DNA from: an uncultured Candidatus Saccharibacteria bacterium
Lineage (GTDB): Bacteria > Patescibacteriota > Doudnabacteria > UBA920
NCBI GenBank assembly: GCA_964556325.1
Contig: CAZKVS010000002.1
Span: forward strand, 13,599 to 77,598
Reading direction: 5' to 3'
Length of the DNA stretch: 64,000 bases
Part shown: piece after piece, positions 1 through 64,000 of the stretch
How positions within the stretch are numbered: the stretch's first letter is position 1
How the letters are laid out: every line of letters starts with the position of its first letter
Program-made: the position numbers and the translations under genes
Notes under the pieces: model-generated
Told to the model about the DNA's origin: nothing
The model's database searches: none
The model's input: the letters and a program-made list of their open reading frames with translations, nothing else

Positions 1-3000
1 CTTTATTTGCACCAAGTCTTCTCGGCCTAAGTACTCATAACCCAACACTCGGAACACGTAGTCCAGTATGGACGTAGACATTTTAATGTTGTCATGTCCC
101 TGCACCGGCCCCGCTGGTTCAAACCGAGTAAAGGTAAAGGTGTCTACGTACTCTTGCAAACTTACTCCGCGCTGCAAACCTTTGGACACCGCAATGGCAA
201 AACAGTTAAGCAAGGAACGGTACGCAGCCCCGTCTTTATACATGTCTATAAATACTTCACCCACCCGACCATCTTCATACTCACCGGTACGCACGTATAC
301 TTTATGCCCACCGACTATTGCTTCCTGCGTCCAACCGCGGCGCTTAGTAGGCAAGCTTTCTTTTATTCCACGAGCAAGCGCGTGAGAGTGCACGGCTTCT
401 GGAGTGACTTCGTTTATGTCGTCTGGGTCTGCACCTAAGAGCGAAGCAAAGTCTGCGGTTGTGTTGGAGTTCAGCGGCTGGGAGAGTTTGGACCCATCCC
501 GGTACAAGGCCACCGCCTTCAACATAACCTTCCAAGAGTCCCAGTAGACTTTCTTTACCTCGTCTATGTTGGCCTCTGCCGGCATGTTTATAGTTTTGGA
601 AATAGCGCCAGAAATAAACGGCTGCACCGCGGCCATCATTTTCACGTGCGCGTCATAGGCAATGTATCGCTTGCCTTTGGTCCCACACTTGTTAGCGCAG
701 TCAAAAATAGCATAGTGTTCTTCCTTTAAGTACGGCGCGCCTTCAATAGTCATAGTCCCGGCTACGTACTCGTTCGCTGCTTGCACATGGTCAACAGTAA
801 AGCCGAGCGCACCCAGCACATCAAAGTTGGCTTCTTTCACATATTGGGCCAAACCAATACGATTCATTACCTCTTCACCCAAAGTCAGCGGGTTAAGCAC
901 AAAGCGAATATCAAAAGCAGAACCGAGTTTGGTTTCAACAAGCGCTAAGTCAGCGTCGGTAAACCCTTTCGCTTTCAAAGTCTCATGGTTAACAAACGGA
1001 GCGCCAACCAAAGTTCCATGCCCACGGGTATAGCTCTCTATCTCCGTAACCTGTTCTTCACTGTAGCCTAAACGCTTAAGTGCTTTTGGCACGCTGCTAT
1101 TTACAATTTTAAAGTATCCCCCACCGGCCAACTTTTTGAACTTTACCATGGCGAAGTCCGGCTCTACGCCGGTCGTGTCACAGTCCATAACCAACCCGAT
1201 AGTTCCGGTCGGCGCAATAACCGTTACCTGAGCGTTACGATACCCGTGCTTCTCGCCTCGCTCTAAGGCTTCATCCCAGACACCTCGAGCTGCTTGCACT
1301 AAGTATTCCGGAGCATGTTCGGCAGCAATACCTACCGGTAAAATAGTTAAACCTTCGTATTCTTTAGCCGTAGCGTTATACGCAGCACGACGATGGTTGC
1401 GAATAACTCGTAACATGTGCTCCTTATTCGCATCGTACCGGGCAAATGCGCCTAAGTGTTCCGCCATTTCTGCGCTTGTCGCATAACTCTCCCCGCACAT
1501 AATAGAACTAATACACCCGGCAATGCTCCTGGCTTCATCCGAGTCGTACGGTACACCCATGGTCATGAGTATAGTGCCCAAGTTGGCGTAGCCCAAACCC
1601 AAGGTTCGGAAAATGTAAGACAATTGAGCTATTTCTTGTCCCGGAAACTGGGCCATGAGCACGGAAATTTCTAACACAATAGTCCAAAGCCGGGTTGCAT
1701 GCTTAAAGCCGGCGACGTCAAACTGTCCGGTTTCTGCATTGTAAAAATGAGCCAAGTTTATGGAAGCCAAGTTACAGGCGGTGTTATCCAAAAACATGTA
1801 TTCACTGCATGGGTTAGAACCATTAATGCGACCATCTTCGGGACAGGTGTGCCACTCATTAATGGTGGTATCAAACTGCAAACCCGGATCGGCACAGGCC
1901 CACGCCGCGTAGCCAATTTGGTCCCATAATTGTCGAGCTTTAATCGTCCTCGCCACCGCGCCGGAAGTACGCCAGGTTAAATCCCAGTTCCGGTCATGAC
2001 TTACCGCTTCCATGTACTCGTTAGTCACTCGAATAGAGTTGTTGGAGTTCTGACCGGATACGGTATTATATGCTTCGCTTTCAAAATGCGTGTTAAATGT
2101 CGGAAAGTCCAATTTGTCATAACCCTGGTCAACCAACGCCAACGCTCGGACTATGTAGCTCATGGGCACCTGGAACGAAAGAGCTGTCTTAATAGCCTTA
2201 CGCAACTTTTCGTTCGTGTGATAATCGGTCGTCTTCTCAGCCGTGGCAATAGCCATAATGTCGTTCAAGTGCTGAGAGTTGATGGTACTACCGGTAACTA
2301 GATCGGCAACTTTTTGCTCCTCTAATACTTTCCAGTTAATAAACTCTTCTACATCCGGATGATCGGCATTTACTACCACCATTTTAGCGGCGCGACGAGT
2401 AGTACCGCCGGACTGGATAGCGCCTGCGGAACGGTCAAAAATACGCAACCAAGACATCATACCGGAAGTCTTACCCCCACCGGTTAACGGTTCGCCTTTC
2501 GCACGCAACGTAGAAAAGTTACCACCAGTACCGGAGCCGTATTTAAACAAGCGGGCTTCGCGCGTAATGGCGTCAAAAATACCGCCCGGGTTCACCAAGT
2601 CATCGTTTACCTTTTGGATAAAACAGGCGTGTGGCTGTGGATGAGTATACGCATCTTCAGACAATTTAGTCACTCCGGTTGCCGGATCCACATAGTAGTG
2701 GCCCTGAGGTTGCCCGGTAATGCCGTACGCCCAATTTAAACCGGTGTTAAACCACTGCGGACTGTTGGGTGCGCCCATTTGTGTAATGAGCATGAACTCC
2801 ATTTCATCTTGGAATGCCTGCGCATCTTCTGCTGACGCAAAATACCCATGTTCCTCACCCCAAAACCGCCAAGTCCCCGCCAATCTCCGTACCACCTGCC
2901 GACTGCTTTTCTCACTTCCCGTCACAGGCTTGCCGTCTGAGTCAAACACCGGTTTCCCCTGCTCATCCACCTGAGGCACCCCGGCTTTTCGGAAATATTT

Positions 3001-3233
3001 TTGAGCCAAAATGTCCGTTGCTACCTGGCTCCAGGTGACCGGAACTTCAACATCTTTTATTTCCTTTACAATGGAGCCGTCGGGGTTGCGAATAACCGAA
3101 CTGCGCTTTTCATACACCAATTGTGCCAGAGGATCTACGCCGGCCTGGGTGTAAACACGGGGTATTTTCAGACCTGAGCCCTTTTTTGCTTTAACTGCAG
3201 GAGTGGTTTGTTCTTGGGTGAGTGTTTCAGACA
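1..3233 (-). CDS. nrdJ: Adenosylcobalamin-dependent (class II) ribonucleoside-diphosphate reductase, N-terminal about 1077 aa; the C-terminus runs off the window start
   Basis: Own translation of the minus strand from ATG at 3233 gives one long reading frame to position 1. It contains the class II RNR signature '[23 protein letters not shown]'. It was not in the ORF track because no stop lies in the window. nrdR sits immediately upstream. Confidence 0.85.
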
Positions 3234-3277
3234 TAGGGGTGTAATTTATTTTTAGCTGGTATTCGAAAAACAAAAAA

Positions 3278-3724
3278 TTATAGTTTACTTAACGCCGCGC
3301 GGAAATCTTCCGGATCCTCAAACTGCAGATAGACTGCTGCAAAGCGGATATAGGCGGCCTTACTCGCTTTCTTAAGCCTCTTCATCACTATCTCGCCAAT
3401 TTCTTTGCTTTCAATTTGACTATTGGCCGATTTTTTTTGAATGTCCTGCTCAATGCCGGAGACTATTTTACGCAGCGTTTCATCTGTATGAGGTAACTTC
3501 CAGAAAGACTGTTTTACTCCTCGCTCCATTTTTTCTCGCGAGTAACTCTCTACATGACCGTCGCGTTTAATCACGCTTAAATCCAAAATTTCTATTTGTT
3601 CGTAGGTAGAGAAGCGAAAACTACAGGCGTCACACTCCCGACGCCGCCTAATAGCGTCGTCTTCCTCTACGGGACGGGAGTCGATGACCTTAGTTTCATC
3701 CTTCAGACAACTCGGACATCGCAT
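3278..3724 (-). CDS. nrdR: Transcriptional repressor NrdR (zinc ribbon plus ATP-cone)
   Basis: N-terminal 'MRCPSC...C..C' zinc ribbon, ATP-cone-like remainder, 148 aa, directly upstream of the RNR gene. Confidence 0.9.
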
Positions 3725-3758
3725 AATTTGTTATTTTACTGCTATTCTTTTCAAACTA

Positions 3759-3806
3759 ACGTGTATATCGTGTCGTTCGTAAGCCAATAAACACAATATG
3801 TTGTGT
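3759..3806 (-). promoter_or_regulatory. Tandem NrdR boxes upstream of nrdR-nrdJ
   Basis: 'ACACAATATGTTGTGT' at 3791-3806 is a near-palindromic match to the NrdR-box consensus acaCwAtATaTwGtgt. A weaker box 'CGTGTATATCGTGT' lies about 32 bp away at 3759-3774, matching the usual three-turn spacing. A TAAAAT -10 lies just before the ATG. Confidence 0.5.
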
Positions 3807-3968
3807 TTCAAGATATGTCTTACATACCATATGTAGTATATCCAACAATATCAAAACAACCAAAAAACAAACTCGGCATAGCTATGAGCAACCAGAAAAT
3901 GTAAAAATAAGTTATCCACAAAAAATCCTACCCTTGCATAGGAAGGGTAGGATTATATCTCAGTGTAA

Positions 3969-5171
3969 CTATTTTATTTTGCGCCGAATGAAAGCAGGGA
4001 TATCTAGCTCATCATCCGATCCGCTTGCTGACTGAGCAGGGGCGCTAGCTTCACTTATAGGCGTAAATTGAGGACGTCTCGGCTGAGCAGAGGGCTCAAC
4101 GGCAACCGGAGGCTGTTGTGGCGCCACAGGAGCTTGAGGAGTGTGTGCGGTAAAAATCCGACGCTCCTCCGGCTGTGCAGGCTGCGGTGCAGTGACCGGC
4201 TTTCTATTGGTCTCATCAAAACCGGTAGCAATGACTGTTATACGTACTTCGTCGCCCATTTCTTCATCTATAACAGCGCCAAACTTCACTCGCGCATCCG
4301 GATCTATGCTCTTAGTAATAGCCTTGGCAGCTTCATCGATTTCAAACATACCCAGCGATGAACCACCGGTGATATTGAACAGCACGCCTTGAGCACCGTC
4401 TATGGAAAGTTCTAATAACGGAGAGTTTACAGCCATACGAGCTGCTTCTGCCGCTCTATTTTCACCGCTCGCTCGGCCAATACCCATAAGAGCGGTTCCG
4501 GCATCCTGCATAATACTCCGAACGTCTGCAAAATCTGCGTTGACTACCCCGTGAGAGGTAATTAAGTCCGAAATACCGGCAATGCCTTGTCGAAGAATGT
4601 CATCCACGGTGCTAAATGCGTCTACCAGGGAAGTCTTCTTGTCAATTATCTGTAAAATTCGATCGTTATGTATAGAGATAATTGCGTCGACTTTGTCTTT
4701 GAGATTAGCGTATCCCATCTCAGCAATCTCTTTACGCTTATTCCCCTCAAAATTAAACGGCTTTGTAACCACTGCAACGGTCAGTATGCCCCGATTCTTA
4801 GCCAACTCAGCAACAATGGGTGCAGCACCGGTTCCTGTACCACCACCAAGACCGCAGGTAATAAATACCATATCGGCATTGCTGATAACTTCTTCTATCT
4901 CCTCTTGAGACTCTTCGGCAGCCTGACGTCCGATGTCAGGATTCATACCACTACCCAAGCCTTTGGTAATGCTCTTGCCGATATGCACCTTTTTATCCGC
5001 AGCATTATTATGTAAAGCCTGAGCATCCGTATTGATTGCCACAAACTCCACACCACGAATACCCAACTCAGTCATACGATTAACTGCGTTGGTACCGCCT
5101 CCGCCCACACCGAGTACTTTAATCCGGGCAAATGACTCTATCTTTGTCTTAACTTCCATTGTTTTCTTCAT
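3969..5171 (-). CDS. ftsZ: Cell division GTPase FtsZ
   Basis: GGGTGTG tubulin signature, 'DIPAFIRRK' C-terminal peptide, 400 aa. Confidence 0.95.
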   Translation of the reverse strand: MKKTMEVKTKIESFARIKVLGVGGGGTNAVNRMTELGIRGVEFVAINTDAQALHNNAADKKVHIGKSITKGLGSGMNPDIGRQAAEESQEEIEEVISNADMVFITCGLGGGTGTGAAPIVAELAKNRGILTVAVVTKPFNFEGNKRKEIAEMGYANLKDKVDAIISIHNDRILQIIDKKTSLVDAFSTVDDILRQGIAGISDLITSHGVVNADFADVRSIMQDAGTALMGIGRASGENRAAEAARMAVNSPLLELSIDGAQGVLFNITGGSSLGMFEIDEAAKAITKSIDPDARVKFGAVIDEEMGDEVRITVIATGFDETNRKPVTAPQPAQPEERRIFTAHTPQAPVAPQQPPVAVEPSAQPRRPQFTPISEASAPAQSASGSDDELDIPAFIRRKIK

Positions 5172-5279
5172 ACGGTCCGATCCTAATATACGAATTGTAT
5201 CGGAATATCCCGAATACTACAAATCTTCCCAAGACCCTACAAAACTAGTACTCGAAATAACGGCAATTCTGCGAATCGG

Positions 5280-6521
5280 CTACGGTAAAAATGACTTAAA
5301 CCAGCGCTTTAATTTTAACATATTGGGGTTTTCCAACAACCGTCTCGCACTTGAGCCAAAACCACTCGAGCTGGCCGAAAAAGCGGAAGACCACAGCACT
5401 AACCCGCACACTGCCGCAAACGACGGATCATCTACTCGGTCAATAATAGTCCGTAAACCCTGCAATTGTCCTCGACTTGCGGGTAACCGTAAAGCGCTCT
5501 TTGCGTATTCTGCTATACCCGGTAAATTCGCCGACCCCCCGACCAATACAACCCCTGCAGGCAGTTTGCCGTCACGGTTAATGAGCTTTAGCTCTTTGTT
5601 CACGTACTCAAAAATTTCTGCAAGACGAGCTTCTATAATTTCCACCACTTCGCGCCGATCCACCTGTTCAGTTTCCGTTTCGTCCAGTTTAGATAAATCT
5701 ATGGTTAAATGTTTATCTATACTTTCCGGATCTGCATGTCCGTAGAGCACCTTCACCCGCTCAGCGGTGTCTATACTTGTACGAAGCCCAATCGCTAAAT
5801 CGTTGGTAATATGTAAACCACCCAACGGCAACACCGCGGTGTGTAATAAAGTATTTTCTTCGTATACTGCAATACTCGTTGTGCCCGCTCCTATGTCTAC
5901 AAGCACGACACCCAATTCTTTTTGCTTGCGGGACAACACTGCAGTCGCAGATGCGAGGGGCCCTACCACTAACTCGTCTACCTGCAAACCAGCCTGGCTG
6001 CACACTCGCTGCATATTCTTTATAAGCGGGCTTGAACCATGCACAATGGTTGTTTCCACTTCCAGCCTCACCCCTGTCATCCCCAATGGATCTTTTATAC
6101 CTTCCTGACCGTCCAATACAAAGGTCTTGGGAATAACGTGCAGTACTTCTCTATTGGAAGGGATAGAGACGGCCTGCGCTGCGTCGATAACTCGAATAAT
6201 ATCTGCCTCTGTCACCTCACCGTCAGCTTTAGACACCGCAATGACCCCGCGAGAAGTTAGACAGGCCAAGTGCGCTCCGCCCACGCTTACTAAAGCACTG
6301 GTCACCGGCACCGCAGTCATGCGCTCCACCTTTTCCAACGCACTCGATATTGCAGTAACTGCTTCATCCAGGTCAACCACTACGCCACGCCGAAGGCCGG
6401 CTGCGGGAACACTCACAGCACCCACCACCGCTGGTTCAACTTCTGGCTCAAGCTTAACCTGAACCACTCGAACAGAGTGGGTACCAATATCAATTCCGGC
6501 GATGTAGTGCTCTTTAGCCAT
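5280..6521 (-). CDS. ftsA: Cell division protein FtsA (actin-like ATPase)
   Basis: 'MAKEHYIAGIDIGTHSVRVV' N-terminus typical of FtsA, immediately upstream of ftsZ. Start chosen at the internal ATG at 6521; the ORF track extends to 6542. Confidence 0.9.
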   Translation of the reverse strand: MAKEHYIAGIDIGTHSVRVVQVKLEPEVEPAVVGAVSVPAAGLRRGVVVDLDEAVTAISSALEKVERMTAVPVTSALVSVGGAHLACLTSRGVIAVSKADGEVTEADIIRVIDAAQAVSIPSNREVLHVIPKTFVLDGQEGIKDPLGMTGVRLEVETTIVHGSSPLIKNMQRVCSQAGLQVDELVVGPLASATAVLSRKQKELGVVLVDIGAGTTSIAVYEENTLLHTAVLPLGGLHITNDLAIGLRTSIDTAERVKVLYGHADPESIDKHLTIDLSKLDETETEQVDRREVVEIIEARLAEIFEYVNKELKLINRDGKLPAGVVLVGGSANLPGIAEYAKSALRLPASRGQLQGLRTIIDRVDDPSFAAVCGLVLWSSAFSASSSGFGSSARRLLENPNMLKLKRWFKSFLP

Positions 6522-6603
6522 AATTCTAAATGCAAATTGCAAATTGTTGATTGTAGATTTAAAAGTGCGCCTGAATGAGCAATCTCAAATCTGCAATGTG
6601 CAA

Positions 6604-7044
6604 TTATTTTAGTGTTTCTTTAAGTACTTTTGAAAGCACGGCCCCGTCTGCAGAGGCGCCAAACTTTTCCTTCAATGCTTTCATTGCTAAGCCAAACTCT
6701 TTTGCCGTCCAACCGTTAGCAACGCTCAATTCTTGCACTGCAGCCGTAATCTCTTGCTCACTCACCTGTGCCGGTAAAAATTCAAGCAACACCTCTGCTT
6801 CCGCTTTTTCTGCCGCCGCAAGCTCTACCCTATTCCCCTTTATAAATTCACCTTCCGCTTCCTTGCGACGTTTATATTCAGACTGTATAACCGCCAAGAC
6901 GGCCGCTTCGGAAAGGTCCGAACCGGCCGCAATGCGTTCATTCTTTAATCGCGATAACAACATACGCAAAGTTCGAGAGGTAACTTCATCTCTCGCTTTT
7001 AAAGCGACACTCACTCGTTGCTCTAAATCTTGTATGGAAACCAT
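6604..7044 (-). CDS. yqeY: GatB/YqeY domain protein
   Basis: Similarity to the YqeY family ('RMLLSRLKNERIAAG'). The rpsU-yqeY pairing is conserved. Start taken at MVSIQ. Confidence 0.75.
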   Translation of the reverse strand: MVSIQDLEQRVSVALKARDEVTSRTLRMLLSRLKNERIAAGSDLSEAAVLAVIQSEYKRRKEAEGEFIKGNRVELAAAEKAEAEVLLEFLPAQVSEQEITAAVQELSVANGWTAKEFGLAMKALKEKFGASADGAVLSKVLKETLK

Positions 7045-7107
7045 GCGTATTTGTTTTATATGCCAGACTAGACTGTAGCCCAACAAAAATTTTTGATAAA
7101 TAAACTA

Positions 7108-7353
7108 CTATCGGGACTTGAACTGAGTCGTATGTCGAGTAATGGGCTTACCGAGTTTTTTCAGTTCTTCGCGAAGCTCTCGGAGTTCAGAACGTCGCCG
7201 AGCAGCTACCCGTTGCAGGTTACGGCTCTTGCCCGGTTCAAAAAACCGAGTTTTGCGAGCGCGCACTAAAATACCGCTTTGTTGAATTTTGCGGTTAAAA
7301 CGTCGGAGTAAACTTTCAAATGACTCGTTGTCTTTACGTTTAACTTCTACCAA
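7108..7353 (-). CDS. rpsU: 30S ribosomal protein S21 (TTG start, C-terminal basic extension)
   Basis: 'MVEVKRKDNESFESLLRRFNRK...ARKTRFFEPG' S21 signature. GAGGTGA Shine-Dalgarno 6 nt upstream of a TTG start. Confidence 0.85.
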   Translation of the reverse strand: MVEVKRKDNESFESLLRRFNRKIQQSGILVRARKTRFFEPGKSRNLQRVAARRRSELRELREELKKLGKPITRHTTQFKSR

Positions 7354-7598
7354 TTCTGCTCACCTCTCTCTCTAATAGATATCTTTTCGTGCTTGATCAA
7401 GCAAAATATGCTTTAAAACAGCACAATAAGTAGGGTAACTGTACCATAACTAAGCCGGCTTGGTCAAACAGCCGCAACCCATCCTAATCCTTAACCCGCC
7501 TTGACTCGTCGGCGAGGCAGGTCTTTTATCCTGGAGCAGAACCCCCAGCAAATAAAAGAATAGCAACCAGGATGCAACCACCGAAGGTTAACCATAGA

Positions 7599-7940
7599 CT
7601 ACTCCGCCAACTCCATACCACCGAGTACGTGCAAATGAAGATGCGGTACAATCATTCTGCCATTTTTGCCTACGTTATACGATAAGCGATACCCCGTCTG
7701 CTCCACTCCCAACTGCTTAGCTACCCGCTGGGCAGTCAATACCATTTTTCCCACCAACATTTGATCTGCATCCGTTAAATCCACAACAGAAGGAATATGC
7801 TTCCTCGTAATGACCAAAACATGCACGGGTGCCTTAGGCAAAATATCTTGTATGGCCAATACGTCGTCATCTTCAAAATAAACTTTCGCCGGAACCGTAT
7901 GTGTGGCGATATTGCAAAATACGCAGTCGTCGTTATCCAT
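7599..7940 (-). CDS. HIT-family (histidine triad) nucleotide hydrolase
   Basis: 'HLHLHVLGG' histidine-triad motif. Start taken at MDNDDCVFCNI; the ORF track starts at 7973. Confidence 0.8.
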   Translation of the reverse strand: MDNDDCVFCNIATHTVPAKVYFEDDDVLAIQDILPKAPVHVLVITRKHIPSVVDLTDADQMLVGKMVLTAQRVAKQLGVEQTGYRLSYNVGKNGRMIVPHLHLHVLGGMELAE

Positions 7941-8028
7941 ATTCGTAGCTTCATGAGCTTCAAAAGCTTGCAAGCTTCCAAAGCTGTGTTAAATCTTAAA
8001 GCTTGGGAAGCTGTAGAAGCTCCAGAAG

Positions 8029-9309
8029 CTATCTCCCTAGTCTCTTTCTTACTTCATCTACAATTTTATCATAGCTAAAGACCTCTTGCATCCCGCTTTT
8101 TACATCCCGCAAGATTACCACCTCATCAACTGCCTCTTTCTGGCCCATTATGAGCGCCACAGGACTCCCCGCCTCTTGAGCTGCTTTAAGCTGATTTTTC
8201 ACACCCACATATCCAAAATAATCAAACACAGTCATACCTCCCTCAACTAAGTCACGGAACAATCGGAGTGACCGTTTGGCAGCCAGCTCACCGAGTGGCA
8301 CCAAATATACTTCTGCAGGCCGCTTAGGAGTTGCCTTTGCCACTGCCCCTCGCTCCATAAGCGCTTGATGCAGCTGGAGAAAACTGCCGTGTAACCCAAA
8401 AGCATGAACGTTTTTACCCCCTAATTTTTGGACCAAATTAGTATGACCTTCTGCTTGCGCAACGACTAAGGCGCGCCCATCCAATTTTAACTTCAATACC
8501 GCAATTGTCCCGCTCGCACCTTCCATCCCAGCCAATAACGGGTTCAACTGATAAGGAATTTGTAGTTCTTCAAGGGCTTCGAGTAAATTAGTAAAGTGCT
8601 TACGGGAAGATTCATCTAAGAAATCTAAAATAGTAGGCGCCTCACTCAACAAAGACTGGCAGTCCAAATTCTGACACCTCAGTACCGCCAAAGGATGTTC
8701 TTGTAGGTTATCTGCGCAGGTATCACAAAGCTGATATCGTTTCCCTTTCAAAAAATCCCGCAAAGCTGCTCCATAGGTTTCTTGGCACGATTCATTTCCG
8801 CAGGTATTCACTTCAAAGGCCACATCACTGAGACCAATTGAACTAAATAATTGCCAGGCTGCCCCTAATACTTGCGCTTCGGTCAGGTGATTGTAGCTTC
8901 CCCAGACTTCCAAACCAAACTCATAGTCGGCAGCGAGTTGTTTTTGTCCGTCTTGTATTACCGTGCCGCTATAAACCCATTTGGTAAGTTTAGGATCCTG
9001 GGTACGAACTTGAGAGAGCAAACGCAACATAGAGGGTAGCAGACTCGAACGAAAGGCGACTTGCCGACCCGCTGCTTCACCCACCACTAAATTTTTAACT
9101 CGAGCATCTTCCGTAGCGTATACATGTTGATACAAGAGCGGATCTTCTGCTACTGGTAGCTCCAGTCGAGTAAAACCGTATTGGCTCGCGTAGCGGTCAA
9201 AATTCTCAAGTAAGGTCTGCCAGGCACTGTCTGCACTGGTGATGATGTCAAATATTCCTGGTAAGTTAGCAGCTTTACGACTCGATTGGGTGGCTATTTT
9301 TTTATCCAT
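8029..9309 (-). CDS. hisS: Histidyl-tRNA synthetase-like protein (HisS/HisZ family) with degenerate catalytic motifs and a Cys-rich insertion
   Basis: N-terminal HisRS-family similarity and a C-terminal HisRS-type anticodon-binding domain ('VYLVPLG...ALIMGQKE...VILRDVKSG'). Motif 2 (FRYER/GRYREF) and motif 3 (GGRYD) are not recognisable. Insert with CGNESC...CDTC...CQNLDC. Start at MDKK (9309). Confidence 0.65.
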   Translation of the reverse strand: MDKKIATQSSRKAANLPGIFDIITSADSAWQTLLENFDRYASQYGFTRLELPVAEDPLLYQHVYATEDARVKNLVVGEAAGRQVAFRSSLLPSMLRLLSQVRTQDPKLTKWVYSGTVIQDGQKQLAADYEFGLEVWGSYNHLTEAQVLGAAWQLFSSIGLSDVAFEVNTCGNESCQETYGAALRDFLKGKRYQLCDTCADNLQEHPLAVLRCQNLDCQSLLSEAPTILDFLDESSRKHFTNLLEALEELQIPYQLNPLLAGMEGASGTIAVLKLKLDGRALVVAQAEGHTNLVQKLGGKNVHAFGLHGSFLQLHQALMERGAVAKATPKRPAEVYLVPLGELAAKRSLRLFRDLVEGGMTVFDYFGYVGVKNQLKAAQEAGSPVALIMGQKEAVDEVVILRDVKSGMQEVFSYDKIVDEVRKRLGR

Positions 9310-9341
9310 AGTTCGTGTAATAAAATACTGAGTGGGAAGGG

Positions 9342-9974
9342 TTATTGAGGGAAATTGTAATGCTGTATGAAACCCAGTTGGCTTAACGGGAGCACTCGAA
9401 GCCATACTTTTCCTATAAACTCGGCTTTGGGTAAGGGACCCCAGACTCTTGAATCACTACTGTACATTCGATTATCTCCCAGCACATAGTACTCACTCCC
9501 ACTCAACTCAACCAGTTCTGGCCTACCCAATGTGACATTTTGATCAGGCAAATACGTTTCGTCTAAGGTAAACCCTTCGGGATGCGCTGTGTTATATACA
9601 GTTACACGCCCCTGCCCTACCGTGACTCGCTCTCCCGGTAAAGCAATGATTCGTTTAATGAAATACTGGGTGGGATCTTTTGGATACCGAAACACAATAA
9701 CGTCCCCTCGCTCAGGTTGATGAAAACGATACGATAGCTTTTCAACAATCAAGTATTCCCGATTATGAAAATTGGGCACCATAGAAGACCCAGAAACTAC
9801 AAAAGGCTCGGCTATAAAAGGGCGGATAATGCCCCACACTAAAACGAATGCCACTAAAAAAACTTTGGCCAAATCCCACACAAATAAGGCAATAGACCGA
9901 ACCGTGGCTGCCAATTCACTGGTTTTATGTCCTTCATCTAACTTTTCATTGTCTGTTTGTTTGAAATTGAACAC
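9342..9974 (-). CDS. lepB: Signal peptidase I
   Basis: 'GSSMVPNF', 'RGDVIVF', 'YFIKRIIALPGE', 'GDNRMYSSDSR' S26 motifs, with an N-terminal TM helix. Confidence 0.85.
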   Translation of the reverse strand: MFNFKQTDNEKLDEGHKTSELAATVRSIALFVWDLAKVFLVAFVLVWGIIRPFIAEPFVVSGSSMVPNFHNREYLIVEKLSYRFHQPERGDVIVFRYPKDPTQYFIKRIIALPGERVTVGQGRVTVYNTAHPEGFTLDETYLPDQNVTLGRPELVELSGSEYYVLGDNRMYSSDSRVWGPLPKAEFIGKVWLRVLPLSQLGFIQHYNFPQ

Positions 9975-10101
9975 GAATATAGTCTTAAATTATGAAGTAT
10001 GAATCAGGAATTAAGAATAACGAAAGAAATCATAACGGGTTGTTCGTAATTCAAAATTATTCTGGTGGGCGCGCTCAGCGTGCCCTTCACCACGCTAAGC
10101 G

Positions 10102-10178
10102 TGGTGGTCGCACCTGGACTCGAACCGGGGACCTCACCGATGTGAACGGTGCGCTCTAACCAACTGAGCTATGCGACC
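10102..10178 (-). tRNA. tRNA-Val (anticodon CAC), CCA encoded
   Basis: Reverse complement folds as a cloverleaf: acceptor GGTCGCA/TGCGACC, D-stem GCTC/GAGC, anticodon stem CACCG/CGGTG with loop TTCACAT, T-loop TTCGAGT (one C·A mismatch in the T-stem). Confidence 0.75.
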
Positions 10179-10447
10179 GATGTGATACAAAATATTCTTC
10201 TCTCATCAACGGATACCGACGATATACCAGACCAGCTGCTTGTCCCTCGTAGTTCCGACTCTTAGTCGGAACGTAGGGGGAAGCTAATTGTCCGCCACAC
10301 CTATAAAATCCTGCGTACGTATCCAGAAAGGAAGCAATCTACGCGGAGATTAAACCAACTATACCATCCTAAACCTAACTATGCAAGATAATTAAGCCCA
10401 AAAAAATCCGCACAAAAGTGCAGTTTTTTGCTATACTTACATACACT

Positions 10448-11983
10448 ATGACCGATTCCCACGACCGATCACATTTCGTTGATGGCGTACGCCAAGCACC
10501 CCATGTTTCCGTGCATTTTGGACCACCCACATCATCACCAAAAACCCCTACAACTACGAAGGTTAAAACCAAGAAGCGACGGTGGCTAAAAATTGTGATT
10601 GGAACACTGTTCGCGCTCGTCCTCATAGGAGGAGGTCTGTTTGCTATTGCCAATACATGGTCTTCAAGTAGTTTTGTCGGTTCACAGCAAGGCTTTTTTG
10701 GAAATGCGAAAGACATCCTACTGCACGGGGGCAATAGTGACGTACATATTAACGGCGAAGAAACAGGTTACGTAAACGCTCTTTTACTGGGCATTGGAGG
10801 TGAGGGCCATGACGGACCATACTTAACCGACACCATTATCGTTGCACGATTGAAGTTGGATACGAATGAAGTGTCTTTAGTAAGTATCCCTCGCGACTAT
10901 CAAGTAAAACTGGGGGGAATTGGCTATCGAAAAATTAATGCGGCCTTTACAGAAGGCTTTCTCAAACACAAAGATTGGAACGAAGCAGGTAGTATGGCTC
11001 AGCAGGCGGTCAGTGACATTACTGGACTTAATATCCCCTACTTCGCCGTGTTAGATTTTAGCGGTTTTGAAAAAGCCATCGATGAAATTGGCGGAGTGGA
11101 TGTACATGTGGAGCGCACGTTTACTGATTATCAATATCCCAACAGTGGGACGGGGTATCTACCTCCGCAAACCTTCACCGCAGGAGACCAACATTTCAAT
11201 GGAAGCCAGGCACTTATCTTTTCTCGCTCCCGACATGCAGCCGGACCGGAAGGATCAGATTTTGCGCGCAGTCAGCGACAACAAAAAATTATCCAAGCGG
11301 CACGAGCTAAGGTTCAAAAGCTGAATCTTCTTACCGATACCGGAACCATCACAAAACTTTTACAAACATTTACCAGCCATTTCCATACTAACTTTAGTCC
11401 TGGACAAGTCTTTCGACTTGCACGCATTGCCCAAGGCGTAACATCCAGCCAAATTAGCAGTAGCAGTTTGGACCCCAACACTGGTATTATTTGTCCTTAC
11501 ATCGAACCCGAAAGTAAGGCCTATGTACTTGTCCCCTGCCCAAATAAAACAGCCGACGACGTAAAGGACTACTTTAGCAACAGCTTCAGCATTGGCAAGC
11601 TCGCCCAAGAAAAAAGTGTCGTATGGATAGCCACCACCGACCCTAAAAGTAGCCGGTACAAACGGGTAGCAGCAAACTTGGAACAGGCCGGACTCACTGT
11701 ATGGGCCATTACCTACCCGGACCTGGAACCAGAGCAAACCGTACTCTATCAAGTAAACCAAAAACCTGAAACGGCTACCTACATAAAAAACACCCTCAAG
11801 GCCCGAGAAGTGAGCCTGGCTCCGCCAAATATCCGCGTTGACGCCGCACGAAGCGATGTTGTCCTTATACTGGGCAAAAACCTTCCCGATAGATTTACCG
11901 CACCACTACCCGCTACCACCCAACCGACTGCCATACCAGCAGCTACAGGAACTACCACTACCCCACTTGAATTAGATAATTAA
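10448..11983 (+). CDS. LytR-CpsA-Psr (LCP) family cell-envelope phosphotransferase
   Basis: N-terminal TM helix. 'LLGIGGEGHDGPYLTDTIIVARL...SIPRD' LCP core. Pro/Thr-rich C-terminal tail. Confidence 0.8.
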   Translation: MTDSHDRSHFVDGVRQAPHVSVHFGPPTSSPKTPTTTKVKTKKRRWLKIVIGTLFALVLIGGGLFAIANTWSSSSFVGSQQGFFGNAKDILLHGGNSDVHINGEETGYVNALLLGIGGEGHDGPYLTDTIIVARLKLDTNEVSLVSIPRDYQVKLGGIGYRKINAAFTEGFLKHKDWNEAGSMAQQAVSDITGLNIPYFAVLDFSGFEKAIDEIGGVDVHVERTFTDYQYPNSGTGYLPPQTFTAGDQHFNGSQALIFSRSRHAAGPEGSDFARSQRQQKIIQAARAKVQKLNLLTDTGTITKLLQTFTSHFHTNFSPGQVFRLARIAQGVTSSQISSSSLDPNTGIICPYIEPESKAYVLVPCPNKTADDVKDYFSNSFSIGKLAQEKSVVWIATTDPKSSRYKRVAANLEQAGLTVWAITYPDLEPEQTVLYQVNQKPETATYIKNTLKAREVSLAPPNIRVDAARSDVVLILGKNLPDRFTAPLPATTQPTAIPAATGTTTTPLELDN

Positions 11984-12113
11984 CTCTTAAGCTCAAACCT
12001 CAACCCCTTAAGTATCTTGCCTAAATTCCCAATACCCAATTCTCAATTTCCAATGAAATGCTAAATTCTGGAAGTTAGAAATTGGAAATTGGTAATTGGA
12101 AATTTATTCTACT

Positions 12114-13535
12114 ATGTCTATCCCCATCGTCGCTATCGTCGGACCTCCAAACGCCGGCAAATCTACGTTATTTAATAAAATTATTGGCGAGATGAAAGCT
12201 GTCACTTCTGACGTAGCTGGTACAACTCGAGACCGCCAGTACGCCCCTACTGCTTGGAACGGGAGTGTCTTTGAACTTGTAGACACGGCGGGGTTGGATT
12301 CCCCCTCCACCCCATCTTCTAAAGGAGTACACTCTTCTTCCGCTGCTTTCAAAGGCGGAGCCAGGGGTGGTGAAAGCGAACTTGAAACGTCAGTCAACAA
12401 ACAAATAGACGTGGCCGCAAAAGAAGCACAGGTAATTGTTATGGTAGTGGATGGTAAGCTATCACCTGACAGCTTAGACCGGCAGGTGCTACTTAAATTT
12501 AGAAAATCCAAACAACCGGTAGTGTTGGCTATCAACAAACTCGACTCCCCTAAAAATTTAGAGGCTCTGACCGCAAGCTTCCTAAAACTAGGTTTAAAGG
12601 CCGTGTTCCCCGTTTCGTCAGTTACTGGCCGCGGCATTGGGGACATGCTCGACCATATTGTTTCCGTCCTCCCTGCAGCAAAACTAGACCCTAATCCCTT
12701 AGCACTTAGCCCTTCTACTGGCATTGCCGTGGCAATAGTTGGAAAGCCAAATGTGGGCAAGTCCAGCATTTTTAATCAAATCCTCAAAGACGAACGGGTC
12801 GTTGTGTCCAACGTACCGGGCACCACTCGCACTGCTATTGATAGCGAAATGACTATCAATGGTACCGACTACACGTTTATCGACACTGCGGGTCTCAAAA
12901 AGAAAGCCGCCAGACAAGCCCAACCAGACGTGTTCTCGAGCTACCAAACCTATAAATCTATCCGCCGAAGCGATGTCTGTTTCTTTGTTATCGACGCTAC
13001 TGAGGAAGTAACCAGCCAAGACCAATCCGTAGCCCAAGAAATTATTTCCCAAGAAAAAGGTTGTATTGTCTTAGTGAATAAAGTGGACCTGTACGACGCA
13101 GGGCAACAAAAAAAGAAAACCGTTGCCCTTCCTACCCGAGACAAACTCCAAGCCTACGTTTCCCACCACTTCCCTTTCCTCTGGATGTGCCCTGTATTCT
13201 TTGTATCCGGCAAAACAGGTGAAGGACTCAGCGAAGCTATCGCCGCTATTAACAAAATAGACGCCAGTCGAAAACAAGTCGTCGACCCTGAAGCGCTCAA
13301 AGATCTCCTTGCCCGACGAAAGAAACAAAACCCACCCAAGCGACTTATGGACCAAAAAGAGCCAAAGGTTTATAGTCTTGCCCAAGTGGAAACCAATCCG
13401 CCCAAGTTTGAACTCTTGGTTAACCATACGCCGGCCATTCAGGAGAACTTCCGGAAATCTGTAGAAAACGCCATCATCAAAGAACTCAACTTTTGGGGTA
13501 CTCCGATAAAAGTCCGACTTGTAAAGAAAGTGTAA
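12114..13535 (+). CDS. der: Ribosome-biogenesis GTPase Der/EngA (two GTPase domains plus KH)
   Basis: Two P-loops (GPPNAGKST and GKPNVGKSS), DTAGL motifs, C-terminal KH-like domain. Carries in-frame repeat-derived inserts (see findings). Confidence 0.9.
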   Translation: MSIPIVAIVGPPNAGKSTLFNKIIGEMKAVTSDVAGTTRDRQYAPTAWNGSVFELVDTAGLDSPSTPSSKGVHSSSAAFKGGARGGESELETSVNKQIDVAAKEAQVIVMVVDGKLSPDSLDRQVLLKFRKSKQPVVLAINKLDSPKNLEALTASFLKLGLKAVFPVSSVTGRGIGDMLDHIVSVLPAAKLDPNPLALSPSTGIAVAIVGKPNVGKSSIFNQILKDERVVVSNVPGTTRTAIDSEMTINGTDYTFIDTAGLKKKAARQAQPDVFSSYQTYKSIRRSDVCFFVIDATEEVTSQDQSVAQEIISQEKGCIVLVNKVDLYDAGQQKKKTVALPTRDKLQAYVSHHFPFLWMCPVFFVSGKTGEGLSEAIAAINKIDASRKQVVDPEALKDLLARRKKQNPPKRLMDQKEPKVYSLAQVETNPPKFELLVNHTPAIQENFRKSVENAIIKELNFWGTPIKVRLVKKV

Positions 13536-13605
13536 ACTCCCCCAGGGGCCACTATGTCAGTGGCCCTTTTGCATGCAAACAAAAAGAACTTGCTATAATA
13601 AACTC

Positions 13606-14169
13606 ATGAAAATAATTGTCGGTCTCGGTAACCCCGGTAAAAAATACGAACTCACCCGACACAACGCTGGTTTTTTAGCCATCGATGAATACTTAAAACA
13701 ACTCGAAACCATTTCCTGCGCTTCCCGCTTTCAAGGGCAAATTTGTGAAGTTCACTTTACCGCCACGCAACACCCGCAGGGTCCTATCAAAACTTTTTTT
13801 ATCAAACCGCAAACCTTCATGAACAAGTCGGGTGAAGCTGTCCGAGAAATTGTGCAGTTTTATAAAGTTAACCCGGAAACTGACATACTCGTGGTACATG
13901 ATGAGCTCGACTTAAAATTCGGCTACTGGAAAACAGCGTTTGATTCTCGCGCCGCAGGCCATAACGGCGTTGCCAGTATTATAGAAGCGCTCGGCACACA
14001 AAAAATTCATCGCATTCGAATTGGTGTAGAATCTCGAATCTCTCGCCACGAAAGCCCTACCGAAGATTATGTATTAAGCCCTTTTTCTAACGAGGAGCTC
14101 ACAACGCTCCACGAAAAGGTGCTCCCCCAGACTCGCGAAGCTATTGATAATTTTATTTTTGATAAATAA
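13606..14169 (+). CDS. pth: Peptidyl-tRNA hydrolase
   Basis: 'MKIIVGLGNPGKKYELTRHNAGF' Pth signature. Confidence 0.85.
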   Translation: MKIIVGLGNPGKKYELTRHNAGFLAIDEYLKQLETISCASRFQGQICEVHFTATQHPQGPIKTFFIKPQTFMNKSGEAVREIVQFYKVNPETDILVVHDELDLKFGYWKTAFDSRAAGHNGVASIIEALGTQKIHRIRIGVESRISRHESPTEDYVLSPFSNEELTTLHEKVLPQTREAIDNFIFDK

Positions 14170-14170
14170 A

Positions 14171-14204
14171 AAAGCTCTCCGCATATGAGCGGAGAGCTTT
14201 TTAT
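14171..14204 (+). terminator. Rho-independent terminator after pth
   Basis: AGCTCTCCGC-atat-GAGCGGAGAGCT hairpin followed by TTTTT. Confidence 0.8.
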
Positions 14205-14403
14205 GTTCACTATCCCACTTGCAAGTGAAAGGCTACAGACAAACGCCTATAAACCTTTACTCGCTGCTAGTAGCAGAAGGTAGGAGGGATGACTTCTACG
14301 TTCGCACTTACAAGCAGGAAACTGAACACAAAATAATTATAGTGGATAATTACTGCTATTCAACTGTTATTATTATACACCTTTATAGTAATATTGTCAA
14401 GCC

Positions 14404-15498
14404 ATGAATCCCCTTGCCGATACTATATATTTACACGGTTTAAACCTCTTTCCTGCATTTGGCCCGAAACGGCTCGGTCTCTTGGGTAACTATTTTCAGA
14501 ACTACGCGGATGCCTTTGCCGCCCCTACCGCCGAGCTTATGGCGGCGGGTCTCGATGCAGAACTTGCCCAAAAATTTGTTCTATTCCGACAGACTATCAA
14601 CTTAAAAGTAGAAAACGAGAAACTACAAAACTTAGGTATACATCTGGTAAGCATCCAGGACCATACGTACCCACAATTACTGCTTGAGTGTAGCCTTCCT
14701 CCATCAATTCTCTACGTACGCGGAACAATACCGAACCCGGAGTGGGCCATTGTATCCGTGGTGGGCACGAGAAAGATTACCACCTACGGCATGAGTGTAA
14801 CCCCTCGCATACTCGGACCCCTGGTGGATGCAGGTATAGTTATTGCTTCTGGCCTGGCATATGGTGTTGACGCTCTCGCGCATAAACAGGCAGTAGAGAA
14901 AAATAAACCCACCATCGCCATACTCGGTGGAGGTATAGATGACAAAACTATATACCCCAAACACCATGTACTTCTTGCTCACGAAATAATGGCAACCGGA
15001 GGCTGTCTTATAAGCGAATACCCACCGGGAACTCCTCCGTTTAAACAACACTTTGTCGCACGCGACCGCATTATTTCTGGTATAAGCATAGGGACGCTTA
15101 TTATAGAGTGCAGCCTTAAAAGCGGTTCGCTCATTACTGCCCAATACGCGCTTGAACAAAACAGGCGTCTCTATGCAGTACCTGGTCCCATCTATGCCGA
15201 AGAGTCTCGCGGACCAAATAATTTAATAAAAATGGGCGCGAGTTTGGCAACTGAAGCTGCGGATATTTTAAACGATTTAAATATAAGTCCAAAACTCGAG
15301 GCAACCCTCCCCGCACAAGACTACACACCCACCGAACAAATAGTTCTTGCTATACTTACGTCTGAACCAATGACCGTAGATGCGATTATACAAAACTCAA
15401 ATGCGGATGCATCGGCCATTACAACCACGCTCACTTTTCTAGAAATGAAAGGCACCATTAAAAACGTTGGCGGCCAGCAGTACATTCGTGTTCGCTAA
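14404..15498 (+). CDS. dprA: DNA-processing protein DprA (Smf)
   Basis: Rossmann-like DprA core ('GTRKITTYG', 'GLAYGVDALAHK', 'ILGGGID') and C-terminal winged helix. Confidence 0.85.
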   Translation: MNPLADTIYLHGLNLFPAFGPKRLGLLGNYFQNYADAFAAPTAELMAAGLDAELAQKFVLFRQTINLKVENEKLQNLGIHLVSIQDHTYPQLLLECSLPPSILYVRGTIPNPEWAIVSVVGTRKITTYGMSVTPRILGPLVDAGIVIASGLAYGVDALAHKQAVEKNKPTIAILGGGIDDKTIYPKHHVLLAHEIMATGGCLISEYPPGTPPFKQHFVARDRIISGISIGTLIIECSLKSGSLITAQYALEQNRRLYAVPGPIYAEESRGPNNLIKMGASLATEAADILNDLNISPKLEATLPAQDYTPTEQIVLAILTSEPMTVDAIIQNSNADASAITTTLTFLEMKGTIKNVGGQQYIRVR

Positions 15499-15547
15499 AA
15501 ACGAACCGAGATATTCGTTGGTCCTATACATCTTATCAGCCCCAATA

Positions 15548-15596
15548 ATCATATGGGTCCTATCTGACCTATCTGACCTATCTGACCTATCTGACC
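15548..15596 (+). repeat. Tandem 9-bp repeat (CCTATCTGA) x about 4.5 upstream of the CapA-like gene
   Basis: Direct reading: gtCCTATCTGACCTATCTGACCTATCTGACCTATCTGAcctataaa, followed by a TATAAA -10-like box. Confidence 0.9.
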
Positions 15597-15623
15597 TATA
15601 AATTTTATTCCCTTATAGCAAAA

Positions 15624-16835
15624 ATGTCCCACAAACTTCTGCACCTTCTGTTTATTTTAATAATTGCGCTAACAATTACCAGCACAATAACTTTTGCGTT
15701 GCGCGACAAAAACCCGGAACGCCAGTCCGCTGACTCCAGCAAAACCCTAGACGATTACTTCACCCAAAGTCAAAGCCTCAAAAAAAATACCCTCACGGAA
15801 CAAGAAACCCATACCGTCACGCTCTTGGCAGTCGGCGATATTTCCTTATCTCGGAACATTGCCCAAACTATTAAAATAAAACAAGACCCGCTCTACCCAT
15901 TTCGAGGCATAGAGCCACTTTTACAGTCGACCGATTTCAACTTTGGCAACCTGGAAACCCCTTTTTCCAAGAGCGACGCCTTTACTCCAAATAACACCTT
16001 AGTCTTTAATGCCCCCAAAGCAAATGTGGCAGGTCTAAAAGCGTACAATTTTAAAGTTTTAAATCTGGCCAACAATCATGCTTTTGACCAAGGACTAAGC
16101 GGAGTACTTACCACTCGCAAAATCCTAGCAGACAACAATATACTTTTTACCGGCAGTGGTGAATCCTTAGATGAAGCATGGATGCCCGCTGTATATGAAA
16201 CAAACGGAATTAAGATAGGTTTCATTGGAGCCTCTTACTCCTCTATAAACGACGGAGGTAAAACCACCAACAACTACGTCGCCCGCATCGAAGACCTAGA
16301 CCGTCTCACGGCTCAAGTCTCATTTCTCAAGTCTCAAGCTGACTTCATAGTGGTCACCATGCACGCAGGAACTGAATACACCGCCACACCAAATGAAGCC
16401 CAAATCAAATTTGCTCACGCAGCCGTTGATGCGGGTGCCGATATAGTCATAGGCGCGCACCCCCACTGGGTACAGGAAAAAGAACTATACTGCCCCATTT
16501 CCGGTTCCTCCCCTTTCAAAGGGGAGGTTAGGTGGGATGAACATTCGCAGAATTCGGATGCTCATCCGTTGCATTCGGATTGTAAATGGATCTACTACTC
16601 ATTGGGCAACTTTATCTTCGACCAATCCTGGAGTGAACAAACCAAGAAGGGTTTAGCCCTTAAAATTACTCTTTCCAAAACGGGTACAAACTCACCCACG
16701 CTCAGCGGCGCCGCAACCCTCAATGACCTGCAACCCGCCGGCGGCAAGGAGAGACCTGAAACAAATCTAGATATTATCGAAGAAATCCCCATTTATATTA
16801 AAGGCAACTGCTGTCCAATAATTGCACCAAAATAA
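15624..16835 (+). CDS. CapA-family metallophosphatase (poly-gamma-glutamate synthesis-like), membrane-anchored, with an in-frame repeat insertion
   Basis: 'LLAVGD', 'NLANNHAFD', 'TMHAGTEY', 'GAHPHWVQ', 'YSLGNFIFD' CapA motifs. About 35 extra residues lie between HPHWVQ and YSLGNF, encoded by palindromic repeat DNA at 16495-16590. Confidence 0.7.
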   Translation: MSHKLLHLLFILIIALTITSTITFALRDKNPERQSADSSKTLDDYFTQSQSLKKNTLTEQETHTVTLLAVGDISLSRNIAQTIKIKQDPLYPFRGIEPLLQSTDFNFGNLETPFSKSDAFTPNNTLVFNAPKANVAGLKAYNFKVLNLANNHAFDQGLSGVLTTRKILADNNILFTGSGESLDEAWMPAVYETNGIKIGFIGASYSSINDGGKTTNNYVARIEDLDRLTAQVSFLKSQADFIVVTMHAGTEYTATPNEAQIKFAHAAVDAGADIVIGAHPHWVQEKELYCPISGSSPFKGEVRWDEHSQNSDAHPLHSDCKWIYYSLGNFIFDQSWSEQTKKGLALKITLSKTGTNSPTLSGAATLNDLQPAGGKERPETNLDIIEEIPIYIKGNCCPIIAPK

Positions 16836-16865
16836 ATAGCGGTCGCAGTGAATAAATGTAATACT

Positions 16866-17081
16866 TTATTCACTGCGCCGCTGCTTTGCGTAATGGTCGT
16901 GATTGCACCATCGGTGCTGCTCTCGACCACCACACCTCTTACACCTTACAGTCTGGTCATATTTCTGTTCATGCTCAGTAATAATTTTACCGCAATGACA
17001 GCAAACTTTAACCAGCTGAAGTTTGGGACGTACTGTATCAACCACAACTCTCCTCCTTATCGCAGATTTAGCCAACCACAC
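16866..17081 (-). CDS. Small zinc-ribbon protein (hypothetical)
   Basis: 71 aa with CxxC...CxxC ('CCHCGK...CKRCGG'). The overlapping + ORF (16848..17144) looks like a non-coding translation. Confidence 0.3.
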   Translation of the reverse strand: MWLAKSAIRRRVVVDTVRPKLQLVKVCCHCGKIITEHEQKYDQTVRCKRCGGREQHRWCNHDHYAKQRRSE

Positions 17082-17249
17082 AATCTAGCAGAGATACTAT
17101 CATTTGACAAGATGCATACTTCATGGTTAAAATTGCCATTGTAACTCAACTAGTCGTTAGTAAATAGTAATTAGTAATCAGAAAATACTAATTTAATTCT
17201 TTACTGATTGCTTATTACTCCTTACTAAATTACTAATTATTCGTAGTTC

Positions 17250-17285
17250 ATTCGTAGATTCGGATGAATTCGTAGATTCGGATCG
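17250..17285 (+). repeat. Tandem 18-bp repeat ATTCGTAGATTCGGATSR x2 (plus a partial third) immediately upstream of the topA start
   Basis: Direct reading at 17239-17285. The related CATTCGGAT(A) words recur before dnaJ, before the pilin gene and inside the capA insertion. Confidence 0.85.
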
Positions 17286-17288
17286 CGT

Positions 17289-19664
17289 ATGGCAAAGCCA
17301 TTAATAATAGTAGAGTCGCCTACCAAGGCGAAAACCATCAGCAAATTCCTCGCCGGCAAGTACGACGTTGAGGCGTCTTTTGGACATATCCGAGACTTAC
17401 CGAAAAGCAAAATTTCTATAGATGTTGAACACGATTTTGAACCGAAATACATCATCCCACCAAAAGCCTTAGAAACGGTCGCAAAGCTTAAAGCCCTCGC
17501 CAAGCATGCACCGGAAATCATCCTGGCGAGTGATGAGGACCGCGAAGGGGAATCCATTGCCTGGCACCTGGTCCAAGCTCTAGACTTAGATGAAAGCAAG
17601 CCGAAAAAGAAAGTTCGCCCAGATGATTCTAAAACAGACGAAGTGAAGGTGGATACAGACCGAGTCAAACGGATTGTTTTTCACGAAATTACCAAAACCG
17701 CCATTGATGAGGCGCTCGCCCACCCACGCTCCATAGACCAACGCATGGTAGACGCACAGCAAGCCAGGCGCGTGCTAGACAGGCTGGTAGGCTATGAACT
17801 TTCACCATTCTTGTGGCGTAAAATCCGCTACGGCCTTTCGGCCGGGCGTGTCCAGAGCGTAGCAGTACGACTAGTGGTTGAACGAGAACGAGAAATTCAA
17901 GTATTTGATAAAGAAGAATACTGGAGTATAGAAGCAAAGCTCTCTAAGCTCACCTCTTTTTCCCCCCTTCATGAGGGGGGGCTAGGGGGGGTATTTGTGG
18001 GCAGACTCTCTAAAATACACGACAAGTCGGTAGGTAAAATGGATATTAACTCCAAAACCGGTGCAGAGACTATTGTTGCAGACTTGAACGGTGCAGAGTA
18101 TATAGTTACAGATATTCAGAAAAAAGAGGTTAAGCGAAACCCTGCCGCTCCATTTACCACTTCTACACTGCAGCAAGAAGCAGCTCGCAAGCTTGGATTC
18201 TCTGCCAAGCAGACCATGATGATTGCCCAACAGTTGTACGAACATGGACACATTACCTATATGCGTACTGATAGCTTAAACTTAGCTGCAAGCGCTCTCA
18301 AGCAGGCTCAGGAGGTTATTGCAACTGAGTTCGGCAAACAATACGGCCTTGATACTCCTCGGCACTACACTAACAAATCCAAAGGCGCCCAAGAGGCACA
18401 CGAAGCTATTCGCCCCACAGACTTATCTCTCCTCCCTCAGAACTTCAAAGCGGGAGTTGCTGATAAAGGCCATGGTCGATTATATGATTTAATTTGGAAA
18501 CGCACCATTGCATCTCAAATGCAGCATGCTATATTCGACCAAACATCCGTGGACATTAGCGCTAAACACTATACATTTCGCGCTAATGGCCAAGTGGTGA
18601 AGTTTGATGGGTTCATACGCGCCTACACCGAAGGACAGGACGAGAAAGCAGAAGATGAAATTGAAGGCGTACTGCCCGAACTTTCTGCGGAAGAAAAGCT
18701 TAAACTACACGAGCTCCTCCCCCTGCAGCACTTTACTGAACCTCCGCCACGCTACACAGACGCCACCCTGGTGAAAGCTTTGGAAGCGAACGGTATTGGC
18801 CGGCCTTCTACGTACGCCCCTACTCTGGCCACCATCCAAGAACGAGACTATGTAACCAAAGAAGACAAGAAATACTCCCCCACTGAAGTTGGCTACTTAG
18901 TGAACGACATGCTGGTCGCAAACTTTCCGGAAATTGTGGACATCAACTTTACCGCCAAGGTAGAAGAAGACTTTGATAAAATCGCCGAAGGCGAAGAAGA
19001 CTGGGTAAAAGTTATCCGCGACTTCTATACTCCCTTCAAAAAACACTTGAACGAAAAAGAGGCAACGGTAGAAAAACAAGTAGAAACTTCTACTACTCCC
19101 TGCCCTCATTGCAGTAAAATGATGCTGATCAAGTTCGGCCGCATGGGTAAGTTCCTTGCCTGCCCTGACCCTGAGTCAAAAGTAACCATGCCGCTCCCTG
19201 AAGAAGCTGCCAAAATTGCTGAGCTAGAAGCAAAAACAGTTGGCGAAATTTGTCCTATATGCAGCAAACCCATGGAAGTTAAGCGCGGCCGCTTTGGTTA
19301 TTTTCTTGGGTGCGTAGACTACCCCAAGTGTAAAGGTATTGCTAAAATATGGAATAAAACTGGCTTTAAATGCCCGTCCTGTCTTGCATCCGATAGCCGT
19401 AAAGACAAACCGGGTGACGTAGTCGAAAAGAAATCCCGTGGCCGCGGTAAACCCTTCTTCGCCTGCACCCGCTGGCCAGACTGCGAATTTATTGCCAACC
19501 TAAAACCGGAGAGTGAGGCCCATCTCCAAGAACTTTATAAAATCTGGTTAGAAAATAAGGATAAGCCAAAAACCGGCAAAAAGTTTGCTCGTAAAACCGC
19601 AACTAAGAAGTCAACTAAAAAAACTACGAAAACATCCGCTGCAGAAAAAACCGTCGAGGCCTAG
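17289..19664 (+). CDS. topA: DNA topoisomerase I
   Basis: TOPRIM N-terminus 'LIIVESPTKAKTISKFL', active-site region, C-terminal C4 zinc ribbons (CPHC...CP, CPIC, CPSC) and a Lys-rich tail. 791 aa. Confidence 0.95.
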   Translation: MAKPLIIVESPTKAKTISKFLAGKYDVEASFGHIRDLPKSKISIDVEHDFEPKYIIPPKALETVAKLKALAKHAPEIILASDEDREGESIAWHLVQALDLDESKPKKKVRPDDSKTDEVKVDTDRVKRIVFHEITKTAIDEALAHPRSIDQRMVDAQQARRVLDRLVGYELSPFLWRKIRYGLSAGRVQSVAVRLVVEREREIQVFDKEEYWSIEAKLSKLTSFSPLHEGGLGGVFVGRLSKIHDKSVGKMDINSKTGAETIVADLNGAEYIVTDIQKKEVKRNPAAPFTTSTLQQEAARKLGFSAKQTMMIAQQLYEHGHITYMRTDSLNLAASALKQAQEVIATEFGKQYGLDTPRHYTNKSKGAQEAHEAIRPTDLSLLPQNFKAGVADKGHGRLYDLIWKRTIASQMQHAIFDQTSVDISAKHYTFRANGQVVKFDGFIRAYTEGQDEKAEDEIEGVLPELSAEEKLKLHELLPLQHFTEPPPRYTDATLVKALEANGIGRPSTYAPTLATIQERDYVTKEDKKYSPTEVGYLVNDMLVANFPEIVDINFTAKVEEDFDKIAEGEEDWVKVIRDFYTPFKKHLNEKEATVEKQVETSTTPCPHCSKMMLIKFGRMGKFLACPDPESKVTMPLPEEAAKIAELEAKTVGEICPICSKPMEVKRGRFGYFLGCVDYPKCKGIAKIWNKTGFKCPSCLASDSRKDKPGDVVEKKSRGRGKPFFACTRWPDCEFIANLKPESEAHLQELYKIWLENKDKPKTGKKFARKTATKKSTKKTTKTSAAEKTVEA

Positions 19665-19678
19665 CCCGACGGTTTTTT
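19646..19678 (+). terminator. Terminator overlapping the topA stop (AAAAACCGTCGAGGC-ctagc-CCGACGGTTTTTT)
   Basis: Hairpin plus T-run. A near-identical copy lies at 21587-21620. Confidence 0.75.
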
Positions 19679-19830
19679 GTATATCACACGCATTGCCCCC
19701 GCGTCCTATTAGTCCTATCTGTCGTATCGGTCCTATCTGTCGTATGCATCCAATTAGTCCTATGTGGGCACCAAACCCACAAAAGAATCAACACACCTAC
19801 CCGCCTCCTACACTCATTCGTCACTAATGA

Positions 19831-20628
19831 CTATAGTCCTAACTCTGCCATTTTACGCTTTGTAAACTTGGTATCCGCAAAATAATCAGATTCGTAATAA
19901 TTAGACCGGTGAAAGATTTCGTCTATAATGAAACCGCTCATATGGTTATAAGTCAGCTGGAATACCCTATCGGCCACCTCTGAAGGCATAAGCCAATACT
20001 CGGGGCTCGCATTGGTTCTTTGGAATACATATGGACGAGTTATTAGTTCGTGCGGACAAATAACTGAACTAATATTTAGCAGAAAAAAAGAGGTCGCGGG
20101 ACTTATATGTACTATCTCAAACATCCGAGCCTTGATCTTATCCATGACTTTCCACCAAGAAGTATGCACCATGGGCTTGCTTTTATCACCCAACCCTCCG
20201 AATATAAGCGCCTTTATTGGCAAACCAGTAGACTGCAGCGCTTCGGCCATACCAAGAAACGCTTTATAGGATAAATTCACCACTCTATCGTCTACCCCGT
20301 CACCGTCTTGATCATGTGATATTTCTAATGCACCGTCTTTTCCAACCTCAAAAGGATATACACCCACGGCATGCACGTATATAATTTTTTCGTAATTACT
20401 CACTCGCAGCTTCCGAGCAAACGACATGCAGTCCTCCTGGCTAGATATGTCACCTATTGCGCACACGAGTGTGCGGTCAGGAAGGTATCCATCTACGCAA
20501 AACATATCTGCAGCTGGAGCCTGTCTGCTGAGGCCGATAATGGTCGCGTCATTTGCCCTGCTAAAACGGGCCAGACACGCTCCGCCCAACGCACCAGTAA
20601 CCCCATTAATTATTATCAATGTTTTCAT
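19831..20628 (-). CDS. NAD(P)-binding Rossmann-fold (SDR-like) protein
   Basis: N-terminal 'INGVTGALGGA' glycine-rich dinucleotide-binding motif. No clear YxxxK catalytic motif, so the function is uncertain. Confidence 0.55.
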   Translation of the reverse strand: MKTLIIINGVTGALGGACLARFSRANDATIIGLSRQAPAADMFCVDGYLPDRTLVCAIGDISSQEDCMSFARKLRVSNYEKIIYVHAVGVYPFEVGKDGALEISHDQDGDGVDDRVVNLSYKAFLGMAEALQSTGLPIKALIFGGLGDKSKPMVHTSWWKVMDKIKARMFEIVHISPATSFFLLNISSVICPHELITRPYVFQRTNASPEYWLMPSEVADRVFQLTYNHMSGFIIDEIFHRSNYYESDYFADTKFTKRKMAELGL

Positions 20629-20708
20629 GGAGAGAGCTTAACTCATAGTCAGTAAAATGTCATAAAAGTCCTTATATTTACATAATTAGTAAAATATAAT
20701 TTTATTTT

Positions 20709-21605
20709 TTGATATGGACATGCTACTGTATGTGCATGATCTTAACTACTCCAACCAGCATCGAAGACCACATCGTCTCTCTCTTACGAGACGGACCCAT
20801 TGGCACCGTAGAACTTATTTCGCATATTAGAAAATATTTACCAAAAGCTACAAAACAAGCCGTCTATGCTGCACTTCGAAAACTGAAGGGTCAGGAGGTT
20901 GTAGTCGTGCACAACAAACAAGCGTCACTTAGCATACAATGGCTACGAAAGCTGGAATTGTTTGTAAACATTGCCGAAGAACGGTCATTCGATGCTGAGT
21001 CACGTTCAAATGGAATTTTAGCGCTCACGAATGGAGACCGGATTGAGTACCATTTTAAAAATGCCCACCTCATGGACTCGTTTTGGTGGCATGCATCTGC
21101 CTTACTTCTGGAAACACAATCCGCCCAAGAGCCTGTTTACATATACCACACCCACGAATGGTTTCTTCACGCAAGGCGAAACACTGAGCTAGGCTTCATA
21201 CGGTATATAAAAGATAATCGTCGTACGCTCTTTCTGGCAGTAAGCAGGAACACACCGTTGGACAAACTGGCAGCCAAAGACTTTGATGGAACCACGGCCC
21301 AATATTACATGTATTCAGTGTCTCCGTTCCCCAAGAACAACTACTACCTAAATGTATTTAACGACTATATATTTGAAGTCTGGCTGGATAAAAGCATGTC
21401 GAGCGAACTAGATGCGCTATATCGTAACACCAAAACTATCACCCCAGAAATTCTAGAACAGATTAAATCCCTAACAAGCAAACCAGGAAAAAGTCGCATG
21501 ATAATTTCCCGCAACACAAAACGGGCAGAAAAACTTAAAAAGTTACTTGGTAAACACTTCTTCGTACCAAAAGAGTATCGCTCTAAAAAAACCGTCGAGG
21601 CGTAA
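20709..21605 (+). CDS. Hypothetical protein with a predicted N-terminal winged-helix domain
   Basis: 'IVSLLRDGPIGTVELISHIRKY...AVYAALRKLKGQEVVVV' resembles a wHTH. The rest is unrecognised. Start uncertain (20709 or 20736). Ends 'KTVEA' inside the shared terminator. Confidence 0.5.
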   Translation: MIWTCYCMCMILTTPTSIEDHIVSLLRDGPIGTVELISHIRKYLPKATKQAVYAALRKLKGQEVVVVHNKQASLSIQWLRKLELFVNIAEERSFDAESRSNGILALTNGDRIEYHFKNAHLMDSFWWHASALLLETQSAQEPVYIYHTHEWFLHARRNTELGFIRYIKDNRRTLFLAVSRNTPLDKLAAKDFDGTTAQYYMYSVSPFPKNNYYLNVFNDYIFEVWLDKSMSSELDALYRNTKTITPEILEQIKSLTSKPGKSRMIISRNTKRAEKLKKLLGKHFFVPKEYRSKKTVEA

Positions 21606-21620
21606 GCCCGACGGTTTTTA
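21587..21620 (+). terminator. Terminator (duplicate of the topA terminator)
   Basis: AAAAAACCGTCGAGGC-gtaag-CCCGACGGTTTTTA. Confidence 0.7.
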
Positions 21621-21630
21621 TTTGACTGAA

Positions 21631-22758
21631 TTACACCCCTAGTACGCTTCTATATTTCCGTCCCGCTCGCCGTAACCCCATACGAGCTAATAGTCCGGTT
21701 TGGGCTGAGTTTCTTAGTATCCGCAAAGCTTTCCCCGAACCCAGTGGCACATACTCGGCGTGGTTGCGCGGCACATAGTAATTTACTCGCATGTTCTGCA
21801 TAACCCGGGGCAAGATAGAAGCCACATACTCCGCCTCGGCAAGCGTTTCTCGCACCGCGCCATGACGATGCGGAAACGGCGGCGACGCTTGGTCGCCAAC
21901 ACAAAATATATTGGGGAATAATTGAGTCTGAAATTTATTGTTTACCAAAATCTGATTTCGGGAGCCGATGGGTAGCATTCCCCCCTCTACTCGAATATCT
22001 TGCGCCTTCCATCCCGCAGCCCATATGACTCCATCTACTGGCCATTCCATGCCGTCTACTGTGGAAACGTACGATTGTTCAACTTTTGCAATGGCTGTAT
22101 AGCAACGTACCTCAACGCCCAAAGCATGCAAACAGTATTCCGCCGCTCGCCCTACTTCATAGGCATGCGCCGGCAGAAGTCTTCCCTGCTGCTCGAAGCA
22201 AACTATGCGTATGCGCTCAATAGGAAAGTTATGTTCACGCGCCACTGAATGCACAAAAGGGGTAAGCTGCGCTGCTGCAGACACACCAACTAATCCCCCG
22301 CCCACAACTGCTATCGTCAGGGGCTGCCGTGTAGTTGCATGCCGCTGACGTTGCAGGGCAAACTGCAACATGTGGTGTACCTGCTGTATGTACGCCCTGT
22401 TGACAGGAGAAACCGTATGATCAGGCAATAAAGTCTGACTACTCCCCAACGCCAACACTGCATAGTCGTAAGACAGAGTCCGGTTCTCTAACTTCACCAT
22501 CCGCTCACGCATATCCATACCCTGCACCATACCCCGCACATACACAAAGCCAAACTGTTGAGCTAATTTACTAAACTCAATAGAATTTTTAGTTAGGCCG
22601 TCATGTTGAGTCGGCGAAACTAAGAGAGATGCAAATGGCAACTCGTGCTGTCCTAGTCTATCTACGAGTGTAATGGAATTTCTTGGGAGCACTTTGCTGA
22701 GGGCAACCACTACCCGCATACCAGCCACTCCCCCGCCGAGCACTACTACCTGTTTCAT
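21631..22758 (-). CDS. ndh: Type II NADH dehydrogenase-like FAD/NAD(P)-binding oxidoreductase
   Basis: Two dinucleotide-binding motifs ('VVVLGGGVAG', 'IAVVGGGLVGV') and a 'FCVGDQA' C-terminal motif typical of the Ndh / pyridine-nucleotide disulfide oxidoreductase family. Confidence 0.75.
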   Translation of the reverse strand: MKQVVVLGGGVAGMRVVVALSKVLPRNSITLVDRLGQHELPFASLLVSPTQHDGLTKNSIEFSKLAQQFGFVYVRGMVQGMDMRERMVKLENRTLSYDYAVLALGSSQTLLPDHTVSPVNRAYIQQVHHMLQFALQRQRHATTRQPLTIAVVGGGLVGVSAAAQLTPFVHSVAREHNFPIERIRIVCFEQQGRLLPAHAYEVGRAAEYCLHALGVEVRCYTAIAKVEQSYVSTVDGMEWPVDGVIWAAGWKAQDIRVEGGMLPIGSRNQILVNNKFQTQLFPNIFCVGDQASPPFPHRHGAVRETLAEAEYVASILPRVMQNMRVNYYVPRNHAEYVPLGSGKALRILRNSAQTGLLARMGLRRAGRKYRSVLGV

Positions 22759-22838
22759 TACATAAGTATACAACAGCTCCGGCATTTCATGCCGGAGCTG
22801 TTTCTATAAAATTATTATGTACTCTGTATGCGTCTTCT

Positions 22839-23333
22839 TTACTGCATACCTTTAGGAGTGAGAGTATGAAGACCAGCGGGTATAGTACCCACTTTAGAGC
22901 CTAAGCAAAAATAATACGCATAATCCGGATAGACCGTGAGACCATTATATGTGGAAGAAGTACCGCTCGCCACATAATAATAACCAACACTGGCCGGCTG
23001 ACCATTTGGGTATGTGAGAGCATCGCAGGGAGAATCGGTAGGCACCGGAGACACAGGCACTCGACCAATGAAATTTGGAGTCATATTATCCGGTTGGCTC
23101 ACATTAGTAGCAGCTGGATAGCCACGGTTGGATGTATTGAAAGACTCTAACGCTGTCATCATTTGGGTCATGTCCCCCGCCCTACGTGCATCCCGAGCTT
23201 TTGCGCGCGCGGAGTATATACTAACCATGACTACCGACGCCAATAAACCGATAATGGCAATAACGACCAACAACTCAATGAGGGTAAAACCTCTTTGAGT
23301 TGCATCTGGTTGCAGCTGATTTTTATTTTTCAT
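22839..23333 (-). CDS. Type IV pilin / pseudopilin (prepilin-type N-terminal cleavage/methylation domain)
   Basis: 'QRGFTLIELLVVIAIIGLLASVV' class III signal. Start taken at MKNKNQ (23333). The track ORF extended upstream across the tRNA-like region. Confidence 0.75.
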   Translation of the reverse strand: MKNKNQLQPDATQRGFTLIELLVVIAIIGLLASVVMVSIYSARAKARDARRAGDMTQMMTALESFNTSNRGYPAATNVSQPDNMTPNFIGRVPVSPVPTDSPCDALTYPNGQPASVGYYYVASGTSSTYNGLTVYPDYAYYFCLGSKVGTIPAGLHTLTPKGMQ

Positions 23334-23359
23334 ATCAAAAATTAATACGTGGATAATCC

Positions 23360-23400
23360 TAACACCATTATACCATAACGGGCTCTCATTTATAATAAAA
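23360..23400 (-). promoter_or_regulatory. Putative extended -10 promoter (TGGTATAAT) for the pilin gene
   Basis: Reverse complement of 23367-23375 reads TGGTATAAT, about 35 nt upstream of the pilin ATG. Perfect palindromes CCTCCGGTGTACACCGGAGG (23441-23460) and CTCCGGTGTAAAACCGGAG lie just upstream. Confidence 0.35.
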
Positions 23401-23590
23401 GCTTTAATACCCCAAGCATTCGGATACAATTCCTCCGGTGTACACCGGAGGACCACTTTTTCGGCCCCCGCCACTATTTCATACTCCAAGTATTCGCATG
23501 AACTCTCCGGTGTAAAACCGGAGCCGTTCTTTTCGACCCCACTTTCCCCAAACCATAAAAAAGAACCTACTTGCGTAGATTCTTTTTTCA

Positions 23591-23678
23591 TGGTGGGTCC
23601 GGCGGGAGTCGAACCCGCGACCGTTGGCTTAAAGTCCGCCAGCTGGCGGATCAACCAACTGAGCTACAAGACAGGTCC
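23591..23678 (-). pseudogene. Aberrant tRNA-Lys-like copy: 44-nt 3' half identical to tRNA-Lys, anticodon-stem 5' strand replaced by palindrome TCCGCCAGCTGGCGGA
   Basis: 23591-23634 is identical to 24003-24046 (T-arm, acceptor 3' strand, CCA). The D-arm is similar. The 5' acceptor strand (GGACCTG) cannot pair with the 3' strand, and the anticodon-stem region is replaced by a tight hairpin. It is followed by a hairpin plus T-run on the minus strand. Confidence 0.4.
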
Positions 23679-23960
23679 AACCTTCCGCTTTAAGAAAACT
23701 CTCCCCTGATAACTTTTTAGAACTTTCTCCCTGTGCAATGCCTCGTGTCTGGTTTCAAACTCTTCCTTATAAACAAGCTTCCATGGGCCAGCATGCTTGT
23801 GGGTATAAGAACTCTTTTTATGGGGAAGTAAACTATTGTGGCGGGCTAAACGGACATCTAAATTATCGGTTTGCCCAATGTAGATATTGCCTGTTAGATT
23901 GGTAATGGCATAAACTATATACATAGCAACTCCTGATACTATCAGTGAATCAAGATGCAT
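23664..23960 (-). CDS. Small GIY-YIG nuclease-superfamily protein (YhbQ/UPF0213-like)
   Basis: 'YIVYAI...GNIYIGQTDNLDVRLARHN...WKLVYKEEFETRHEALHREKVLK' GIY-YIG core. The last codons (GPVL*) are encoded by the tRNA-like remnant. Likely start at MYIVY (about 23925). Confidence 0.65.
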   Translation of the reverse strand: MHLDSLIVSGVAMYIVYAITNLTGNIYIGQTDNLDVRLARHNSLLPHKKSSYTHKHAGPWKLVYKEEFETRHEALHREKVLKSYQGRVFLKRKVGPVL

Positions 23961-23974
23961 GCACTATGTCAAAT

Positions 23975-24000
23975 AAAAAATCTCCTACTCGGAGGAGATT
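23975..24000 (-). terminator. Terminator after tRNA-Lys (AATCTCCT-cgagt-AGGAGATT plus T-run on the minus strand)
   Basis: Perfect 8-bp hairpin followed by TTTTTTATTT in the minus orientation. Confidence 0.7.
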
Positions 24001-24002
24001 TG

Positions 24003-24078
24003 TGGTGGGTCCGGCGGGAGTCGAACCCGCGACCGTTGGCTTAAAAGGCCACTGCTCTACCAACTGAGCTACAGACCC
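24003..24078 (-). tRNA. tRNA-Lys (anticodon TTT), CCA encoded
   Basis: Cloverleaf from the reverse complement: acceptor GGGTCTG/CGGACCC, D-stem GCTC/GAGC, anticodon loop CTTTTAA, T-arm GCGGG-TTCGACT-CCCGC. Close to E. coli tRNA-Lys. Confidence 0.85.
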
Positions 24079-24113
24079 ATATTCAAATGGTTTAACTAAG
24101 TACACCGAGACTA

Positions 24114-24172
24114 TCTTGGTCGTTGGCATAAAAGTCCCGCTTAGCGGGATCTACCAACTGAGCTACAGACCC
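24114..24172 (-). pseudogene. tRNA-Lys 5'-half-like fragment with a hairpin (TCCCGCTTAGCGGGA) in place of the anticodon-stem 5' strand
   Basis: GGGTCTGTAGCTCAGTTGGTAGA is identical to the tRNA-Lys 5' part, followed by a hairpin, then CTTTTATGCCAACG. There is no T-arm. It lies directly upstream (in the minus sense) of the intact tRNA-Lys. Confidence 0.35.
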
Positions 24173-24329
24173 CTACTACACCTAAAGCTCCGTAGGGCAA
24201 GCCTTATCTAGCCCACATAAAATACCATAATCTACAATATTTTTCAAGTCCAGTGATAATTTTTTTGACAAACCTCACAGCTAGTTTACACTACAATATA
24301 TCATTCCTAAGTACGCAATAACGCACTAT

Positions 24330-24752
24330 ATGAGTACGAATATTAACCGAGGAACTGTAATTATAACCCTTTCCATAGCCCTTCTCCTCATAGGTCTTGG
24401 CTATTTACACGCAAAGCAGCAGGAACCGGAATTTGGAGAAGGCACGACTCTACAAGCCGATATACCGGATTCCGAAGCAAACCAGATGGACTTGTCCCAA
24501 CTTTCCCAAGCTCAACTGTCTCCCGTCGACCAAGAAGCCAACCCGACTACTGGAACAACGCTCACCCGGCAAGGAACCTTGTTGGTGTCGGACAACCACA
24601 CACGAGGAAACCTCATGCTAAAAACCCCCACTAGTAATTTTTACTTTCGTACCAGTCGAGATTACTCTTCGCTTATAGGTAAATCGGTTACGGCCACTGG
24701 AAATGGCACAACTGAACAATTTAGTCTAACCGACATTATTGAGAACAAATAA
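24330..24752 (+). CDS. Hypothetical membrane-anchored protein
   Basis: N-terminal TM helix ('VIITLSIALLLIGLGYL'), then a polar Thr/Gln-rich domain. Its stop overlaps the next start (TAATG). Confidence 0.5.
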   Translation: MSTNINRGTVIITLSIALLLIGLGYLHAKQQEPEFGEGTTLQADIPDSEANQMDLSQLSQAQLSPVDQEANPTTGTTLTRQGTLLVSDNHTRGNLMLKTPTSNFYFRTSRDYSSLIGKSVTATGNGTTEQFSLTDIIENK

Positions 24753-25651
24753 TGCATATCTACACATTTCAAAATAAATGGGACTATGAACTAATCGATT
24801 CCGGCAATGGGAAACGACTTGAACGCTGGGGAAAATATATCCTGAGCCGGCCAGACCCGCAGGCTATCTGGACACCACACGCACATGAAAATGAGTGGCT
24901 TGCGAGTGATGCCATCTTTGATAGCAAATGGCATATCCGCACGAACGTAACCCAACCCTGGACAGTTACGTGGCCTTTACCGCTCGGACCAAAGCAGGCA
25001 GTGACGGGTAACTGGGACTTAAATCTTATTGCTCGTTTATCTTCGTTTAAGCATACAGGCGTCTTTGCTGAGCAAGCCGCCAATTGGGAATGGTTAGCGG
25101 AACAAACCCAAAATGGGAAATGGAAAGTAAAAAATGAAAAACCTAGAATACTCAACTTGTTTGGCTATACGGGAGCAGCGACGGTTCTCCTGGCCAAACT
25201 AGGTTGTTTTGTAACGCATGTCGATGCGTCCAAACCCACCATCGGATGGGCCAAAGAAAACCAAGCCGCAAATCGGCTACCCGAAGATAGCATTCGCTGG
25301 ATACTGGACGACTGTGTAAAATTTGTAAAACGAGAAGTTAAACGAGGCGCGCTCTATGACGGCATTATTTTAGACCCGCCTGCATATGGCCATACTCCGG
25401 GCGGGCAAACTTGGAAATTTGGGGAAGGATTACCAGACCTTCTCAGTCTTTGCGACCAACTTCTCTCCCCCACTGCTAAGTTTATACTGGTCAATGCCTA
25501 TGCTACCAACACTTCTAGTATTGCATTACAAAATGTTCTCGAGGACACAATTAAAAAAACTCGCACCACCATAGAAGTGGGCGAGCTTTGCCTTGAGCAG
25601 CGGGACCACCGCATACTATCCACCGGTATTGTGGCCCGATGCTCGCGGTAA
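24752..25651 (+). CDS. Class I SAM-dependent methyltransferase (RlmI/RlmK-like rRNA methyltransferase family)
   Basis: 'ILNLFGYTGAATVLLAKLG...HVDASK...ILDPP' SAM-binding motifs of the PF10672-type MTases. Confidence 0.7.
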   Translation: MHIYTFQNKWDYELIDSGNGKRLERWGKYILSRPDPQAIWTPHAHENEWLASDAIFDSKWHIRTNVTQPWTVTWPLPLGPKQAVTGNWDLNLIARLSSFKHTGVFAEQAANWEWLAEQTQNGKWKVKNEKPRILNLFGYTGAATVLLAKLGCFVTHVDASKPTIGWAKENQAANRLPEDSIRWILDDCVKFVKREVKRGALYDGIILDPPAYGHTPGGQTWKFGEGLPDLLSLCDQLLSPTAKFILVNAYATNTSSIALQNVLEDTIKKTRTTIEVGELCLEQRDHRILSTGIVARCSR

Positions 25652-25895
25652 AAAATTGTTATGTGAATGTAATCTAGTTTAAATTACCTCCAAGACTCCC
25701 TATATATAACGAACTGGCTGAGGTCTCTTCTGAGTTCCGCTATACATAGTCATAGGCATCTGACAAAATTGGCAGAACCTAAAATGGCTCGTGCTTCTTC
25801 CGCACGAATCGCAAATAAATTTGTAGGCTACAGTGTTCATATATATAAGTAATTTACTTATAAAACAACACTATAACACACCGACTTTAAATAAA

Positions 25896-25925
25896 AATGA
25901 AAAAACGCCTTGTGGCGTTTCTATG
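25896..25925 (-). terminator. Terminator after the 25944..26492 gene
   Basis: AACGCC-acaa-GGCGTT followed by TTTTTTCATTTTT on the minus strand. Confidence 0.7.
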
Positions 25926-25943
25926 GCATGAATATACCTCTGC

Positions 25944-26492
25944 CTAATTCTCGCTTCGGTGGGACACAAATCGGCCAAATACTATAAGATATCCAACTGG
26001 TGCAACGAGCCAAATAAAATTTACTCCAGGCTGTGTGAATAAGAAACGAATAAGCGGATGCAGTGTGCCTTGTACAGCCGGCGGAATAAAACCTAACACA
26101 ACGTTTATGAGCAGTCCAATCTGCAAAATAGCAAAAGGAACACCAAACAAAAGTGAACTTCCGGTTTTACCTTCCGCGCTCGTACGAAAGCCGTATCGTG
26201 AGAGAAAGAAAAACAACACTATAAATAAAGCACCGAATGTAGCCAAATGTTGTAAGCTTACGGTTACAATATTTAGCTTTGCGTTTACTATTTTATGCAA
26301 AAACGGCGCCTCAATTACGAGCAGTTTGGCCATATACACAGATACCAATATAGCCAGTATTCTTCCCTTACCTGACACAAACGCATAAAGCACACCTGCC
26401 ACAACCCAAAAAAGAATAATAAACAAATCCCAGCTTGGATTATGCCAGTTAAAACTGCGAATTAGATGTTGAAACTCAACGTATTTTTCCAT
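25944..26492 (-). CDS. Hypothetical polytopic membrane protein
   Basis: 182 aa with about 5 predicted TM helices. No recognisable family. Confidence 0.55.
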   Translation of the reverse strand: MEKYVEFQHLIRSFNWHNPSWDLFIILFWVVAGVLYAFVSGKGRILAILVSVYMAKLLVIEAPFLHKIVNAKLNIVTVSLQHLATFGALFIVLFFFLSRYGFRTSAEGKTGSSLLFGVPFAILQIGLLINVVLGFIPPAVQGTLHPLIRFLFTQPGVNFIWLVAPVGYLIVFGRFVSHRSEN

Positions 26493-26572
26493 TAAGTAAA
26501 ACTCTGTAGAATGATACTAGTATTATACACCATACAGTTGCATTAAACCGATGTAAGATATACTAATTCTAT

Positions 26573-27445
26573 ATGCAATACGGTATTCTATTCGCGCTTG
26601 TCGCCCTCCTTGGTTGGGGGCTCGCAGATTTTTTGATAGAAAAAAGTACTCGTAAAATAGGTGACGCGGCCAGCCTCTTTTTTATTACAGCCATCGGCAG
26701 CCTCATCCTGTTGCCATTTGTTTACAAAGACATTGGCCCACTATTGTCGGGACACATGGGCACCACGGAGCTATGGGTGCTTATGGGCGCGGGGTTGTTT
26801 GCGTTAACGGCTTCTTTGTTCGATTTCGAGGCCTTACGCATAGGTAAAATTGCCATTGTTGAACCCATATACGCTATTGAAATTATTGGCACGTTATTAC
26901 TAACGGGCTTTGTCATTGACGAATGGCTCACCTTTGGCCAAACGGTATTAGTCTTGGCTGTCACGCTCGGTATAATTTTAGTTTCTCTAAAGTCCTTCGC
27001 GCATTTTAAAAACATACACCTGGAACGAGGCATTGTCTACGCGTTCATTGCCGCATTGTTTATGGCCGGAGAGAACTTCCTTACGGGCTATGGCTCGAGA
27101 CTCACCAATCCGCTACTCACCAACTGGATTATAGACATGGTCATAACGCTGGTCATGCTCGGCTATCTGGTCACCACCCAACAAATAAAAAGTTTAGGTC
27201 GTGACCTGTGGACACACCCAAAACTCATTTTGAGCGTTAGCATTGCCGATACTATAGGCTGGGTTGCTTTCGCCTATAGTGCCGTCTACATACCCATAGG
27301 CCTTGCTGTGGGCATAAGCGAAGCGTACATAGTACTTGCCGTACTACTCGGACTTTTCATCAACAAAGAAAAATTAAAACACCACCAACTCCTTGGGGCC
27401 TTCACTACCGTTACCGCAGCCATAATTCTCGCGTATATCGCTTAA
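26573..27445 (+). CDS. EamA/DMT-superfamily transporter
   Basis: 10-TM architecture. The 'GWGLADFL' start is typical of EamA domains. Confidence 0.75.
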   Translation: MQYGILFALVALLGWGLADFLIEKSTRKIGDAASLFFITAIGSLILLPFVYKDIGPLLSGHMGTTELWVLMGAGLFALTASLFDFEALRIGKIAIVEPIYAIEIIGTLLLTGFVIDEWLTFGQTVLVLAVTLGIILVSLKSFAHFKNIHLERGIVYAFIAALFMAGENFLTGYGSRLTNPLLTNWIIDMVITLVMLGYLVTTQQIKSLGRDLWTHPKLILSVSIADTIGWVAFAYSAVYIPIGLAVGISEAYIVLAVLLGLFINKEKLKHHQLLGAFTTVTAAIILAYIA

Positions 27446-27511
27446 GATTTTACTGAAAAAACTTACAAACTTAACTGCCAAAACACTATCAATACTTTAA
27501 AAAAAGAACTT

Positions 27512-27545
27512 ATATCTATTTCTGACGGCCGTCAGAAATAGATAT
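27512..27545. repeat. 34-bp perfect palindrome ATATCTATTTCTGACGGCCGTCAGAAATAGATAT (encodes the C-terminus and stop of the PaaX-like gene)
   Basis: Read directly. Core TGACGGCCGTCA. Between convergent genes, so it probably acts as a bidirectional terminator. Confidence 0.85.
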
Positions 27546-28091
27546 AAGCCTACGAAATTGCTTACGCAAATCTGCATCAGTGTCAAAAGCATCTACGCGA
27601 GCAAAACGGATATATCGAGTTAATCCGGAAGCTTTGAGATACGCTATACTGGCCGAACTAAGAGCAAAGGGTTGCACATATACACTAGCCTGCAAAGCCA
27701 CAAACCCATAACCTTTAAGTAGGTTCCGGAGCCTGGCCCTTACTCCCCTTGCGTGTTCCGGTATGTCAAAAATTGCCAAACGCCACTTTCCGTCCCAACG
27801 TTGGGAATGTACATCAAGTTTTGATTTTTCAAACAAAGCTTCAAGCTGACCCTTATTTGTCAATACAAGCACCTTTTTAGCCTCGCCATATTCAAACTTT
27901 AACCAGCCCTGCCGTTTGAGACGCTGTATGGTAGTCTCGAGCTTTCTGCCGGCAACGTATTTTCTATATTCAGGATAGAGCGCCGTACTTAGTTTTCCTA
28001 ACATACTGACTTTTTGTATCTGCCCGCCCGCCTCTAAGAGAGCCAATAATATCTGACTCGTAACAGTCATTCTTTTCTTATCACGGTTCAT
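27516..28091 (-). CDS. PaaX-family-like transcriptional regulator (truncated: wHTH plus WDGKW domain)
   Basis: N-terminal winged-helix-like region, then 'WDGKWRLAIFDIPE...RLRNLLKGYGFVALQASVYVQP', which matches the PaaX middle-domain pattern (WDGKW...GFG.L..S). 191 aa, against about 310 for PaaX. Confidence 0.55.
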   Translation of the reverse strand: MNRDKKRMTVTSQILLALLEAGGQIQKVSMLGKLSTALYPEYRKYVAGRKLETTIQRLKRQGWLKFEYGEAKKVLVLTNKGQLEALFEKSKLDVHSQRWDGKWRLAIFDIPEHARGVRARLRNLLKGYGFVALQASVYVQPFALSSASIAYLKASGLTRYIRFARVDAFDTDADLRKQFRRLISISDGRQK

Positions 28092-28123
28092 ACATTTATT
28101 TTTATTGTTTCCTTTAAATTGTT

Positions 28124-28159
28124 ATAGCTAAAAATGACGGCCGTCATTTTTAGCTATAA
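28124..28159. repeat. 36-bp perfect palindrome TATAGCTAAAAATGACGGCCGTCATTTTTAGCTATA between the PaaX-like start and the dnaJ end
   Basis: Read directly. Same TGACGGCCGTCA core as the palindrome at 27512-27545. Candidate operator and/or dnaJ terminator. Confidence 0.85.
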
Positions 28160-28201
28160 GATGCATATAAAGATGAATGCAAAAAAGACAAAAGACAGCT
28201 G

Positions 28202-29359
28202 TTAGAAGCTGTCTTTTATGTTTTCCCAAAAACTTTTATTTACCTGCGTAGCTTCACCATTTAGGTTGGCAAGCTTTTCTATGAGTTCTTTTTCCTGTTT
28301 GGAAAGCTTGTTTGGCACAATAACACGTACGGTAAGCAGCAAATCCCCCCGTTTACCCGAATTAACAACCGGCACACCCTGTCCAGAGACTTTCAGCACA
28401 GTATTTGGTTGGGTACCACTCGGAACTTTTACTTCTATTGTGCCGTCTATCGTGTGCACTTCTACTTTTGTACCGAGAGTCGCTTGTACAAAGCTAATCG
28501 GCAACTCTTTGTGTAAATTATTTCCATCTCGACGAAACTCCTTGGAGGCCGGCACGCGAATAGTAATGTACAAATCACCCGGGTTGGAGCCCTTATACCC
28601 CACCTCCCCCTCGCCTTGCACGCGTATGCGCTGTCCATTGTCTATACCCGCAGGAATTTTGACTTCCAGAGTCTTTGGTCTTCGCAGTACCCCACTTCCA
28701 CCACACACCGTACACGCAGTCTCGGGCGTTTTACCTTCTCCATCACACTTATCACAGGTACTCGCCGACTGCATGTTGCCAAACACAGTGCGACGAGTCG
28801 TAATAATTTGCCCCTGCCCATGACATTTGCTACAAGTGACTATTTTACTTCCCGGCGCAGCACCCGACCCCGCGCAGACATGACACTTATCACGTTTTTC
28901 CAAAGTCACTGTTTTAGTCACCCCATGCACTGATTCCTCAAAGGAAATAGTAAGTGGCATTTCTAAGTCCACCCCGCGTTCTCGACGAGACTGCCGCTCT
29001 TGCCGCCCACCAAAAATATCAGAAAAAATATCGCCTAAGTCAAAATCTACTCCCGCTTGTCCGCCAAACCCATTGAACCCATTAAAATCGAAACCGCCGC
29101 CAAATGGACCACCCGCTTGTCCACCACGACCGCCCGCACCCGGAGCTTGCTGATAATTTTCCCCAAACCGGTCGTACTGACTACGTTTACCATCGTCAGA
29201 GAGAACCTGGTAGGCTTCGTTTACTTCCTTAAACTTTTGCTCGTTGCCACCCCCCTTATCAGGATGAAACTCATGCGCCTTTTTGCGATAGGCGCGTTTA
29301 ATCTCATCCGCACTTGCGGACTTAGAAATTCCTAAAATGTCGTAAAAATCTTTTGCCAT
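28202..29359 (-). CDS. dnaJ: Chaperone DnaJ
   Basis: J domain '[32 protein letters not shown]', G/F region, four CxxCxGxG zinc-finger repeats. Confidence 0.95.
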
Positions 29360-29382
29360 TTATATAATCCTAATGCTCCGAA

Positions 29383-29438
29383 AAATATCCGAATGTTCCA
29401 AATTTGTTTCATTCGGATACATTCGTAGATTCGGATTA
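29383..29438. repeat. Inverted and direct copies of the CATTCGGAT / CATTCGTAGATTCGGAT motif upstream of dnaJ
   Basis: ATCCGAATG-N15-CATTCGGAT inverted repeat at 29387-29419, followed by CATTCGTAGATTCGGATTA at 29420-29438. The same words occur before topA. Confidence 0.8.
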
Positions 29439-29440
29439 TA

Positions 29441-29749
29441 TTATTCTGTTCTAAACCCAATATGTGGCTGCTGGTCACTGCCTGCTTTTATAGCACCAAA
29501 CTGCTCTTCATACCGCTTAATGTTTTCCTGCAATGCGGCTGCAATGCGCTTCATGTGCTGCGGGGAAAGAATGACCCGAGCTGTGACCGTACCTGTTGGC
29601 GGAAACAAGTTCATGAAATCAATCACAAACTCTTCCGGTGTATGAGCTATTTGAGCCATATTTGCATACACACCTCGGAGCATTTCATCCGTTACTTTTA
29701 CCTGCATTTGTTGCTGACCCTGCTGACCTTGTGGGTTGTTTTCGTTCAT
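29441..29749 (-). CDS. DUF3467-like small protein inserted between dnaK and dnaJ
   Basis: About 100 aa with a 'YANMAQIAHTPEEFVIDF' core resembling DUF3467. Assigned from memory of the family only. Confidence 0.45.
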   Translation of the reverse strand: MNENNPQGQQGQQQMQVKVTDEMLRGVYANMAQIAHTPEEFVIDFMNLFPPTGTVTARVILSPQHMKRIAAALQENIKRYEEQFGAIKAGSDQQPHIGFRTE

Positions 29750-30046
29750 ATAAATTGTGTTTATTGTTAAAAGATACGTTCTACACTATACTGGAGCTGC
29801 AACTTTTTACCTTCCTGGCTAGCTGGACCAGGAAAGAACCTAAAAGGAGGTAACTGCCTATGATGTTTTTGGACAAAAACTCAAACACCATAAACGCATC
29901 GAACGCGCTTAACTGCGCATGAGGTGATCCGGCTATCTCATTGCTGATCTTCTTGCTGACTTACTAGTTAGCTAATCCAAAAGAAAATACAGCGATGTCA
30001 TCCAGCTCAACTCGGGGCGGCCAAATCAATGGCCGCCCCACATTTT

Positions 30047-31924
30047 TTATTCTTTTTCTTTAAACTCCGCGTCTACTGTCGGTCCGGCATCACCAGTGGT
30101 AGCACTATCTCCATTCTGATTACTGCTTTCTGCTTTCTGCTCATCTGCTGCAGCCGGCTGCTCCGCATACATAGCAGCACCAACTTTCTGAATGGCATCA
30201 GACAGTGCAGACATGGCCTTTTGAATAACTTCTGTATCGTCTTTATCTTTCACATCCTTGAGCGCTTTGACTGCTTCTTCCACGGCAGTTTTATCTTCCG
30301 CCTTGGCTTTATCCCCTGCATCCTTCAAGGTCTTTTCAGACACGGCAATAAGTTGGTCAGCCTGGTTGCGCAAATCCACCACTTCACGACGCTTCTTGTC
30401 TTCTGACGCGTGAGTTTCTGCTTCTTGGCGCATTCGCTCTACTTCGTCCTTAGAAAGGCTGCTCGAACCTTGAATGGTTATGTGCTGTTCCTTACCGGTA
30501 GCTTTATCTTTTGCTTTTACCGTAAGAATACCGTTTGCATCTATATCAAAGGTTACTTCAATTTGTGGGACACCACGAGGTGCTGGGGGCACACCGTCTA
30601 AAATAAACTTACCGAGTGCTTTGTTATCTGCCGCAAACTCACGCTCGCCCTGAAGTACGTGAATTTCTACTGAGGTCTGGTTATCGGCCGCGGTAGAAAA
30701 CACCTGACTCTTAGACGTTGGCACTGTGGTGTTGCGGTCTATAATTGGTGTGCGAACACCACCCATAGTTTCTAAACCAAGCGTAAGTGGAGTCACATCC
30801 AGCAACAAAATTTCCTTACCCTGTACATCACCAGAGAGTATACCAGCCTGAATGGCCGCACCCTTCGCCACGGCTTCCATTGGATCCACACCACGCTCTA
30901 CCTGCTTGCCTATAAATTCCTCTACAAATTTCTGTACCACCGGCATGCGAGTAGGGCCACCAATGAGAATAATCTTTTCAATTTGTGGTGGAGTTAGCTT
31001 GGCATCGTTTAAGGCTTGAGTTACCGGCTGGCGCATACGCTCCACAATTGGCTTCACCAAGTCCTCTAAACGAGCACGGGTAATTTTCATTTGCAAGTGC
31101 TTTGGACCACCGGCGTCCGCAGTAATGAACGGCAAGTTTATTTCCGTCTCTAAGGTGGTAGAAAGCTCAATTTTGGCCTTTTCCGCCGCTTCACGCACGC
31201 GGTTCATAGCCATGCGGTCAGCCGAAACATCTATACCACTTTGAGCTTTAAACTCACCGGTAATAAAATCAATTAAAGCCTTGTCCATATCTTTACCACC
31301 AAGAGCAGTATCACCAGAAGTAGAAAGCACTTCAAAGGTTGCTTGGTTGTCTACTTCAGAGAAGTCCATAATGGTTACGTCCAACGTACCACCACCAAGG
31401 TCAAACACTAAAATTTTCTGGTCTTTCGCAGAAGTCTTGTCTAAGCCATAGGCGAATGCTGCAGCAGTTGGTTCGTTTATTACACGTACCACTTCAAGTC
31501 CGGCAATTTCACCGGCATTTTTTGTAGCTTGACGCTGCGCATCGTCAAAGTAGGCCGGTACTGTAATAACTGCCTTCTCTACCTTATCACCCGTGTAAGC
31601 TTCTGCATCTCGCTTAATTTTTTGTAAAATGTACGCAGAAATTTGCTCTGGGGCGTATTCCTTACCGTTCACCGTAAACTTTTCTTTGGTGCCCATTTTA
31701 CGCTTAGCTTCAAAAATGGTGCCATCTGGGTTGGTCACTGCCTGCCGACGGGCCGGTTCACCCACTAACAGTTCACCTTCTTTGGTAAACGCAACATAGG
31801 AAGGAAATGCTTTTCCACCTAGACTCGCACCTTCTGCTGCAGGAATAATCACTGCTTTACCACCTTCCATTACGCTTGCGGCGGAGTTGGAAGTACCTAA
31901 ATCTATACCAATTATTTTACTCAT
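30047..31924 (-). CDS. dnaK: Chaperone DnaK (Hsp70)
   Basis: '[14 protein letters not shown]', 'DLGGGTLD' and others. 625 aa. Confidence 0.97.
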
Positions 31925-31941
31925 ATATTATTCTCCTTGCC

Positions 31942-32367
31942 TTAGTTATTATCTCTCGCCAAAATTAAATCTTTTAATTTACTAATATACTCTTCCCTAT
32001 TCAGAGTCTTAGGAATATAGCCAAACCATAATGAATCTGGAGTTAGAACTTCCCATGCATTATTTTCATACAATTTTCTGATTGCGGGTGTTTTTTGTAA
32101 ATTCATCTGCGCCACGAAATTTAATACAATGGCGGGAGTTTGCTCAGCTTCCAATCTCTGATTTACTTGCTCCAACAATTTATTGCCCAATCCTTGTCCC
32201 TGAAACTCAGGCGAAATATCTAAACTTTCCAAATAGTAATAATTAAACGGCTCTGAGTATCGCTCCAACATGGCATATCCCACCTCTGTACCGTCAACGT
32301 ATAACGCTTCCTTATTCGGGCTCTGGTTATCAATACTTTGTAATAACTCCGAATTATTAGATTTCAT
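31942..32367 (-). CDS. GNAT-family N-acetyltransferase
   Basis: 'QGQGLGNKLLE' acetyl-CoA-binding motif. 141 aa. Lies between grpE and dnaK. Confidence 0.7.
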   Translation of the reverse strand: MKSNNSELLQSIDNQSPNKEALYVDGTEVGYAMLERYSEPFNYYYLESLDISPEFQGQGLGNKLLEQVNQRLEAEQTPAIVLNFVAQMNLQKTPAIRKLYENNAWEVLTPDSLWFGYIPKTLNREEYISKLKDLILARDNN

Positions 32368-32456
32368 ATTCTAGTCATCTGAACTCAGCAAATTTACATA
32401 AGTTAATTAAGTGTCGAATCTTTTAACATCGTTAACTATACAAGGAACAGAGCAAA

Positions 32457-32702
32457 TTAGTGACTCAAAAATAAACTCAGAAAATATCCGCCAATTGCTG
32501 CCAATGCTAGTAGTGCCGCTGTTATTTTAAACTTATTGCTACTGAATAGCGCGGCTAGCTGGCTCTTCAAGGGCAGGCCCGGGCTAAACAGTGGCTCTTC
32601 GTAATTCTGATTATCCTTAATTGGATTTGGAAGTGGAGGCATGCTACTCTTTTTTACTAATTGCGACCTGGGCCGGACGAATAAGTTTCCCATTAAGCTC
32701 AA
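32457..32702 (-). CDS. Small hypothetical protein with a C-terminal TM helix
   Basis: 81 aa ORF. 'ITAALLALAAIGGYFLSLFL' TM segment. Weakly supported. Confidence 0.3.
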   Translation of the reverse strand: MSLMGNLFVRPRSQLVKKSSMPPLPNPIKDNQNYEEPLFSPGLPLKSQLAALFSSNKFKITAALLALAAIGGYFLSLFLSH

Positions 32703-32796
32703 AGCCAGTTTGATATTCCTGCTATTATAGGGGCTTGCGTCGCCCCCTCCAACCAGCGAAGCTGGATTGGAGCCTCCCCCTCTCGCGCTCTCAGCG

Positions 32797-33321
32797 CTAC
32801 GTCTTTTTGCTGACTGCTACCTGGCTAGGTCTTATCATCTTGCCATTAAGTATAAAACCTGACTGATACTCTTCTATAACCATGCCGTCTTCTTCTCCGG
32901 GGACTTCTCTAACTGCTTCATGGAAGTTAGGGTCAAACTTTTTACCTACCGCCTCTATCTTCTTCACGCCTAGCTCTTCCAATGCCTTGTCGAGCTGCTT
33001 CACCAAGCCATCCAAACCACTTTGCCACTTCCCATATTCTTCTGCGAGCTTAGTGTCATCTGCGACTGGTCGATGCACAAGCGCTTGCTCCAGCGTATCC
33101 AACGAAGGAAGGAGTTTGGCGACTGCAACTTCTCGCGCGAAATCTATAAGCTCTTTATTCTCATTCTCTTTCCGTTTCTGATAGTTCTGAAAATCTGCTT
33201 CGCTGCGCTTCCAGCCATTTAGGTTCGCTTCGGCTTCCTTTTGCGCCGCCTCGAGCTGTTGTTGTAGGTCTGTTATAGATACATCCTGCGCCTGAGTATC
33301 GTCTTGTGTTTGGTCATCCAT
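32797..33321 (-). CDS. grpE: Nucleotide exchange factor GrpE
   Basis: Coiled-coil N-terminus plus 'VAVAKLLPSLDTLEQA' and a C-terminal beta domain typical of GrpE. Confidence 0.85.
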   Translation of the reverse strand: MDDQTQDDTQAQDVSITDLQQQLEAAQKEAEANLNGWKRSEADFQNYQKRKENENKELIDFAREVAVAKLLPSLDTLEQALVHRPVADDTKLAEEYGKWQSGLDGLVKQLDKALEELGVKKIEAVGKKFDPNFHEAVREVPGEEDGMVIEEYQSGFILNGKMIRPSQVAVSKKT

Positions 33322-33352
33322 ACGTCATGTCCAAAATTAATTCTGGTCAATT

Positions 33353-34114
33353 TTATTTAATTATGGTCAATAATATTATTGCTGCGCCTCCCCCACCCAA
33401 CAGCTTTGCAATATACTCCATCAAGCCCATATTCTTCTCGTATTTCATGGACTTTGGGCCAAGCAAGCCTACTACACCCTGTTTACCATCTGGTAATTGT
33501 ACGCCTGAGACTATCATAGAGTAGTCGCTCTTTTCGGACAGCTTTACTTCTTTTCCTATCACTGCTTGCGCACTGCCATTGGCGTAGTCTCGCATCATGT
33601 TTTCCGCGTGTTCGTCTATGTTGTCAAAAAAACGAGCAATCTCTCGAGCATCTTCCGGTGGTAAGGCAGGATTATCTAAAATATTCGCCAAACCCATAGT
33701 AGAAGTATCGCCGGGGAACAAAGCAAAGCTGGCCTGTTCAGAACTGTCTGCCAAGAGCTTGGCAAGCCTTCGGCCCACCTCGGCATTTACCACCTGCAAC
33801 TTTACTACTTCCTTCCGTAAGCGATCTTGCTCTTTCATAGAGAGCTTTACTCGCTCCATAAGCTCGCTCACAAAATACCGAAAGCCCATGTCGGTTGGTA
33901 CCCGACCGGCTGAGGTATGCGGCTGCATAATGTAGCCCTCTTTTTCCAGCACTTGCATCTCGTTACGAATAGTAGCACCGGACAAGTCAAAATAGTCTTT
34001 GTCGACTAAATCTTTGCTCGCCACCGGCACACCAGTATCGCAGTTTTCTTTTACTATTGCGGCCAATATTCTGGCTTGGCGCTGAGTTATTTCTGGGTAG
34101 TTTGCCATACTCAT
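33353..34114 (-). CDS. hrcA: Heat-inducible transcription repressor HrcA (short form)
   Basis: N-terminal wHTH 'ITQRQARILAAIVKENCDTGVPVASKDL' typical of HrcA. Gene order hrcA-grpE-dnaK-dnaJ. CIRCE element immediately upstream. Confidence 0.8.
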   Translation of the reverse strand: MSMANYPEITQRQARILAAIVKENCDTGVPVASKDLVDKDYFDLSGATIRNEMQVLEKEGYIMQPHTSAGRVPTDMGFRYFVSELMERVKLSMKEQDRLRKEVVKLQVVNAEVGRRLAKLLADSSEQASFALFPGDTSTMGLANILDNPALPPEDAREIARFFDNIDEHAENMMRDYANGSAQAVIGKEVKLSEKSDYSMIVSGVQLPDGKQGVVGLLGPKSMKYEKNMGLMEYIAKLLGGGGAAIILLTIIK

Positions 34115-34130
34115 ACACCATATAAAATAA

Positions 34131-34157
34131 TTAGCACTCTGTCAAGTAGAGTGCTAA
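34131..34157 (-). promoter_or_regulatory. CIRCE operator (TTAGCACTC-N9-GAGTGCTAA) upstream of hrcA
   Basis: Exact match to the CIRCE consensus: TTAGCACTCTGTCAAGTAGAGTGCTAA. Confidence 0.85.
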
Positions 34158-34264
34158 TTAAACTTTTCTGTGCATAACTATATGTAAAGTTTACTTGACA
34201 CTGCTTCTCTACCTGCTATGGTATAGCTAATAAGCTAGATAGTAACTAATTACACCCAATTCAT

Positions 34265-34831
34265 ATGAACTATAAAATAGCTGGCGGCGTGCTCGTCGCG
34301 GCAATAATAATCGGCGGCATCGCGTTCGCATCAAGCCAGATGCAACGCGGGGACACGGCCGCTGCCACCCCCATCGTAAACCCTGAGCAATCCGTGGCCG
34401 ACTCTATGGAAGCCGTGGATGCAAAGAGAGAACAAGAAACCTCGGAAAGTATGACGAAAGAAAAAGCGGCCTACGATGCCAACAAGACTTCGGAAACCAA
34501 AGAGAGCGCAACTGCTAAGTCCGGAGAATACCTAGACTACTCCCCGGAAACTCTACAAGCAGAACTTGCCGAAGGCCACAAAGTCGTACTTTTCTTCCAT
34601 GCTCCTTGGTGCCCATTCTGCAAAGCGGCCGACGTAGCCTTTAAAGCCAAATTGGATCAAATTCCTACCAATGTCGTGGTGCTTAAAACTGATTACGATA
34701 GCAACTCAACACTCAAACAAAAATACGGCGTTACCTATCAACATACCTTCGTACAAATTGACAAGGACGGCAACATGATAACCAAGTGGAACGGCGGAGA
34801 CTTGGATAACTTGAGGAAATACCTCAAGTAA
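34265..34831 (+). CDS. Membrane-anchored thioredoxin-family protein (WCPFC active site)
   Basis: N-terminal TM helix. 'LFFHAPWCPFCKA' thioredoxin-fold CxxC motif. Confidence 0.75.
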   Translation: MNYKIAGGVLVAAIIIGGIAFASSQMQRGDTAAATPIVNPEQSVADSMEAVDAKREQETSESMTKEKAAYDANKTSETKESATAKSGEYLDYSPETLQAELAEGHKVVLFFHAPWCPFCKAADVAFKAKLDQIPTNVVVLKTDYDSNSTLKQKYGVTYQHTFVQIDKDGNMITKWNGGDLDNLRKYLK

Positions 34832-34920
34832 ATTTCCAATTCCTAATTTCTAATGTCTAATGACACACAAGAAATTAGTACTCTTATCATTTGGTATTAG
34901 AAATTAGATATTAGATATTT

Positions 34921-36600
34921 ATGCTACAGATACTTCTCGCACTTATTGCCGGCATCCTCACAATAGCCGCGCCGTGCATCTTGCTCCCCCTCCCAATACT
35001 CCTCGGGTCCTCGGTTGGTCAGAAAAGTAAAACCCGACCACTGTTCATTACTCTGGGCTTTGTTATTACATTTGCGATTCTGGGCATAGCCCTAAACTTC
35101 CTAGTACAAAATCTGGGACTAAACCCCAATACTCTACGTACTGTTGCAGTAGTACTGCTGGCCTTATTCGCTGTGTTCATGATATGGCCAACACCCTTTG
35201 AAAAGCTAACCCAACACATGAGCGGACTTATTAATCGGGCAGCTAAGACCGGGCAGGCAGCTGGAACCGGTAATGCAGGTGGGTTTGTAATGGGCGTGGT
35301 TATAGGCGTCATATGGGCGCCATGCGCAGGGCCCATCTTAGGTTCTATACTTACACTTATTGCTCAGGAATCAAACACTATTAAAGCGTTAGGTCTATTA
35401 GTTGCCTACGCAATTGGTGCCGGTATTCCTATGCTGCTTATTGCCTATGGCGGACAAGCCATAACGGGGAAAATCCGCTTCATCGCTCAATACGCAACCA
35501 GACTACAACAAGTATTTGGTGTTATCCTCTTGCTTTTAGCTGTAGCTATACACTTTCAGTACGATACGCTACTACAAGCAAAACTGCTCACTCGGTTTCC
35601 CTTCCTCAATGGAGGTATAGAGTCAAAAGTATTATGCCAAGTGCCTGGTTATATAGCCCAAGGTGATGAATGCAACCAAAAAGACAACGGTATACCCGTA
35701 CTAGAAAAACCCGCCACTGCACCCAAGGCTCCGGAGTTCGCAGGCATTAGTCACTGGCTGAACACTGACCGCCCGCTTACCATAAGCGAACTTAAAGGTA
35801 AGGTAGTCTTGATAGACTTCTGGACTTACTCGTGTATTAACTGCATACGCACACTCCCCTACGTAACCAAACTCTACGACACATATAAAGATAAAGGGTT
35901 GGTGGTAGTGGGCGTGCACACCCCAGAATTCCCCTTTGAAAAAGATACGAGCAACGTAGCCAGGGCAATTCAACAACACAGCATTCACTATCCCGTCGCC
36001 CAAGACAATGACTTTAGTACCTGGACCGCATACGGTAACCACTATTGGCCAGCTGAGTACCTCATTGATCAAAATGGGAGCATTGTATACACCCATTTTG
36101 GCGAAGGCAAATACGACCAAACCGAAATGGCCATTAAGCAATTACTCGGTCTTTCCGGTGGGGCAACGGTTGATAGCGGCTCAGATCTCTCTCAAGTGAA
36201 GTCACCGGAAATGTATTTTGGCTATGAACGAGTTGAATTTCTAGCAAACGGCCGAGGTCAATCAGACGAACAGGAGTATGTGATACCCAATAGGCTCGAT
36301 CTAAACAAATTCGCCTTATCCGGAACTTGGAAACTTGAGGCAGACAAAGCTGTACTAGTACGCGGTGTGGGCAAAATTAAACTCCACTTTAAGTCTGCTA
36401 AAGTGCATATGGTTGCCAGCAGTCCAAAACCCGGTGGACATAGCATTACCGTTCGGGTAGACAACTATCCTGCTACCATACTAAATGTAAGCAACGCCGA
36501 CCTTTACACCGTCTTTGACTCTACCAATTACGGAGACCATGTATTAGAAATAACCATCCCCGATGCAGGCTTCGAAGCTTTTACGTTTACGTTTGGGTAG
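34921..36600 (+). CDS. Fusion of a CcdA/DsbD-type transmembrane thiol-disulfide electron-transfer domain with a TlpA/ResA-like thioredoxin domain and a C-terminal beta-rich domain
   Basis: N-terminal about 230 aa with a 6-TM CcdA-like pattern and paired Cys (…APC…, …APCAGP…). 'LIDFWTYSCINCIRTLP' TlpA-type CxxC. 559 aa. Confidence 0.7.
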   Translation: MLQILLALIAGILTIAAPCILLPLPILLGSSVGQKSKTRPLFITLGFVITFAILGIALNFLVQNLGLNPNTLRTVAVVLLALFAVFMIWPTPFEKLTQHMSGLINRAAKTGQAAGTGNAGGFVMGVVIGVIWAPCAGPILGSILTLIAQESNTIKALGLLVAYAIGAGIPMLLIAYGGQAITGKIRFIAQYATRLQQVFGVILLLLAVAIHFQYDTLLQAKLLTRFPFLNGGIESKVLCQVPGYIAQGDECNQKDNGIPVLEKPATAPKAPEFAGISHWLNTDRPLTISELKGKVVLIDFWTYSCINCIRTLPYVTKLYDTYKDKGLVVVGVHTPEFPFEKDTSNVARAIQQHSIHYPVAQDNDFSTWTAYGNHYWPAEYLIDQNGSIVYTHFGEGKYDQTEMAIKQLLGLSGGATVDSGSDLSQVKSPEMYFGYERVEFLANGRGQSDEQEYVIPNRLDLNKFALSGTWKLEADKAVLVRGVGKIKLHFKSAKVHMVASSPKPGGHSITVRVDNYPATILNVSNADLYTVFDSTNYGDHVLEITIPDAGFEAFTFTFG

Positions 36601-36682
36601 AAAGTAAATAGAAATCAGAAAATAGTAAACAGACCAAATAACTCCTTCTGATTTCTACTTTCTGATTACTGATTTCTCAAAC

Positions 36683-36886
36683 ATGACCATCCATAACTCT
36701 ATAAAAGAATACCGCACCACCGAGAACATGACCCAAGAAGACCTTGCGGCGTCGGTTGGCGTATCCAGGCAGACTATTATTGCTATGGAAAAAGGCAACT
36801 ACACTCCCTCGCTCATGCTTGCCCTGCAGCTTGCTCAGGTGTTTAAAGTGAAAGTCGAAGACCTCTTTAATCTAGGTTCAAGGTGA
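36683..36886 (+). CDS. XRE-family (Cro/C1-type HTH) transcriptional regulator
   Basis: 'MTQEDLAASVGVSRQTIIAMEKGNYTPSL' HTH. 67 aa. Confidence 0.8.
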   Translation: MTIHNSIKEYRTTENMTQEDLAASVGVSRQTIIAMEKGNYTPSLMLALQLAQVFKVKVEDLFNLGSR

Positions 36887-36960
36887 CAGGTTCAAGGCTA
36901 GAGTAGTACACTACCTATATAGTTCAACCTTGTCCCTTAAACCTCGAATCTCATTAGCTT

Positions 36961-37332
36961 ATGAAAGTCATCCTCTACTATCTTTTCCTACTTATTGGCA
37001 TTGCACTCATTACCGGCTTTGTTATGTCTCAAAGCACAGACGGTACTATGAGCATGTCCATGACGCAAGCTCTCAGCCTTGCCGGCCTACTTGCGCTTTA
37101 CACAGTAGCTATGTCGCTCGTAGGTGAAGGCAAACTGGAAGATGAGCGCGAACTACAACATCGCTACATTGCTAACCGTGCGGGCCTTATTGCCGGCACT
37201 GCATTGCTCGCCGTGGCGCTTATGTTTCAGCTATTCATTACCCACCGCATAGACTACTGGCTGCTCACCGGCCTTATAGTTATAAACCTAACCAAAATCA
37301 TCAGTCTTATCTGGTTGAATTACAAAAAATAA
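36961..37332 (+). CDS. Small membrane protein (partner of the XRE regulator)
   Basis: Four predicted TM segments. The XRE plus small-membrane-protein pair resembles YozG/YvaZ-type modules. Confidence 0.5.
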   Translation: MKVILYYLFLLIGIALITGFVMSQSTDGTMSMSMTQALSLAGLLALYTVAMSLVGEGKLEDERELQHRYIANRAGLIAGTALLAVALMFQLFITHRIDYWLLTGLIVINLTKIISLIWLNYKK

Positions 37333-37362
37333 ACCGGCATATGCCGGTTTATTTTTAAGAGA
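37333..37362. terminator. Bidirectional terminator AACCGGCATATGCCGGTT plus T-run
   Basis: Perfect palindrome flanked by A/T runs between convergent genes. Confidence 0.75.
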
Positions 37363-37365
37363 TCA

Positions 37366-37827
37366 CTATTCGTAAACCTGAGCCCGATTATCCCCAGGCG
37401 TATGGTTTGGAACAACGACATTCCTAACATTACCGCTATTATATTTGGCGGAAGGTTGGCTATGGGGTTTCTTAGCAGTAAACTGAGGAGCAAGCTCGTC
37501 GTCCAAAGCAAATTCGCGACGTGCCGCCTCTGTTGCCGCGCCATCCACTGCTCTCTTTTGTGCAGCCTCGTCGAATAGGCGCTGACCCGTAAACTGAGGA
37601 GCGAGTTCATCGTCTAATGCAATCTCTGCTCGAGCTCGAGCCAACGCGGCCTCATCTTTTTCTCTCTGGATGGCCGAAGCAGCGATTTGCGCAGCTTCTA
37701 AATTTTTCGCAGCTTGTGCTAACACCCCATTCTCAGGTTGATATGGCTTCTCAGCCTTACCCTCATTAAAGCTGGGGTTAAGAGCTTCTACGTCGCTGTC
37801 TTCAAAAACCTGTATTTCGTGTTTCAT
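37366..37827 (-). CDS. Hypothetical acidic protein with an internal 'ALDDELAPQFT' duplication
   Basis: 153-aa ORF of low-complexity, Ala/Glu-rich sequence with a two-copy internal repeat. Confidence 0.45.
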   Translation of the reverse strand: MKHEIQVFEDSDVEALNPSFNEGKAEKPYQPENGVLAQAAKNLEAAQIAASAIQREKDEAALARARAEIALDDELAPQFTGQRLFDEAAQKRAVDGAATEAARREFALDDELAPQFTAKKPHSQPSAKYNSGNVRNVVVPNHTPGDNRAQVYE

Positions 37828-37884
37828 ACATTTAATGTAAAAATAGTCTAAATATTAAAAACTTAGTTTATTTACTACTAGACA

Positions 37885-38601
37885 CTATTCCCCTACCAAC
37901 TCCACTAAAACCGCATATTCCGAATTGTTTGGACCAAACTTACGAGACATGCCGTAATGTTTACCATCTAGCACCACTTCGAACAGCGGTACAGCCTGAG
38001 CTTTTACACCGACTGTCTCGACATAAGTATTTGACCACTGCCGATTATATTGATCAACTAGCATTTGCGCACTCTCCATACTGTTTATAGCTTGCAAGGC
38101 TTGAGTCAGCTCGCCAATCTTCATCAAATCCGGCGCAAACTCGGCTTTGTCGCCGGGCTTTCCAGACCACACAACCTTCCCTCCTTCTACTTTTTGGTAA
38201 ATAGGAGGAGCGTCTGGTGGGGGCGGTATTATTTCGCTTCCACTTTGCTGCGCCTCAGCCTCTTGTTGTTGTTGTAATGCCAGCACAAGTTCAGACCCAA
38301 CCCGCAAAGCTTCAGCCTGAGGCACGCTCATCAGCACTAACTCTTGTGCGATTCCGCTGACTGTATAAGCGGGTAGTTCCGTTGAGCGGGGTTTCATATG
38401 CCTATCGAGAAAGCTCCGCCAAACTTCATCAGTTAAGGGAAACGGCTTCTGTATAAAAGTTGCCTCGCCCTTTTCCAACTCCCGAGTAATTGCAGCCGGT
38501 TTAATTTCCGCAGTCTGTGCCGCAGCACTTGCAGATACAAATTCAGCCCTGCCTAAATTAGGCTCATGAAGTTGCTCTGGATACGCATCTATGTTGGACA
38601 T
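37885..38601 (-). CDS. Hypothetical protein
   Basis: 238-aa ORF with coding-like composition and no recognisable domain. Confidence 0.5.
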   Translation of the reverse strand: MSNIDAYPEQLHEPNLGRAEFVSASAAAQTAEIKPAAITRELEKGEATFIQKPFPLTDEVWRSFLDRHMKPRSTELPAYTVSGIAQELVLMSVPQAEALRVGSELVLALQQQQEAEAQQSGSEIIPPPPDAPPIYQKVEGGKVVWSGKPGDKAEFAPDLMKIGELTQALQAINSMESAQMLVDQYNRQWSNTYVETVGVKAQAVPLFEVVLDGKHYGMSRKFGPNNSEYAVLVELVGE

Positions 38602-38649
38602 TTTTGTTTCGAAAATTTAACTATTTTGTCTATTATAGCATACATGAGG

Positions 38650-38690
38650 CAATAAATCAAATTAAAAACCTTTCTGCGTTCTGCAGAAAG
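38650..38690 (-). terminator. Terminator after uvrA (AAACCTTTCTGC-gtt-CTGCAGAAAGGTTT)
   Basis: 12-bp hairpin with T-runs on both sides. Confidence 0.75.
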
Positions 38691-38702
38691 GTTTTTTAGT
38701 TT

Positions 38703-41561
38703 CTATAAAATTTTCTTTAAGTACTGACCGGTGTAACTATCTTTTACTTTTGCTACGTCTTCCGGTGTACCTACCGCGACTATTTTTCCGCCCTTATCTC
38801 CCCCTTCGGGACCGAGGTCAATGAGCCAGTCAGCAGTTTTTATCATGTCTAAGTTATGTTCAATCACCACTACGGAGTTTCCTTTTTCAACTAGCTTGTT
38901 CAAAACATGGATGAGTCGTTTTACATCGGCAAAGTGCAAGCCGGTTGTGGGCTCGTCCAATATGTAGAGCGTGCGGCCGGTAGAGGCACGAGAAAGTTCA
39001 GTCGCAAGTTTAATACGCTGCGCTTCTCCACCCGAGAGGGTGGTGGCATTCTGCCCTAAATGCATATAGCCCAAACCAACTTCCGACAGCGTGTCCAGTT
39101 TCTTTTTAATAGACGGTATATGAGTGAAGAACGCCGCGCCCTCATCTACAGTCATTTCTAATACATCGGAAATAGTCCTCTCTTTGTAGTGAATCTCCAA
39201 CGCTTCCCGGTTATACCGCTTGCCTTTACACTCCTCACAAGTAATGTACACATCGGGCAAAAAGTTCATTTCTACTTTTATAACACCATCACCGCTACAC
39301 TTTTCACACCGACCACCTTTTACGTTGAAACTAAACCGACCCGCAGAGTACCCTTTCATTTTCGCTTCACGTGTATCGGCAAACAAGTCACGAATAGGCG
39401 TAAACAGACCGGTGTATGTAGCAGGGTTACTGCGTGGCGTGCGACCTATTGGGCTTTGGTCTATGTTTATAAACTTATCTATATTATCTACTCCCAATAC
39501 TTTTTTATGCTTGCCTGGTTCCGCTAAACTATTGTAAAAATAGTTACCTAAGTAGTTAGCTAAGATGTCGTTCAGCAAAGTGGACTTGCCACTTCCCGAC
39601 ACACCGGTAATGCACACAAACTTACCGAGTGGAATATCTATGTTTACATCTTTCAAGTTAAACTCTGAAGCACCCACTATGGAAAGCTTACGGCCGTTAC
39701 CTGCACGCCGGCGCTTGGGCACAGCTATTTCTTCTTTGCCCGACAAGTAGTGACCAGTTACAGACTTGGGGTTCTTTTCTACTTCTTTGGGCGTGCCTTC
39801 TGCCACCAACACACCCCCATGCTTACCCGCACCAGGACCGATGTCTATGAGCCAGTCCGCTTCGCGCATGGTTTCTTCATCATGCTCTACCACTATTACG
39901 GTGTTACCTAAATCACGTAAGTTCTTTAACGTTGCCAACAATCGTCCGTTGTCCCGCTGGTGTAGCCCAATGGATGGTTCGTCTAATATATAGAGCACTC
40001 CGGTAAGACCGGAACCAATTTGAGTCGCTAGACGAATGCGCTGTGCTTCTCCACCGGACAACGTGTCCGCCGTACGGTCTAAAGTTAAGTAGGACAAACC
40101 TACATTCAACAAGAACGAAAGACGCGCAGATATTTCTTTTAACACCAACTTCGCAATAGCCAAGTCTTTCGCGTTGAGCTGTTTGGGCAGTGCTTCAAAG
40201 AATGTATGCGTACTTTCAATGCTTCCGGCTGAGACTTCTACTATACCCTTACCGCCAACCGTTACGGCCAGTACCTCGGGTTTAAGACGCTTGCCGCCAC
40301 AGGTAGGACAGGTGCGTACGCGCATGTACTGTTCTATTTCCCCACGCATAAAGTCCGAATCGGTTTCACGGAACCGACGCTCCAAGTTGGGCACCACACC
40401 TTCAAACACGGCTTCGTAGCTGTTTAAGCCGTAGTCCATAGGCATTTTAATTTTCTTCTCTCCCGTACCATATAACACCACATCCAAGTACTTCTTTGGC
40501 AAGTCTTTCACCGGAGTATCTATAGAAAAACCATACTCTTTAGAAAGCGCGGTGAGTACTCGCAAGTACCAACCCTGTCGGCCTACTGTTTTGCTCCATG
40601 GACGAACAGCGCCTTCGGCTAAGGTAAGTTTTTGGTTGGGAATAACTAAGTCTGTTTCTACAATAAGTTTATTACCCAAACCTTTACAGTCGGGACACGC
40701 ACCATGGGGGCTGTTGAAAGAAAAGTTACGCGGGTCAAGCTCAGTCATTTGCACATGACCTTCCGGACAGGCAAAGTTTTGTGACAACACACTTTCCCCT
40801 ACTACCTTATTGCCGCCGTCCAAGGTGAGCACAATCACCAAACCATCACCAAGGTCAGCAGCTTTTTCTAAGCTTTCAGATATACGCCCGCGGGCCTCCT
40901 GACTCACCGTCACGCGGTCCACTATAACTTCTATACTATGTTTTTTCTGCTTGTCTAAATTCAGCGTGAGTGCTTCATCAAGCTCCATAACAGCGCCATC
41001 TACGCGTACACGAGCAAAGCCCGCCTTGCGGATGTTTTCAAACACCAACCGATGCTCACCCTTCTGGTCCCGAATAAACGGAGCCAGGAGCATAAGCTTG
41101 GTGGACTCGGGCAAACTTACTAACTGGTCGGCCATGGACGCAATGGTCTGGCCAGTAATTTTCTTTCCGCAGACGGGACAATGTGGCTGACCCACGCGTG
41201 CCCAGAGTAAACGCATGTAATCGTAAATTTCTGTAACAGTGCCCACGGTGGAGCGAGGGTTATGAGAGGCAGACTTCTGGTCTATAGATATAGCCGGAGA
41301 CAAACCTTCTATTTTGTCTACATCTGGCTTGTCCATAAGGCCAATAAACTGGCGGGCATAGGCCGAAAGGGACTCCACATACCGGCGTTGTCCTTCAGCG
41401 TAAATAGTATCAAACGCCAGAGAAGACTTACCCGACCCAGAGAGACCGGTTATAACCACCAACTTGTTGCGCGGGATGTCTATGTCTATCCCCTTCAAGT
41501 TATGTTGCCTGGCGCCGCGAATAGAAATATATTTCGATAAATCTTTTGTTTCTTTAGCCAT
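38703..41561 (-). CDS. uvrA: Excinuclease ABC subunit A
   Basis: Two ABC ATPase modules ([20 protein letters not shown]) and zinc-finger Cys clusters. Start taken at MAKETKDL (41561). Confidence 0.95.
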
Positions 41562-41813
41562 AGGAAAGTGGATAGTGACTAGTGGACAGTGACTAGTATA
41601 CAAACCTGTACACTGTTCACTGGTAACTGTCTACTGTTACTTATACTAACGTACACCTTAGCATAAAAATGACAAAGATTCAAGACTCTAGAAAATTATT
41701 CATGAAAACTTAATATAAATAAAAAAAGACGAGCACACCTGCACTCGTCACCAGTAAACTGGATTTTCAAAGAGCTTACTAGACTGAGGATTACCCAGCC
41801 AGGTTATTAACTG

Positions 41814-41963
41814 TTAAACTGCGGAGCGTATCGCAAAAACGATAAACGCTACTGCAGCTAAAACTAACAGTCCCCCTATCACAAAAATAAGAGGCCAACT
41901 AACAACTGGCAAACCTCCGACCATACGAAAGTGAAACCAGCGTCTGAAAGTTTTTGACTTCAA
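41814..41963 (-). CDS. Putative small membrane protein (49 aa, TTG start)
   Basis: Own translation: (M)KSKTFRRWFHFRMVGGLPVVSWPLIFVIGGLLVLAAVAFIVFAIRSAV. AGGAGG Shine-Dalgarno 7 nt upstream of TTG. Not in the ORF track. Confidence 0.3.
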   Translation of the reverse strand: MKSKTFRRWFHFRMVGGLPVVSWPLIFVIGGLLVLAAVAFIVFAIRSAV

Positions 41964-42016
41964 GCTTCCGCCTCCTGGTTTATTGAAAGCCAGTCAACGA
42001 CTGACTAAGTTTTAGC

Positions 42017-42433
42017 TCAAGTTGCGGCCCGAATTTTCTCGAGCTGTGGCAAGATAAACCAGTAAAGTAAAATCTGTTGGAAGACGAATAGCACTATCAC
42101 CGCTGACAACGCACTCCATCCGCTAATTTTGAACCATCCGCGAGCCATCCACGGAGCCGTGGCCAAGTGAATGCACGTCATAGACAAAAACAAAATAAGT
42201 ATTGTCCATGCGGTGCGCTTAACCGCGACCCGAAGAAAGGCATCGGCGAGCAAGTTTCCGCTCTTGCTGTGAACAACAAGCATGGCAATAATCGCCGCCG
42301 CCCACAGACAAAATGTGGCCCGGCCAATGTACCGGGATTGCGGAGTACCAAGTGCCAGAAAATGCCAGACGGCAGAAGCGATGAACACAAACGAGGCCGT
42401 TGTAGCAATTGTCCGAGCAGTTTTAGGTGTCAT
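42017..42433 (-). CDS. Hypothetical membrane protein (4 TM)
   Basis: 138-aa hydrophobic ORF. Confidence 0.5.
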   Translation of the reverse strand: MTPKTARTIATTASFVFIASAVWHFLALGTPQSRYIGRATFCLWAAAIIAMLVVHSKSGNLLADAFLRVAVKRTAWTILILFLSMTCIHLATAPWMARGWFKISGWSALSAVIVLFVFQQILLYWFILPQLEKIRAAT

Positions 42434-42781
42434 AAAACTTTCCTCTCAAGTTGCGAACATTGTGGTTTGACTAGTCGCCTGACTAGCCCCGGCTGTAGGC
42501 CGAACTTGGAAATTATCTCCCCTGCGTTGCAGGGGCGGTGGGTGTGTTCGTTTGCTTTGACCCTGAAAGGCCAAAGGCAATCACACCTAAAAGCAACACC
42601 AAAACCACGACCAATATTTTCATATCTTGTCCGCAAAATCGGCCAAATCCATGACCGACGACGTTTTCTTGCAAGTACAAGAAAGGCTATGAAAGTTCTT
42701 TGCTGTTCATAAACCCTCCTTGTAGGCTTAAAAAGGCAACAGACAAAACCACCGCGGGGGTGGTTTTTGTTTGCTATAATT

Positions 42782-44941
42782 ATGGCACAAATGGCCGAAT
42801 TAAAGCAACAAATTACTCACTTCCCCCACCAGCCTGGATGCTACCTGTTTCGGGACGCCACGGGCTTAGTTTTGTACGTGGGCAAAGCCAAAGACTTGCG
42901 GAAACGAGTCAGCCAGTACTTTGGACAGGACAAACGACCGCAGCTACCGTTCTTAATCGAGGACGCCTCAGACATAGACTATATAGTAGCCCGTACTGAG
43001 CTTGAAGCACTGTTTCTAGAAAACACGCTCATTAAAAAACACAACCCGAAGTACAACATAAAGCTTAAGGACGATAAAAACTACGCGTTCATTGCCATAG
43101 ACTACTCCACTCAAATTCCTCAAATTGGGTATGTACGGAAAATTACTGACGCATCCGACTTTACCCCGTTTGTAAACCCATCCGCTTCTTGGGGCAGTGG
43201 CAAGCATGAGCGTAAGACGCTCAAGTGGAAAGGGAAAAGTGGAAAGGGAAAAGTGGATTCCAAATCTTCAGGTCTACAACCTACAACCTACAACCTACAA
43301 CCTAGTTCTTACTTTGGTCCGTATTCATCAGTTAAAAAAATTCGGGAGACGCTCGACTTCGTACGAAAAATATTTCCCTACTGTGCTAACACGGAAGTAA
43401 GTGGTCGGCCTTGTTTTTACTATCACTTACACCGCTGTCCCGGCGTATGCGTGGGTGCGGTTTCTTTGGAGGAATACCAAAAAAGTTTGGCTCGCATTAA
43501 ACTCTTTCTCAACGGCAAAACAACAGAGATTAAAAAAGAGCTTAAAACGAGCATGGAGTATGCAGCGGAAACCAAACGATTTGAGTTGGCCGCGCGACTG
43601 CGCGACCAGCTGCGCGCACTTGAGTTACTAGACGAGCGACAAATTGCCCAGTTCCCCACCAGAGTAGACTACGACTTTATTTCCCTCGCTACGCAAAACC
43701 ATTTGCGGTGCGTCAACCTGTTTAAAGTGCGCGGCGGCAAACTGACCGACAAAGAAAACTTTATATACACCGCTCCTACGGATTTAAAACTAGAAGCTAG
43801 CAGCTGGAAGCTAGAAGCTATTATTCAGACCTTTGCGGAAACCTACTACGCAGAAACCACAGATTTACCCAGCGCAGTTTTTACCCAACACCCACTCACA
43901 GATACCCCATTAATAGATGAACTCCTCAAACATCGGAAAGGTAAAAGGGTTACCCTCTCTGTTCCCCGCCGTGGGAAGGCACACCAACTTATTAAACTTG
44001 GCCAGGTAAATGCTGAAGAATGTTTACGCAAAACCCTCGCCACAGACGCGACTGATTCTGATAAAATCCAAGATTCCCTAGAGAAGCTACAGAAGCTTTT
44101 GAAGCTTGCCCAGCTGCCCCGACGGATTGAGTGCTATGACATGTCTAACACCCAAGGCACTAACCCTGTAGGCAGCATGGTTGTTTTTATAGATGGCAAA
44201 CCCGCTAAAGGTGAATACCGTAAATTTAAGATTCGCTCCAAAGACACCCCCGACGACTTTGCTATGATGCGTGAGACGTTATCCAGACGGCTCCGCCGTC
44301 TGAACCCTCCCCCTCTTGAGGGGGAGATGGAGGGGGTCATAGTGAAAGATAAAAATGGTAAAGACATCAAAGAACCAAATCATTCTATGACCTCCCCTAA
44401 CCCCTCCTCAAGAGGAGGGGAACAAATGCCATGGCCGCGACCCGACTTAATAGTAATAGACGGAGGTAAAGGCCAGCTCTCTGCTGCGCTCGAAGCGCAG
44501 GAACAAGTCGAAGGTCATCAAGTCGAAAGTCAAAAGTCGAAAATCCGAGATGATAACCCAGATGGCACCCTGCCCCCTAACCCCTTAGCCCTTAGCCCTA
44601 TCCCAATGATTGGATTAGCAAAAAGGATCGAAGAAATATTTCTCCCCCACAATCCCGAACCAATTGTGCTGAGTCATGACCACCCTTCTCTCCAACTTCT
44701 CCAACGTTTACGTGACGAGGCACATCGCTTTGGCATAACCTTCCACCGCAGCCTCCGTAGTAAGCAAGCCACCAAATCCGCACTCGACACTATTCCGGGC
44801 ATTGGCCCTAAAACAAAAAAACTCCTAAAACAGAAGTTTGGCACAGTAAGTGCGATTAAGAAAATCGCACTAGAAGAAATAGAAAAGTTAGAAGAATTAG
44901 TAGGCAAAACTAAAGCCGGTATTATAAAAAAGAATTTGTAG
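42782..44941 (+). CDS. uvrC: Excinuclease ABC subunit C, expanded (723 aa) by several in-frame repeat-derived insertions
   Basis: GIY-YIG N-terminus ('GCYLFRDATGLVLYVGKAKDLRKRVSQYF'), UvrBC-interaction region, RNase H-like endonuclease ('IDGGKGQL', 'GLAKRIEEIF'), C-terminal HhH. ATG at 42782 preferred over the TTG at 42767. Confidence 0.9.
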   Translation: MAQMAELKQQITHFPHQPGCYLFRDATGLVLYVGKAKDLRKRVSQYFGQDKRPQLPFLIEDASDIDYIVARTELEALFLENTLIKKHNPKYNIKLKDDKNYAFIAIDYSTQIPQIGYVRKITDASDFTPFVNPSASWGSGKHERKTLKWKGKSGKGKVDSKSSGLQPTTYNLQPSSYFGPYSSVKKIRETLDFVRKIFPYCANTEVSGRPCFYYHLHRCPGVCVGAVSLEEYQKSLARIKLFLNGKTTEIKKELKTSMEYAAETKRFELAARLRDQLRALELLDERQIAQFPTRVDYDFISLATQNHLRCVNLFKVRGGKLTDKENFIYTAPTDLKLEASSWKLEAIIQTFAETYYAETTDLPSAVFTQHPLTDTPLIDELLKHRKGKRVTLSVPRRGKAHQLIKLGQVNAEECLRKTLATDATDSDKIQDSLEKLQKLLKLAQLPRRIECYDMSNTQGTNPVGSMVVFIDGKPAKGEYRKFKIRSKDTPDDFAMMRETLSRRLRRLNPPPLEGEMEGVIVKDKNGKDIKEPNHSMTSPNPSSRGGEQMPWPRPDLIVIDGGKGQLSAALEAQEQVEGHQVESQKSKIRDDNPDGTLPPNPLALSPIPMIGLAKRIEEIFLPHNPEPIVLSHDHPSLQLLQRLRDEAHRFGITFHRSLRSKQATKSALDTIPGIGPKTKKLLKQKFGTVSAIKKIALEEIEKLEELVGKTKAGIIKKNL

Positions 44942-44983
44942 TCGTCTTGTCGTTCCGACCTCCGAGCCGGAACCTAGGTTAAA

Positions 44984-45030
44984 TTAAAACCGACCAGTGT
45001 TCATCTCGTAAAAGATGTTCATTGGTCGGC
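44984..45030. terminator. Imperfect long hairpin between convergent uvrC and the 45093 gene
   Basis: CCGACCA...CATCT-cgtaaa-AGATG...TGGTCGG. Confidence 0.5.
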
Positions 45031-45092
45031 TCTGTTTCCGGGTCTTGTGCCCGTTTTTATCTATCCTCTCCTGCTTGATTTAGTTTTGCCCA

Positions 45093-45704
45093 CTAGGGCT
45101 TCTTCGGTTTGATTCTATTCCAGGCGCCACCGAGAGCGTCTTTCGTGGCCTTGGCACCGTCGCCAAGCTTTTCTTTGCCCTTATCTACCGCAGTAGACTT
45201 TTTGGCGTTAGCTCCCAGCTCAACAAATTTCTTGCCTTCGTCAAAGATCTTGGCCTGGCTGACGGTACCACCTGCTTCGTAACACACCACGCGGAGGTGT
45301 GCCAACTCTTTGCCGGCTGGATCATCCCATCTAACTACATAGATAAGCAAGTTCTTCTTCTCGCGAGGGATGCGGTCGTCGTCCAACCACAACAGGCTCT
45401 TGGAACCGTTGGGCGCCTTTGTCAAAATGAGGTGATCAATTTTATTCTTGACCCCCCAAGCGTCCATCAACGCCATAGCCTCTTTGCTGTAGTGGGCAAC
45501 AGTGCCCACATCCGTTGCCAGGGCGGTGGTGGAATGAATTTCCTGTTCAGCAATGCCGAGCAGGCTCCACACACTGGCATCAAGACAACGTGAATTCGGA
45601 TCGGCGCATCCACCTTTCGGGTTTTGCGCTGAGACGTTAATTGCCAAAGCCGCCGTGAACGCGACGACCAAAGTTGCTGCGATCAAACTTTTGATTCTTT
45701 GCAT
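45093..45704 (-). CDS. Hypothetical secreted protein
   Basis: N-terminal signal peptide ('LIAATLVVAFTAALAINVSAQ'). 203 aa. Lys-rich C-terminus. Confidence 0.5.
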   Translation of the reverse strand: MQRIKSLIAATLVVAFTAALAINVSAQNPKGGCADPNSRCLDASVWSLLGIAEQEIHSTTALATDVGTVAHYSKEAMALMDAWGVKNKIDHLILTKAPNGSKSLLWLDDDRIPREKKNLLIYVVRWDDPAGKELAHLRVVCYEAGGTVSQAKIFDEGKKFVELGANAKKSTAVDKGKEKLGDGAKATKDALGGAWNRIKPKKP

Positions 45705-45797
45705 ACCGATTTTCCTCTGCTGCTGTTTTTAGTTTTGGCCAGCGTTACTACGAACTTTGCCAGAGTTCTTACTAGCCACCGACGGCGCTCTCAACGC

Positions 45798-46205
45798 TTA
45801 CTTCCCTGACAAAGGACCTGACCACTCGAACTTGTAGCCTTTGTGCGTCTTCGCAAACTGCTGCTTGACCGCCGCCTCAATACCAGCCCTTTCGTCCGGG
45901 CATATTGGGGGATTAAACCAGTGATCGTTTTCAAGCGACCCCGAAGCTGGCGAGTAAGCCGGCCCGAACATTGCGATTGTCTTGTCGCTTGTTTCGATGT
46001 AAACAAGGACATTGCTTCCCTTGTAGACAGCCTTTTTGTTAACACCTTTGCCAGCGGTTCTCAGCACTGCGGGAGAACCGAGACAGTCGGCAGGAATACG
46101 ATCTTGAGCAGCAACGACGGGCACCGTAATCGAAGTTGAAAGCGTGGCAATGGCGGTTAAAGCCAAAGCCAGAAGTGCGACGAGCAGATGTTTTTTAAGC
46201 ATCAC
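45798..46205 (-). CDS. Hypothetical small secreted protein
   Basis: Signal peptide ('LLVALLALALTAIATLS'). 135 aa. Two Cys. Confidence 0.5.
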   Translation of the reverse strand: MMLKKHLLVALLALALTAIATLSTSITVPVVAAQDRIPADCLGSPAVLRTAGKGVNKKAVYKGSNVLVYIETSDKTIAMFGPAYSPASGSLENDHWFNPPICPDERAGIEAAVKQQFAKTHKGYKFEWSGPLSGK

Positions 46206-46487
46206 GTAGACTCCTTGTTTTGTGTTGGTGATTAACCAGAATAGCGTTCTACCAAGCGCTTTCTAATTAATCGGATTGTGAAAGAACTACGTAGGTTTTG
46301 GCGGTAGAGAATAAAGCTCTTAAGTAAGCGCTATTCTCTGCGGCCAAACTTAACATTACTATATATTATACGACATATATGTATATATGTCAAGATTGAC
46401 CAATACCCCCTGTTTCCCGTATGCTAAATGAGCTTAAGTGGCATTTTCTGTTCACTTTCCACTTTTCACTATTCACTAGTTCTAAAA

Positions 46488-46724
46488 ATGAAACTCTTAC
46501 CTCAAATTCTCCAACTCTCCAACATTATAGTTATGGCTTTGCTAATTATTTTTATAATTATGCAAAACCGTTCCCAAGGTCTTTCCACTGTGTTTGGTGG
46601 TAGTGGCGGTATTTCCGCGACTCGTCGTGGCTTTGAAAAGTGGGTTTTCTACGCAACTATAGTTATGTCTGTTTTATTTGTTGGTTTAAGTGTTGCAAGC
46701 CTTATAGTGGCAACTCGCCACTAA
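46488..46724 (+). CDS. secG: Preprotein translocase subunit SecG
   Basis: 'GLSTVFGGSGGISATRRGFEKWVFYATIVMSVLFVGL' matches the SecG pattern (G-rich loop between two TM helices). Start at MKLLP. Confidence 0.75.
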   Translation: MKLLPQILQLSNIIVMALLIIFIIMQNRSQGLSTVFGGSGGISATRRGFEKWVFYATIVMSVLFVGLSVASLIVATRH

Positions 46725-46745
46725 GCCTGTTCCCAATTTATATTT

Positions 46746-48443
46746 GTGAGTAACGCACGTACAACACTCAGATATTGGTTAAATCTTTCCTTGTATAGGA
46801 AAGTTTTTTCTTTCATGGCACCTTGGGAAAAGTGGCTCACGGTTGCTTTGCTAATAACTATAGTAGGAAGCTTGAGTTGGAGTGGCCTTGTTTTTTACAG
46901 GAGCCACACGAGACAAATACCAAGCCATGGCGGCATATTAAACCAGGGCGTCGTGGGTCAGCCCAGAACCATCAACCCCGTCCTTGCCACTACGCCGGCA
47001 GACCTGCTGCTAACCCGCGCAGTATTTAGCGGACTGTATACATACAACAATCAAGGCCAACCAATCTCCGACCTTGCCACAGACCTCCCCACCATTTCCA
47101 ATGACGGAAGAACCTATACTGTTACTCTCAAACCAAACCTCACCTGGCACGACGGCAAACCAGTCACGAGTAGTGATGTGGTATTTACTATTACCAAAAT
47201 TCAAGACCCTGCTATTAATAGCCCCCTACGCGGACTCTGGCTTTCCACCACGGTACAAGCCATAAACGACCAAACGATTATTTTTACAACCAAAGAAGAA
47301 AGCGGACCTTTTCTTCACAACCTCACCGTCGGACTCTTGCCAGAACATATATGGCACGGCGTAGCTGCGGAAAACTTTACCACCACCGGGCTCAATCTCA
47401 CACCGCTCGGAAACGGTCCCTATGCAGTCCGCCAAGTAGAGAACACCCCTAGTAAACGAGTAAGCAAAATCCTTCTTGATAGCTTTGCAAACTTCCCTCG
47501 TCCCCCATTTCTAGACGGGGTTACTGTTACGTTCTATGAAAGCCAAGACGAAGTAAATAAGGCTTTTTCCGGACAAGAAATAAATGCGCTTGGTGTATCC
47601 CTTACCGACAACCTTCCCGACACGCCCAGCAATCTGCAAACCAATACACGCATGAGCGTACCGCAGTATCAAGCTGTATTTCTGAACACCAAAAAAAGCA
47701 CCCTTGCCATTCCTCAAGTGCGAGAAGCACTCCTACTCAGCTTGAGCTCCGCGGATATTACGCAAGCTGCATGGCCGAACCACGCCACTGCCATAGGAGG
47801 TGTTCCCCTGGGAGAAAACGATTTTACCAATACCCAACCCACAACACCAGACATAGCAAAAGCAGACGAGTTACTCACCACCGCCGGCTGGAAAAAAACC
47901 ATAAGCGGCATTCGCACAAAAGGAAAAACAGAGCTCGCGATAAACTTAGTAACGCCTAACACCCCCGCGTTCACTACTGCAGCAGGCCTTATCCAAACAG
48001 CGTGGACTAACTTGGGTGTTAAGGTAACGGTCATTCCAGCCGAGACAAACGAACTCATTAGCACGTACGTTCGACCTCGTAACTTTGACGCACTCCTCTT
48101 TTCTGAAAAAAGCAACGCAGACGCAGATCCTTTTGCGTTTTGGCACTCGAGTCAAGTAAAGGATCCAGGGCTCAACGTGAGCGGCTTAGCTGTGCCTCAA
48201 GTAGACAAACTCATTACCGACGCACGCACAAACACCGATGAAACTACCCGAAAGGCGCTCTACGAACAGCTCACTGAATTACTTAGCACTCAACACGCAG
48301 CATTGTATTTAAACCAGTCGCTCTACATATACGTAACTGACCCGAGGTTCCATGGCATACAAGTGGAACGAATACCAGACCCCAGCTGGATACTCGCCCT
48401 TTCTCCAAGCTGGTACACCAAACTCACCCGTACGTGGAAATAA
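46746..48443 (+). CDS. ABC transporter substrate-binding protein, family 5 (peptide/nickel type), membrane-anchored, with no adjacent permease genes
   Basis: 'DGRTYTVTLKPNLTWHDGKPVTSSDVVFT' SBP_bac_5 hallmark. N-terminal TM anchor. GTG start at 46746, or ATG at about 46815. Confidence 0.8.
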   Translation: MSNARTTLRYWLNLSLYRKVFSFMAPWEKWLTVALLITIVGSLSWSGLVFYRSHTRQIPSHGGILNQGVVGQPRTINPVLATTPADLLLTRAVFSGLYTYNNQGQPISDLATDLPTISNDGRTYTVTLKPNLTWHDGKPVTSSDVVFTITKIQDPAINSPLRGLWLSTTVQAINDQTIIFTTKEESGPFLHNLTVGLLPEHIWHGVAAENFTTTGLNLTPLGNGPYAVRQVENTPSKRVSKILLDSFANFPRPPFLDGVTVTFYESQDEVNKAFSGQEINALGVSLTDNLPDTPSNLQTNTRMSVPQYQAVFLNTKKSTLAIPQVREALLLSLSSADITQAAWPNHATAIGGVPLGENDFTNTQPTTPDIAKADELLTTAGWKKTISGIRTKGKTELAINLVTPNTPAFTTAAGLIQTAWTNLGVKVTVIPAETNELISTYVRPRNFDALLFSEKSNADADPFAFWHSSQVKDPGLNVSGLAVPQVDKLITDARTNTDETTRKALYEQLTELLSTQHAALYLNQSLYIYVTDPRFHGIQVERIPDPSWILALSPSWYTKLTRTWK

Positions 48444-48632
48444 GCGATGCGCAGAAGTTGGAATTATGAATAATGAAGTATGGATAAGAGAAAAACATTA
48501 GCGTTATGAGCACTGCAGAGAAGCCATATATCAATCGCGAGCCCGTTACTTGGCAGGAAACATTGTGTTGAGTATAATTGATTAGTTCTATATTGCTCGA
48601 TTCATGATTCCTGATTCATGATTCTAGTCCCT

Positions 48633-48747
48633 GCCCAAGTGGTGAAATGGTATACACGCCCCGCCGAGGCGGGATGGGAGCAATCCCGTGGGAGTTTCCG
48701 CCTGAGGCGGACCCGCCTCAGGCGAGCGAGCTTTACAAATTATATTT
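48633..48747 (+). other. 26-nt duplicate of the tRNA-Leu 5' end followed by an 89-nt GC-rich structured element
   Basis: 48633-48658 is identical to 48748-48773. This is followed by hairpins CCGCC-GAG-GCGG, GGGA-GCAA-TCCC and a perfect 9-bp stem GCCTGAGGC-GGACCC-GCCTCAGGC. It stands out as GC-rich against the AT-rich surroundings. Confidence 0.6.
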
Positions 48748-48833
48748 GCCCAAGTGGTGAAATGGTATACACGTACGCTTCAGATGCGTATGACCGCAAG
48801 GTCGTGGAGGTTCGAGTCCTCTCTTGGGCACCA
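48748..48833 (+). tRNA. tRNA-Leu (anticodon CAG), type II with a long variable arm, CCA encoded
   Basis: Acceptor GCCCAAG/CTTGGGC, anticodon stem TACGC/GCGTA with loop TTCAGAT, variable arm GACC-GCAA-GGTC, T-loop TTCGAGT. Confidence 0.85.
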
Positions 48834-48876
48834 GAAAGCTACAGTCATTATATGACCGTAGCTTTCTGATTTTTTA
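48834..48876 (+). terminator. Terminator after tRNA-Leu (GAAAGCTAC-N15-GTAGCTTTC plus TTTTTT)
   Basis: 9-bp hairpin followed by a T-run. Confidence 0.75.
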
Positions 48877-49050
48877 GAGGACGAGAAAAGGAGGGGTTTC
48901 GCGCTTTGGCGAAATTTGTTACGACCATTTGGAGTAACAAAAGCGGCAGGGGTCGACACGAGCTTGAATGGAAGTGAATTCCATTCATCGCGAATCCTGT
49001 AGCGTTATACGACGAGGCCGTTTCGGGTGAGGAGTATAGCGGGAAGTGAC

Positions 49051-49071
49051 CGAGTCCTCTCTTGGGCACCA
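49051..49071 (+). repeat. 21-bp direct repeat of the tRNA-Leu 3' end (CGAGTCCTCTCTTGGGCACCA), att-like scar
   Basis: Identical to 48813-48833. About 215 bp separate the two copies. Confidence 0.85.
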
Positions 49072-49168
49072 TACAAAACCACAAAAATCGCCAACAGTTT
49101 TGTATATCCAACTATATGTTAAACCGGCTTAGTCTAGTCATATATTGCTCAAAAAGAAGCAAAATGCG

Positions 49169-49197
49169 TTGACAAATAGCCCCAACTCAGCTATAGT
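49169..49197 (+). promoter_or_regulatory. Sigma70-like promoter TTGACA-N17-TATAGT in the long non-coding region upstream of rnj
   Basis: TTGACAaatagccccaactcagcTATAGT. It would give a 5' leader of about 440 nt before the RNase J start. Confidence 0.45.
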
Positions 49198-49639
49198 ATA
49201 AGCACCTTAGTTTTCTCGTGAAATAAAAACACCAGTTAACAGATCAGTTCTAGAAAGTCTTTTTTATTTTTGATTTGTTAATTGTGCCTCCACTATACGT
49301 GGGGAAGATGCCTGCTCGGTGCGGCTGTATAAGCCTACCAATGCGGACATATGTATTTTTTCTTTAGATCTAATTTTACATTTGATCTTTTGCACGATTT
49401 AACAACGAAATACATTAGTATTTCACAATAACTGTAAGGGGCTTTGTTGCCACCACTGAAATCCGGGAACACATATGTTTTAGACGGCACGTCAGAATTA
49501 GACAACACTCCCCTTATAGTTACAGGCCTATAATAAAGACTTGGCTATATATAAGCTCTTCAATGCCGCGTACGCATGTATAATTGCGTGAGCGCTTGTA
49601 AACTTTGTATATATACAAGTCATAATCTTAATTTTAGTA

Positions 49640-51510
49640 TGATAAAACGCAATCCTATGCCACCAAGTAATTCTCGCCCTAATGGCCCTAGGCCTACCGG
49701 TAACAATCGACGCCAGCCATTTCCGCTGAAGCCAGTTTCCTCCGACCACTTTATAACCCCAGAACCAAGCACAGTTCGCATGAGTTCCGGAAGCGGCGCG
49801 CCAGCAGGCGCTGTTGCTACGAGCAAACACACGGTTAGTCGTACCACACTTCGCGTTATCCCTTTAGGAGGCGTAGAAGAAGTTGGTGTGAACTGTACCG
49901 CATTTGAATACGGTGACGATATTATTGTAGTCGACATGGGTTTGGCGTTTCCAGATGAAACCATGCCGGGTATAGACTATATTATTCCCGACACCAAATA
50001 TTTAGAGGACAACAAGCATAAAATTCGTGGCATATTTATTACCCACGCCCACTTAGACCACATTGGCGCCCTTCCGTACGTATTGGCCAAGCTGGGTGAT
50101 CCCCCAATTTACACCATGCCACTTTCGGCCGGGCTTATTCGCAAGCGTATGGAAGAGTTCAATATGGTGAACCGCACCCGTATAAACGCCGTCACCAAAG
50201 ACGACGTAGTACCTCTCGGTGCGTTTCGAGTGGAGTTCTTCCGCCTTAACCATAACATCCCTGACTGTATTGGTATGCGCATTCAAACACCTGTTGGGAA
50301 CGTCTTGTACGCGACTGATTGGAAGTTCGACCATACCCCTACTGATCAGCGGCCAACTGAGTTTGAAAAAATTGCTCGTTTTGGCGGCGAAGGCATACTT
50401 TTATTGCTTTCCGACTCAACTAATGCAGCTAAGCCAGGTTACTGTGTTTCGGAAACTGAATTAGCAAAGAACATTGACCGCATTTTCGCGGATTCGAAGG
50501 GGCGCATAATTTTTGCCACCTTCTCTCAGCTCATTTCTCGTATACAGTCCGTCTGTGACTCTGCCCAAAAGCATAATCGCAAGATTATTGTAACTGGTCG
50601 TTCTATGGTTAACGCCATTGAAATTGCTTTGTCCATGGGCTACCTACGAATTGAACCAAAAATATTTATCAAATCAGAACAAGCTCGCAAGTTTCCTGAT
50701 AACCAAATAGTTGTACTTACTACCGGCGCTCAAGGCGAAGAAGCTTCGGCTCTTGCCCGTATGGCTCGTGGTGAACATAAAATTATCCGCGTAAAACCAG
50801 GTGACACGGTAGTAGTATCGGCCTCCCCTATTCCGGGCAATGAACGGTCCGTAGTAAGCGTGTTAGACAACCTCACCCGCGCGGGTGCAGAAGTTATTTA
50901 CAGTAAACTGTTAGATATTCACTCTTCCGGGCACGCCCAACAGGAAGAGCTCAAGCTTATGTTCGGCCTAACCAAACCCAAGTATTTTGTTCCTATTCAT
51001 GGCGAGCACCACATGCTTGTCTCACACAGTAAGCTCGCACAGACTGTGGGTATTCCTGCGCAAAATTGTTTTGTATTGGACAATGGAAGCATTTTAGAAT
51101 TTAACTCGGCAGGTGATGCAAAGCTCAGCGACGCCAAAGTTGATGCCGGCTACATTTTTGTAGACGGGCTCGGTGTAGGTGACGTAGGTGAAGTAGTGCT
51201 TCGAGATCGCCAGGTTATGTCTACCGACGGTATGTTTGTTATTATTGTTGCTCTTGAGCACAAGACTGGCAAACTTATTAACCAACCGGATATTATCTCT
51301 CGTGGTTTCATTTACATGAAAGGCAATGAAGATATTATTCGTGAAGTAAAGCATGAAGTCCGGAAGATTTGCGAAAACAAGTCTAACCACAAGCAGACTG
51401 AGCCTAACTACGCATTCCTCCGCCAGGTCATTCGTGACCAAGTCGGTGAATACCTGTTTCAAAAAACAAACCGTCGTCCAATGGTACTGCCTGTTGTAAC
51501 GGAAGTATAA
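49640..51510 (+). CDS. rnj: Ribonuclease J (metallo-beta-lactamase / beta-CASP) with a low-complexity N-terminal extension of about 80 aa
   Basis: 'LRVIPLGGVEEVGVNCTAFEY' RNase J start motif, 'HAHLDHIGALPY' MBL His motif, beta-CASP and C-terminal domain. Start placed at MIKRNPMPP. Confidence 0.85.
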
Positions 51511-51522
51511 AGTTATAATTTA

Positions 51523-51560
51523 AAAAGTCCTCCGGTATAACACCGGAGGACTTTTTTATT
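51523..51560. terminator. Bidirectional terminator AAAAGTCCTCCGGT-ataa-CACCGGAGGACTTTT
   Basis: 14-bp hairpin flanked by A-run and T-run, between convergent rnj and the 51556 gene. Confidence 0.8.
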
Positions 51561-52722
51561 TTTCATTAAGCACTTGCAAATGATTGTTCATTCGGCGGGC
51601 GTACTTGGCTATTCTCGGAGGGCACAGAGCAAGAAATGTCCGAGCCTGTTCGTCATCCGCCTGCTCTAGCCATTCCCCTGCCGTACGAATGGCAGCTTCG
51701 GGAGCATGGTGGGCTGACGCGAGAAATAAAGCAATATCTTCAGGCTTCTCACCCGCAAGGTTGCTTAAACGGGTTAAAACTGTTTTGTCCTGTCGTTGAT
51801 TTTTTAAATAACTAATTAAATGACATGCATTATCCACCATATATAGAACCGCCGCCGCGTGATGCGCAGCTCCTCGAAGCGAACCCACCGTATCAGGTAT
51901 TCGCAGACGCTCGGGCAAGGCGGCGTTAATTATGGAAGCCCCCACAGGCTCCGCCGCTGCTCCGTCCAAAGCATGAGTGGTAAATTGGTAAGGACCGAAC
52001 GATACCAATGGATCATATAAAGCAGGAATGCTTTCTATAAATTCCTTGCCCGCATGTTGCAAAAGTAAATCAAAAGCACTCTTATTTATACGACCGTTCT
52101 CCGAAGGCATGAGCTCAGTCATGCAGAGTGCTGAAAGGTTCACGCCTGAAACGCCCTTTAATAGCTTTTGTACGAGCTCAATGTCCGGTTCGCTCATGCC
52201 CTTGAGCATACGAACCGCGTCCCAATTTATATTTTTTAAAACTACTCTTACAGCATTATCGGCCTCAGCGGTAAATTGCTCCGCACTACTTGGAGTGGGC
52301 TCATTCTTGCAATACTCATCCAACACTGCGTCGGCCACTGCTTTTACTTTAAGATTTCCATGTGAACGCTCGTTTTTCTTCACCCACATTGCAATAAGTC
52401 GCTCCGGAAAATTAACCGTAAGGCGTTCGGGCATCTTCCCATCTTCTATACCGAAATATTCCACAAACAATTTCTCCGGCATATCAGCGCCGGCCAACTC
52501 ACCTGTATCAAAACTAGCCTCCCACGTTTCCCGAGGTTCTCTTGTGATGTGTTCACGTACGGGAACCTCATCGCTGGAACCCAATTTTTCTCCAGCGAGA
52601 GAAGTCAGCGCGAGCGCACCCAAACCCACCCCCGCACTCCGCAAAAAATGACGCCGGGTTACTAGATTTTTGGGTTCATTAGGTTCGCTAAAATCTCTTG
52701 GTTGCCGTTCAAATATAGACAT
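51556..52722 (-). CDS. Hypothetical exported protein with a twin-arginine-like signal peptide
   Basis: 'TRRHFLRSAGVGLGALALTSLAG' resembles a Tat signal (RRxFL plus a hydrophobic stretch plus AxA). The remaining 350 aa are unrecognised. Confidence 0.5.
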   Translation of the reverse strand: MSIFERQPRDFSEPNEPKNLVTRRHFLRSAGVGLGALALTSLAGEKLGSSDEVPVREHITREPRETWEASFDTGELAGADMPEKLFVEYFGIEDGKMPERLTVNFPERLIAMWVKKNERSHGNLKVKAVADAVLDEYCKNEPTPSSAEQFTAEADNAVRVVLKNINWDAVRMLKGMSEPDIELVQKLLKGVSGVNLSALCMTELMPSENGRINKSAFDLLLQHAGKEFIESIPALYDPLVSFGPYQFTTHALDGAAAEPVGASIINAALPERLRIPDTVGSLRGAAHHAAAVLYMVDNACHLISYLKNQRQDKTVLTRLSNLAGEKPEDIALFLASAHHAPEAAIRTAGEWLEQADDEQARTFLALCPPRIAKYARRMNNHLQVLNEK

Positions 52723-53002
52723 AAGACTACTCTTGTCTTTTAGTATAGCACTCGTAAAACTTGATGGGCATCTTCGGGAAGATACCCATCAAGTGTGCTG
52801 GCTGAAAAAAGAAGTGGTAAAGGCGCTAAGTTTGCTTAAAACAATCGACTCGTTTACACTACATATATGCAAAAATTAATCGGCCTCAATCAAATCTGGT
52901 GGAAAGCATTACTCTGGCGGTAAGGCTGATTTTAGCATAATCTAAACAGCACCCCGCCGGGGTGCTTTTGTTTTAACTATCTAGTTCAGTTATACTAACT
53001 TT

Positions 53003-53980
53003 ATGAACAAAGAAACTATAGTAGGCGGCATACGAGCCACTAGCAAGCTCCATATTGGTAACTACCTGGGCGCACTTAAGCCATTTGTTGAGCTCTCCAA
53101 AGATAGAGAGAAGACGAGCTTCTTTTTCATTGCTGACCTGCACGCCCTCACCACTCCTTTCGAACCACACGAGCTAAGACAGAACTCAGTAGAAGTAGCA
53201 GCCGAATATATTGCAGCTGGTTTGGATGTAAATAACGCTGTTTTTTTTCTGCAAAATCACGTCCACGAACATGCCGAACTTGCCTGGATATTCAACTGCA
53301 TACTACCAATTGCCGAACTAGAACGGATGACTCAGTACAAAGACAAATCAAACCAACATAAAGACAATATCAATGCAGGTCTACTCACCTATCCTTGTTT
53401 AATGGCTGCAGATATTCTTGTATATAAAGCTCAAGGAGTCGCAGTAGGACACGATCAAGTACAGCATGTGGAACTATCAAGAATAGTCGCAAGAAAGTTT
53501 AATAACCGATTTGCGAATGTGTTCCCAGAGCCAAAAACGTACTCCTCCGATCCGCTGCGTATTATGAGCATCAAAGATCCGAGCAAGAAGATGAGCAAGA
53601 CGGGAGATGTTCCATTGTATATAGACGATGAGCCAAAAATAATTCATGAAAAGATAAAAAAAGCAGTCACCGCAACGGATGGTGCGGGAAAGTCAGCAGG
53701 GGCAGAAAATCTTTTAGGCTTACTTGCACACTTTGGCAGTCATGCCAATATTGAACACTTCAATGACATGCAGCAAACGGGCACGCTTAAGTTTAGCGAG
53801 CTGAAAGAAGCCTTGGCCACAGACATAGCTGAGCACTTTGCAGAGTTTCGAGAAAAGAAAAAAGAGCTTCTTGCTCGACCGGAATACCTAGCCGAAGTGT
53901 TGGGGGAAGGTGCCCGCAAAGCTCGAGAAGTTGCCCACGAAACGCTACGCGAAGTAAAAGAAAAAATTGGACTGCTATAG
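53003..53980 (+). CDS. trpS: Tryptophanyl-tRNA synthetase
   Basis: 'HIGNYLGAL' HIGH-type motif, 'KMSKT' KMSKS-type motif, 325 aa class Ic size. Confidence 0.9.
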   Translation: MNKETIVGGIRATSKLHIGNYLGALKPFVELSKDREKTSFFFIADLHALTTPFEPHELRQNSVEVAAEYIAAGLDVNNAVFFLQNHVHEHAELAWIFNCILPIAELERMTQYKDKSNQHKDNINAGLLTYPCLMAADILVYKAQGVAVGHDQVQHVELSRIVARKFNNRFANVFPEPKTYSSDPLRIMSIKDPSKKMSKTGDVPLYIDDEPKIIHEKIKKAVTATDGAGKSAGAENLLGLLAHFGSHANIEHFNDMQQTGTLKFSELKEALATDIAEHFAEFREKKKELLARPEYLAEVLGEGARKAREVAHETLREVKEKIGLL

Positions 53981-54047
53981 GATAGAAGAGCAAGAAGAAA
54001 TAGAAGAATTAGAAGAGCCAGCATACATAATTGATACATACACTATT

Positions 54048-54416
54048 ATGTACGAAAGTGGAAACTTTCAATCATATAAGGATTTAATTGTTTGGCAGAA
54101 ATCTTTAAAGCTAACGCACCTGGTTTATAACATAACCAAACGATTACCTAAAAGCGAGCTGTTTGGATTGGTTTCGCAAATGCAACGATCGGCAGTTTCC
54201 ATACCTTCTAATATCGCCGAAGGCTACGATAGAAACAATCCTGGAGAATTTAGACAATTTCTCGGAATCGCTTACGGATCCAGCGCAGAACTAGAGACTC
54301 AATTAATTCTCTGTACAGGAGAATACCCACACATCAGTTATACCGAAGCCACTGAAAGACTTGACGAAGTTAGGAAGATGTTAAAATGCTTAATCCTAAA
54401 ACACAAAAACCGGTAA
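54048..54416 (+). CDS. Four-helix-bundle protein (TIGR02436-like; 'S23 ribosomal protein / 23S rRNA intervening-sequence protein' family)
   Basis: 'LIVWQKSLKLTHLVYNITKRLPKSELFGLVSQMQRSAVSIPSNIAEGY' is highly characteristic. Start at MYESG rather than the track's 53967. Confidence 0.65.
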   Translation: MYESGNFQSYKDLIVWQKSLKLTHLVYNITKRLPKSELFGLVSQMQRSAVSIPSNIAEGYDRNNPGEFRQFLGIAYGSSAELETQLILCTGEYPHISYTEATERLDEVRKMLKCLILKHKNR

Positions 54417-54432
54417 CTACCGGTTTTTGTGT
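54404..54432 (+). terminator. Terminator AACCGGTA-act-ACCGGTT plus TTT
   Basis: Perfect hairpin followed by a T-run. Confidence 0.7.
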
Positions 54433-54485
54433 TACATCATAAAAATTCTATCTCTTCTAGTTCTTCTCTCTCTTCTCATTCTTCT

Positions 54486-55274
54486 CTAGAGGACCCTGCT
54501 ATCCCCCACCTGCAACACAGGCAACTTCGGGTTCTTTGCCCACACGGCGTCATCTGCGGCGTTCAGGGGGACAATCATTTCTGGTTTACCACCATTAGCA
54601 GTAAATACGCTCATACTTGGCACACCAATTAACCCGTCTGCACCGGAATAGTATAGAGTCCCATCTTTCCACTTTAACCAACTCCCCCACGGGTGTTCTT
54701 GCGTAGCGCTGTTTAATACGTAACTGCCTGCGCGAGTATAACTAGACAAGTTCAGTTTCTTTACATTCTTTAAATTGTACCCAAGCCCGGTGAAAGCGGC
54801 CATGCTGGTGAACGGCACCTTTATTTTGTCTTTCGCCATAAGGAAATATATAACTCCTCCATCCTGCGCAAGCGTGCCGGTCGGCTGAGCAGGAATAGTA
54901 ACAACTGCGCCGCCTTTGGTGGTAAAGGTAAGACCGGCAATAAAACCACCGTCATTTTTGCTGGTGACTGTATTTACTTCATATACATATGTAGTTCCGG
55001 GCACTAAGTTACGCAGGGTCATACTATGTTGGGTGACAGAGGTAAGATCAAAAACCGACAACTGTGGACCGCCAGACTGGAGTTTATACCCCACCCATGA
55101 ATCCCCTGCCACATTACTCTGCCACGAAACCACCGCGCTAGTCTCGGTTATGTTAGTCACTGCAACCTTAGAAATAGTCACGGCCGCGCGTGCTACAAGT
55201 GGCATGGTAGAGAGCGCCAGACTACTCAGTAGAACTGCGGAAACTGCATATACTTTTAAAATACGTCCGTTCAT
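54486..55274 (-). CDS. Secreted protein with an N-terminal fibronectin-III-like domain and a conserved C-terminal domain (paralog A)
   Basis: Signal peptide. 'VTNITETSAVVSWQS...GTTYVYEV' FN3-like. C-terminal 'EHPWGSWLKWKDGTLYYSGADGLIGVPSMSVF' is shared with the next gene. Confidence 0.6.
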   Translation of the reverse strand: MNGRILKVYAVSAVLLSSLALSTMPLVARAAVTISKVAVTNITETSAVVSWQSNVAGDSWVGYKLQSGGPQLSVFDLTSVTQHSMTLRNLVPGTTYVYEVNTVTSKNDGGFIAGLTFTTKGGAVVTIPAQPTGTLAQDGGVIYFLMAKDKIKVPFTSMAAFTGLGYNLKNVKKLNLSSYTRAGSYVLNSATQEHPWGSWLKWKDGTLYYSGADGLIGVPSMSVFTANGGKPEMIVPLNAADDAVWAKNPKLPVLQVGDSRVL

Positions 55275-55283
55275 AGTTGTACA

Positions 55284-56183
55284 TTATAATATTCGCTCAT
55301 CACCGGGTATTAGCACGGGTAAAGCAGGACGCTCTTGCAGCACTTTTTTATCCGCTGCATTTAACGGTACAATCATATCCGCCGTACCACCATTGGCGTA
55401 AAACACATCCATCGATGTGACACCAATTAAACCGGACGAGTGACTATAGTAAATAGTCCCATCCTGCGCCCTGAGCCAACTCCCCCACGGGTGTTCTTCA
55501 GTTGCGCTGGAAATAATATACCCGGACGAAACACGGAAACTAGATACATCTATTTTTTGTACGTGTGATAACTTGTATCCTAGACCGGTAAAGGCTACCA
55601 GGGTACTAAATGGAATTTTAACTGCATCTTTAACCATGAGGAAATATATAGTACTTCCCTCTTGCACAAGCGTGCCGGTAGCATACCCGGATGCGACTGG
55701 CGGGGTATAGAGCAAGCCTTCGGTAGACGCAGTAGACTGTGCAGGATTTTGAGTTTGTTGCGTAGGTGGAGGAGGAGTAACAACTATAGGACCGCTGGGC
55801 GTACTGAATGGCGTACCCGACAAAGATACATTGTTCCCTTCAGTATCTGCGGAGTTCACCGTGAACGCGTACTTAGTTTCGGGCTTAAGTCCGGTTAAGG
55901 TAATCTTGTGGCTGGTTACTAAGTTATCGTCTTGCAAGTTCTGGACCTTGCTCTCTCCGGTACCTATGTAAGAAATAAACGTATCAGAAGGAATGTCCGT
56001 ATTCCATGTAATTACGGCTGTAGTACTGGTGACAGTACCAACGCTCAGCTGGGCAATAGTTGGGTCTGCCCATACTTGTCTGGGAGCAAGGCTTGCCAGG
56101 CAAAACACCAAAAAAAGCAGGATAGGTGTGACACCGCCCGCTTTTTTCAAACCCACGCGTAACCGTTGGAATGTTAATTGCAT
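55284..56183 (-). CDS. Secreted FN3-like protein (paralog B of 54486..55274)
   Basis: Same architecture and a C-terminal domain ('EEHPWGSWLRAQDGTIYYSHSSGLIGVTSMDVF...VPLNAAD') about 60% identical to paralog A. Tandem duplication. Confidence 0.6.
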   Translation of the reverse strand: MQLTFQRLRVGLKKAGGVTPILLFLVFCLASLAPRQVWADPTIAQLSVGTVTSTTAVITWNTDIPSDTFISYIGTGESKVQNLQDDNLVTSHKITLTGLKPETKYAFTVNSADTEGNNVSLSGTPFSTPSGPIVVTPPPPTQQTQNPAQSTASTEGLLYTPPVASGYATGTLVQEGSTIYFLMVKDAVKIPFSTLVAFTGLGYKLSHVQKIDVSSFRVSSGYIISSATEEHPWGSWLRAQDGTIYYSHSSGLIGVTSMDVFYANGGTADMIVPLNAADKKVLQERPALPVLIPGDERIL

Positions 56184-56300
56184 ACTATAAATTTTATTTT
56201 TATTTCTGTTCGAACTATAACAAAGTAATTATAGCATAGTTTTGTGCTTTATGCAAATAAATGCAACGCGAATATCGAAATTAAAGCTTCTTAATGTTTT

Positions 56301-56395
56301 CTGTCATTCCTAGCGAAGAGGATTTTGCGACTGAGGCGAGGAATCTCTCAATTCTGCGTAGATCCCTCGACTCGATGACTCGCTCGGGATGACAG
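56301..56395. repeat. About 95-bp element bounded by 17-bp imperfect inverted repeats (CTGTCATTCCTAGCGAAG ... CTCGCTCGGGATGACAG), MITE- or structured-RNA-like
   Basis: Read directly. Intergenic, between the phosphohexomutase gene and FN3 paralog B. Confidence 0.5.
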
Positions 56396-56428
56396 ATGGA
56401 GTTAATTTAGATATTCACGCAATAGTCG

Positions 56429-58264
56429 CTAAAACACATTTACAACCACCTCCGAAAGAATGTCTTCAAATATTTTTGCCATCGCTACTTCCACCTGTTC
56501 TGCTTCAGCGTCTATGGCTGCTTTAGTTTTTTCCTGTATACGCCCTTTTATTGCAGTGTAGTATTTCATCTTCGGTTCGGTTCCGGACGGACGGACGTGA
56601 ATTACATTGCGTTCATCGTCACTAAAAAAGAAAGAAAGCATATCGCCCTTATCCCATGCGCGAGTCTCCAGCAGCGCGCCTGTTTGTCCATCTTTCACTT
56701 CTCCGGTCATACGATCTATCACTTTCACCACTTTCCTACCTGCAATTTCCGTAGGTAACTGCTGGCGCAATTTTGCCATGGCCATATTCATCTGGTCAAA
56801 TGAGCCAAAGCCTTCTATAAGGCGATAAAAAAGACGTTCGGCATAGTATCCGTATTTCTGATAAATAGACTCAAGCAACTGCATACCAGTCGTACCGTTG
56901 GCCTTGCACCATGCCGCCATTTCTGCCGCCACAATAGCAGGAGTCTCAGCGCCCTTATCACGGTAGTCATTGCTAAATAAATACCCCACACTTTCTTCAC
57001 TGCCAAACAAAAAAGTTTTTTCGGTAGGCAAATGTTCCTGACGGTCTCCAATAAACTTAAACCCTACCAGCAGGTCGCCAATGGTCTCAGCGCCAAAACT
57101 TTCAGCGACATCGCGAAGCAAGTCCGTGGTCACTGAGGTTTTAATAACAACAGGATGTTGTGGTAAGCGTCCAGCTTCTTTGAGCGCATTCATGTAAAAA
57201 TAGCCCATTAACACAGCGCCTTGATTGCCATTTAAGTTAACCCAAGCACCAGCTTCATCTTGCAGAGCAATACCCAATCTGTCCGCGTCAGGATCGGACA
57301 CAATTATTATGTCCGGGCTAACCTTCTCTGCTAATGCAATAGCCTGTTTATACACAACCGAAAATTCTGGGTTAGGAAAATGTCCTTCAACATTTGGAAA
57401 ATTACCATCTAAACTCATCTGCTCTTCCACAACATCTATATCGCTAAAACCCAGTGCTTTAAGCACAGGCAATACAGATTGAGAACCCACACCGTGCAAG
57501 GGTGAATACACTATCTTTACGTCCCGACCGGGATAGACCGATACTTTCTTGGCCGACTCCGCAAAGGCCTCGTCCACTGAATCGTCAATGTATCGAATTG
57601 TTCCTGCAGCAAGCGCTTCTTCAAAAGTCAGTTTTTTAATTGCATCAACTGCCTTAAATTCAGCTTCAATGTGCATACCCACCTCAGGCAACACCTGTAT
57701 ACCTCGTTCGTCATACACTTTATAGCCGTTAAACTCAGGCGGGTTATGACTGGCAGTGACTACGATACCGCCTGCGAGTTGTAAGTGGCGCACGGTAAAA
57801 GACAGCTCAGGTGTGGCACGATAGTACTTAAAAATATAGACAGGCACCCCGTTAGCCGCTAAGACCCGGGCAGTCTCTTTCATAAACTCTTGGGAATTAA
57901 TACGACTATCATAAGCTATGGCTATTCCCTTATGCGCGATGTCAGTTTTGTATTTTAAAAGGTATTGTGCGTAGGCCTGCGAGGCCCAGCGAATCATATA
58001 TGCGTTTAAGCGGTTCGTACCCAAATCCATCACTCCGCGTAAACCTCCTGTGCCAAAAATAAGTACGCGATAGAACGCATCCATGAGCATATCCCAGTCC
58101 GGCTTGGAAAGTCGGGCCCGAAGCTCAGGCATAAACTCTTCAAACTCTTCTTGGGTGAGCCATTTAACTATTTCTTCATAAGCCGTCTTATTAAGGCGCT
58201 TCTCTGCCAGAGCAGAGTCCAAAACTGCTTGAATTGTAGTGTCCATAAGAAAGGTAAATACCAA
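56429..58264 (-). CDS. Phosphoglucomutase/phosphomannomutase-family (alpha-D-phosphohexomutase) protein
   Basis: 'GGIVVTASHNPPEFNGYKV' active-site Ser loop, 'SDPDADR' metal-binding loop. 611 aa. Confidence 0.85.
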   Translation of the reverse strand: MVFTFLMDTTIQAVLDSALAEKRLNKTAYEEIVKWLTQEEFEEFMPELRARLSKPDWDMLMDAFYRVLIFGTGGLRGVMDLGTNRLNAYMIRWASQAYAQYLLKYKTDIAHKGIAIAYDSRINSQEFMKETARVLAANGVPVYIFKYYRATPELSFTVRHLQLAGGIVVTASHNPPEFNGYKVYDERGIQVLPEVGMHIEAEFKAVDAIKKLTFEEALAAGTIRYIDDSVDEAFAESAKKVSVYPGRDVKIVYSPLHGVGSQSVLPVLKALGFSDIDVVEEQMSLDGNFPNVEGHFPNPEFSVVYKQAIALAEKVSPDIIIVSDPDADRLGIALQDEAGAWVNLNGNQGAVLMGYFYMNALKEAGRLPQHPVVIKTSVTTDLLRDVAESFGAETIGDLLVGFKFIGDRQEHLPTEKTFLFGSEESVGYLFSNDYRDKGAETPAIVAAEMAAWCKANGTTGMQLLESIYQKYGYYAERLFYRLIEGFGSFDQMNMAMAKLRQQLPTEIAGRKVVKVIDRMTGEVKDGQTGALLETRAWDKGDMLSFFFSDDERNVIHVRPSGTEPKMKYYTAIKGRIQEKTKAAIDAEAEQVEVAMAKIFEDILSEVVVNVF

Positions 58265-58391
58265 TTATGAGTACGTATAACTGAGTATATTTTACCACCG
58301 TCACATATTTTTACATAGCCTTGGCGTATAGTCTATTTTCCGCTAAAATATGAGGGAACGTTTCATATAATTATTTCTGAACGCATATTTC

Positions 58392-59465
58392 ATGTCATTT
58401 CAAATCGGCATTGTGGGCCTGCCAAATGTAGGTAAATCCACCCTATTTAACGCCATCACTAAGAGTAAAGTCGAGGCGGCGAACTACCCATTTGCGACTA
58501 TAGACCCAAATGTGGGCGTAGTAGCCGTGCCCGACACGCGACTAGATAAACTGGCAGAACTAGAAAGTAGCGAGAAAGTTGTTCCTACGAGCATTGAGTT
58601 TGTAGACATTGCCGGATTAGTTTCCGGTGCACATAAGGGCGAAGGCTTGGGTAACCAGTTCCTCTCCCACATCCGCGAAGTAGACGCCATTATGGAAGTG
58701 GTTCGTGTGTTTGAAAATGACGACATTATTCACGTGGCCGGGAAAGTAGACCCGGTGAGCGACATGGAAACTATTGCCATAGAGCTCCAACTGGCCGACT
58801 TACAAACGGTAGATAAACGTTTGGAGTCTGTAGCCAAGCAAGCCAAAAGTGGCGACCGAGAATTTATAGTAAAAAAACAAGTGTTAGATAAATACAAAGC
58901 AGCGCTAGAAGCCGGCCATATGGCCAACACGGTAGAGCTGACCGACGAAGAAAAAACTCACAGTAAAGACATTCAACTCCTTACTAGCAAACCTTTCTTG
59001 TACGTTGCCAATTCTGAGTTTGATATAACTAATAAGTCTTATAAGGCATATACGACCAATAGGACGGATATGATTCCAATTGATGCAAAAATTGAAAGCG
59101 AACTTTCGGAACTATCAGACGAAGAACGAACCGAATACCTAACGGAGCTCGGATTGCCAGAAAGTGGATTGGATAAAATTATTCACGCCGCTTACAAGAC
59201 TCTGGGTCTTATCACCTTCATTACCGCCGGACCAAAGGAGAGCAAAGCATGGACCTGCACTGCGGGCAGCAAAGCCCCTCAAGCTGCAGGAAAAATTCAC
59301 ACTGACTTTGAACGCGGGTTCATCCGTGCAGAAGTTATCCAGTGGGACAAACTCCTAGAAGCCAACGGCTACGTGGGCGCTAAAGAAAAAGGCTGGCTCC
59401 GCGTAGAAGGAAAAGAGTATGTTGTCCAAGACGGCGACGTAGTTCATTTCCGGTTCAATGTGTAA
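58392..59465 (+). CDS. ychF: Ribosome-binding ATPase YchF (Obg-like)
   Basis: 'IGIVGLPNVGKSTLFNAIT' P-loop, C-terminal TGS-like domain, 357 aa. Confidence 0.9.
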   Translation: MSFQIGIVGLPNVGKSTLFNAITKSKVEAANYPFATIDPNVGVVAVPDTRLDKLAELESSEKVVPTSIEFVDIAGLVSGAHKGEGLGNQFLSHIREVDAIMEVVRVFENDDIIHVAGKVDPVSDMETIAIELQLADLQTVDKRLESVAKQAKSGDREFIVKKQVLDKYKAALEAGHMANTVELTDEEKTHSKDIQLLTSKPFLYVANSEFDITNKSYKAYTTNRTDMIPIDAKIESELSELSDEERTEYLTELGLPESGLDKIIHAAYKTLGLITFITAGPKESKAWTCTAGSKAPQAAGKIHTDFERGFIRAEVIQWDKLLEANGYVGAKEKGWLRVEGKEYVVQDGDVVHFRFNV

Positions 59466-59482
59466 GAACATTGTGTCAATAT

Positions 59483-59526
59483 AAAAACGGCGTGGGTTGA
59501 ATCAGTCTCAACCCCCGCCGTTTTCG
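59483..59526. terminator. Bidirectional terminator (AACGGCGTGGGTTGA-atcagtc-TCAACCCCCGCCGTT)
   Basis: Long GC hairpin plus T-rich tail between convergent genes. Confidence 0.75.
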
Positions 59527-59534
59527 TTTTCGCG

Positions 59535-59885
59535 CTAAAGACCAGGTCCGCCATCAGAACGGGCGGCAAGAACTTTCTTTACCGATGCGTTATTTGGGGC
59601 GAGATAGGTAGCCACCTCGCTAGCCTCTCCACTGCACTGATCGCAGTAGAGAAAAGTTCCGGTTTTGTCCGTTTCAAACTCCTTTTTGAAATGATGATCA
59701 GCCGGCAGCACCAGCTGAGGACCATCGGAAAGTTTCAAAATGACTTGTCCGGTCGCCGACGTAGACTCGTAAGTCCACGTAGTTTTCGACGAGACGTAGC
59801 TGCGCGCGCTGAGGGAGGCAGCGCGGGCATTACATCCAGCCACGAACAACAAACAAAAGCAAAATAGTGGCAATAGCTTGCGCAT
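59535..59885 (-). CDS. Hypothetical lipoprotein
   Basis: 'LLFVAGCNA' lipobox after the signal peptide. 116 aa. Confidence 0.5.
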   Translation of the reverse strand: MRKLLPLFCFCLLFVAGCNARAASLSARSYVSSKTTWTYESTSATGQVILKLSDGPQLVLPADHHFKKEFETDKTGTFLYCDQCSGEASEVATYLAPNNASVKKVLAARSDGGPGL

Positions 59886-60022
59886 GATAAGTGTCCCCCG
59901 TAAGGTTGGAAAGGTTTGGTTGATGTTATATCCCAGCTGGAACCAGGATGCAATCTCGGCGAAATCCGAGAATGTAAATTATAACATATATTTTAAGTTA
60001 TGTCCATGCTCAAAAACATGGA

Positions 60023-60051
60023 CAAATGGGGTGGGTTCTGGTAAAATAGTA
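60023..60051 (+). promoter_or_regulatory. Promoter TGGACA-N17-(TG)gTAAAAT for rpsF, followed by a CCGGAAA/TTTCCGG leader hairpin
   Basis: TGGACAaatggggtgggttcTGGTAAAAT. Leader hairpin at about 60072-60092. Shine-Dalgarno GAAAGGAAA before the ATG. Confidence 0.45.
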
Positions 60052-60176
60052 ACAACTTGCCGGAAATAAGCGGTTTCCGGTGAACAACTAAATATTTAAC
60101 CATATTTTCTACTTTGATTTGCGGGTGCGCTTTAGCCATCCAAGAAAAGATAGGTAGAAATGAAAGGAAAGCTTTC

Positions 60177-60716
60177 ATGCCGCGATATGAGTTGTGCTAC
60201 ATCCTCGCCGCCGGAGTCAGCGATGACCAGGTCCCCGAGGTAGCCACCCAAATTCAGAAGTTTATCACCGACTTCGGTGGTACCGATATCCAAGAAGAAC
60301 TCTTGGGTAAAAAGAAACTTGCCTACCCTATTAAGAAAACCCGTAACGGTTTTTATGTGGTAGAAACCTTTACCATGCCTGCGAATAAAATAAACGACTT
60401 GGAAGCAAAGGTTCGCTCCCAAACCGCAACGGTTATTCGTCACCTTATCATAAACGTAGACGAACACTTGGTTCGCAGCGAAAAAGACAAAGTTGCTCAG
60501 AGCAAACTGACCAAGCAAGCACCTGAAGGTGAGCAAGACCAACCGCAGGCCCCACGTCCTGCCCCAGCCGCTGCGCCGGTTGCGCGACCTGAACCAGTTC
60601 CAACACCTAAAGTGGAACCAGTAAAAGATGAAGTAAAAGAAATTGCCAAAGAGCTTTCCACCGAAGAGTTGGACAAGCAGATTGAAGCTGCGTTGTCCGA
60701 TGATCTTATTAAGTAA
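60177..60716 (+). CDS. rpsF: 30S ribosomal protein S6 with an Ala/Pro/Glu-rich C-terminal extension
   Basis: 'MPRYELCYILAAGVSDDQVPEV...KKLAYPIKKTRNGFYVV' S6 fold. Confidence 0.85.
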   Translation: MPRYELCYILAAGVSDDQVPEVATQIQKFITDFGGTDIQEELLGKKKLAYPIKKTRNGFYVVETFTMPANKINDLEAKVRSQTATVIRHLIINVDEHLVRSEKDKVAQSKLTKQAPEGEQDQPQAPRPAPAAAPVARPEPVPTPKVEPVKDEVKEIAKELSTEELDKQIEAALSDDLIK

Positions 60717-60790
60717 TTGATCAAAATTAAGTAAAATTGACCATAATTGTCCATAATTTAAATGGCAATTTTGAACAATTTTGAACAATT
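60717..60790 (+). repeat. AT-rich intergenic repeat R1 (TTGAYCAWAATT word family) upstream of ssb
   Basis: TTGATCAAAATT...TTGACCATAATTGTCCATAATTT...CAATTTTGAACAATT. Related to R2 and R3. Confidence 0.8.
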
Positions 60791-60806
60791 AATTAAATTA
60801 AAATCT

Positions 60807-61280
60807 ATGGATTTAAACAAAGTCATGATTATTGGCCGGCTCACGCGAGACCCGGAACTTCGCTCTACACCAAACGGCGCGAGTGTGTGTCAGCTTTCTC
60901 TTGCTACCAATTACGTATACACCAACCCACAAACCAGTCAAAAGGTAGAACAGGTTGAATATCACAACGTAGTACTCTGGCGAAAGTTGGCGGAGATTGC
61001 TAGCCAATACTTGAAAAAAGGCCGACGTGTATACATTGAAGGCCGCTTACAAACCCGAAGCTGGGATGGCCAGGACGGTAAGAAAAACTACCGCACGGAA
61101 ATTATTGCCGACAACATGATTATGTTAGACGGCGGTACTCCAGGTGCCACGAGCGGAAGCGCACCGTTTGCTAAACCAGCCGGCCCCGCACAAGAAGGCG
61201 GCGACCAGTCCATTGTGGACGAAGAGTTCCCTACCATCCAAGCCGAAGAAAACATTAAAGTAGAAGATATACCTTTTTAA
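60807..61280 (+). CDS. ssb: Single-stranded DNA-binding protein
   Basis: OB-fold 'MIIGRLTRDPELRSTPNGASVCQLSLATN...HNVVLWRKLAE' and a C-terminal '...DIPF' tail. Confidence 0.85.
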   Translation: MDLNKVMIIGRLTRDPELRSTPNGASVCQLSLATNYVYTNPQTSQKVEQVEYHNVVLWRKLAEIASQYLKKGRRVYIEGRLQTRSWDGQDGKKNYRTEIIADNMIMLDGGTPGATSGSAPFAKPAGPAQEGGDQSIVDEEFPTIQAEENIKVEDIPF

Positions 61281-61366
61281 TTGACCAAAATTAAATAAAA
61301 TTGTACACAATTGTCCATAATTTAGAATGGCAATTTTGAACAATTATGGTCAATTCTGATCAATTT
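61281..61366 (+). repeat. AT-rich 86-bp repeat R2 with 12-bp terminal inverted repeats (TTGACCAAAATT ... AATTATGGTCAA) upstream of rpsR
   Basis: Nearly identical to R3 over about 85 nt. Confidence 0.85.
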
Positions 61367-61377
61367 TAAATTATTTT

Positions 61378-61617
61378 ATGAGACCTCAACAACGCGACAG
61401 AGACATCCCAATGGTAAAGAAGAATTGCTACTTCTGCACCAACAAAATTACCACGGTAGACTACAAAGACGGCCAGACCCTTCGCCGCTTTATGTCCCCC
61501 CATGCCAAAATCATGTCTAACAAAAAGACTGGCAGCTGCCCAAAGCACCAGCGCATGATTACTTTGGCACTCAAGCGAGCTCGCCATATGGCATTGTTGC
61601 CATTCGTAGCCGCCTAG
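61378..61617 (+). CDS. rpsR: 30S ribosomal protein S18
   Basis: 'CYFCTNKITTVDYKD...LRRFMSPHAKI...ALKRARHMALLPF' S18 signature. Confidence 0.85.
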   Translation: MRPQQRDRDIPMVKKNCYFCTNKITTVDYKDGQTLRRFMSPHAKIMSNKKTGSCPKHQRMITLALKRARHMALLPFVAA

Positions 61618-61622
61618 GCTAA

Positions 61623-61707
61623 TTGACCAAAATTAAATAAAATTGTACACAATTGTCCATAATTTAGAATGGCAATTTTGAACAATTATGGTCAATTCTG
61701 ATCAATT
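61623..61707 (+). repeat. AT-rich repeat R3 (copy of R2) upstream of efp
   Basis: Identical to R2 from TTGACCAAAATT through ...CAATTCTGATCAATT. Confidence 0.85.
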
Positions 61708-61721
61708 ATGTAAATTGATTT

Positions 61722-62276
61722 ATGGATTTAAACGACATGAAAGTAGGGACCATTATCCTGTACAACGGCGAGCCGTTTCAGGTTATATGGTCCAACCGCA
61801 TGCGCACCGCGCAAAGAAAGCCGGTCATGCAAACCAAGCTCCGCAACGTGATTACCGGTAAGGTAATGGAGTATAGCTTCAAGTTTGGCGAGCGAATAGA
61901 TGAAGCAGACGTGTCCCGCGAAAAGGCGAACTTCTTGTACGCAGACGATGACGGCACACACTTCATGAGCAACGAGACTTTTGAGCCAATTGACTTCAAC
62001 AAAGAAGTTACCGCTGAACAGGAACCATATTTGAAAGAAGGCTTAGAAGTTTCCGTGCTCCGCTTTAACAGCCAACCTGTATCCATTGAACTACCTATTA
62101 AAGTAGACTACAAAGTTGCCGATGCCCCTCCGGGCATTCGTGGTGACTCAGGCGGCGGCGTTACTAAAAAAGTCACTCTGGACACTGGTCTAGTTATAGA
62201 CGCTCCCCTGTTCATAAAAGAAGGTGAAATAGTTCGCGTAGACACCCGCACAGGTGAATATGTAGAACGCGCGTAG
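61722..62276 (+). CDS. efp: Elongation factor P
   Basis: Three-domain EF-P ('KVGTIILYNGEPFQV', 'KPVMQTKLRNVITGKV', C-terminal OB domains). 184 aa. Confidence 0.9.
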   Translation: MDLNDMKVGTIILYNGEPFQVIWSNRMRTAQRKPVMQTKLRNVITGKVMEYSFKFGERIDEADVSREKANFLYADDDGTHFMSNETFEPIDFNKEVTAEQEPYLKEGLEVSVLRFNSQPVSIELPIKVDYKVADAPPGIRGDSGGGVTKKVTLDTGLVIDAPLFIKEGEIVRVDTRTGEYVERA

Positions 62277-62302
62277 AATAGCTTACAGGTTTTAGCTACT
62301 AG

Positions 62303-62334
62303 CTTTCAGCCAATACAAAAAGACTGCCACTCGG
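62303..62334 (+). terminator. Terminator after efp (AGACTGCC-actc-GGCAGTCT plus TTTTCTC)
   Basis: 8-bp hairpin plus T-rich tail. Confidence 0.75.
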
Positions 62335-62352
62335 CAGTCTTTTCTCTTCTCC

Positions 62353-62382
62353 CTCCCCTTTCTAAGGGGAGGCTAGGTGGGG
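62353..62382 (+). repeat. Intergenic copy of the GC-rich palindromic element (CTCCCCTTTCTAAGGGGAG plus GCTAGGTGGGG)
   Basis: Same architecture as the in-frame copies at 16507, 17961, 44307 and 42517. Confidence 0.8.
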
Positions 62383-62385
62383 TGA

Positions 62386-62452
62386 AGTTGTCCAAAACAA
62401 AAAGACGTGTCTTGCTGATACTGTGGGTATGAATCCACAACATCAGCAAGCT
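62386..62452. terminator. Long imperfect inverted repeat (AAGACGTGTCTTGCTGAT ... ATCAGCAAGCTCACGTCTT) flanked by A-runs and T-runs
   Basis: About 18-bp arms and a 22-nt loop between convergent efp and the 62489 gene. Confidence 0.55.
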
Positions 62453-62488
62453 CACGTCTTTTTGATTATCGAGAAGGCATCGCAGCTT

Positions 62489-63352
62489 TCACTGCGGGTA
62501 ACCGGGACCCGTGCCGTTGTAAAACTCCATACAACGGTCACAGGTAAACGAAAAACCGGTATCCAAGTCTTTCAAAACCACGCTCGAGCGATATAGATTG
62601 CTCGGGCCGACTGAAACTCGGTTCAAATAATCGGAGACATAGAGTTCCCCGTCAGACACGGTGGAATTTTCTTGTACGACATCGTTACCTCCGTAAAAAA
62701 ACAACGCGCTGTATCTGTGGCGTAATGTTTCATCTCCCACAACCTTCAGGGTCGCCACCGGAAAACCCACGGGATGAATGCCGCCCTGACCCGACTTGAT
62801 ACGCGGGCCGGTTTCGCGCTGAGGCGCGGCCGCATACTCATGGTAAAACTTGCTGCCGGCAAAACCAATTGGTATAAGTTGGGCATCGTATAACGTGACT
62901 AAAGCTTGCCATTCACCGAGCGAATAGCTTTCTGGAAGAGGCCCGCGGAACATCTCTTGATTAACCCGCTTAAAGATGCCACTTGGAAAGAACTTAAGCG
63001 TCACCTGTTTAATTGCCCCGCCATAAACGAATACGATGGTTGCCCACCGCACGCTTGGATATATGTCCGTGGCATAAGCTGAAAGCGTCATCGTCTGACC
63101 TGCCGGCGTATAACCCGCAGTGTGAACGATCAACTTGTCCATCAGCGGTACGGTTGAATACCCCTGCTGGACCATTGCCAGCGCTTGCTCTTTGGCCGTA
63201 ACCATCAAGGCCTGCGCTTTAGTAACAACTTCGATTTCAGGTTGTTGCCGTTCCTGCCCAAGCGTATTTGAACACCAAGCCATTAACGCGATAGCCAAAG
63301 CTAACAAAAAACATACAAGTGCGCCCCTACGCGCCGCTCTTTTGGTCAACAT
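62489..63352 (-). CDS. Hypothetical secreted protein
   Basis: Signal peptide ('ALVCFLLALAIALMAWCSN'). 287 aa. No recognisable domain. Confidence 0.5.
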   Translation of the reverse strand: MLTKRAARRGALVCFLLALAIALMAWCSNTLGQERQQPEIEVVTKAQALMVTAKEQALAMVQQGYSTVPLMDKLIVHTAGYTPAGQTMTLSAYATDIYPSVRWATIVFVYGGAIKQVTLKFFPSGIFKRVNQEMFRGPLPESYSLGEWQALVTLYDAQLIPIGFAGSKFYHEYAAAPQRETGPRIKSGQGGIHPVGFPVATLKVVGDETLRHRYSALFFYGGNDVVQENSTVSDGELYVSDYLNRVSVGPSNLYRSSVVLKDLDTGFSFTCDRCMEFYNGTGPGYPQ

Positions 63353-63855
63353 GGTTCTCTCCTATGGATGTAGCGTCATTGCGAACGCCGAGTTTGATTT
63401 TAATGTAGAAGCGTAAAGATCATTTAAAGCACGTAGATACTTTATAGACCGTTAACTTCCTGACTGAGACACATGGAAAGGTGGAAGCAAAGTACAAACA
63501 TAAATAGCTTTTACCTTTTTCCCACCTTTCATATAATCAAACTAAAGCCAAAAAGAAACCCATCTGAAATTAAACCTTCTCTAAAATATATCCCCCTGAC
63601 AAAAATGTATGTAAAAGTGCAGAACAAAAACTTGCTTTTAGGCTAGCTTTTGGCATTTTGTCCCCAACTTTTAACAATTGGCGGAACTGCATACAGTAAC
63701 ATAAAACTAATTATATGTCAATATAACGCAAACGGCACAGACTACTAGTTTGATGAGTTATACAAACCCCATAAAACTAGCACCCTGTGCCGACTTGGTT
63801 AGAGAGAAAAGTTATAGCCGATACCTATCGGCAAAAGTTCTGAAAAGCAGCTTTA

Positions 63856-64000
63856 CGGCCGATTCACACCCATGGCGGTTATGGACGGCAAACGCTGGCC
63901 ATTCTTGATGGGAATTATGTCAAAGCGAGTGTACCCCGCTGGCGGCACGAACACAAATCTTTCAACTTCGCCACCAGGTTTAATTTTTCCAATTTCCCAC
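63856..64000 (-). CDS. C-terminal fragment of an unidentified gene entering from beyond the window end
   Basis: Own translation of the minus strand gives an open frame from position 64000 down to a TAA at 63853-63855 ('...IKPGGEVERFVFVPPAGYTRFDIIPIKNGQRLPSITAMGVNRP*'). No start in the window. Confidence 0.25.

Follow-up and report, generated by a model that had tools for sequence, protein, structure and literature searches.

The functional tRNA-Leu(CAG) gene in a 64,000-nucleotide stretch of DNA from an uncultured Candidatus Saccharibacteria bacterium (hereafter, the window) is a replacement copy nested in what is left of an older tRNA-Leu(CAG) gene. Three pieces of the latter remain (48633-48658, 48675-48696 and 49051-49071), and a 354-bp insertion (48697-49050) interrupts its T-loop and holds, in order, a palindromic hairpin (H), the working tRNA gene with its own terminator, and, at its end, a structured element termed module X. 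This outer/inner anatomy recurs in relatives, where different alleles are nested, and at other tRNAs of the window. Also, on many metagenomic contigs, hairpin-disrupted tRNA copies are associated with small GIY-YIG nuclease genes. We lean toward the view that the locus carries scars of tRNA-targeting "disrupt-and-replace" cassettes, whose mechanism we infer below. The features of the region are listed in Table 1.

Table 1. Features of the tRNA-Leu(CAG) and rnj region, with positions numbered from the first nucleotide of the window
Feature	Positions	Strand	Basis or remark
Promoter-like site TTGGCA-N17-TATAAT	48550-48578	+	11/12 matches; upstream of outer tRNA gene
Outer tRNA-Leu piece 1: positions 1-26 (acceptor 5' strand, D-arm)	48633-48658	+	Identical to functional gene
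GC hairpin CCCGCC-GA-GGCGGG replacing the outer gene's anticodon arm	48660-48673	+	Sequence reading
Outer tRNA-Leu piece 2: variable arm, 5' T-stem, TT of T-loop	48675-48696	+	Allele matches
Palindromic hairpin H, TCCGCCTGAGGCGGA	48697-48711	+	Interrupts outer gene's T-loop
Second arm CCCGCCTCAGGCG and AT-rich spacer ahead of functional tRNA	48712-48747	+	Pairs with 48699-48710
Functional (inner, replacement) tRNA-Leu(CAG), encoded CCA	48748-48833	+	ARAGORN; Rfam tRNA 54.7 bits
Terminator-like hairpin, then T-run	48832-48875	+	17-bp stem; position kept in L015, L042
Module X, conserved structured element, ~175 nt	48876-49050	+	Comparison with relatives
Outer tRNA-Leu piece 3: T-loop C56 to CCA	49051-49071	+	Identical to functional gene
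rnj promoter TTGACA-N17-TATAGT	49169-49197	+	11/12 matches; 442 nt 5' of ATG (49639)
Leader box TTTGTTAATTG	49274-49284	+	Conserved; ~70 nt past predicted transcription start
Variable leader hairpin CTCCAC-TATAC-GTGGGG	49288-49304	+	Comparison with relatives
Covarying leader hairpin around GCGGC-TGTATAA-GCC	49318-49339	+	Conserved, covariation
GCACGATTTAACAA, complementary to box region 49274-49287	49392-49405	+	Sequence reading
rnj (RNase J)	49639-51510	+	Pfam RNase_J_b_CASP 1e-46, RNase_J_C 1e-29

Anatomy of the nested tRNA-Leu genes

Both ends of the working gene have exact duplicates. On the 5' side, 48632-48658 equals 48747-48773 (27 nt, 100%), and on the 3' side, 48813-48833 equals 49051-49071 (21 nt, 100%), which extends from the T-loop to the CCA. 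These repeats are far beyond chance: of 2000 mononucleotide-shuffled versions of 48300-49800, just 5 contained a repeated 14-mer of any kind. All tRNA-Leu features described in an initial annotation of this DNA were present where it had placed them, including its 26-nt 5' duplicate, to which the exact copy adds one T upstream.

That annotation had also suggested that the GC-rich cassette following the 5' duplicate might be a small structured RNA or the remnant of a second integration. Duplicate and cassette are instead parts of the older tRNA-Leu, representing its 5' part, variable arm and T-stem, with a hairpin in place of the anticodon arm. The same substitution is found in L003, L004, L039, L074 and L079. 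Piece 2 has an allele of the GGGAGCAATCCC type, unlike that of the functional gene; it matches positions 44-61 of other tRNA-Leu alleles and aligns with alleles or fragments in L003, L013, L026, L030, L039 and L074. A previously noted "GNRA-capped stem", GGGA-GCAA-TCCC (48677-48688), is part of this outer variable arm. The GC cassette further contains perfect 12-nt inverted arms (48699-48710 and 48713-48724), and the layout of its second arm and spacer is shared with L030 (5350-5409). A 15-mer identical to hairpin H lies within tRNA-Asn pseudo-copies near GIY-YIG genes in L221, L224, L248 and L270.

Downstream of the working gene, the arms of the terminator-like hairpin (48832-48848 and 48852-48868; 17 nt, 94% complementary) are followed by ATTTTTT, and a simple terminator scan made no call for the hairpin at 48832-48868. 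The first segment of module X (AGAGGACGAG) is antisense to the T-arm; the module further contains hairpins P1 (48897-48914) and P2 (48915-48941) and AGCGGCAGGGGTCG, and has the terminus TAGCGGGAAGTGAC; in the window, it bears a private 41-nt insert with a GAATGGAA/TTCCATTC hairpin (48966-48986). The module is also present in L015, in L042 and downstream of the window's tRNA-Lys, and is common to lineages whose RNase J proteins are only ~70% identical. The 217 bp between the 3' copies, earlier taken for the remnant of a deleted island, are a conserved structured module. The region is strongly structured (z = -6.4), and we regard module X as a candidate structured element.

The strong promoter-like site at 48550-48578, which lies 5' of the 5' duplicate, had been overlooked. 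The whole tRNA transcription unit is probably under its control, such that the working tRNA would be transcribed from the old gene's promoter with a structured leader of ~160 nt and released, probably, by RNase P. No other part of the window is free of open frames of 100 aa or more for as long as 48444-49527. In Logan, short contigs from several samples start inside or just 5' of the tRNA-Leu region.

Recurrence in relatives and at other tRNA genes

Among 79 related loci (L001-L079), tRNA-Leu/rnj synteny is kept in 56. Fragments of tRNA-Leu adjoin the intact gene in 22 of 57 loci, with the window included, and in 10 of these 22 the intact gene is flanked on both sides, by a 5' piece on its upstream side and a 3' piece on its downstream side, from an allele other than its own. 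Upstream 5' pieces occur in 13 loci, and L004 contains a triple nest. Breakpoints recur in the D-loop, in the anticodon arm or loop and in the T-loop, and 3' fragments begin at the anticodon loop, variable arm or T-loop. Flanking hairpins (CCCCGCAC...GTGCGGGG, TCCGCC...GGCGGA(CAGG) and CCCGCC..GGCGGG) and the cassette ends around inner tRNAs are likewise recurrent. Every outer copy inspected is defective through mismatches, truncations, or loss of G19 or CCA. For example, the anticodon arm is absent in the window, L003, L013 and L026, the copies in L017 and L022 are truncated, those in L023 and L034 have acceptor mismatches, and that in L009 lacks both G19 and CCA.

Intact tRNA-Leu alleles differ between genomes whose RNase J proteins are 92-97% identical, and an allele that is intact in one genome can be a wreck in a sister genome. 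L022 carries GCCGCGG inside GCCCAGG, and L025 and L044 carry an intact GCCCAGG and a GCCGCGG remnant. Loci with and without nesting are intermixed among genomes whose RNase J is 84-97% identical, which amounts to a presence/absence polymorphism. In some relatives, the gap between tRNA-Leu and rnj holds inserted genes. The only nuclease gene among the 79 related loci is an HNH_5 gene in L003. Its homologues occur in varied contexts: two of five are downstream of a tRNA-Ser (in L285 and L286, with a 15-nt 3' duplicate), and the others have no tRNA nearby. The L003 gene is probably cargo, and not a homing enzyme specific for tRNA-Leu.

Similar arrangements surround other tRNAs of the window. The tRNA-Lys gene has a truncated copy upstream and a full copy downstream, in both of which a hairpin takes the place of positions 24-31 (TCCCGCTAAGCGGGA upstream, TCCGCCAGCTGGCGGA downstream), and these disrupted copies flank a GIY-YIG ORF (Pfam 3e-16). 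The flanks of tRNA-Val resemble those of tRNA-Lys. The small GIY-YIG protein is a single-domain, UPF0213-like protein of 86 aa. Of 80 homologues on metagenomic contigs, whose hosts may not be CPR, 51 (64%) have an intact tRNA within 300 nt and always on the same strand, compared with the ~3% that we estimate from typical tRNA density. About 40 of the 51 are accompanied by partial copies of that tRNA, typically with the structure "1-23 + hairpin + 32-...". Positions 24-31 are replaced alike in independent tRNA-Lys and tRNA-Asn copies on unrelated contigs, and several hairpins may share one pseudo-copy.

In 260 kb of GIY-YIG loci, the exact hairpin TCCGCC-N3-4-GGCGGA was counted 34 times, almost always within tRNA pseudo-copies; it is present twice in the window, in which 0.02 occurrences are expected. 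In L001-L079 and the window together, 12 H-type hairpins lie near tRNA genes and 23 lie far from them, which corresponds to a 10.6-fold higher density within 350 nt of tRNA genes. One of the distant hairpins (L016, L044) lies between direct copies of the 7-bp sequence TACTAAT.

For annotation, hairpin-bearing pseudo-tRNAs are a source of mis-called tRNA genes: a pseudo-tRNA-Asn in L282 was called tRNA-Ser by ARAGORN.

Possible origins of the nested genes

According to the explanation that we favor, small non-autonomous DNA cassettes would bear tRNA-homologous arms split by a palindromic hairpin, and would enter the resident single-copy tRNA gene by recombination in short identical tRNA segments (at tRNA-Leu, a 5' segment of 26-27 nt and a 3' segment of 21 nt). 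By analogy with phage T4, a free-standing nuclease of the SegB kind, cutting tRNA genes, would probably stimulate integration. Each event would leave one intact gene that rescues the essential function and one disrupted copy that later decays, and repeated events would produce Russian-doll nests and rapid turnover of alleles. At tRNA-Leu in the window, two or more such events would then have left a scar that lacks a nuclease gene.

T4 SegB is a free-standing GIY-YIG homing endonuclease encoded in a phage tRNA gene cluster; its site contains a conserved tRNA T-stem-loop motif, and it drives the inheritance of surrounding tRNA genes (PMC2330249). The loci described here are similar in that a GIY-YIG gene lies between tRNA genes and, as SegB does, might promote the inheritance of itself and its neighbors; moreover, the old tRNA-Leu of the window is broken exactly in the T-loop. 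However, SegB is larger than the single-domain proteins found here and belongs to a phage, whereas these are cellular (CPR) chromosomes and the window's tRNA-Leu has no nuclease gene. Hairpin-disrupted targets, tandem arrays and nested tRNAs are not described for SegB.

Several observations count against cassettes. No circular or free form was seen, and a nuclease gene is absent from the window's tRNA-Leu and, apart from L003, from the related loci. The outer gene matches the inner one at 100% in its terminal pieces and differs from it in the middle piece, so recombination within the tRNA or gene conversion is needed. Site-specific cleavage is not obvious for a GIY-YIG protein of 86 aa that has no DNA-binding domain. 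Also, the intact tRNA beside a GIY-YIG gene does not differ in sequence from the disrupted copy, and the "resistant allele" logic of homing therefore fails to explain self-immunity. Some hairpins occur outside tRNA contexts, and an integrase, too, would leave a 3' copy with its start in the T-loop.

The initial annotation had interpreted the 3' repeat as attL/attR of a largely deleted island. In this scenario, integrase-mediated islands entered the tRNA gene, in the T-loop for the 3' copy, and were then almost wholly deleted, leaving att sites and short remnants. The T-loop is a classical crossover position of tRNA-targeting integration, as reportedly described by Williams in 2002. As with tyrosine-integrase elements, which use the anticodon loop, T-loop and 3' end, the repeat from T-loop to CCA bounds inserted DNA, the tRNA is kept functional, fragments in relatives begin at comparable positions, and relatives show a hot spot of foreign genes here. 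The HNH_5 modules 3' of tRNA-Ser, with their 3' duplicate, also speak for islands. The insertion of foreign DNA at a tRNA gene, with a 3' copy that begins in the T-loop, is supported. The deleted island is not: a Pfam scan found no integrase in the window ORFs at 42.7-54 kb (within ~5 kb of the locus), and none was found among the tested inserted ORFs of L003, L008, L031, L042, L053, L057, L065, L066, L069 and L079. Integration at a 3' end yields neither duplicated 5' pieces nor two-sided nesting with a working tRNA inside an old one, and here the old gene's arms are replaced by conserved hairpins and the "island" is a 175-nt conserved module. Identical duplicates with conserved spacing in relatives, proposed earlier as a sign of a structural feature rather than of integration, were found in part: L015 has a T-loop-to-CCA duplicate of its own allele, with copies 199 nt apart, and in both L015 and the window the two repeat copies match the local allele. 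We consider the integrase scenario quite improbable.

It is also unlikely, in our judgment, that no dedicated cassette exists and that pseudo-copies arose from local duplication together with horizontal replacement by homologous recombination after DNA uptake. The hairpins would then be an independent REP- or MITE-like family, neutral in dead tRNAs, and the GIY-YIG genes would hitch-hike on tRNA promoters. At 21-27 nt, the repeats are close to the minimal length for RecA recombination; the GIY-YIG ORFs are always co-oriented with the tRNA; and both the hairpins away from tRNAs, including the one with the TACTAAT repeat, and the multiple hairpins within one pseudo-copy fit such a family. REP/BIME and Rickettsia palindromic elements are likewise short, GC-rich, genome-repeated palindromes that can sit inside genes. 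However, the hairpins here are only 14-18 nt long, are concentrated ten-fold in tRNA pseudo-copies and replace defined segments; and the partners of REP/BIME are RAYT (HUH) transposases, whereas these hairpins are associated with GIY-YIG genes (with 64 kb of this genome available). The enrichment near tRNAs, the identical replacement in independent tRNA-Lys and tRNA-Asn copies, the tRNA linkage of GIY-YIG homologues and the recurrent cassette ends all argue against this alternative.

Highly improbable, finally, is that the outer pieces form a functional interrupted tRNA or tRNA-like RNA, comparable to archaeal intron-containing or split tRNAs, with inserts removed or tolerated in the RNA and GC-rich stalks joining the halves. 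The insertions do lie in loops, their ends pair (CCCCGCACCATTTT/AAAATGGTGCGGGG in L009 and L030) like archaeal leaders (PMC3978253, PMC10714607), and the region is strongly structured. Archaeal split, permuted and multi-intron tRNAs (PMC3978253, PMC4090602, PMC10714607) also share genes in pieces, GC-rich complementary neighbors, non-canonical interruption positions and a proposed link to mobile elements. Unlike them, the present cases are bacterial and consist of defective pseudogene parts around a tRNA-Leu(CAG) that is always intact, and inspection of the junctions revealed no bulge-helix-bulge.

A broader version of the cassette explanation, which we offer as a doubtful though possible conjecture, is that CPR/Patescibacteria tRNA genes are under continuous attack by undescribed selfish "home-and-rescue" drives, in which a cassette disrupts a single essential tRNA gene and delivers its replacement. 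Its arms would be homologous to the tRNA and divided by a conserved palindromic hairpin, and a minimal GIY-YIG nuclease gene would be optional. Module X might be a further part of the cassette, as a structured RNA that has a 5' end complementary to the target T-arm and could serve as a guide. The predicted outcomes are nested tRNA genes, tandem pseudo-tRNA arrays and fast allele turnover between sister species. If this is true, single-copy essential tRNA genes of reduced genomes are, rather than stable housekeeping loci, battlegrounds in which genes are repeatedly killed and replaced by selfish DNA, and the very different tRNA-Leu alleles of close relatives are explained. The system would be a natural analogue of synthetic "cleave-and-rescue" drives and would give a biological role to the very common, uncharacterized single-domain GIY-YIG (UPF0213-like) proteins.

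The leader of rnj

The AT-rich stretch beyond the tRNA-Leu region was previously suggested to be a long rnj leader, or else an unannotated sRNA, behind a promoter at 49169; the leader and the promoter are supported. Positions 49204-49638 constitute a ~435-nt 5' leader of rnj that is unrelated to the tRNA scars. The promoter is kept in the four closest relatives (including L002, L003 and L004), and the leader box, present in 53 of 78 loci, is in good register in ~48, where it occurs with the covarying hairpin upstream of rnj. In this hairpin, 89.8% of alignment cells are paired, compared with 76.0% in shuffles (none of 500 reached the observed value) and 35-51% when the partners are slid, and double changes occur in 9 of 11 pairs. 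At the site of the variable hairpin, L004 has CCCGCC-AGCT-GGCGGG and L003 has CCCAT...GTGGG. The complementarity of 49392-49405 to the box region suggests a possible long-range closing helix.

The resulting motif, which consists of the TTTGNTAATTG box and a GGYCGGC..AAGCCAC hairpin, is specific to this CPR group. In Rfam searches of the window and 10 related loci, only tRNA matched at the gathering score; nothing credible appeared at E-values up to 10 for 48400-49750, and the motif is absent from Rfam. To our knowledge, almost no gene regulation is known in the CPR phylum, and this motif is a candidate cis-regulatory RNA. We predict that it most likely serves to adjust RNase J synthesis by feedback. 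Feedback control through the 5' UTR has been reported for Helicobacter pylori rnj (PMC5874925), and autoregulatory leaders of E. coli rne, H. pylori rnj (PMC5874925) and B. subtilis rny (PMC10303841) similarly have, behind a strong promoter, a conserved structured element in the long 5' UTR that precedes a major RNase gene. The group-specific motif nevertheless has no sequence or Rfam relationship to these leaders. The encoded RNase J has a low-complexity N-terminal extension of ~85 aa.

A nested tRNA-Leu gene upstream of rnj

The tRNA-Leu(CAG) locus ahead of rnj, whose product was confirmed as an RNase J by Pfam, is a nested, replaced tRNA gene, and appears to belong to a widespread, apparently undescribed kind of tRNA-associated selfish DNA. 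All features that the initial annotation described here (tRNA, repeats, GC-rich hairpin, terminator, promoter and ORF-free stretch) were recovered. An exact repeat at 48632-48658 covers the tRNA's initial 26 nt and one T ahead of them, and another, at 49051-49071, covers its last 21 nt; a repeated 14-mer was present in just 5 of 2,000 shuffles of the region. A 17-bp terminator-like hairpin with a T-run follows the tRNA, a 12-bp perfect palindrome (arms 48699-48710 and 48713-48724) lies within the GC-rich cassette, and no open frame of 100 aa or more occurs in 48444-49527, the longest such stretch of the window.

The GC-rich cassette had been proposed to be a small RNA or a second integration. 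However, when relatives' loci were searched with k-mers from all tRNA-Leu alleles, the region of its supposed GNRA-capped stem (48674-48691) matched positions 44-61 of other tRNA-Leu alleles, that is, the variable arm and 5' T-stem strand, and it aligns with tRNA fragments of six related loci (L003, L013, L026, L039, L074 and L030). Therefore, three parts of a tRNA-Leu gene can be read in order across 48633-48696: positions 1-26 of the gene, a hairpin CCCGCC-GA-GGCGGG in place of the anticodon arm, and a variable arm and T-stem belonging to another allele. The last of these stops at the TT of the T-loop, where the palindromic hairpin TCCGCCTGAGGCGGA begins (48697-48711). The outer gene resumes 354 bp on, at the 3' repeat, with the remaining T-loop, 3' T-stem, acceptor strand and CCA, and the gap in its T-loop holds the working tRNA, the terminator and a 175-nt structured element, termed module X. 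An older copy of this tRNA-Leu gene, now broken, has the two flanking repeats as its ends. Other tRNA-Leu-like k-mers, at 14659-14772, are chance matches within a coding region. A 16-nt near-repeat (88%; 48583-48598 and 49135-49150, TAGTTCTATATTGCTC and TAGTCATATATTGCTC) has one copy just past the tRNA promoter and the other just ahead of the rnj promoter; a duplicated flank could have left it behind, or the similarity could be due to chance.

Module X, which extends from the terminator to the 3' piece, is kept in two related loci, L015 and L042 (nhmmer E about 1e-30), and is weakly conserved behind the window's tRNA-Lys pseudo-copy (E about 1e-4). Its 5' segment is antisense to the T-loop and 3' T-stem of the neighboring tRNA, and tracks the local allele, with 12 of 12 matches in L015 and 11 of 12 in L042; the window's Leu and Lys copies match at 10 of 12 and 9 of 10 positions. 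In the window and L015, the module terminates at a sense copy of the T-loop-to-CCA sequence; the duplicate in L015 is of its own allele, with copies 199 nt apart. Two hairpins exhibit compensatory changes in all four copies, along with a conserved 11-nt loop. Because hairpin P1 is 1 nt out of register in the four-copy MAFFT alignment, this covariation is given only qualitatively. In the predicted fold, AGAGGAC/GUCCUCU closes the module (z = -3.4). When the window, 10 related loci and, at E up to 10, 48400-49750 were scanned with Rfam, the only matches were tRNAs, and no family covers module X.

Coordinates and characteristics of features in the window and in related or homologous loci (L numbers)
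Feature	Location	Strand	Remarks
tRNA-Leu(CAG), working copy	48748-48833		ARAGORN and Rfam
Module X	Window 48876-49050; 23458-23545 (minus); L015 4802-4943, 5125-5186; L042 4545-4683		Downstream of tRNA terminators
Hairpin GAATGGAA/TTCCATTC	48966-48986		
Second promoter-like site	48550-48578		As good as the rnj promoter; overlooked by the initial annotation
rnj promoter, TTGACA-N17-TATAGT	49169-49197		11/12 matches; 442 nt ahead of rnj ATG (49639)
rnj leader motif (box and covarying hairpin)	Window 49274-49405		About 48 of L001-L079
tRNA-Lys locus	Window 23590-24170	Minus	Intact tRNA-Lys(UUU) 24003-24078 between two pseudo-copies
Upstream tRNA-Lys pseudo-copy, truncated			Positions 24-31 replaced by TCCCGCTAAGCGGGA
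Downstream tRNA-Lys pseudo-copy	23635-23650 (replacement)		Positions 24-31 replaced by TCCGCCAGCTGGCGGA
GIY-YIG ORF, 86 aa	23664-23924	Minus	Pfam 3e-16
tRNA-Val(CAC) locus	Window 10059-10283	Minus	
Unknown ORF + HNH_5 module	L285 1404-1623; L286 1352-1623; L291 1461-1548		Downstream of tRNA-Ser

Disrupted tRNA copies in related and metagenomic loci

A search with the rnj protein brought up 79 related loci of Patescibacteria/Doudnabacteria-like genomes, at 63-78% identity, and tRNA-Leu(CAG) is near rnj in 56 of them. Fragments of tRNA-Leu accompany the intact gene in 22 of 57 loci (window included), as a 5' piece upstream (n = 13), a 3' piece downstream (n = ~19) or both (n = 10), and the allele of these outer pieces usually differs from that of the intact gene. 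Breakpoints recur in the D-loop, at its end (20/21), in the anticodon arm or loop and in the T-loop. In six loci (L009, L017, L022, L023, L030 and L034), the junction TT(C/T)A-CCCCGCAC...[intact tRNA]...GTGCGGGG forms an inverted pair around the inner gene, and a related form occupies the place of the anticodon arm in L013 and L026. Another recurrent junction, TCCGCC...GGCGGA-CAGG, lies within the anticodon loop, and short "solo" hairpins, CCCGCC-loop-GGCGGG, stand in for the anticodon arm in the window as well as in L003, L004, L039, L074 and L079. The nest of L004 has three layers.

Intact tRNA-Leu alleles diverge strongly within a clade whose RNase J cores are 84-97% identical; their acceptor stems include GGGCGAG, GCTCGAG, GCCGCGG, GCCCAGG and GGGCACG. 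Moreover, the intact allele of one genome is a wreck in a sister genome. For example, GCCGCGG lies inside GCCCAGG in L022, L025 and L044 carry an intact GCCCAGG gene with a GCCGCGG 3' remnant, and GGGCACG is the inner allele in L030 and L034 and the outer allele in L013. These swaps show that the tRNA-Leu gene has been replaced repeatedly and recently by incoming copies.

Similar arrangements occur at other tRNA genes. The exact pattern TCCGCC-N3-30-GGCGGA is found twice in the window (0.02 expected), and its second copy adjoins tRNA-Lys. On the minus strand, the order at this locus is truncated copy, intact tRNA-Lys, terminator, GIY-YIG ORF and second copy. The flanks of tRNA-Val are comparable to those of tRNA-Lys: a hairpin CCCCCTACG...CGAGGGA-CAAG is found ahead of the gene within a tRNA-Leu-like 5' remnant (GTGGCGGA...CTGGT..GGTATA), and behind it follows a different tRNA's 3' end, ...GCGCGCCCACCA.

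A metagenome scan with the window's GIY-YIG protein yielded 80 loci (39-64% identical), 51 of which have an intact tRNA no more than 300 nt away, in every case on the same strand as the GIY-YIG gene. Among the tRNAs concerned are those for Lys, Asn, Met, Arg, Gln, Val, Ala, Thr, Glu and Ser. Partial copies of the neighboring tRNA were detected at about 40 loci, mostly in the form "1-23 + 15-18-nt hairpin + 32-...". Two layouts recur, with the GIY-YIG gene either between an intact tRNA and a downstream disrupted copy or between an upstream disrupted copy and the intact tRNA; L208, L230, L248 and L282 carry tandem arrays. The hairpin is often identical, being either the 16-nt perfect palindrome TCCGCCAGCTGGCGGA or the one that interrupts the T-loop of the window's outer tRNA-Leu, and 34 exact hairpin instances occur in the 260 kb of these loci. 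In the rnj loci and window, GC palindromes of the type that interrupts or replaces tRNA arms show a 10.6-fold higher density up to 350 nt from tRNA genes than farther away. Our literature search found no published description of hairpin-disrupted tRNA copies with GIY-YIG genes. The nearest precedent is T4 SegB, a free-standing GIY-YIG endonuclease from a tRNA cluster whose recognition site includes a T-stem-loop motif (PMC2330249).

Pseudo-tRNAs of this kind can contaminate tRNA annotations. ARAGORN calls a hairpin-bearing pseudo-tRNA-Asn (L282 2397-2488) as tRNA-Ser(cga), and its 96-nt "tRNA-Thr" at L249 389-484 overlaps the end of a GIY-YIG ORF. Solo TCCGCCAGCTGGCGGA palindromes without tRNA context, with TACTAAT on both sides, occur at L016 1071 and L044 291. 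Possibly, the TACTAAT pair is a target duplication of 7 bp, a hint that the palindrome itself can move.

Possible origins of the nested genes

Both layouts fit a single crossover, the exact repeats can be read as identity tracts and the foreign variable arm fits as well, and we therefore propose that small cassettes integrate at the resident tRNA gene. The crossover would take place between the chromosomal tRNA and a pseudo-tRNA on the element, composed of 5' part, hairpin and 3' part, and its position on one or the other side of the hairpin would decide the layout. The exact repeats of the window, of 26-27 nt and 21 nt, would mark the tracts in which crossovers happened, and the foreign variable arm of the outer gene would come from the element's 3' part. 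The outcome would be one intact gene that rescues the essential function and one disrupted copy. Nucleases with a putative tRNA-gene-cutting activity probably stimulate the process, and DNA uptake probably feeds it.

The initial annotation viewed the repeats as att sites of a largely deleted island. Such integrase scars now seem quite improbable: the repeats are the ends of the broken gene, and no recombinase is encoded within about 5 kb of the window's tRNA-Leu. Of the ORFs in the tRNA-Leu/rnj interval of relatives, those tested are ordinary genes or genes of unknown kind, save one HNH_5 gene (L003). Neutral accumulation of an independent palindromic repeat would be an unlikely source of the hairpins. 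That the pieces are split or intron-type tRNAs operating at the RNA level is very hard to accept, since all outer copies inspected are defective and are thus pseudogenes. An assembly artefact was rejected, because contigs from other samples carry the last part of module X together with the 3' fragment, and mis-assembly could not produce the hairpin substitutions.

An exact rnj look-up found four same-species contigs (L200-L203), all beginning within the region. The species is represented in runs SRR25018356 and SRR28520271/3/6. Three of these four independent Logan contigs, with identical rnj, start 13-19 nt ahead of the 3' tRNA fragment; the start of the fourth, at 49254, is inside the rnj leader. 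The assembly breaks in 49032-49254 are possibly due to strain heterogeneity. A search for same-species contigs across the tRNA with the exact proteins of upstream genes gave a 2.4-kb contig at most.

The L003 HNH_5 gene was considered as a tRNA-Leu-specific homing enzyme and rejected. Its homologues (83-59% identical) have varied contexts, usually behind an unknown ORF, and a tRNA (tRNA-Ser) is upstream in just two of five; we regard the gene as cargo. In at least one of these contexts (L286), an inverted partial copy of the tRNA 3' end comes after the tRNA terminator, with a direct copy of 15 nt behind it, an arrangement that echoes the module X layout; L285 also has a direct 15-nt copy. Viral contigs scanned for the cassette end CACCCCGCACCATT gave chance 14-mer matches alone, none with an inverted partner.

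A candidate cis-regulatory leader of RNase J genes

The suggestion of a long rnj leader is backed by conservation and covariation. The rnj promoter is conserved among the closest relatives, and about 70 nt past it is a box, TTTG(T/C/G)TAATTG (TTTGNTAATTG box), that 53 of 78 loci have ahead of rnj, about 48 of them in good register. The distance from box to ATG is usually 135-215 nt, and is 365 nt in the window. Two hairpins come after the box, the first variable and the second conserved, ..GG(T/C)CGGC-N5-7-A(A/G)GCCAC.. In a 40-sequence alignment, 89.8% of cells in the conserved hairpin pair, compared with 76.0% when shuffled (reached in 0 of 500 shuffles) and 35-51% with partners slid, and 9 of 11 pairs have double changes. 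By reading, GCACGATTTAACAA at 49392-49405 can pair with the box. The motif is a candidate for a new cis-regulatory RNA that would act on RNase J genes of this CPR group. By analogy with rne of E. coli and with rnj of H. pylori, for which feedback control through the 5' UTR has been reported (PMC5874925), it is a leader that most likely exerts feedback control.

The variable leader hairpin of L004 (892-907) is CCCGCCAGCTGGCGGG, a palindrome of the type that replaces tRNA arms. The RNase J itself has an N-terminal extension (window 49639-49890) of about 85 low-complexity, Pro/Arg/Ser-rich residues, whose length varies among relatives, with match starts ranging from residue 1 to about residue 67.

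Follow-up and report, generated by a model that had tools for sequence, protein, structure and literature searches.

Among the described systems closest to the repeats analysed here, the REP, BIME and REPIN sequences of Enterobacteria and Pseudomonas are built on the REP unit, a single palindrome of 20–40 nt with a conserved head that is recognised by RAYT. Correia elements (nemis) of Neisseria and ERIC sequences are MITEs whose transcripts form hairpins that RNase III/E processes. Here, we analysed a 64-kb stretch of DNA (the window) from a bacterium of Candidatus Doudnabacteria (CPR), in which a palindromic repeat, R, occupies the spacers of the rpsF–ssb–rpsR–efp cluster. Like REP, BIME and REPIN sequences, R copies are short, non-coding imperfect palindromes that are extragenic yet transcribed and lie at gene 3′ ends or between cistrons; in both cases inverted pairs give hairpins of ∼100 nt with the potential to alter mRNA stability, and several families coexist per genome. 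In contrast to REP units, the arms of R are arrays of 10-bp phased words that vary in number, and no RAYT was found among the 50 ORFs of the window. Moreover, the family occupying a spacer swaps between strains that are 93–95% identical, far faster than described for REPINs. Correia and ERIC elements resemble R in being MITE-sized, with inverted ends, inserted near genes, co-transcribed and able to form long hairpins, but R shows no detectable duplication, varies in length and consists of phased words, whereas a Correia element is fixed in length, ends in defined 26-bp TIRs, comes with a TA duplication and contains an IHF site.

Rickettsia palindromic elements (RPEs) are, like R in our reading, palindromic selfish repeats of a reduced genome that reside between genes or in frame. 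Parallels in the present data are word arrays in uvrC that give rise to hypervariable inserts, and arrays that provide C-terminal residues and stop codons. RPEs are, however, 100–150 bp long with a conserved sequence, and the uvrC arrays belong to word families other than R. The tandem repeats of Borgs, which arise in situ as perfect direct repeats (PMC9879509), and the cyanobacterial STRR heptamer repeats are pervasive, fast-evolving and both intergenic and in-frame, as are the word arrays here. Unlike R, Borg repeats are neither palindrome-paired nor common to different loci or species. A literature search on these words and on CPR intergenic palindromes returned no description, and the R family is probably undescribed so far.

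Several other systems were considered and rejected. In the TIGR (Tas-associated) guide arrays of CPR bacteria, tigRNA units bearing box C/D motifs are repeated in tandem next to a tas gene; R is built on a 10-bp unit, and among the window's proteins none with a Nop domain was detected. Judged from general knowledge, integron attC sites do not match (no GTTRRRY core, and flanking genes that are core housekeeping), the density is much too low for DNA uptake sequences, and LexA, PhoB-type and LacI-type operators have the wrong spacing or symmetry. On the same basis, a Rho rut site (10-nt phased YC dimers) would suit the left arm of R, but the co-occupying families are G-rich.

Copies of R in the rpsF–ssb–rpsR–efp cluster

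The initial annotation had described repeats identical over about 85 nt before rpsR and efp and a diverged one before ssb, with 12-bp terminal inverted repeats and a 12-mer as the unit. Placement and relationship were both borne out: R1–R3 begin 0–5 nt past the preceding stop codon and directly precede ssb, rpsR and efp (ATGs at 60807, 61378 and 61722), and the ssb stop codon TAA forms the first three bases of R2 (Table 1). Direct comparison of R2 and R3 gave 100% identity over exactly 88 nt, a match that ends sharply on both sides (flanks TTTT-R2-TTAA and AGGC-R3-ATGT). R1 matches them at 64% ungapped or 74/90 positions gapped, and the mean column identity of the three-way alignment is 86%. 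The description of the unit had to be revised. The perfect inverted 12-mer (61342–61353 and 61684–61695) is subterminal, the true ends of the repeat, AATTGACCAAAATT and AATTCTGATCAATT, match at 11 of 14 positions, and the repeat is better described by 10-bp phased words, with AATT recurring every 10 bp in both arms (0, 10, 20, 30, 40 and 53, 63, 73, 83). R is thus an imperfect palindrome of ∼4 forward words (TTGAYCAWAA or TTAARTAAAA), a centre of 12–13 bp and ∼4 inverted words; its arms, ∼40 bp each, are roughly 80% complementary (78–81% measured over 36 nt).

Allowing at most one mismatch, the window contains 11 matches to the word TTGACCAWAATT, where 1.0 were expected and none of 100 dinucleotide shuffles gave more than 6. 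Nine of these matches lie within R1–R3 and the other two at 33339–33370 on the minus strand, where a fourth (half) copy that was missing from the initial annotation separates hrcA and grpE. The first words of this copy encode the last residues and the stop of HrcA (LLTIIK followed by the stop codon), and another species (L021) has an orthologous array at hrcA–grpE. An assembly artefact was set aside, since the element is present in the independent assemblies L001 and L008.

Table 1. Positions (in the window) of the cluster's genes, signals and R copies, and of the fourth copy
Feature	Position	Strand	Remarks
Fourth copy, left-arm array only, hrcA–grpE	33322–33385	−	TTGACCATAA TTAAATAAAA TTGACCAGAA TT; genes by Pfam
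Sigma-70-like promoter upstream of rpsF	60019–60047	+	TGGACA-17-TAAAAT with TG; the cluster's only sense-strand match
rpsF (ribosomal protein S6), first gene of the cluster	60177–60716	+	Pfam annotation of orthologues
R1, diverged copy, rpsF–ssb spacer	60714–60801	+	82% to R2 (gapped); words TTGATCAAAA TTAAGTAAAA TTGACCATAA TTGTCCATAA, centre TTTAAATGGCAA, then TTTTGAACAA twice; RNA fold −20.1 kcal/mol, z = −4.3
TAAATT hexamer	60794–60799	+	7 nt before ssb ATG
ssb	60807–61280	+	PF00436
R2, ssb–rpsR spacer	61278–61365	+	RNA fold −21.4 kcal/mol, z = −3.4; antisense better, −29.6
TAAATT hexamer	61367–61372	+	5 nt before rpsR ATG
rpsR (ribosomal protein S18)	61378–61617	+	PF01084
R3, rpsR–efp spacer	61620–61707	+	100% to R2; RNA fold −24.8 kcal/mol, z = −4.4
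TAAATT hexamer	61711–61716	+	5 nt before efp ATG
efp (elongation factor P)	61722–62276	+	
Intrinsic-terminator-like hairpin after efp	62316–62349	+	GC-rich stem and U-tract: AAGACTGCC-ACTC-GGCAGTCTT TTCTCTT

In a scan of 59800–62600, R1–R3 held no intrinsic terminator (GC-rich stem and U-tract) and no sense-strand sigma-70 promoter, with antisense matches only; genuine GC-rich terminators were found elsewhere in the window. Given that no such internal promoter or terminator lies in them, the copies are probably co-transcribed. At gathering score, Rfam models matched only tRNAs in the window, and with an E-value cut-off the region 59800–62500 gave only sub-threshold matches, to miRNA hairpin models.

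Dispersal and turnover of word palindromes

The 23-mer core of R, TTGAYCAWAATTAARTAAAATTG, was found in 33 stretches of GTDB genomes, 30 of them in ∼20 CPR MAGs with at most 4 per MAG, and in 23 metagenome contigs. A pattern of centre plus right arm gave 0 matches in the metagenome scan, and the core gave 0 matches in a scan of viral contigs. A subtype of 95–105 nt is 89–93% identical both at unlinked loci within one MAG and in other MAGs, and the L071 copy carries a nested insertion within its loop. Many members consist of the left array only, or of an array followed by a GC-rich terminator, and, from locus to locus, the phasing and the AATT hold up better than each word's 4 variable bases.

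Based on crude ORF calls at the fetched loci, a same-strand ORF of ≥100 aa ends −18 to +19 nt from the motif in 27 of 35 loci (binomial p = 0.0009). The core typically begins 0–15 nt past the same-strand stop codon and often provides the stop itself. As read from its sequence, it has TGA or TAA in every one of the three frames, and at seven genome loci the upstream ORF ends inside the array with IDQN before the stop. The neighbouring genes are functionally unrelated (hrcA–grpE, ABC transporter genes, rplT, a gatA-like gene, membrane proteins). At orthologous sites in different species (window/L021 at hrcA–grpE, L028/L037, L019/L044 and L025/L031), arrays were more conserved than the flanking coding DNA, with 62/62 identical positions versus 79% in the case of L025/L031, a comparison that is biased because the loci were found via an exact core match. 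This conservation could reflect purifying selection, and hence function, rather than selfish persistence.

In the outgroups L072 and L073 (EF-P ∼75% identical), the rpsF–ssb and ssb–rpsR spacers are only 11, 13, 18 and 31 nt long and hold no hairpin, so the palindromes look like insertions. In the window's clade, 23 of 24 spacers from 10 strains fold into a stem of 17–44 pairs, the exception being a 44-nt spacer of L048 with 8 pairs; the median distance is 3.5 nt from stop to stem and 14 nt from stem to ATG. Sister strains with 86–95% coding identity have unrelated word palindromes in the three spacers, including families with 7- or 9-bp periods and GC-rich words. For example, L002, L004 and L005 (88–90% coding identity) carry three unrelated palindromes, and L002 and L045 differ in all three spacers at 93–95% coding identity. 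In L009 and L010, whose EF-P proteins are the same, the rpsR–efp spacers are nonetheless unrelated, and a one-word (9-bp) indel separates their rpsF–ssb spacers. Sequences unrelated to R were also present in the corresponding spacers of L009–L011, L047 and L048. From one strain to another, spacer elements either match almost perfectly or show no relationship. Members of related families also turn up in different operon spacers in different strains, as exemplified by TCGAA-word palindromes in L002 and L045, which occupy rpsF–ssb in one strain and rpsR–efp in the other.

Between the window and L008, the R3 spacer differs at 4/104 positions (96% identity), as compared to 30/240 in rpsR and 76/555 in efp (12–14%; Fisher p = 0.004), and the third-codon-position divergence is 31–37%. 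This low divergence may partly stem from a homologous-recombination tract reaching ∼130 nt into efp. Within one strain, neighbouring spacers tend to hold the same family. R2 and R3 both carry a C that is private to the window strain (61308 and 61650), and this shared variant points to gene conversion; in the near-identical strain L001, R2 and R3 differ at 4 positions. Spacers sharing one family were likewise seen in L047 (2), L048 (3) and L045 (2/3), with the family differing by strain, and neighbouring spacers of L021 and L032 share a family at other loci.

Globally, the window contains 33 tandem word arrays (period ≥6, ≥2.5 copies), compared to ∼1 in shuffles. Those that run in frame through uvrC coincide with hypervariable protein inserts, and a further word palindrome lies in a divergent spacer (29360–29461). 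Word palindromes are a lineage-wide genome trait and not specific to this operon. The remark in the initial annotation that such repeats are unusual for a ribosomal operon holds, with the correction that the phenomenon is genome-wide in the lineage. As to its two comparative checks, the repeat does occur elsewhere, in the fourth window copy and at ∼30 loci of ∼20 other CPR MAGs; among close relatives, L001 and L008 carry R in the same spacer and L002 and L045 lack it there.

Origin of R and competing explanations

The reading we prefer, with moderate confidence, is that R is a non-autonomous dispersed palindromic repeat of the MITE, REPIN or RPE kind, one of many word-palindrome families in Doudnabacteria spacers. 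The earlier MITE interpretation stands in part: R is short and non-coding (88 nt, no ORF), has inverted ends (11/14), is dispersed in many copies (4 in 64 kb) with presence/absence polymorphism, and has homologues at unrelated loci of many further Doudnabacteria-type MAGs. As with REP/REPIN sequences, its palindromes are extragenic, lie in spacers that are transcribed and come as inverted doublets able to fold into hairpins. Further hallmarks of classical MITEs were not seen. The word number varies between copies, unlike in a classical MITE, and no transposase, RAYT (Y1_Tnp) or reverse transcriptase was detected in a Pfam scan of the 50 window ORFs. Nor were the target-site duplications that the initial annotation had suggested looking for found at R2/R3, L013/L023, L047 or L048, although a 2-bp TA duplication is hard to exclude since the flanks are AT-rich. 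Any mobilising mechanism is putative, and the sense-strand orientation bias requires an extra assumption, namely selection for stop codons.

As a dispersed repeat, R could spread locally by copy-and-replace recombination or by template switching between adjacent hairpins, strain-to-strain homologous recombination being a further candidate mover, while gene conversion would keep neighbouring copies alike. Copies would survive beside stop codons because the left end provides a stop whatever the frame and the segment ahead of the ATG is left intact. In the rpsF–ssb–rpsR(–efp) transcript, each copy is predicted to fold into an AU-rich hairpin of 25–35 bp. Its likeliest putative effect would be on mRNA processing, stability or cistron insulation, presumably as a by-product or secondary co-option and not as the cause of the repeat's existence.

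Alternatively, the spacers could hold selected intercistronic RNA hairpins whose sequence is interchangeable, serving translation coupling or RNase III / RNase J processing and end protection. We consider this unlikely, although it survives better than the other alternatives. In the early mRNA of phage T7, intercistronic hairpins are processing and end-protection sites. The architecture in the clade is kept while the sequence turns over (the 23 of 24 spacers above), the spacers tested had fold z-scores of −3.4 to −5.4, the copies are probably co-transcribed and the window encodes RNase J. An SD-like sequence is present at rpsF and absent at ssb, rpsR and efp, in a genome that rarely uses SD sites (an SD 4-mer in only ∼25% of 336 ORFs). 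In the coupling version, the stem would join the upstream stop to the downstream start and leave an AU-rich leader of ∼14 nt free. However, the operon does not need a hairpin, as the outgroup spacers are hairpin-free. Across 94 co-directional spacers, sense and antisense folding were even (47 versus 46), and for R2 the antisense strand folds better (Table 1); there is thus no G–U signature of RNA-level selection. Also against selected RNA hairpins are the many members reduced to a left array or made up of an array and a GC-rich terminator behind it, as well as the word palindromes in the divergent spacer and the in-frame arrays in uvrC. Rather doubtful, too, is a structure-directed ‘hairpin-for-hairpin’ overwriting of one intergenic palindrome by its neighbour, and/or a selected stop–start bridging that couples translation in SD-poor, partly leaderless operons.

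It is still less probable that R is a promoter or operator cassette, which the initial annotation had considered for co-regulated translation genes. Such a cassette could work with its phased TTGACC words and A-tracts as UP element or −35 and TAAATT as a leaderless −10, or as an operator array for one regulator. The words do resemble the −35 consensus, and the core, which is conserved across species, contains TAAAAT. TTGACA-18-TAAAAT can be read in L014, L020, L041 and L051, and in L025/L031 and L038 the array is directly upstream of a canonical promoter. Furthermore, TAAATT occurs exactly three times in 60700–61730, each time 5–7 nt before the ATG of ssb, rpsR or efp, and −10-like hexamers peak 12–14 nt upstream of the start codons of the 336 ORFs; the hexamer may serve as a −10 box for leaderless transcripts or be what is left of the pre-ATG segment. 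Yet the scan found no sense-strand site in R1–R3. From TTGACC to TAAAAT there are 9 nt in the copies of the window (19 nt, at many other loci, given a further upstream word), and TGGTCA–TAAATT spans 16 nt in R3 and 14 nt in R2. The word is not conserved in the corresponding spacers of sister strains, which hold unrelated sequences. Moreover, copies precede unrelated genes and, in L019, L026 and L035, occupy convergent spacers with terminators behind them, and most either begin at the upstream gene's stop codon or overlap it.

A curved-DNA or nucleoid-protein site, in which 8–9 AnTn tracts (AAAATT, AATTTT) recurring in 10-bp phase would bend a segment of 85 bp, seems highly improbable. BIMEs bind IHF and gyrase, and candidate binders here would be a nucleoid-associated protein, gyrase or the RNA polymerase alpha-CTD. 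The strict 10-bp AATT spacing in both arms and its conservation above the words' variable bases are consistent with such a site, and the sense/antisense symmetry is compatible with a feature at the DNA level. Bending cannot be general, however, as the words of the co-occupying families are GC-rich and recur every 7 or 9 bp; in R itself the phase slips by 2–3 bp at the centre, and a purely structural DNA element is not expected to show the sense-strand orientation bias. Finally, a pure mutational by-product, generated in situ where a genome poor in repair undergoes replication slippage and fold-back synthesis, with neither movement nor function, would suit the ∼30-fold enrichment of tandem word arrays, the word-number polymorphism among paralogous and orthologous copies and the arrays arising within uvrC linkers, but is hardly tenable, being largely contradicted by the same 23-mer and whole 95-nt elements at unlinked loci and in ∼20 MAGs (in-situ generation could not produce the same words repeatedly), by the identity of R2 and R3 despite non-homologous flanks and by the all-or-none divergence between strains.

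Implications for repeat biology in CPR bacteria

Streamlining and a paucity of repeats are commonly ascribed to CPR/Patescibacteria genomes. In this lineage, almost all spacers of a core translation operon are filled with interchangeable palindromic repeats of ∼90 nt. Their turnover outpaces that of synonymous sites, neighbouring spacers are homogenised, genes obtain stop codons from them, and relatives of the repeats lie within coding regions. If confirmed on closed genomes, these repeats would extend the REP/MITE/RPE repertoire by a novel dispersed type built from phased words. They would also offer a natural marker with which to follow recombination and population dynamics at strain level in uncultured bacteria, and explain the frequent contig breaks in these MAGs, as both L001 and L008 end inside such repeats. 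In addition, they would provide a testable system for the effects of long intercistronic hairpins on expression in SD-poor bacteria. Hairpin-for-hairpin replacement or stop–start bridging, if true, would be an undescribed mode of spacer evolution or expression control in CPR bacteria.

Structure of the repeat and its setting

The repeat that the initial annotation had placed before ssb, rpsR and efp (copies R1, R2 and R3, respectively; family R) is real: R2 and R3 are 100% identical over exactly 88 nt, with identity ending at both borders, and R1 is 82% identical to them with gaps allowed. Mean column identity in the three-way alignment was 86%. The window contains 11 matches to TTGACCAWAATT (≤1 mismatch), compared with an expectation of 1.0; none of 100 shuffles reached 11, and two of the matches mark a fourth, half copy. 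The left arm consists of four 10-bp words (TTGAYCAWAA or TTAARTAAAA type). After the centre, TTTAGAATGGC, comes a right arm with ∼4 inverted words, and complementarity between the arms is ∼80%. AATT recurs with a period of 10 bp (offsets 0, 10, 20, 30, 40, then 53, 63, 73, 83). The 12-bp inverted repeats previously taken for the termini proved to be misplaced, as the perfect inverted 12-mer is subterminal and the true termini match at 11 of 14 positions. As RNA, R1–R3 fold with −20 to −25 kcal/mol (z −3.4 to −4.4).

Our scan found neither a sense-strand promoter-like site nor a terminator-like site within R1–R3, and the only sense-strand sigma-70-like site of the rpsF–efp cluster lies upstream of rpsF. 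No Rfam family matched the repeats, and no transposase, RAYT or reverse transcriptase was found among 50 window ORFs; the window does encode RNase J and DprA. Between efp and a convergent ORF lies a long near-perfect hairpin (∼35 pairs), probably a bidirectional terminator, from which came the best, though sub-threshold, Rfam matches to miRNA models. Separately, a perfect CIRCE operator (TTAGCACTC-N9-GAGTGCTAA) heads an hrcA-grpE-(GNAT)-dnaK cluster, with dnaJ farther on along the same strand.

Many further intergenic palindromes in the window are built from different words. Overall, we counted 33 tandem word arrays (period of at least 6, at least 2.5 copies), compared with ∼1 in composition-preserving shuffles. 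Some lie in frame within uvrC, together with short hairpin-forming words, and coincide in the protein alignment with four hypervariable (linker) inserts; UvrC of close relatives is 681–750 aa long with such inserts, whereas homologues of ∼600 aa are without them. We also noted CCTATCTGA-type 9-mers repeated 4.6 and 6.8 times, and ATTCGTAGATTCGGAT in two spacers 12 kb apart as well as in another fetched locus (L027).

Features of the window and their coordinates
Feature	Position	Strand	Remark
sigma-70-like site	60019-60047	+	upstream of rpsF
rpsF	60177-60716	+	
R1	60714-60801		
ssb	60807-61280	+	
R2	61278-61365		
rpsR	61378-61617	+	
R3	61620-61707		
efp	61722-62276	+	
Terminator-like hairpin	62316-62349		GC-rich, 3′ of efp
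Long hairpin	62392-62470		
ORF	62489-63352		convergent with efp
TTGACCAWAATT matches in half copy of R	33339-33370	−	
hrcA	33353-34114	−	
CIRCE operator	34131-34157		upstream of hrcA
Word palindromes (examples)	12020-12100, 17150-17245, 29360-29445, 34832-34920		
uvrC	42782-44941		
uvrC arrays	43219-43306, 43790-43820, 44300-44420, 44503-44550		
CCTATCTGA-type 9-mers	15559-15599, 19703-19763		
ATTCGTAGATTCGGAT	17250-17285, 29421-29436		
TATACT-6-ATG	53003		−10-like
TAAAAT-7-ATG	56183		−10-like

Probable insertion and turnover in the relatives

EF-P homologues place the organism in Candidatus Doudnabacteria, a CPR lineage. The order rpsF-ssb-rpsR-efp is kept on the contigs of relatives, and the content of the three spacers varies from strain to strain. 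L001, with an identical ssb, carries R1, R2 and R3, with four differences between its R2 and its R3. L008 (coding identity 86–88%) has R between rpsR and efp (4/104 differences) and an unrelated palindrome before rpsR, while L002, L004 and L005 (88–90%) carry three unrelated palindromes. L045 is 93–95% identical to L002 and unlike it in all three spacers; its rpsR-efp spacer holds a TCGAA-word palindrome akin to that in rpsF-ssb of L002, and an AAAGTT-word family is common to two of its spacers. Likewise, one family occupies two spacers in L047 (GTAGTCAG words; EF-P 90% identical), three in L048 (TTAACGAG words; EF-P 88% identical), and neighbouring spacers at other loci (L021, L032). L009 and L010 encode the same EF-P protein; their rpsR-efp spacers are unrelated and their rpsF-ssb spacers differ by a one-word indel.

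Relative to L008, the window differs at 31–37% of third-codon positions, compared with 3.8% for R3 (Fisher p = 0.004). The similarity has a sharp border on the rpsR side and fades gradually into efp, a pattern that a homologous-recombination tract could have produced. Positions 61308 (R2) and 61650 (R3) are both C in the window and A in L001 and L008, which points to a new variant copied between two spacers.

In the more distant L072 and L073 (EF-P ∼75% identical), the rpsF-ssb and ssb-rpsR spacers measure 11, 13, 18 and 31 nt and have no hairpin; a GC-rich hairpin is present between rpsR and efp. Of 24 spacers from the window's clade, 23 fold into stems of 17–44 pairs, with medians of 3.5 nt from stop codon to stem and 14 nt from stem to ATG; the sum of these two distances is close to the length of the short outgroup spacers.

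The independent short-read contigs L001 and L008 both stop within a palindromic spacer, at R1 and at the pre-rpsR palindrome, respectively; repeats of this kind are a probable cause of fragmented MAG assemblies in the lineage. Just upstream of ychF, L002 (4866–6691) and L005 (4866–6676) carry an HTH_17 and serine recombinase (Resolvase/Recombinase) gene pair that is missing at the corresponding place in the window.

The family at other loci

Using exact matches to a 23-mer core of R, TTGAYCAWAATTAARTAAAATTG, we found 33 stretches of GTDB species genomes, 30 of them in ∼20 MAGs labelled Doudnabacteria, 'Saccharibacteria' (TPA) or Patescibacteria, and 23 JGI/ENA metagenome contigs. Depending on the locus, what comes 3′ of the left array is an inverted array, a GC-rich terminator, a canonical promoter or, immediately, an ATG. 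A subtype of 95–105 nt, whose loop is CTGCAGT and whose T-rich right arm is conserved, shows 89–93% identity at unlinked loci of one MAG (L013, L023) and in L027 and L032. By crude ORF calls, a same-strand ORF (≥100 aa) ends −18 to +19 nt from the motif in 27/35 loci (p = 0.0009). The core contains stop codons in all three frames; upstream ORFs end inside the array as ...IDQN* at seven genome loci, as does HrcA (LLTIIK*) in the window and L021. At sites orthologous between species, conservation of the arrays equals or exceeds that of the flanking coding DNA, a comparison biased by the recovery of loci through exact core matches.

As separate observations, the loop of an R-type element in L071 (∼267–430, minus-strand orientation) is split by a ∼75-nt GC-rich segment, a nested insertion, and non-coding DNA of L033 holds a ∼126-nt GC-rich segment twice (3299–3425 and 5993–6117; 2.6 kb apart, 91% identity), which could represent a structured RNA or a further repeat family.

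Possible functions and origin

The data fit best with R being a dispersed, non-autonomous palindromic repeat family. A selected RNA-hairpin role in processing, stability or translational coupling is possible as a secondary function; sense and antisense strands folded equally well across 94 co-directional spacers (47 vs 46) and the antisense strand of R2 folds better, giving no indication that a sense-strand RNA helix is under selection in these sets. Across 336 ORFs of the window and 60 fetched loci, SD-like 4-mers precede only ∼25%, and −10-like hexamers peak 12–14 nt upstream of start codons, which suggests from sequence that leaderless mRNAs are frequent in this lineage. Since TAAATT also precedes the start codons of ssb, rpsR and efp by 5–7 nt, leaderless internal promoters there are possible, with no consistent −35 element for them. 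The operator cassette that the initial annotation offered beside a MITE fails three tests: sister strains do not conserve the motif, the promoter geometry does not fit, and the flanking genes are not functionally coherent.

Our literature search found no published description of R. Among known elements, R most resembles REP/BIME/REPIN, Correia/ERIC-type MITEs, Rickettsia palindromic elements and Borg tandem repeats; unlike these, R has arms of phased 10-bp word arrays, is variable in length, and the occupying family is swapped between strains like a cassette. As a dispersed palindromic family, R would have inserted into once-short spacers, and its copies would then have been replaced and homogenised via recombination, a copying mechanism that we infer. 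Such copies would be tolerated where the stop codon and the segment before the ATG stay intact.
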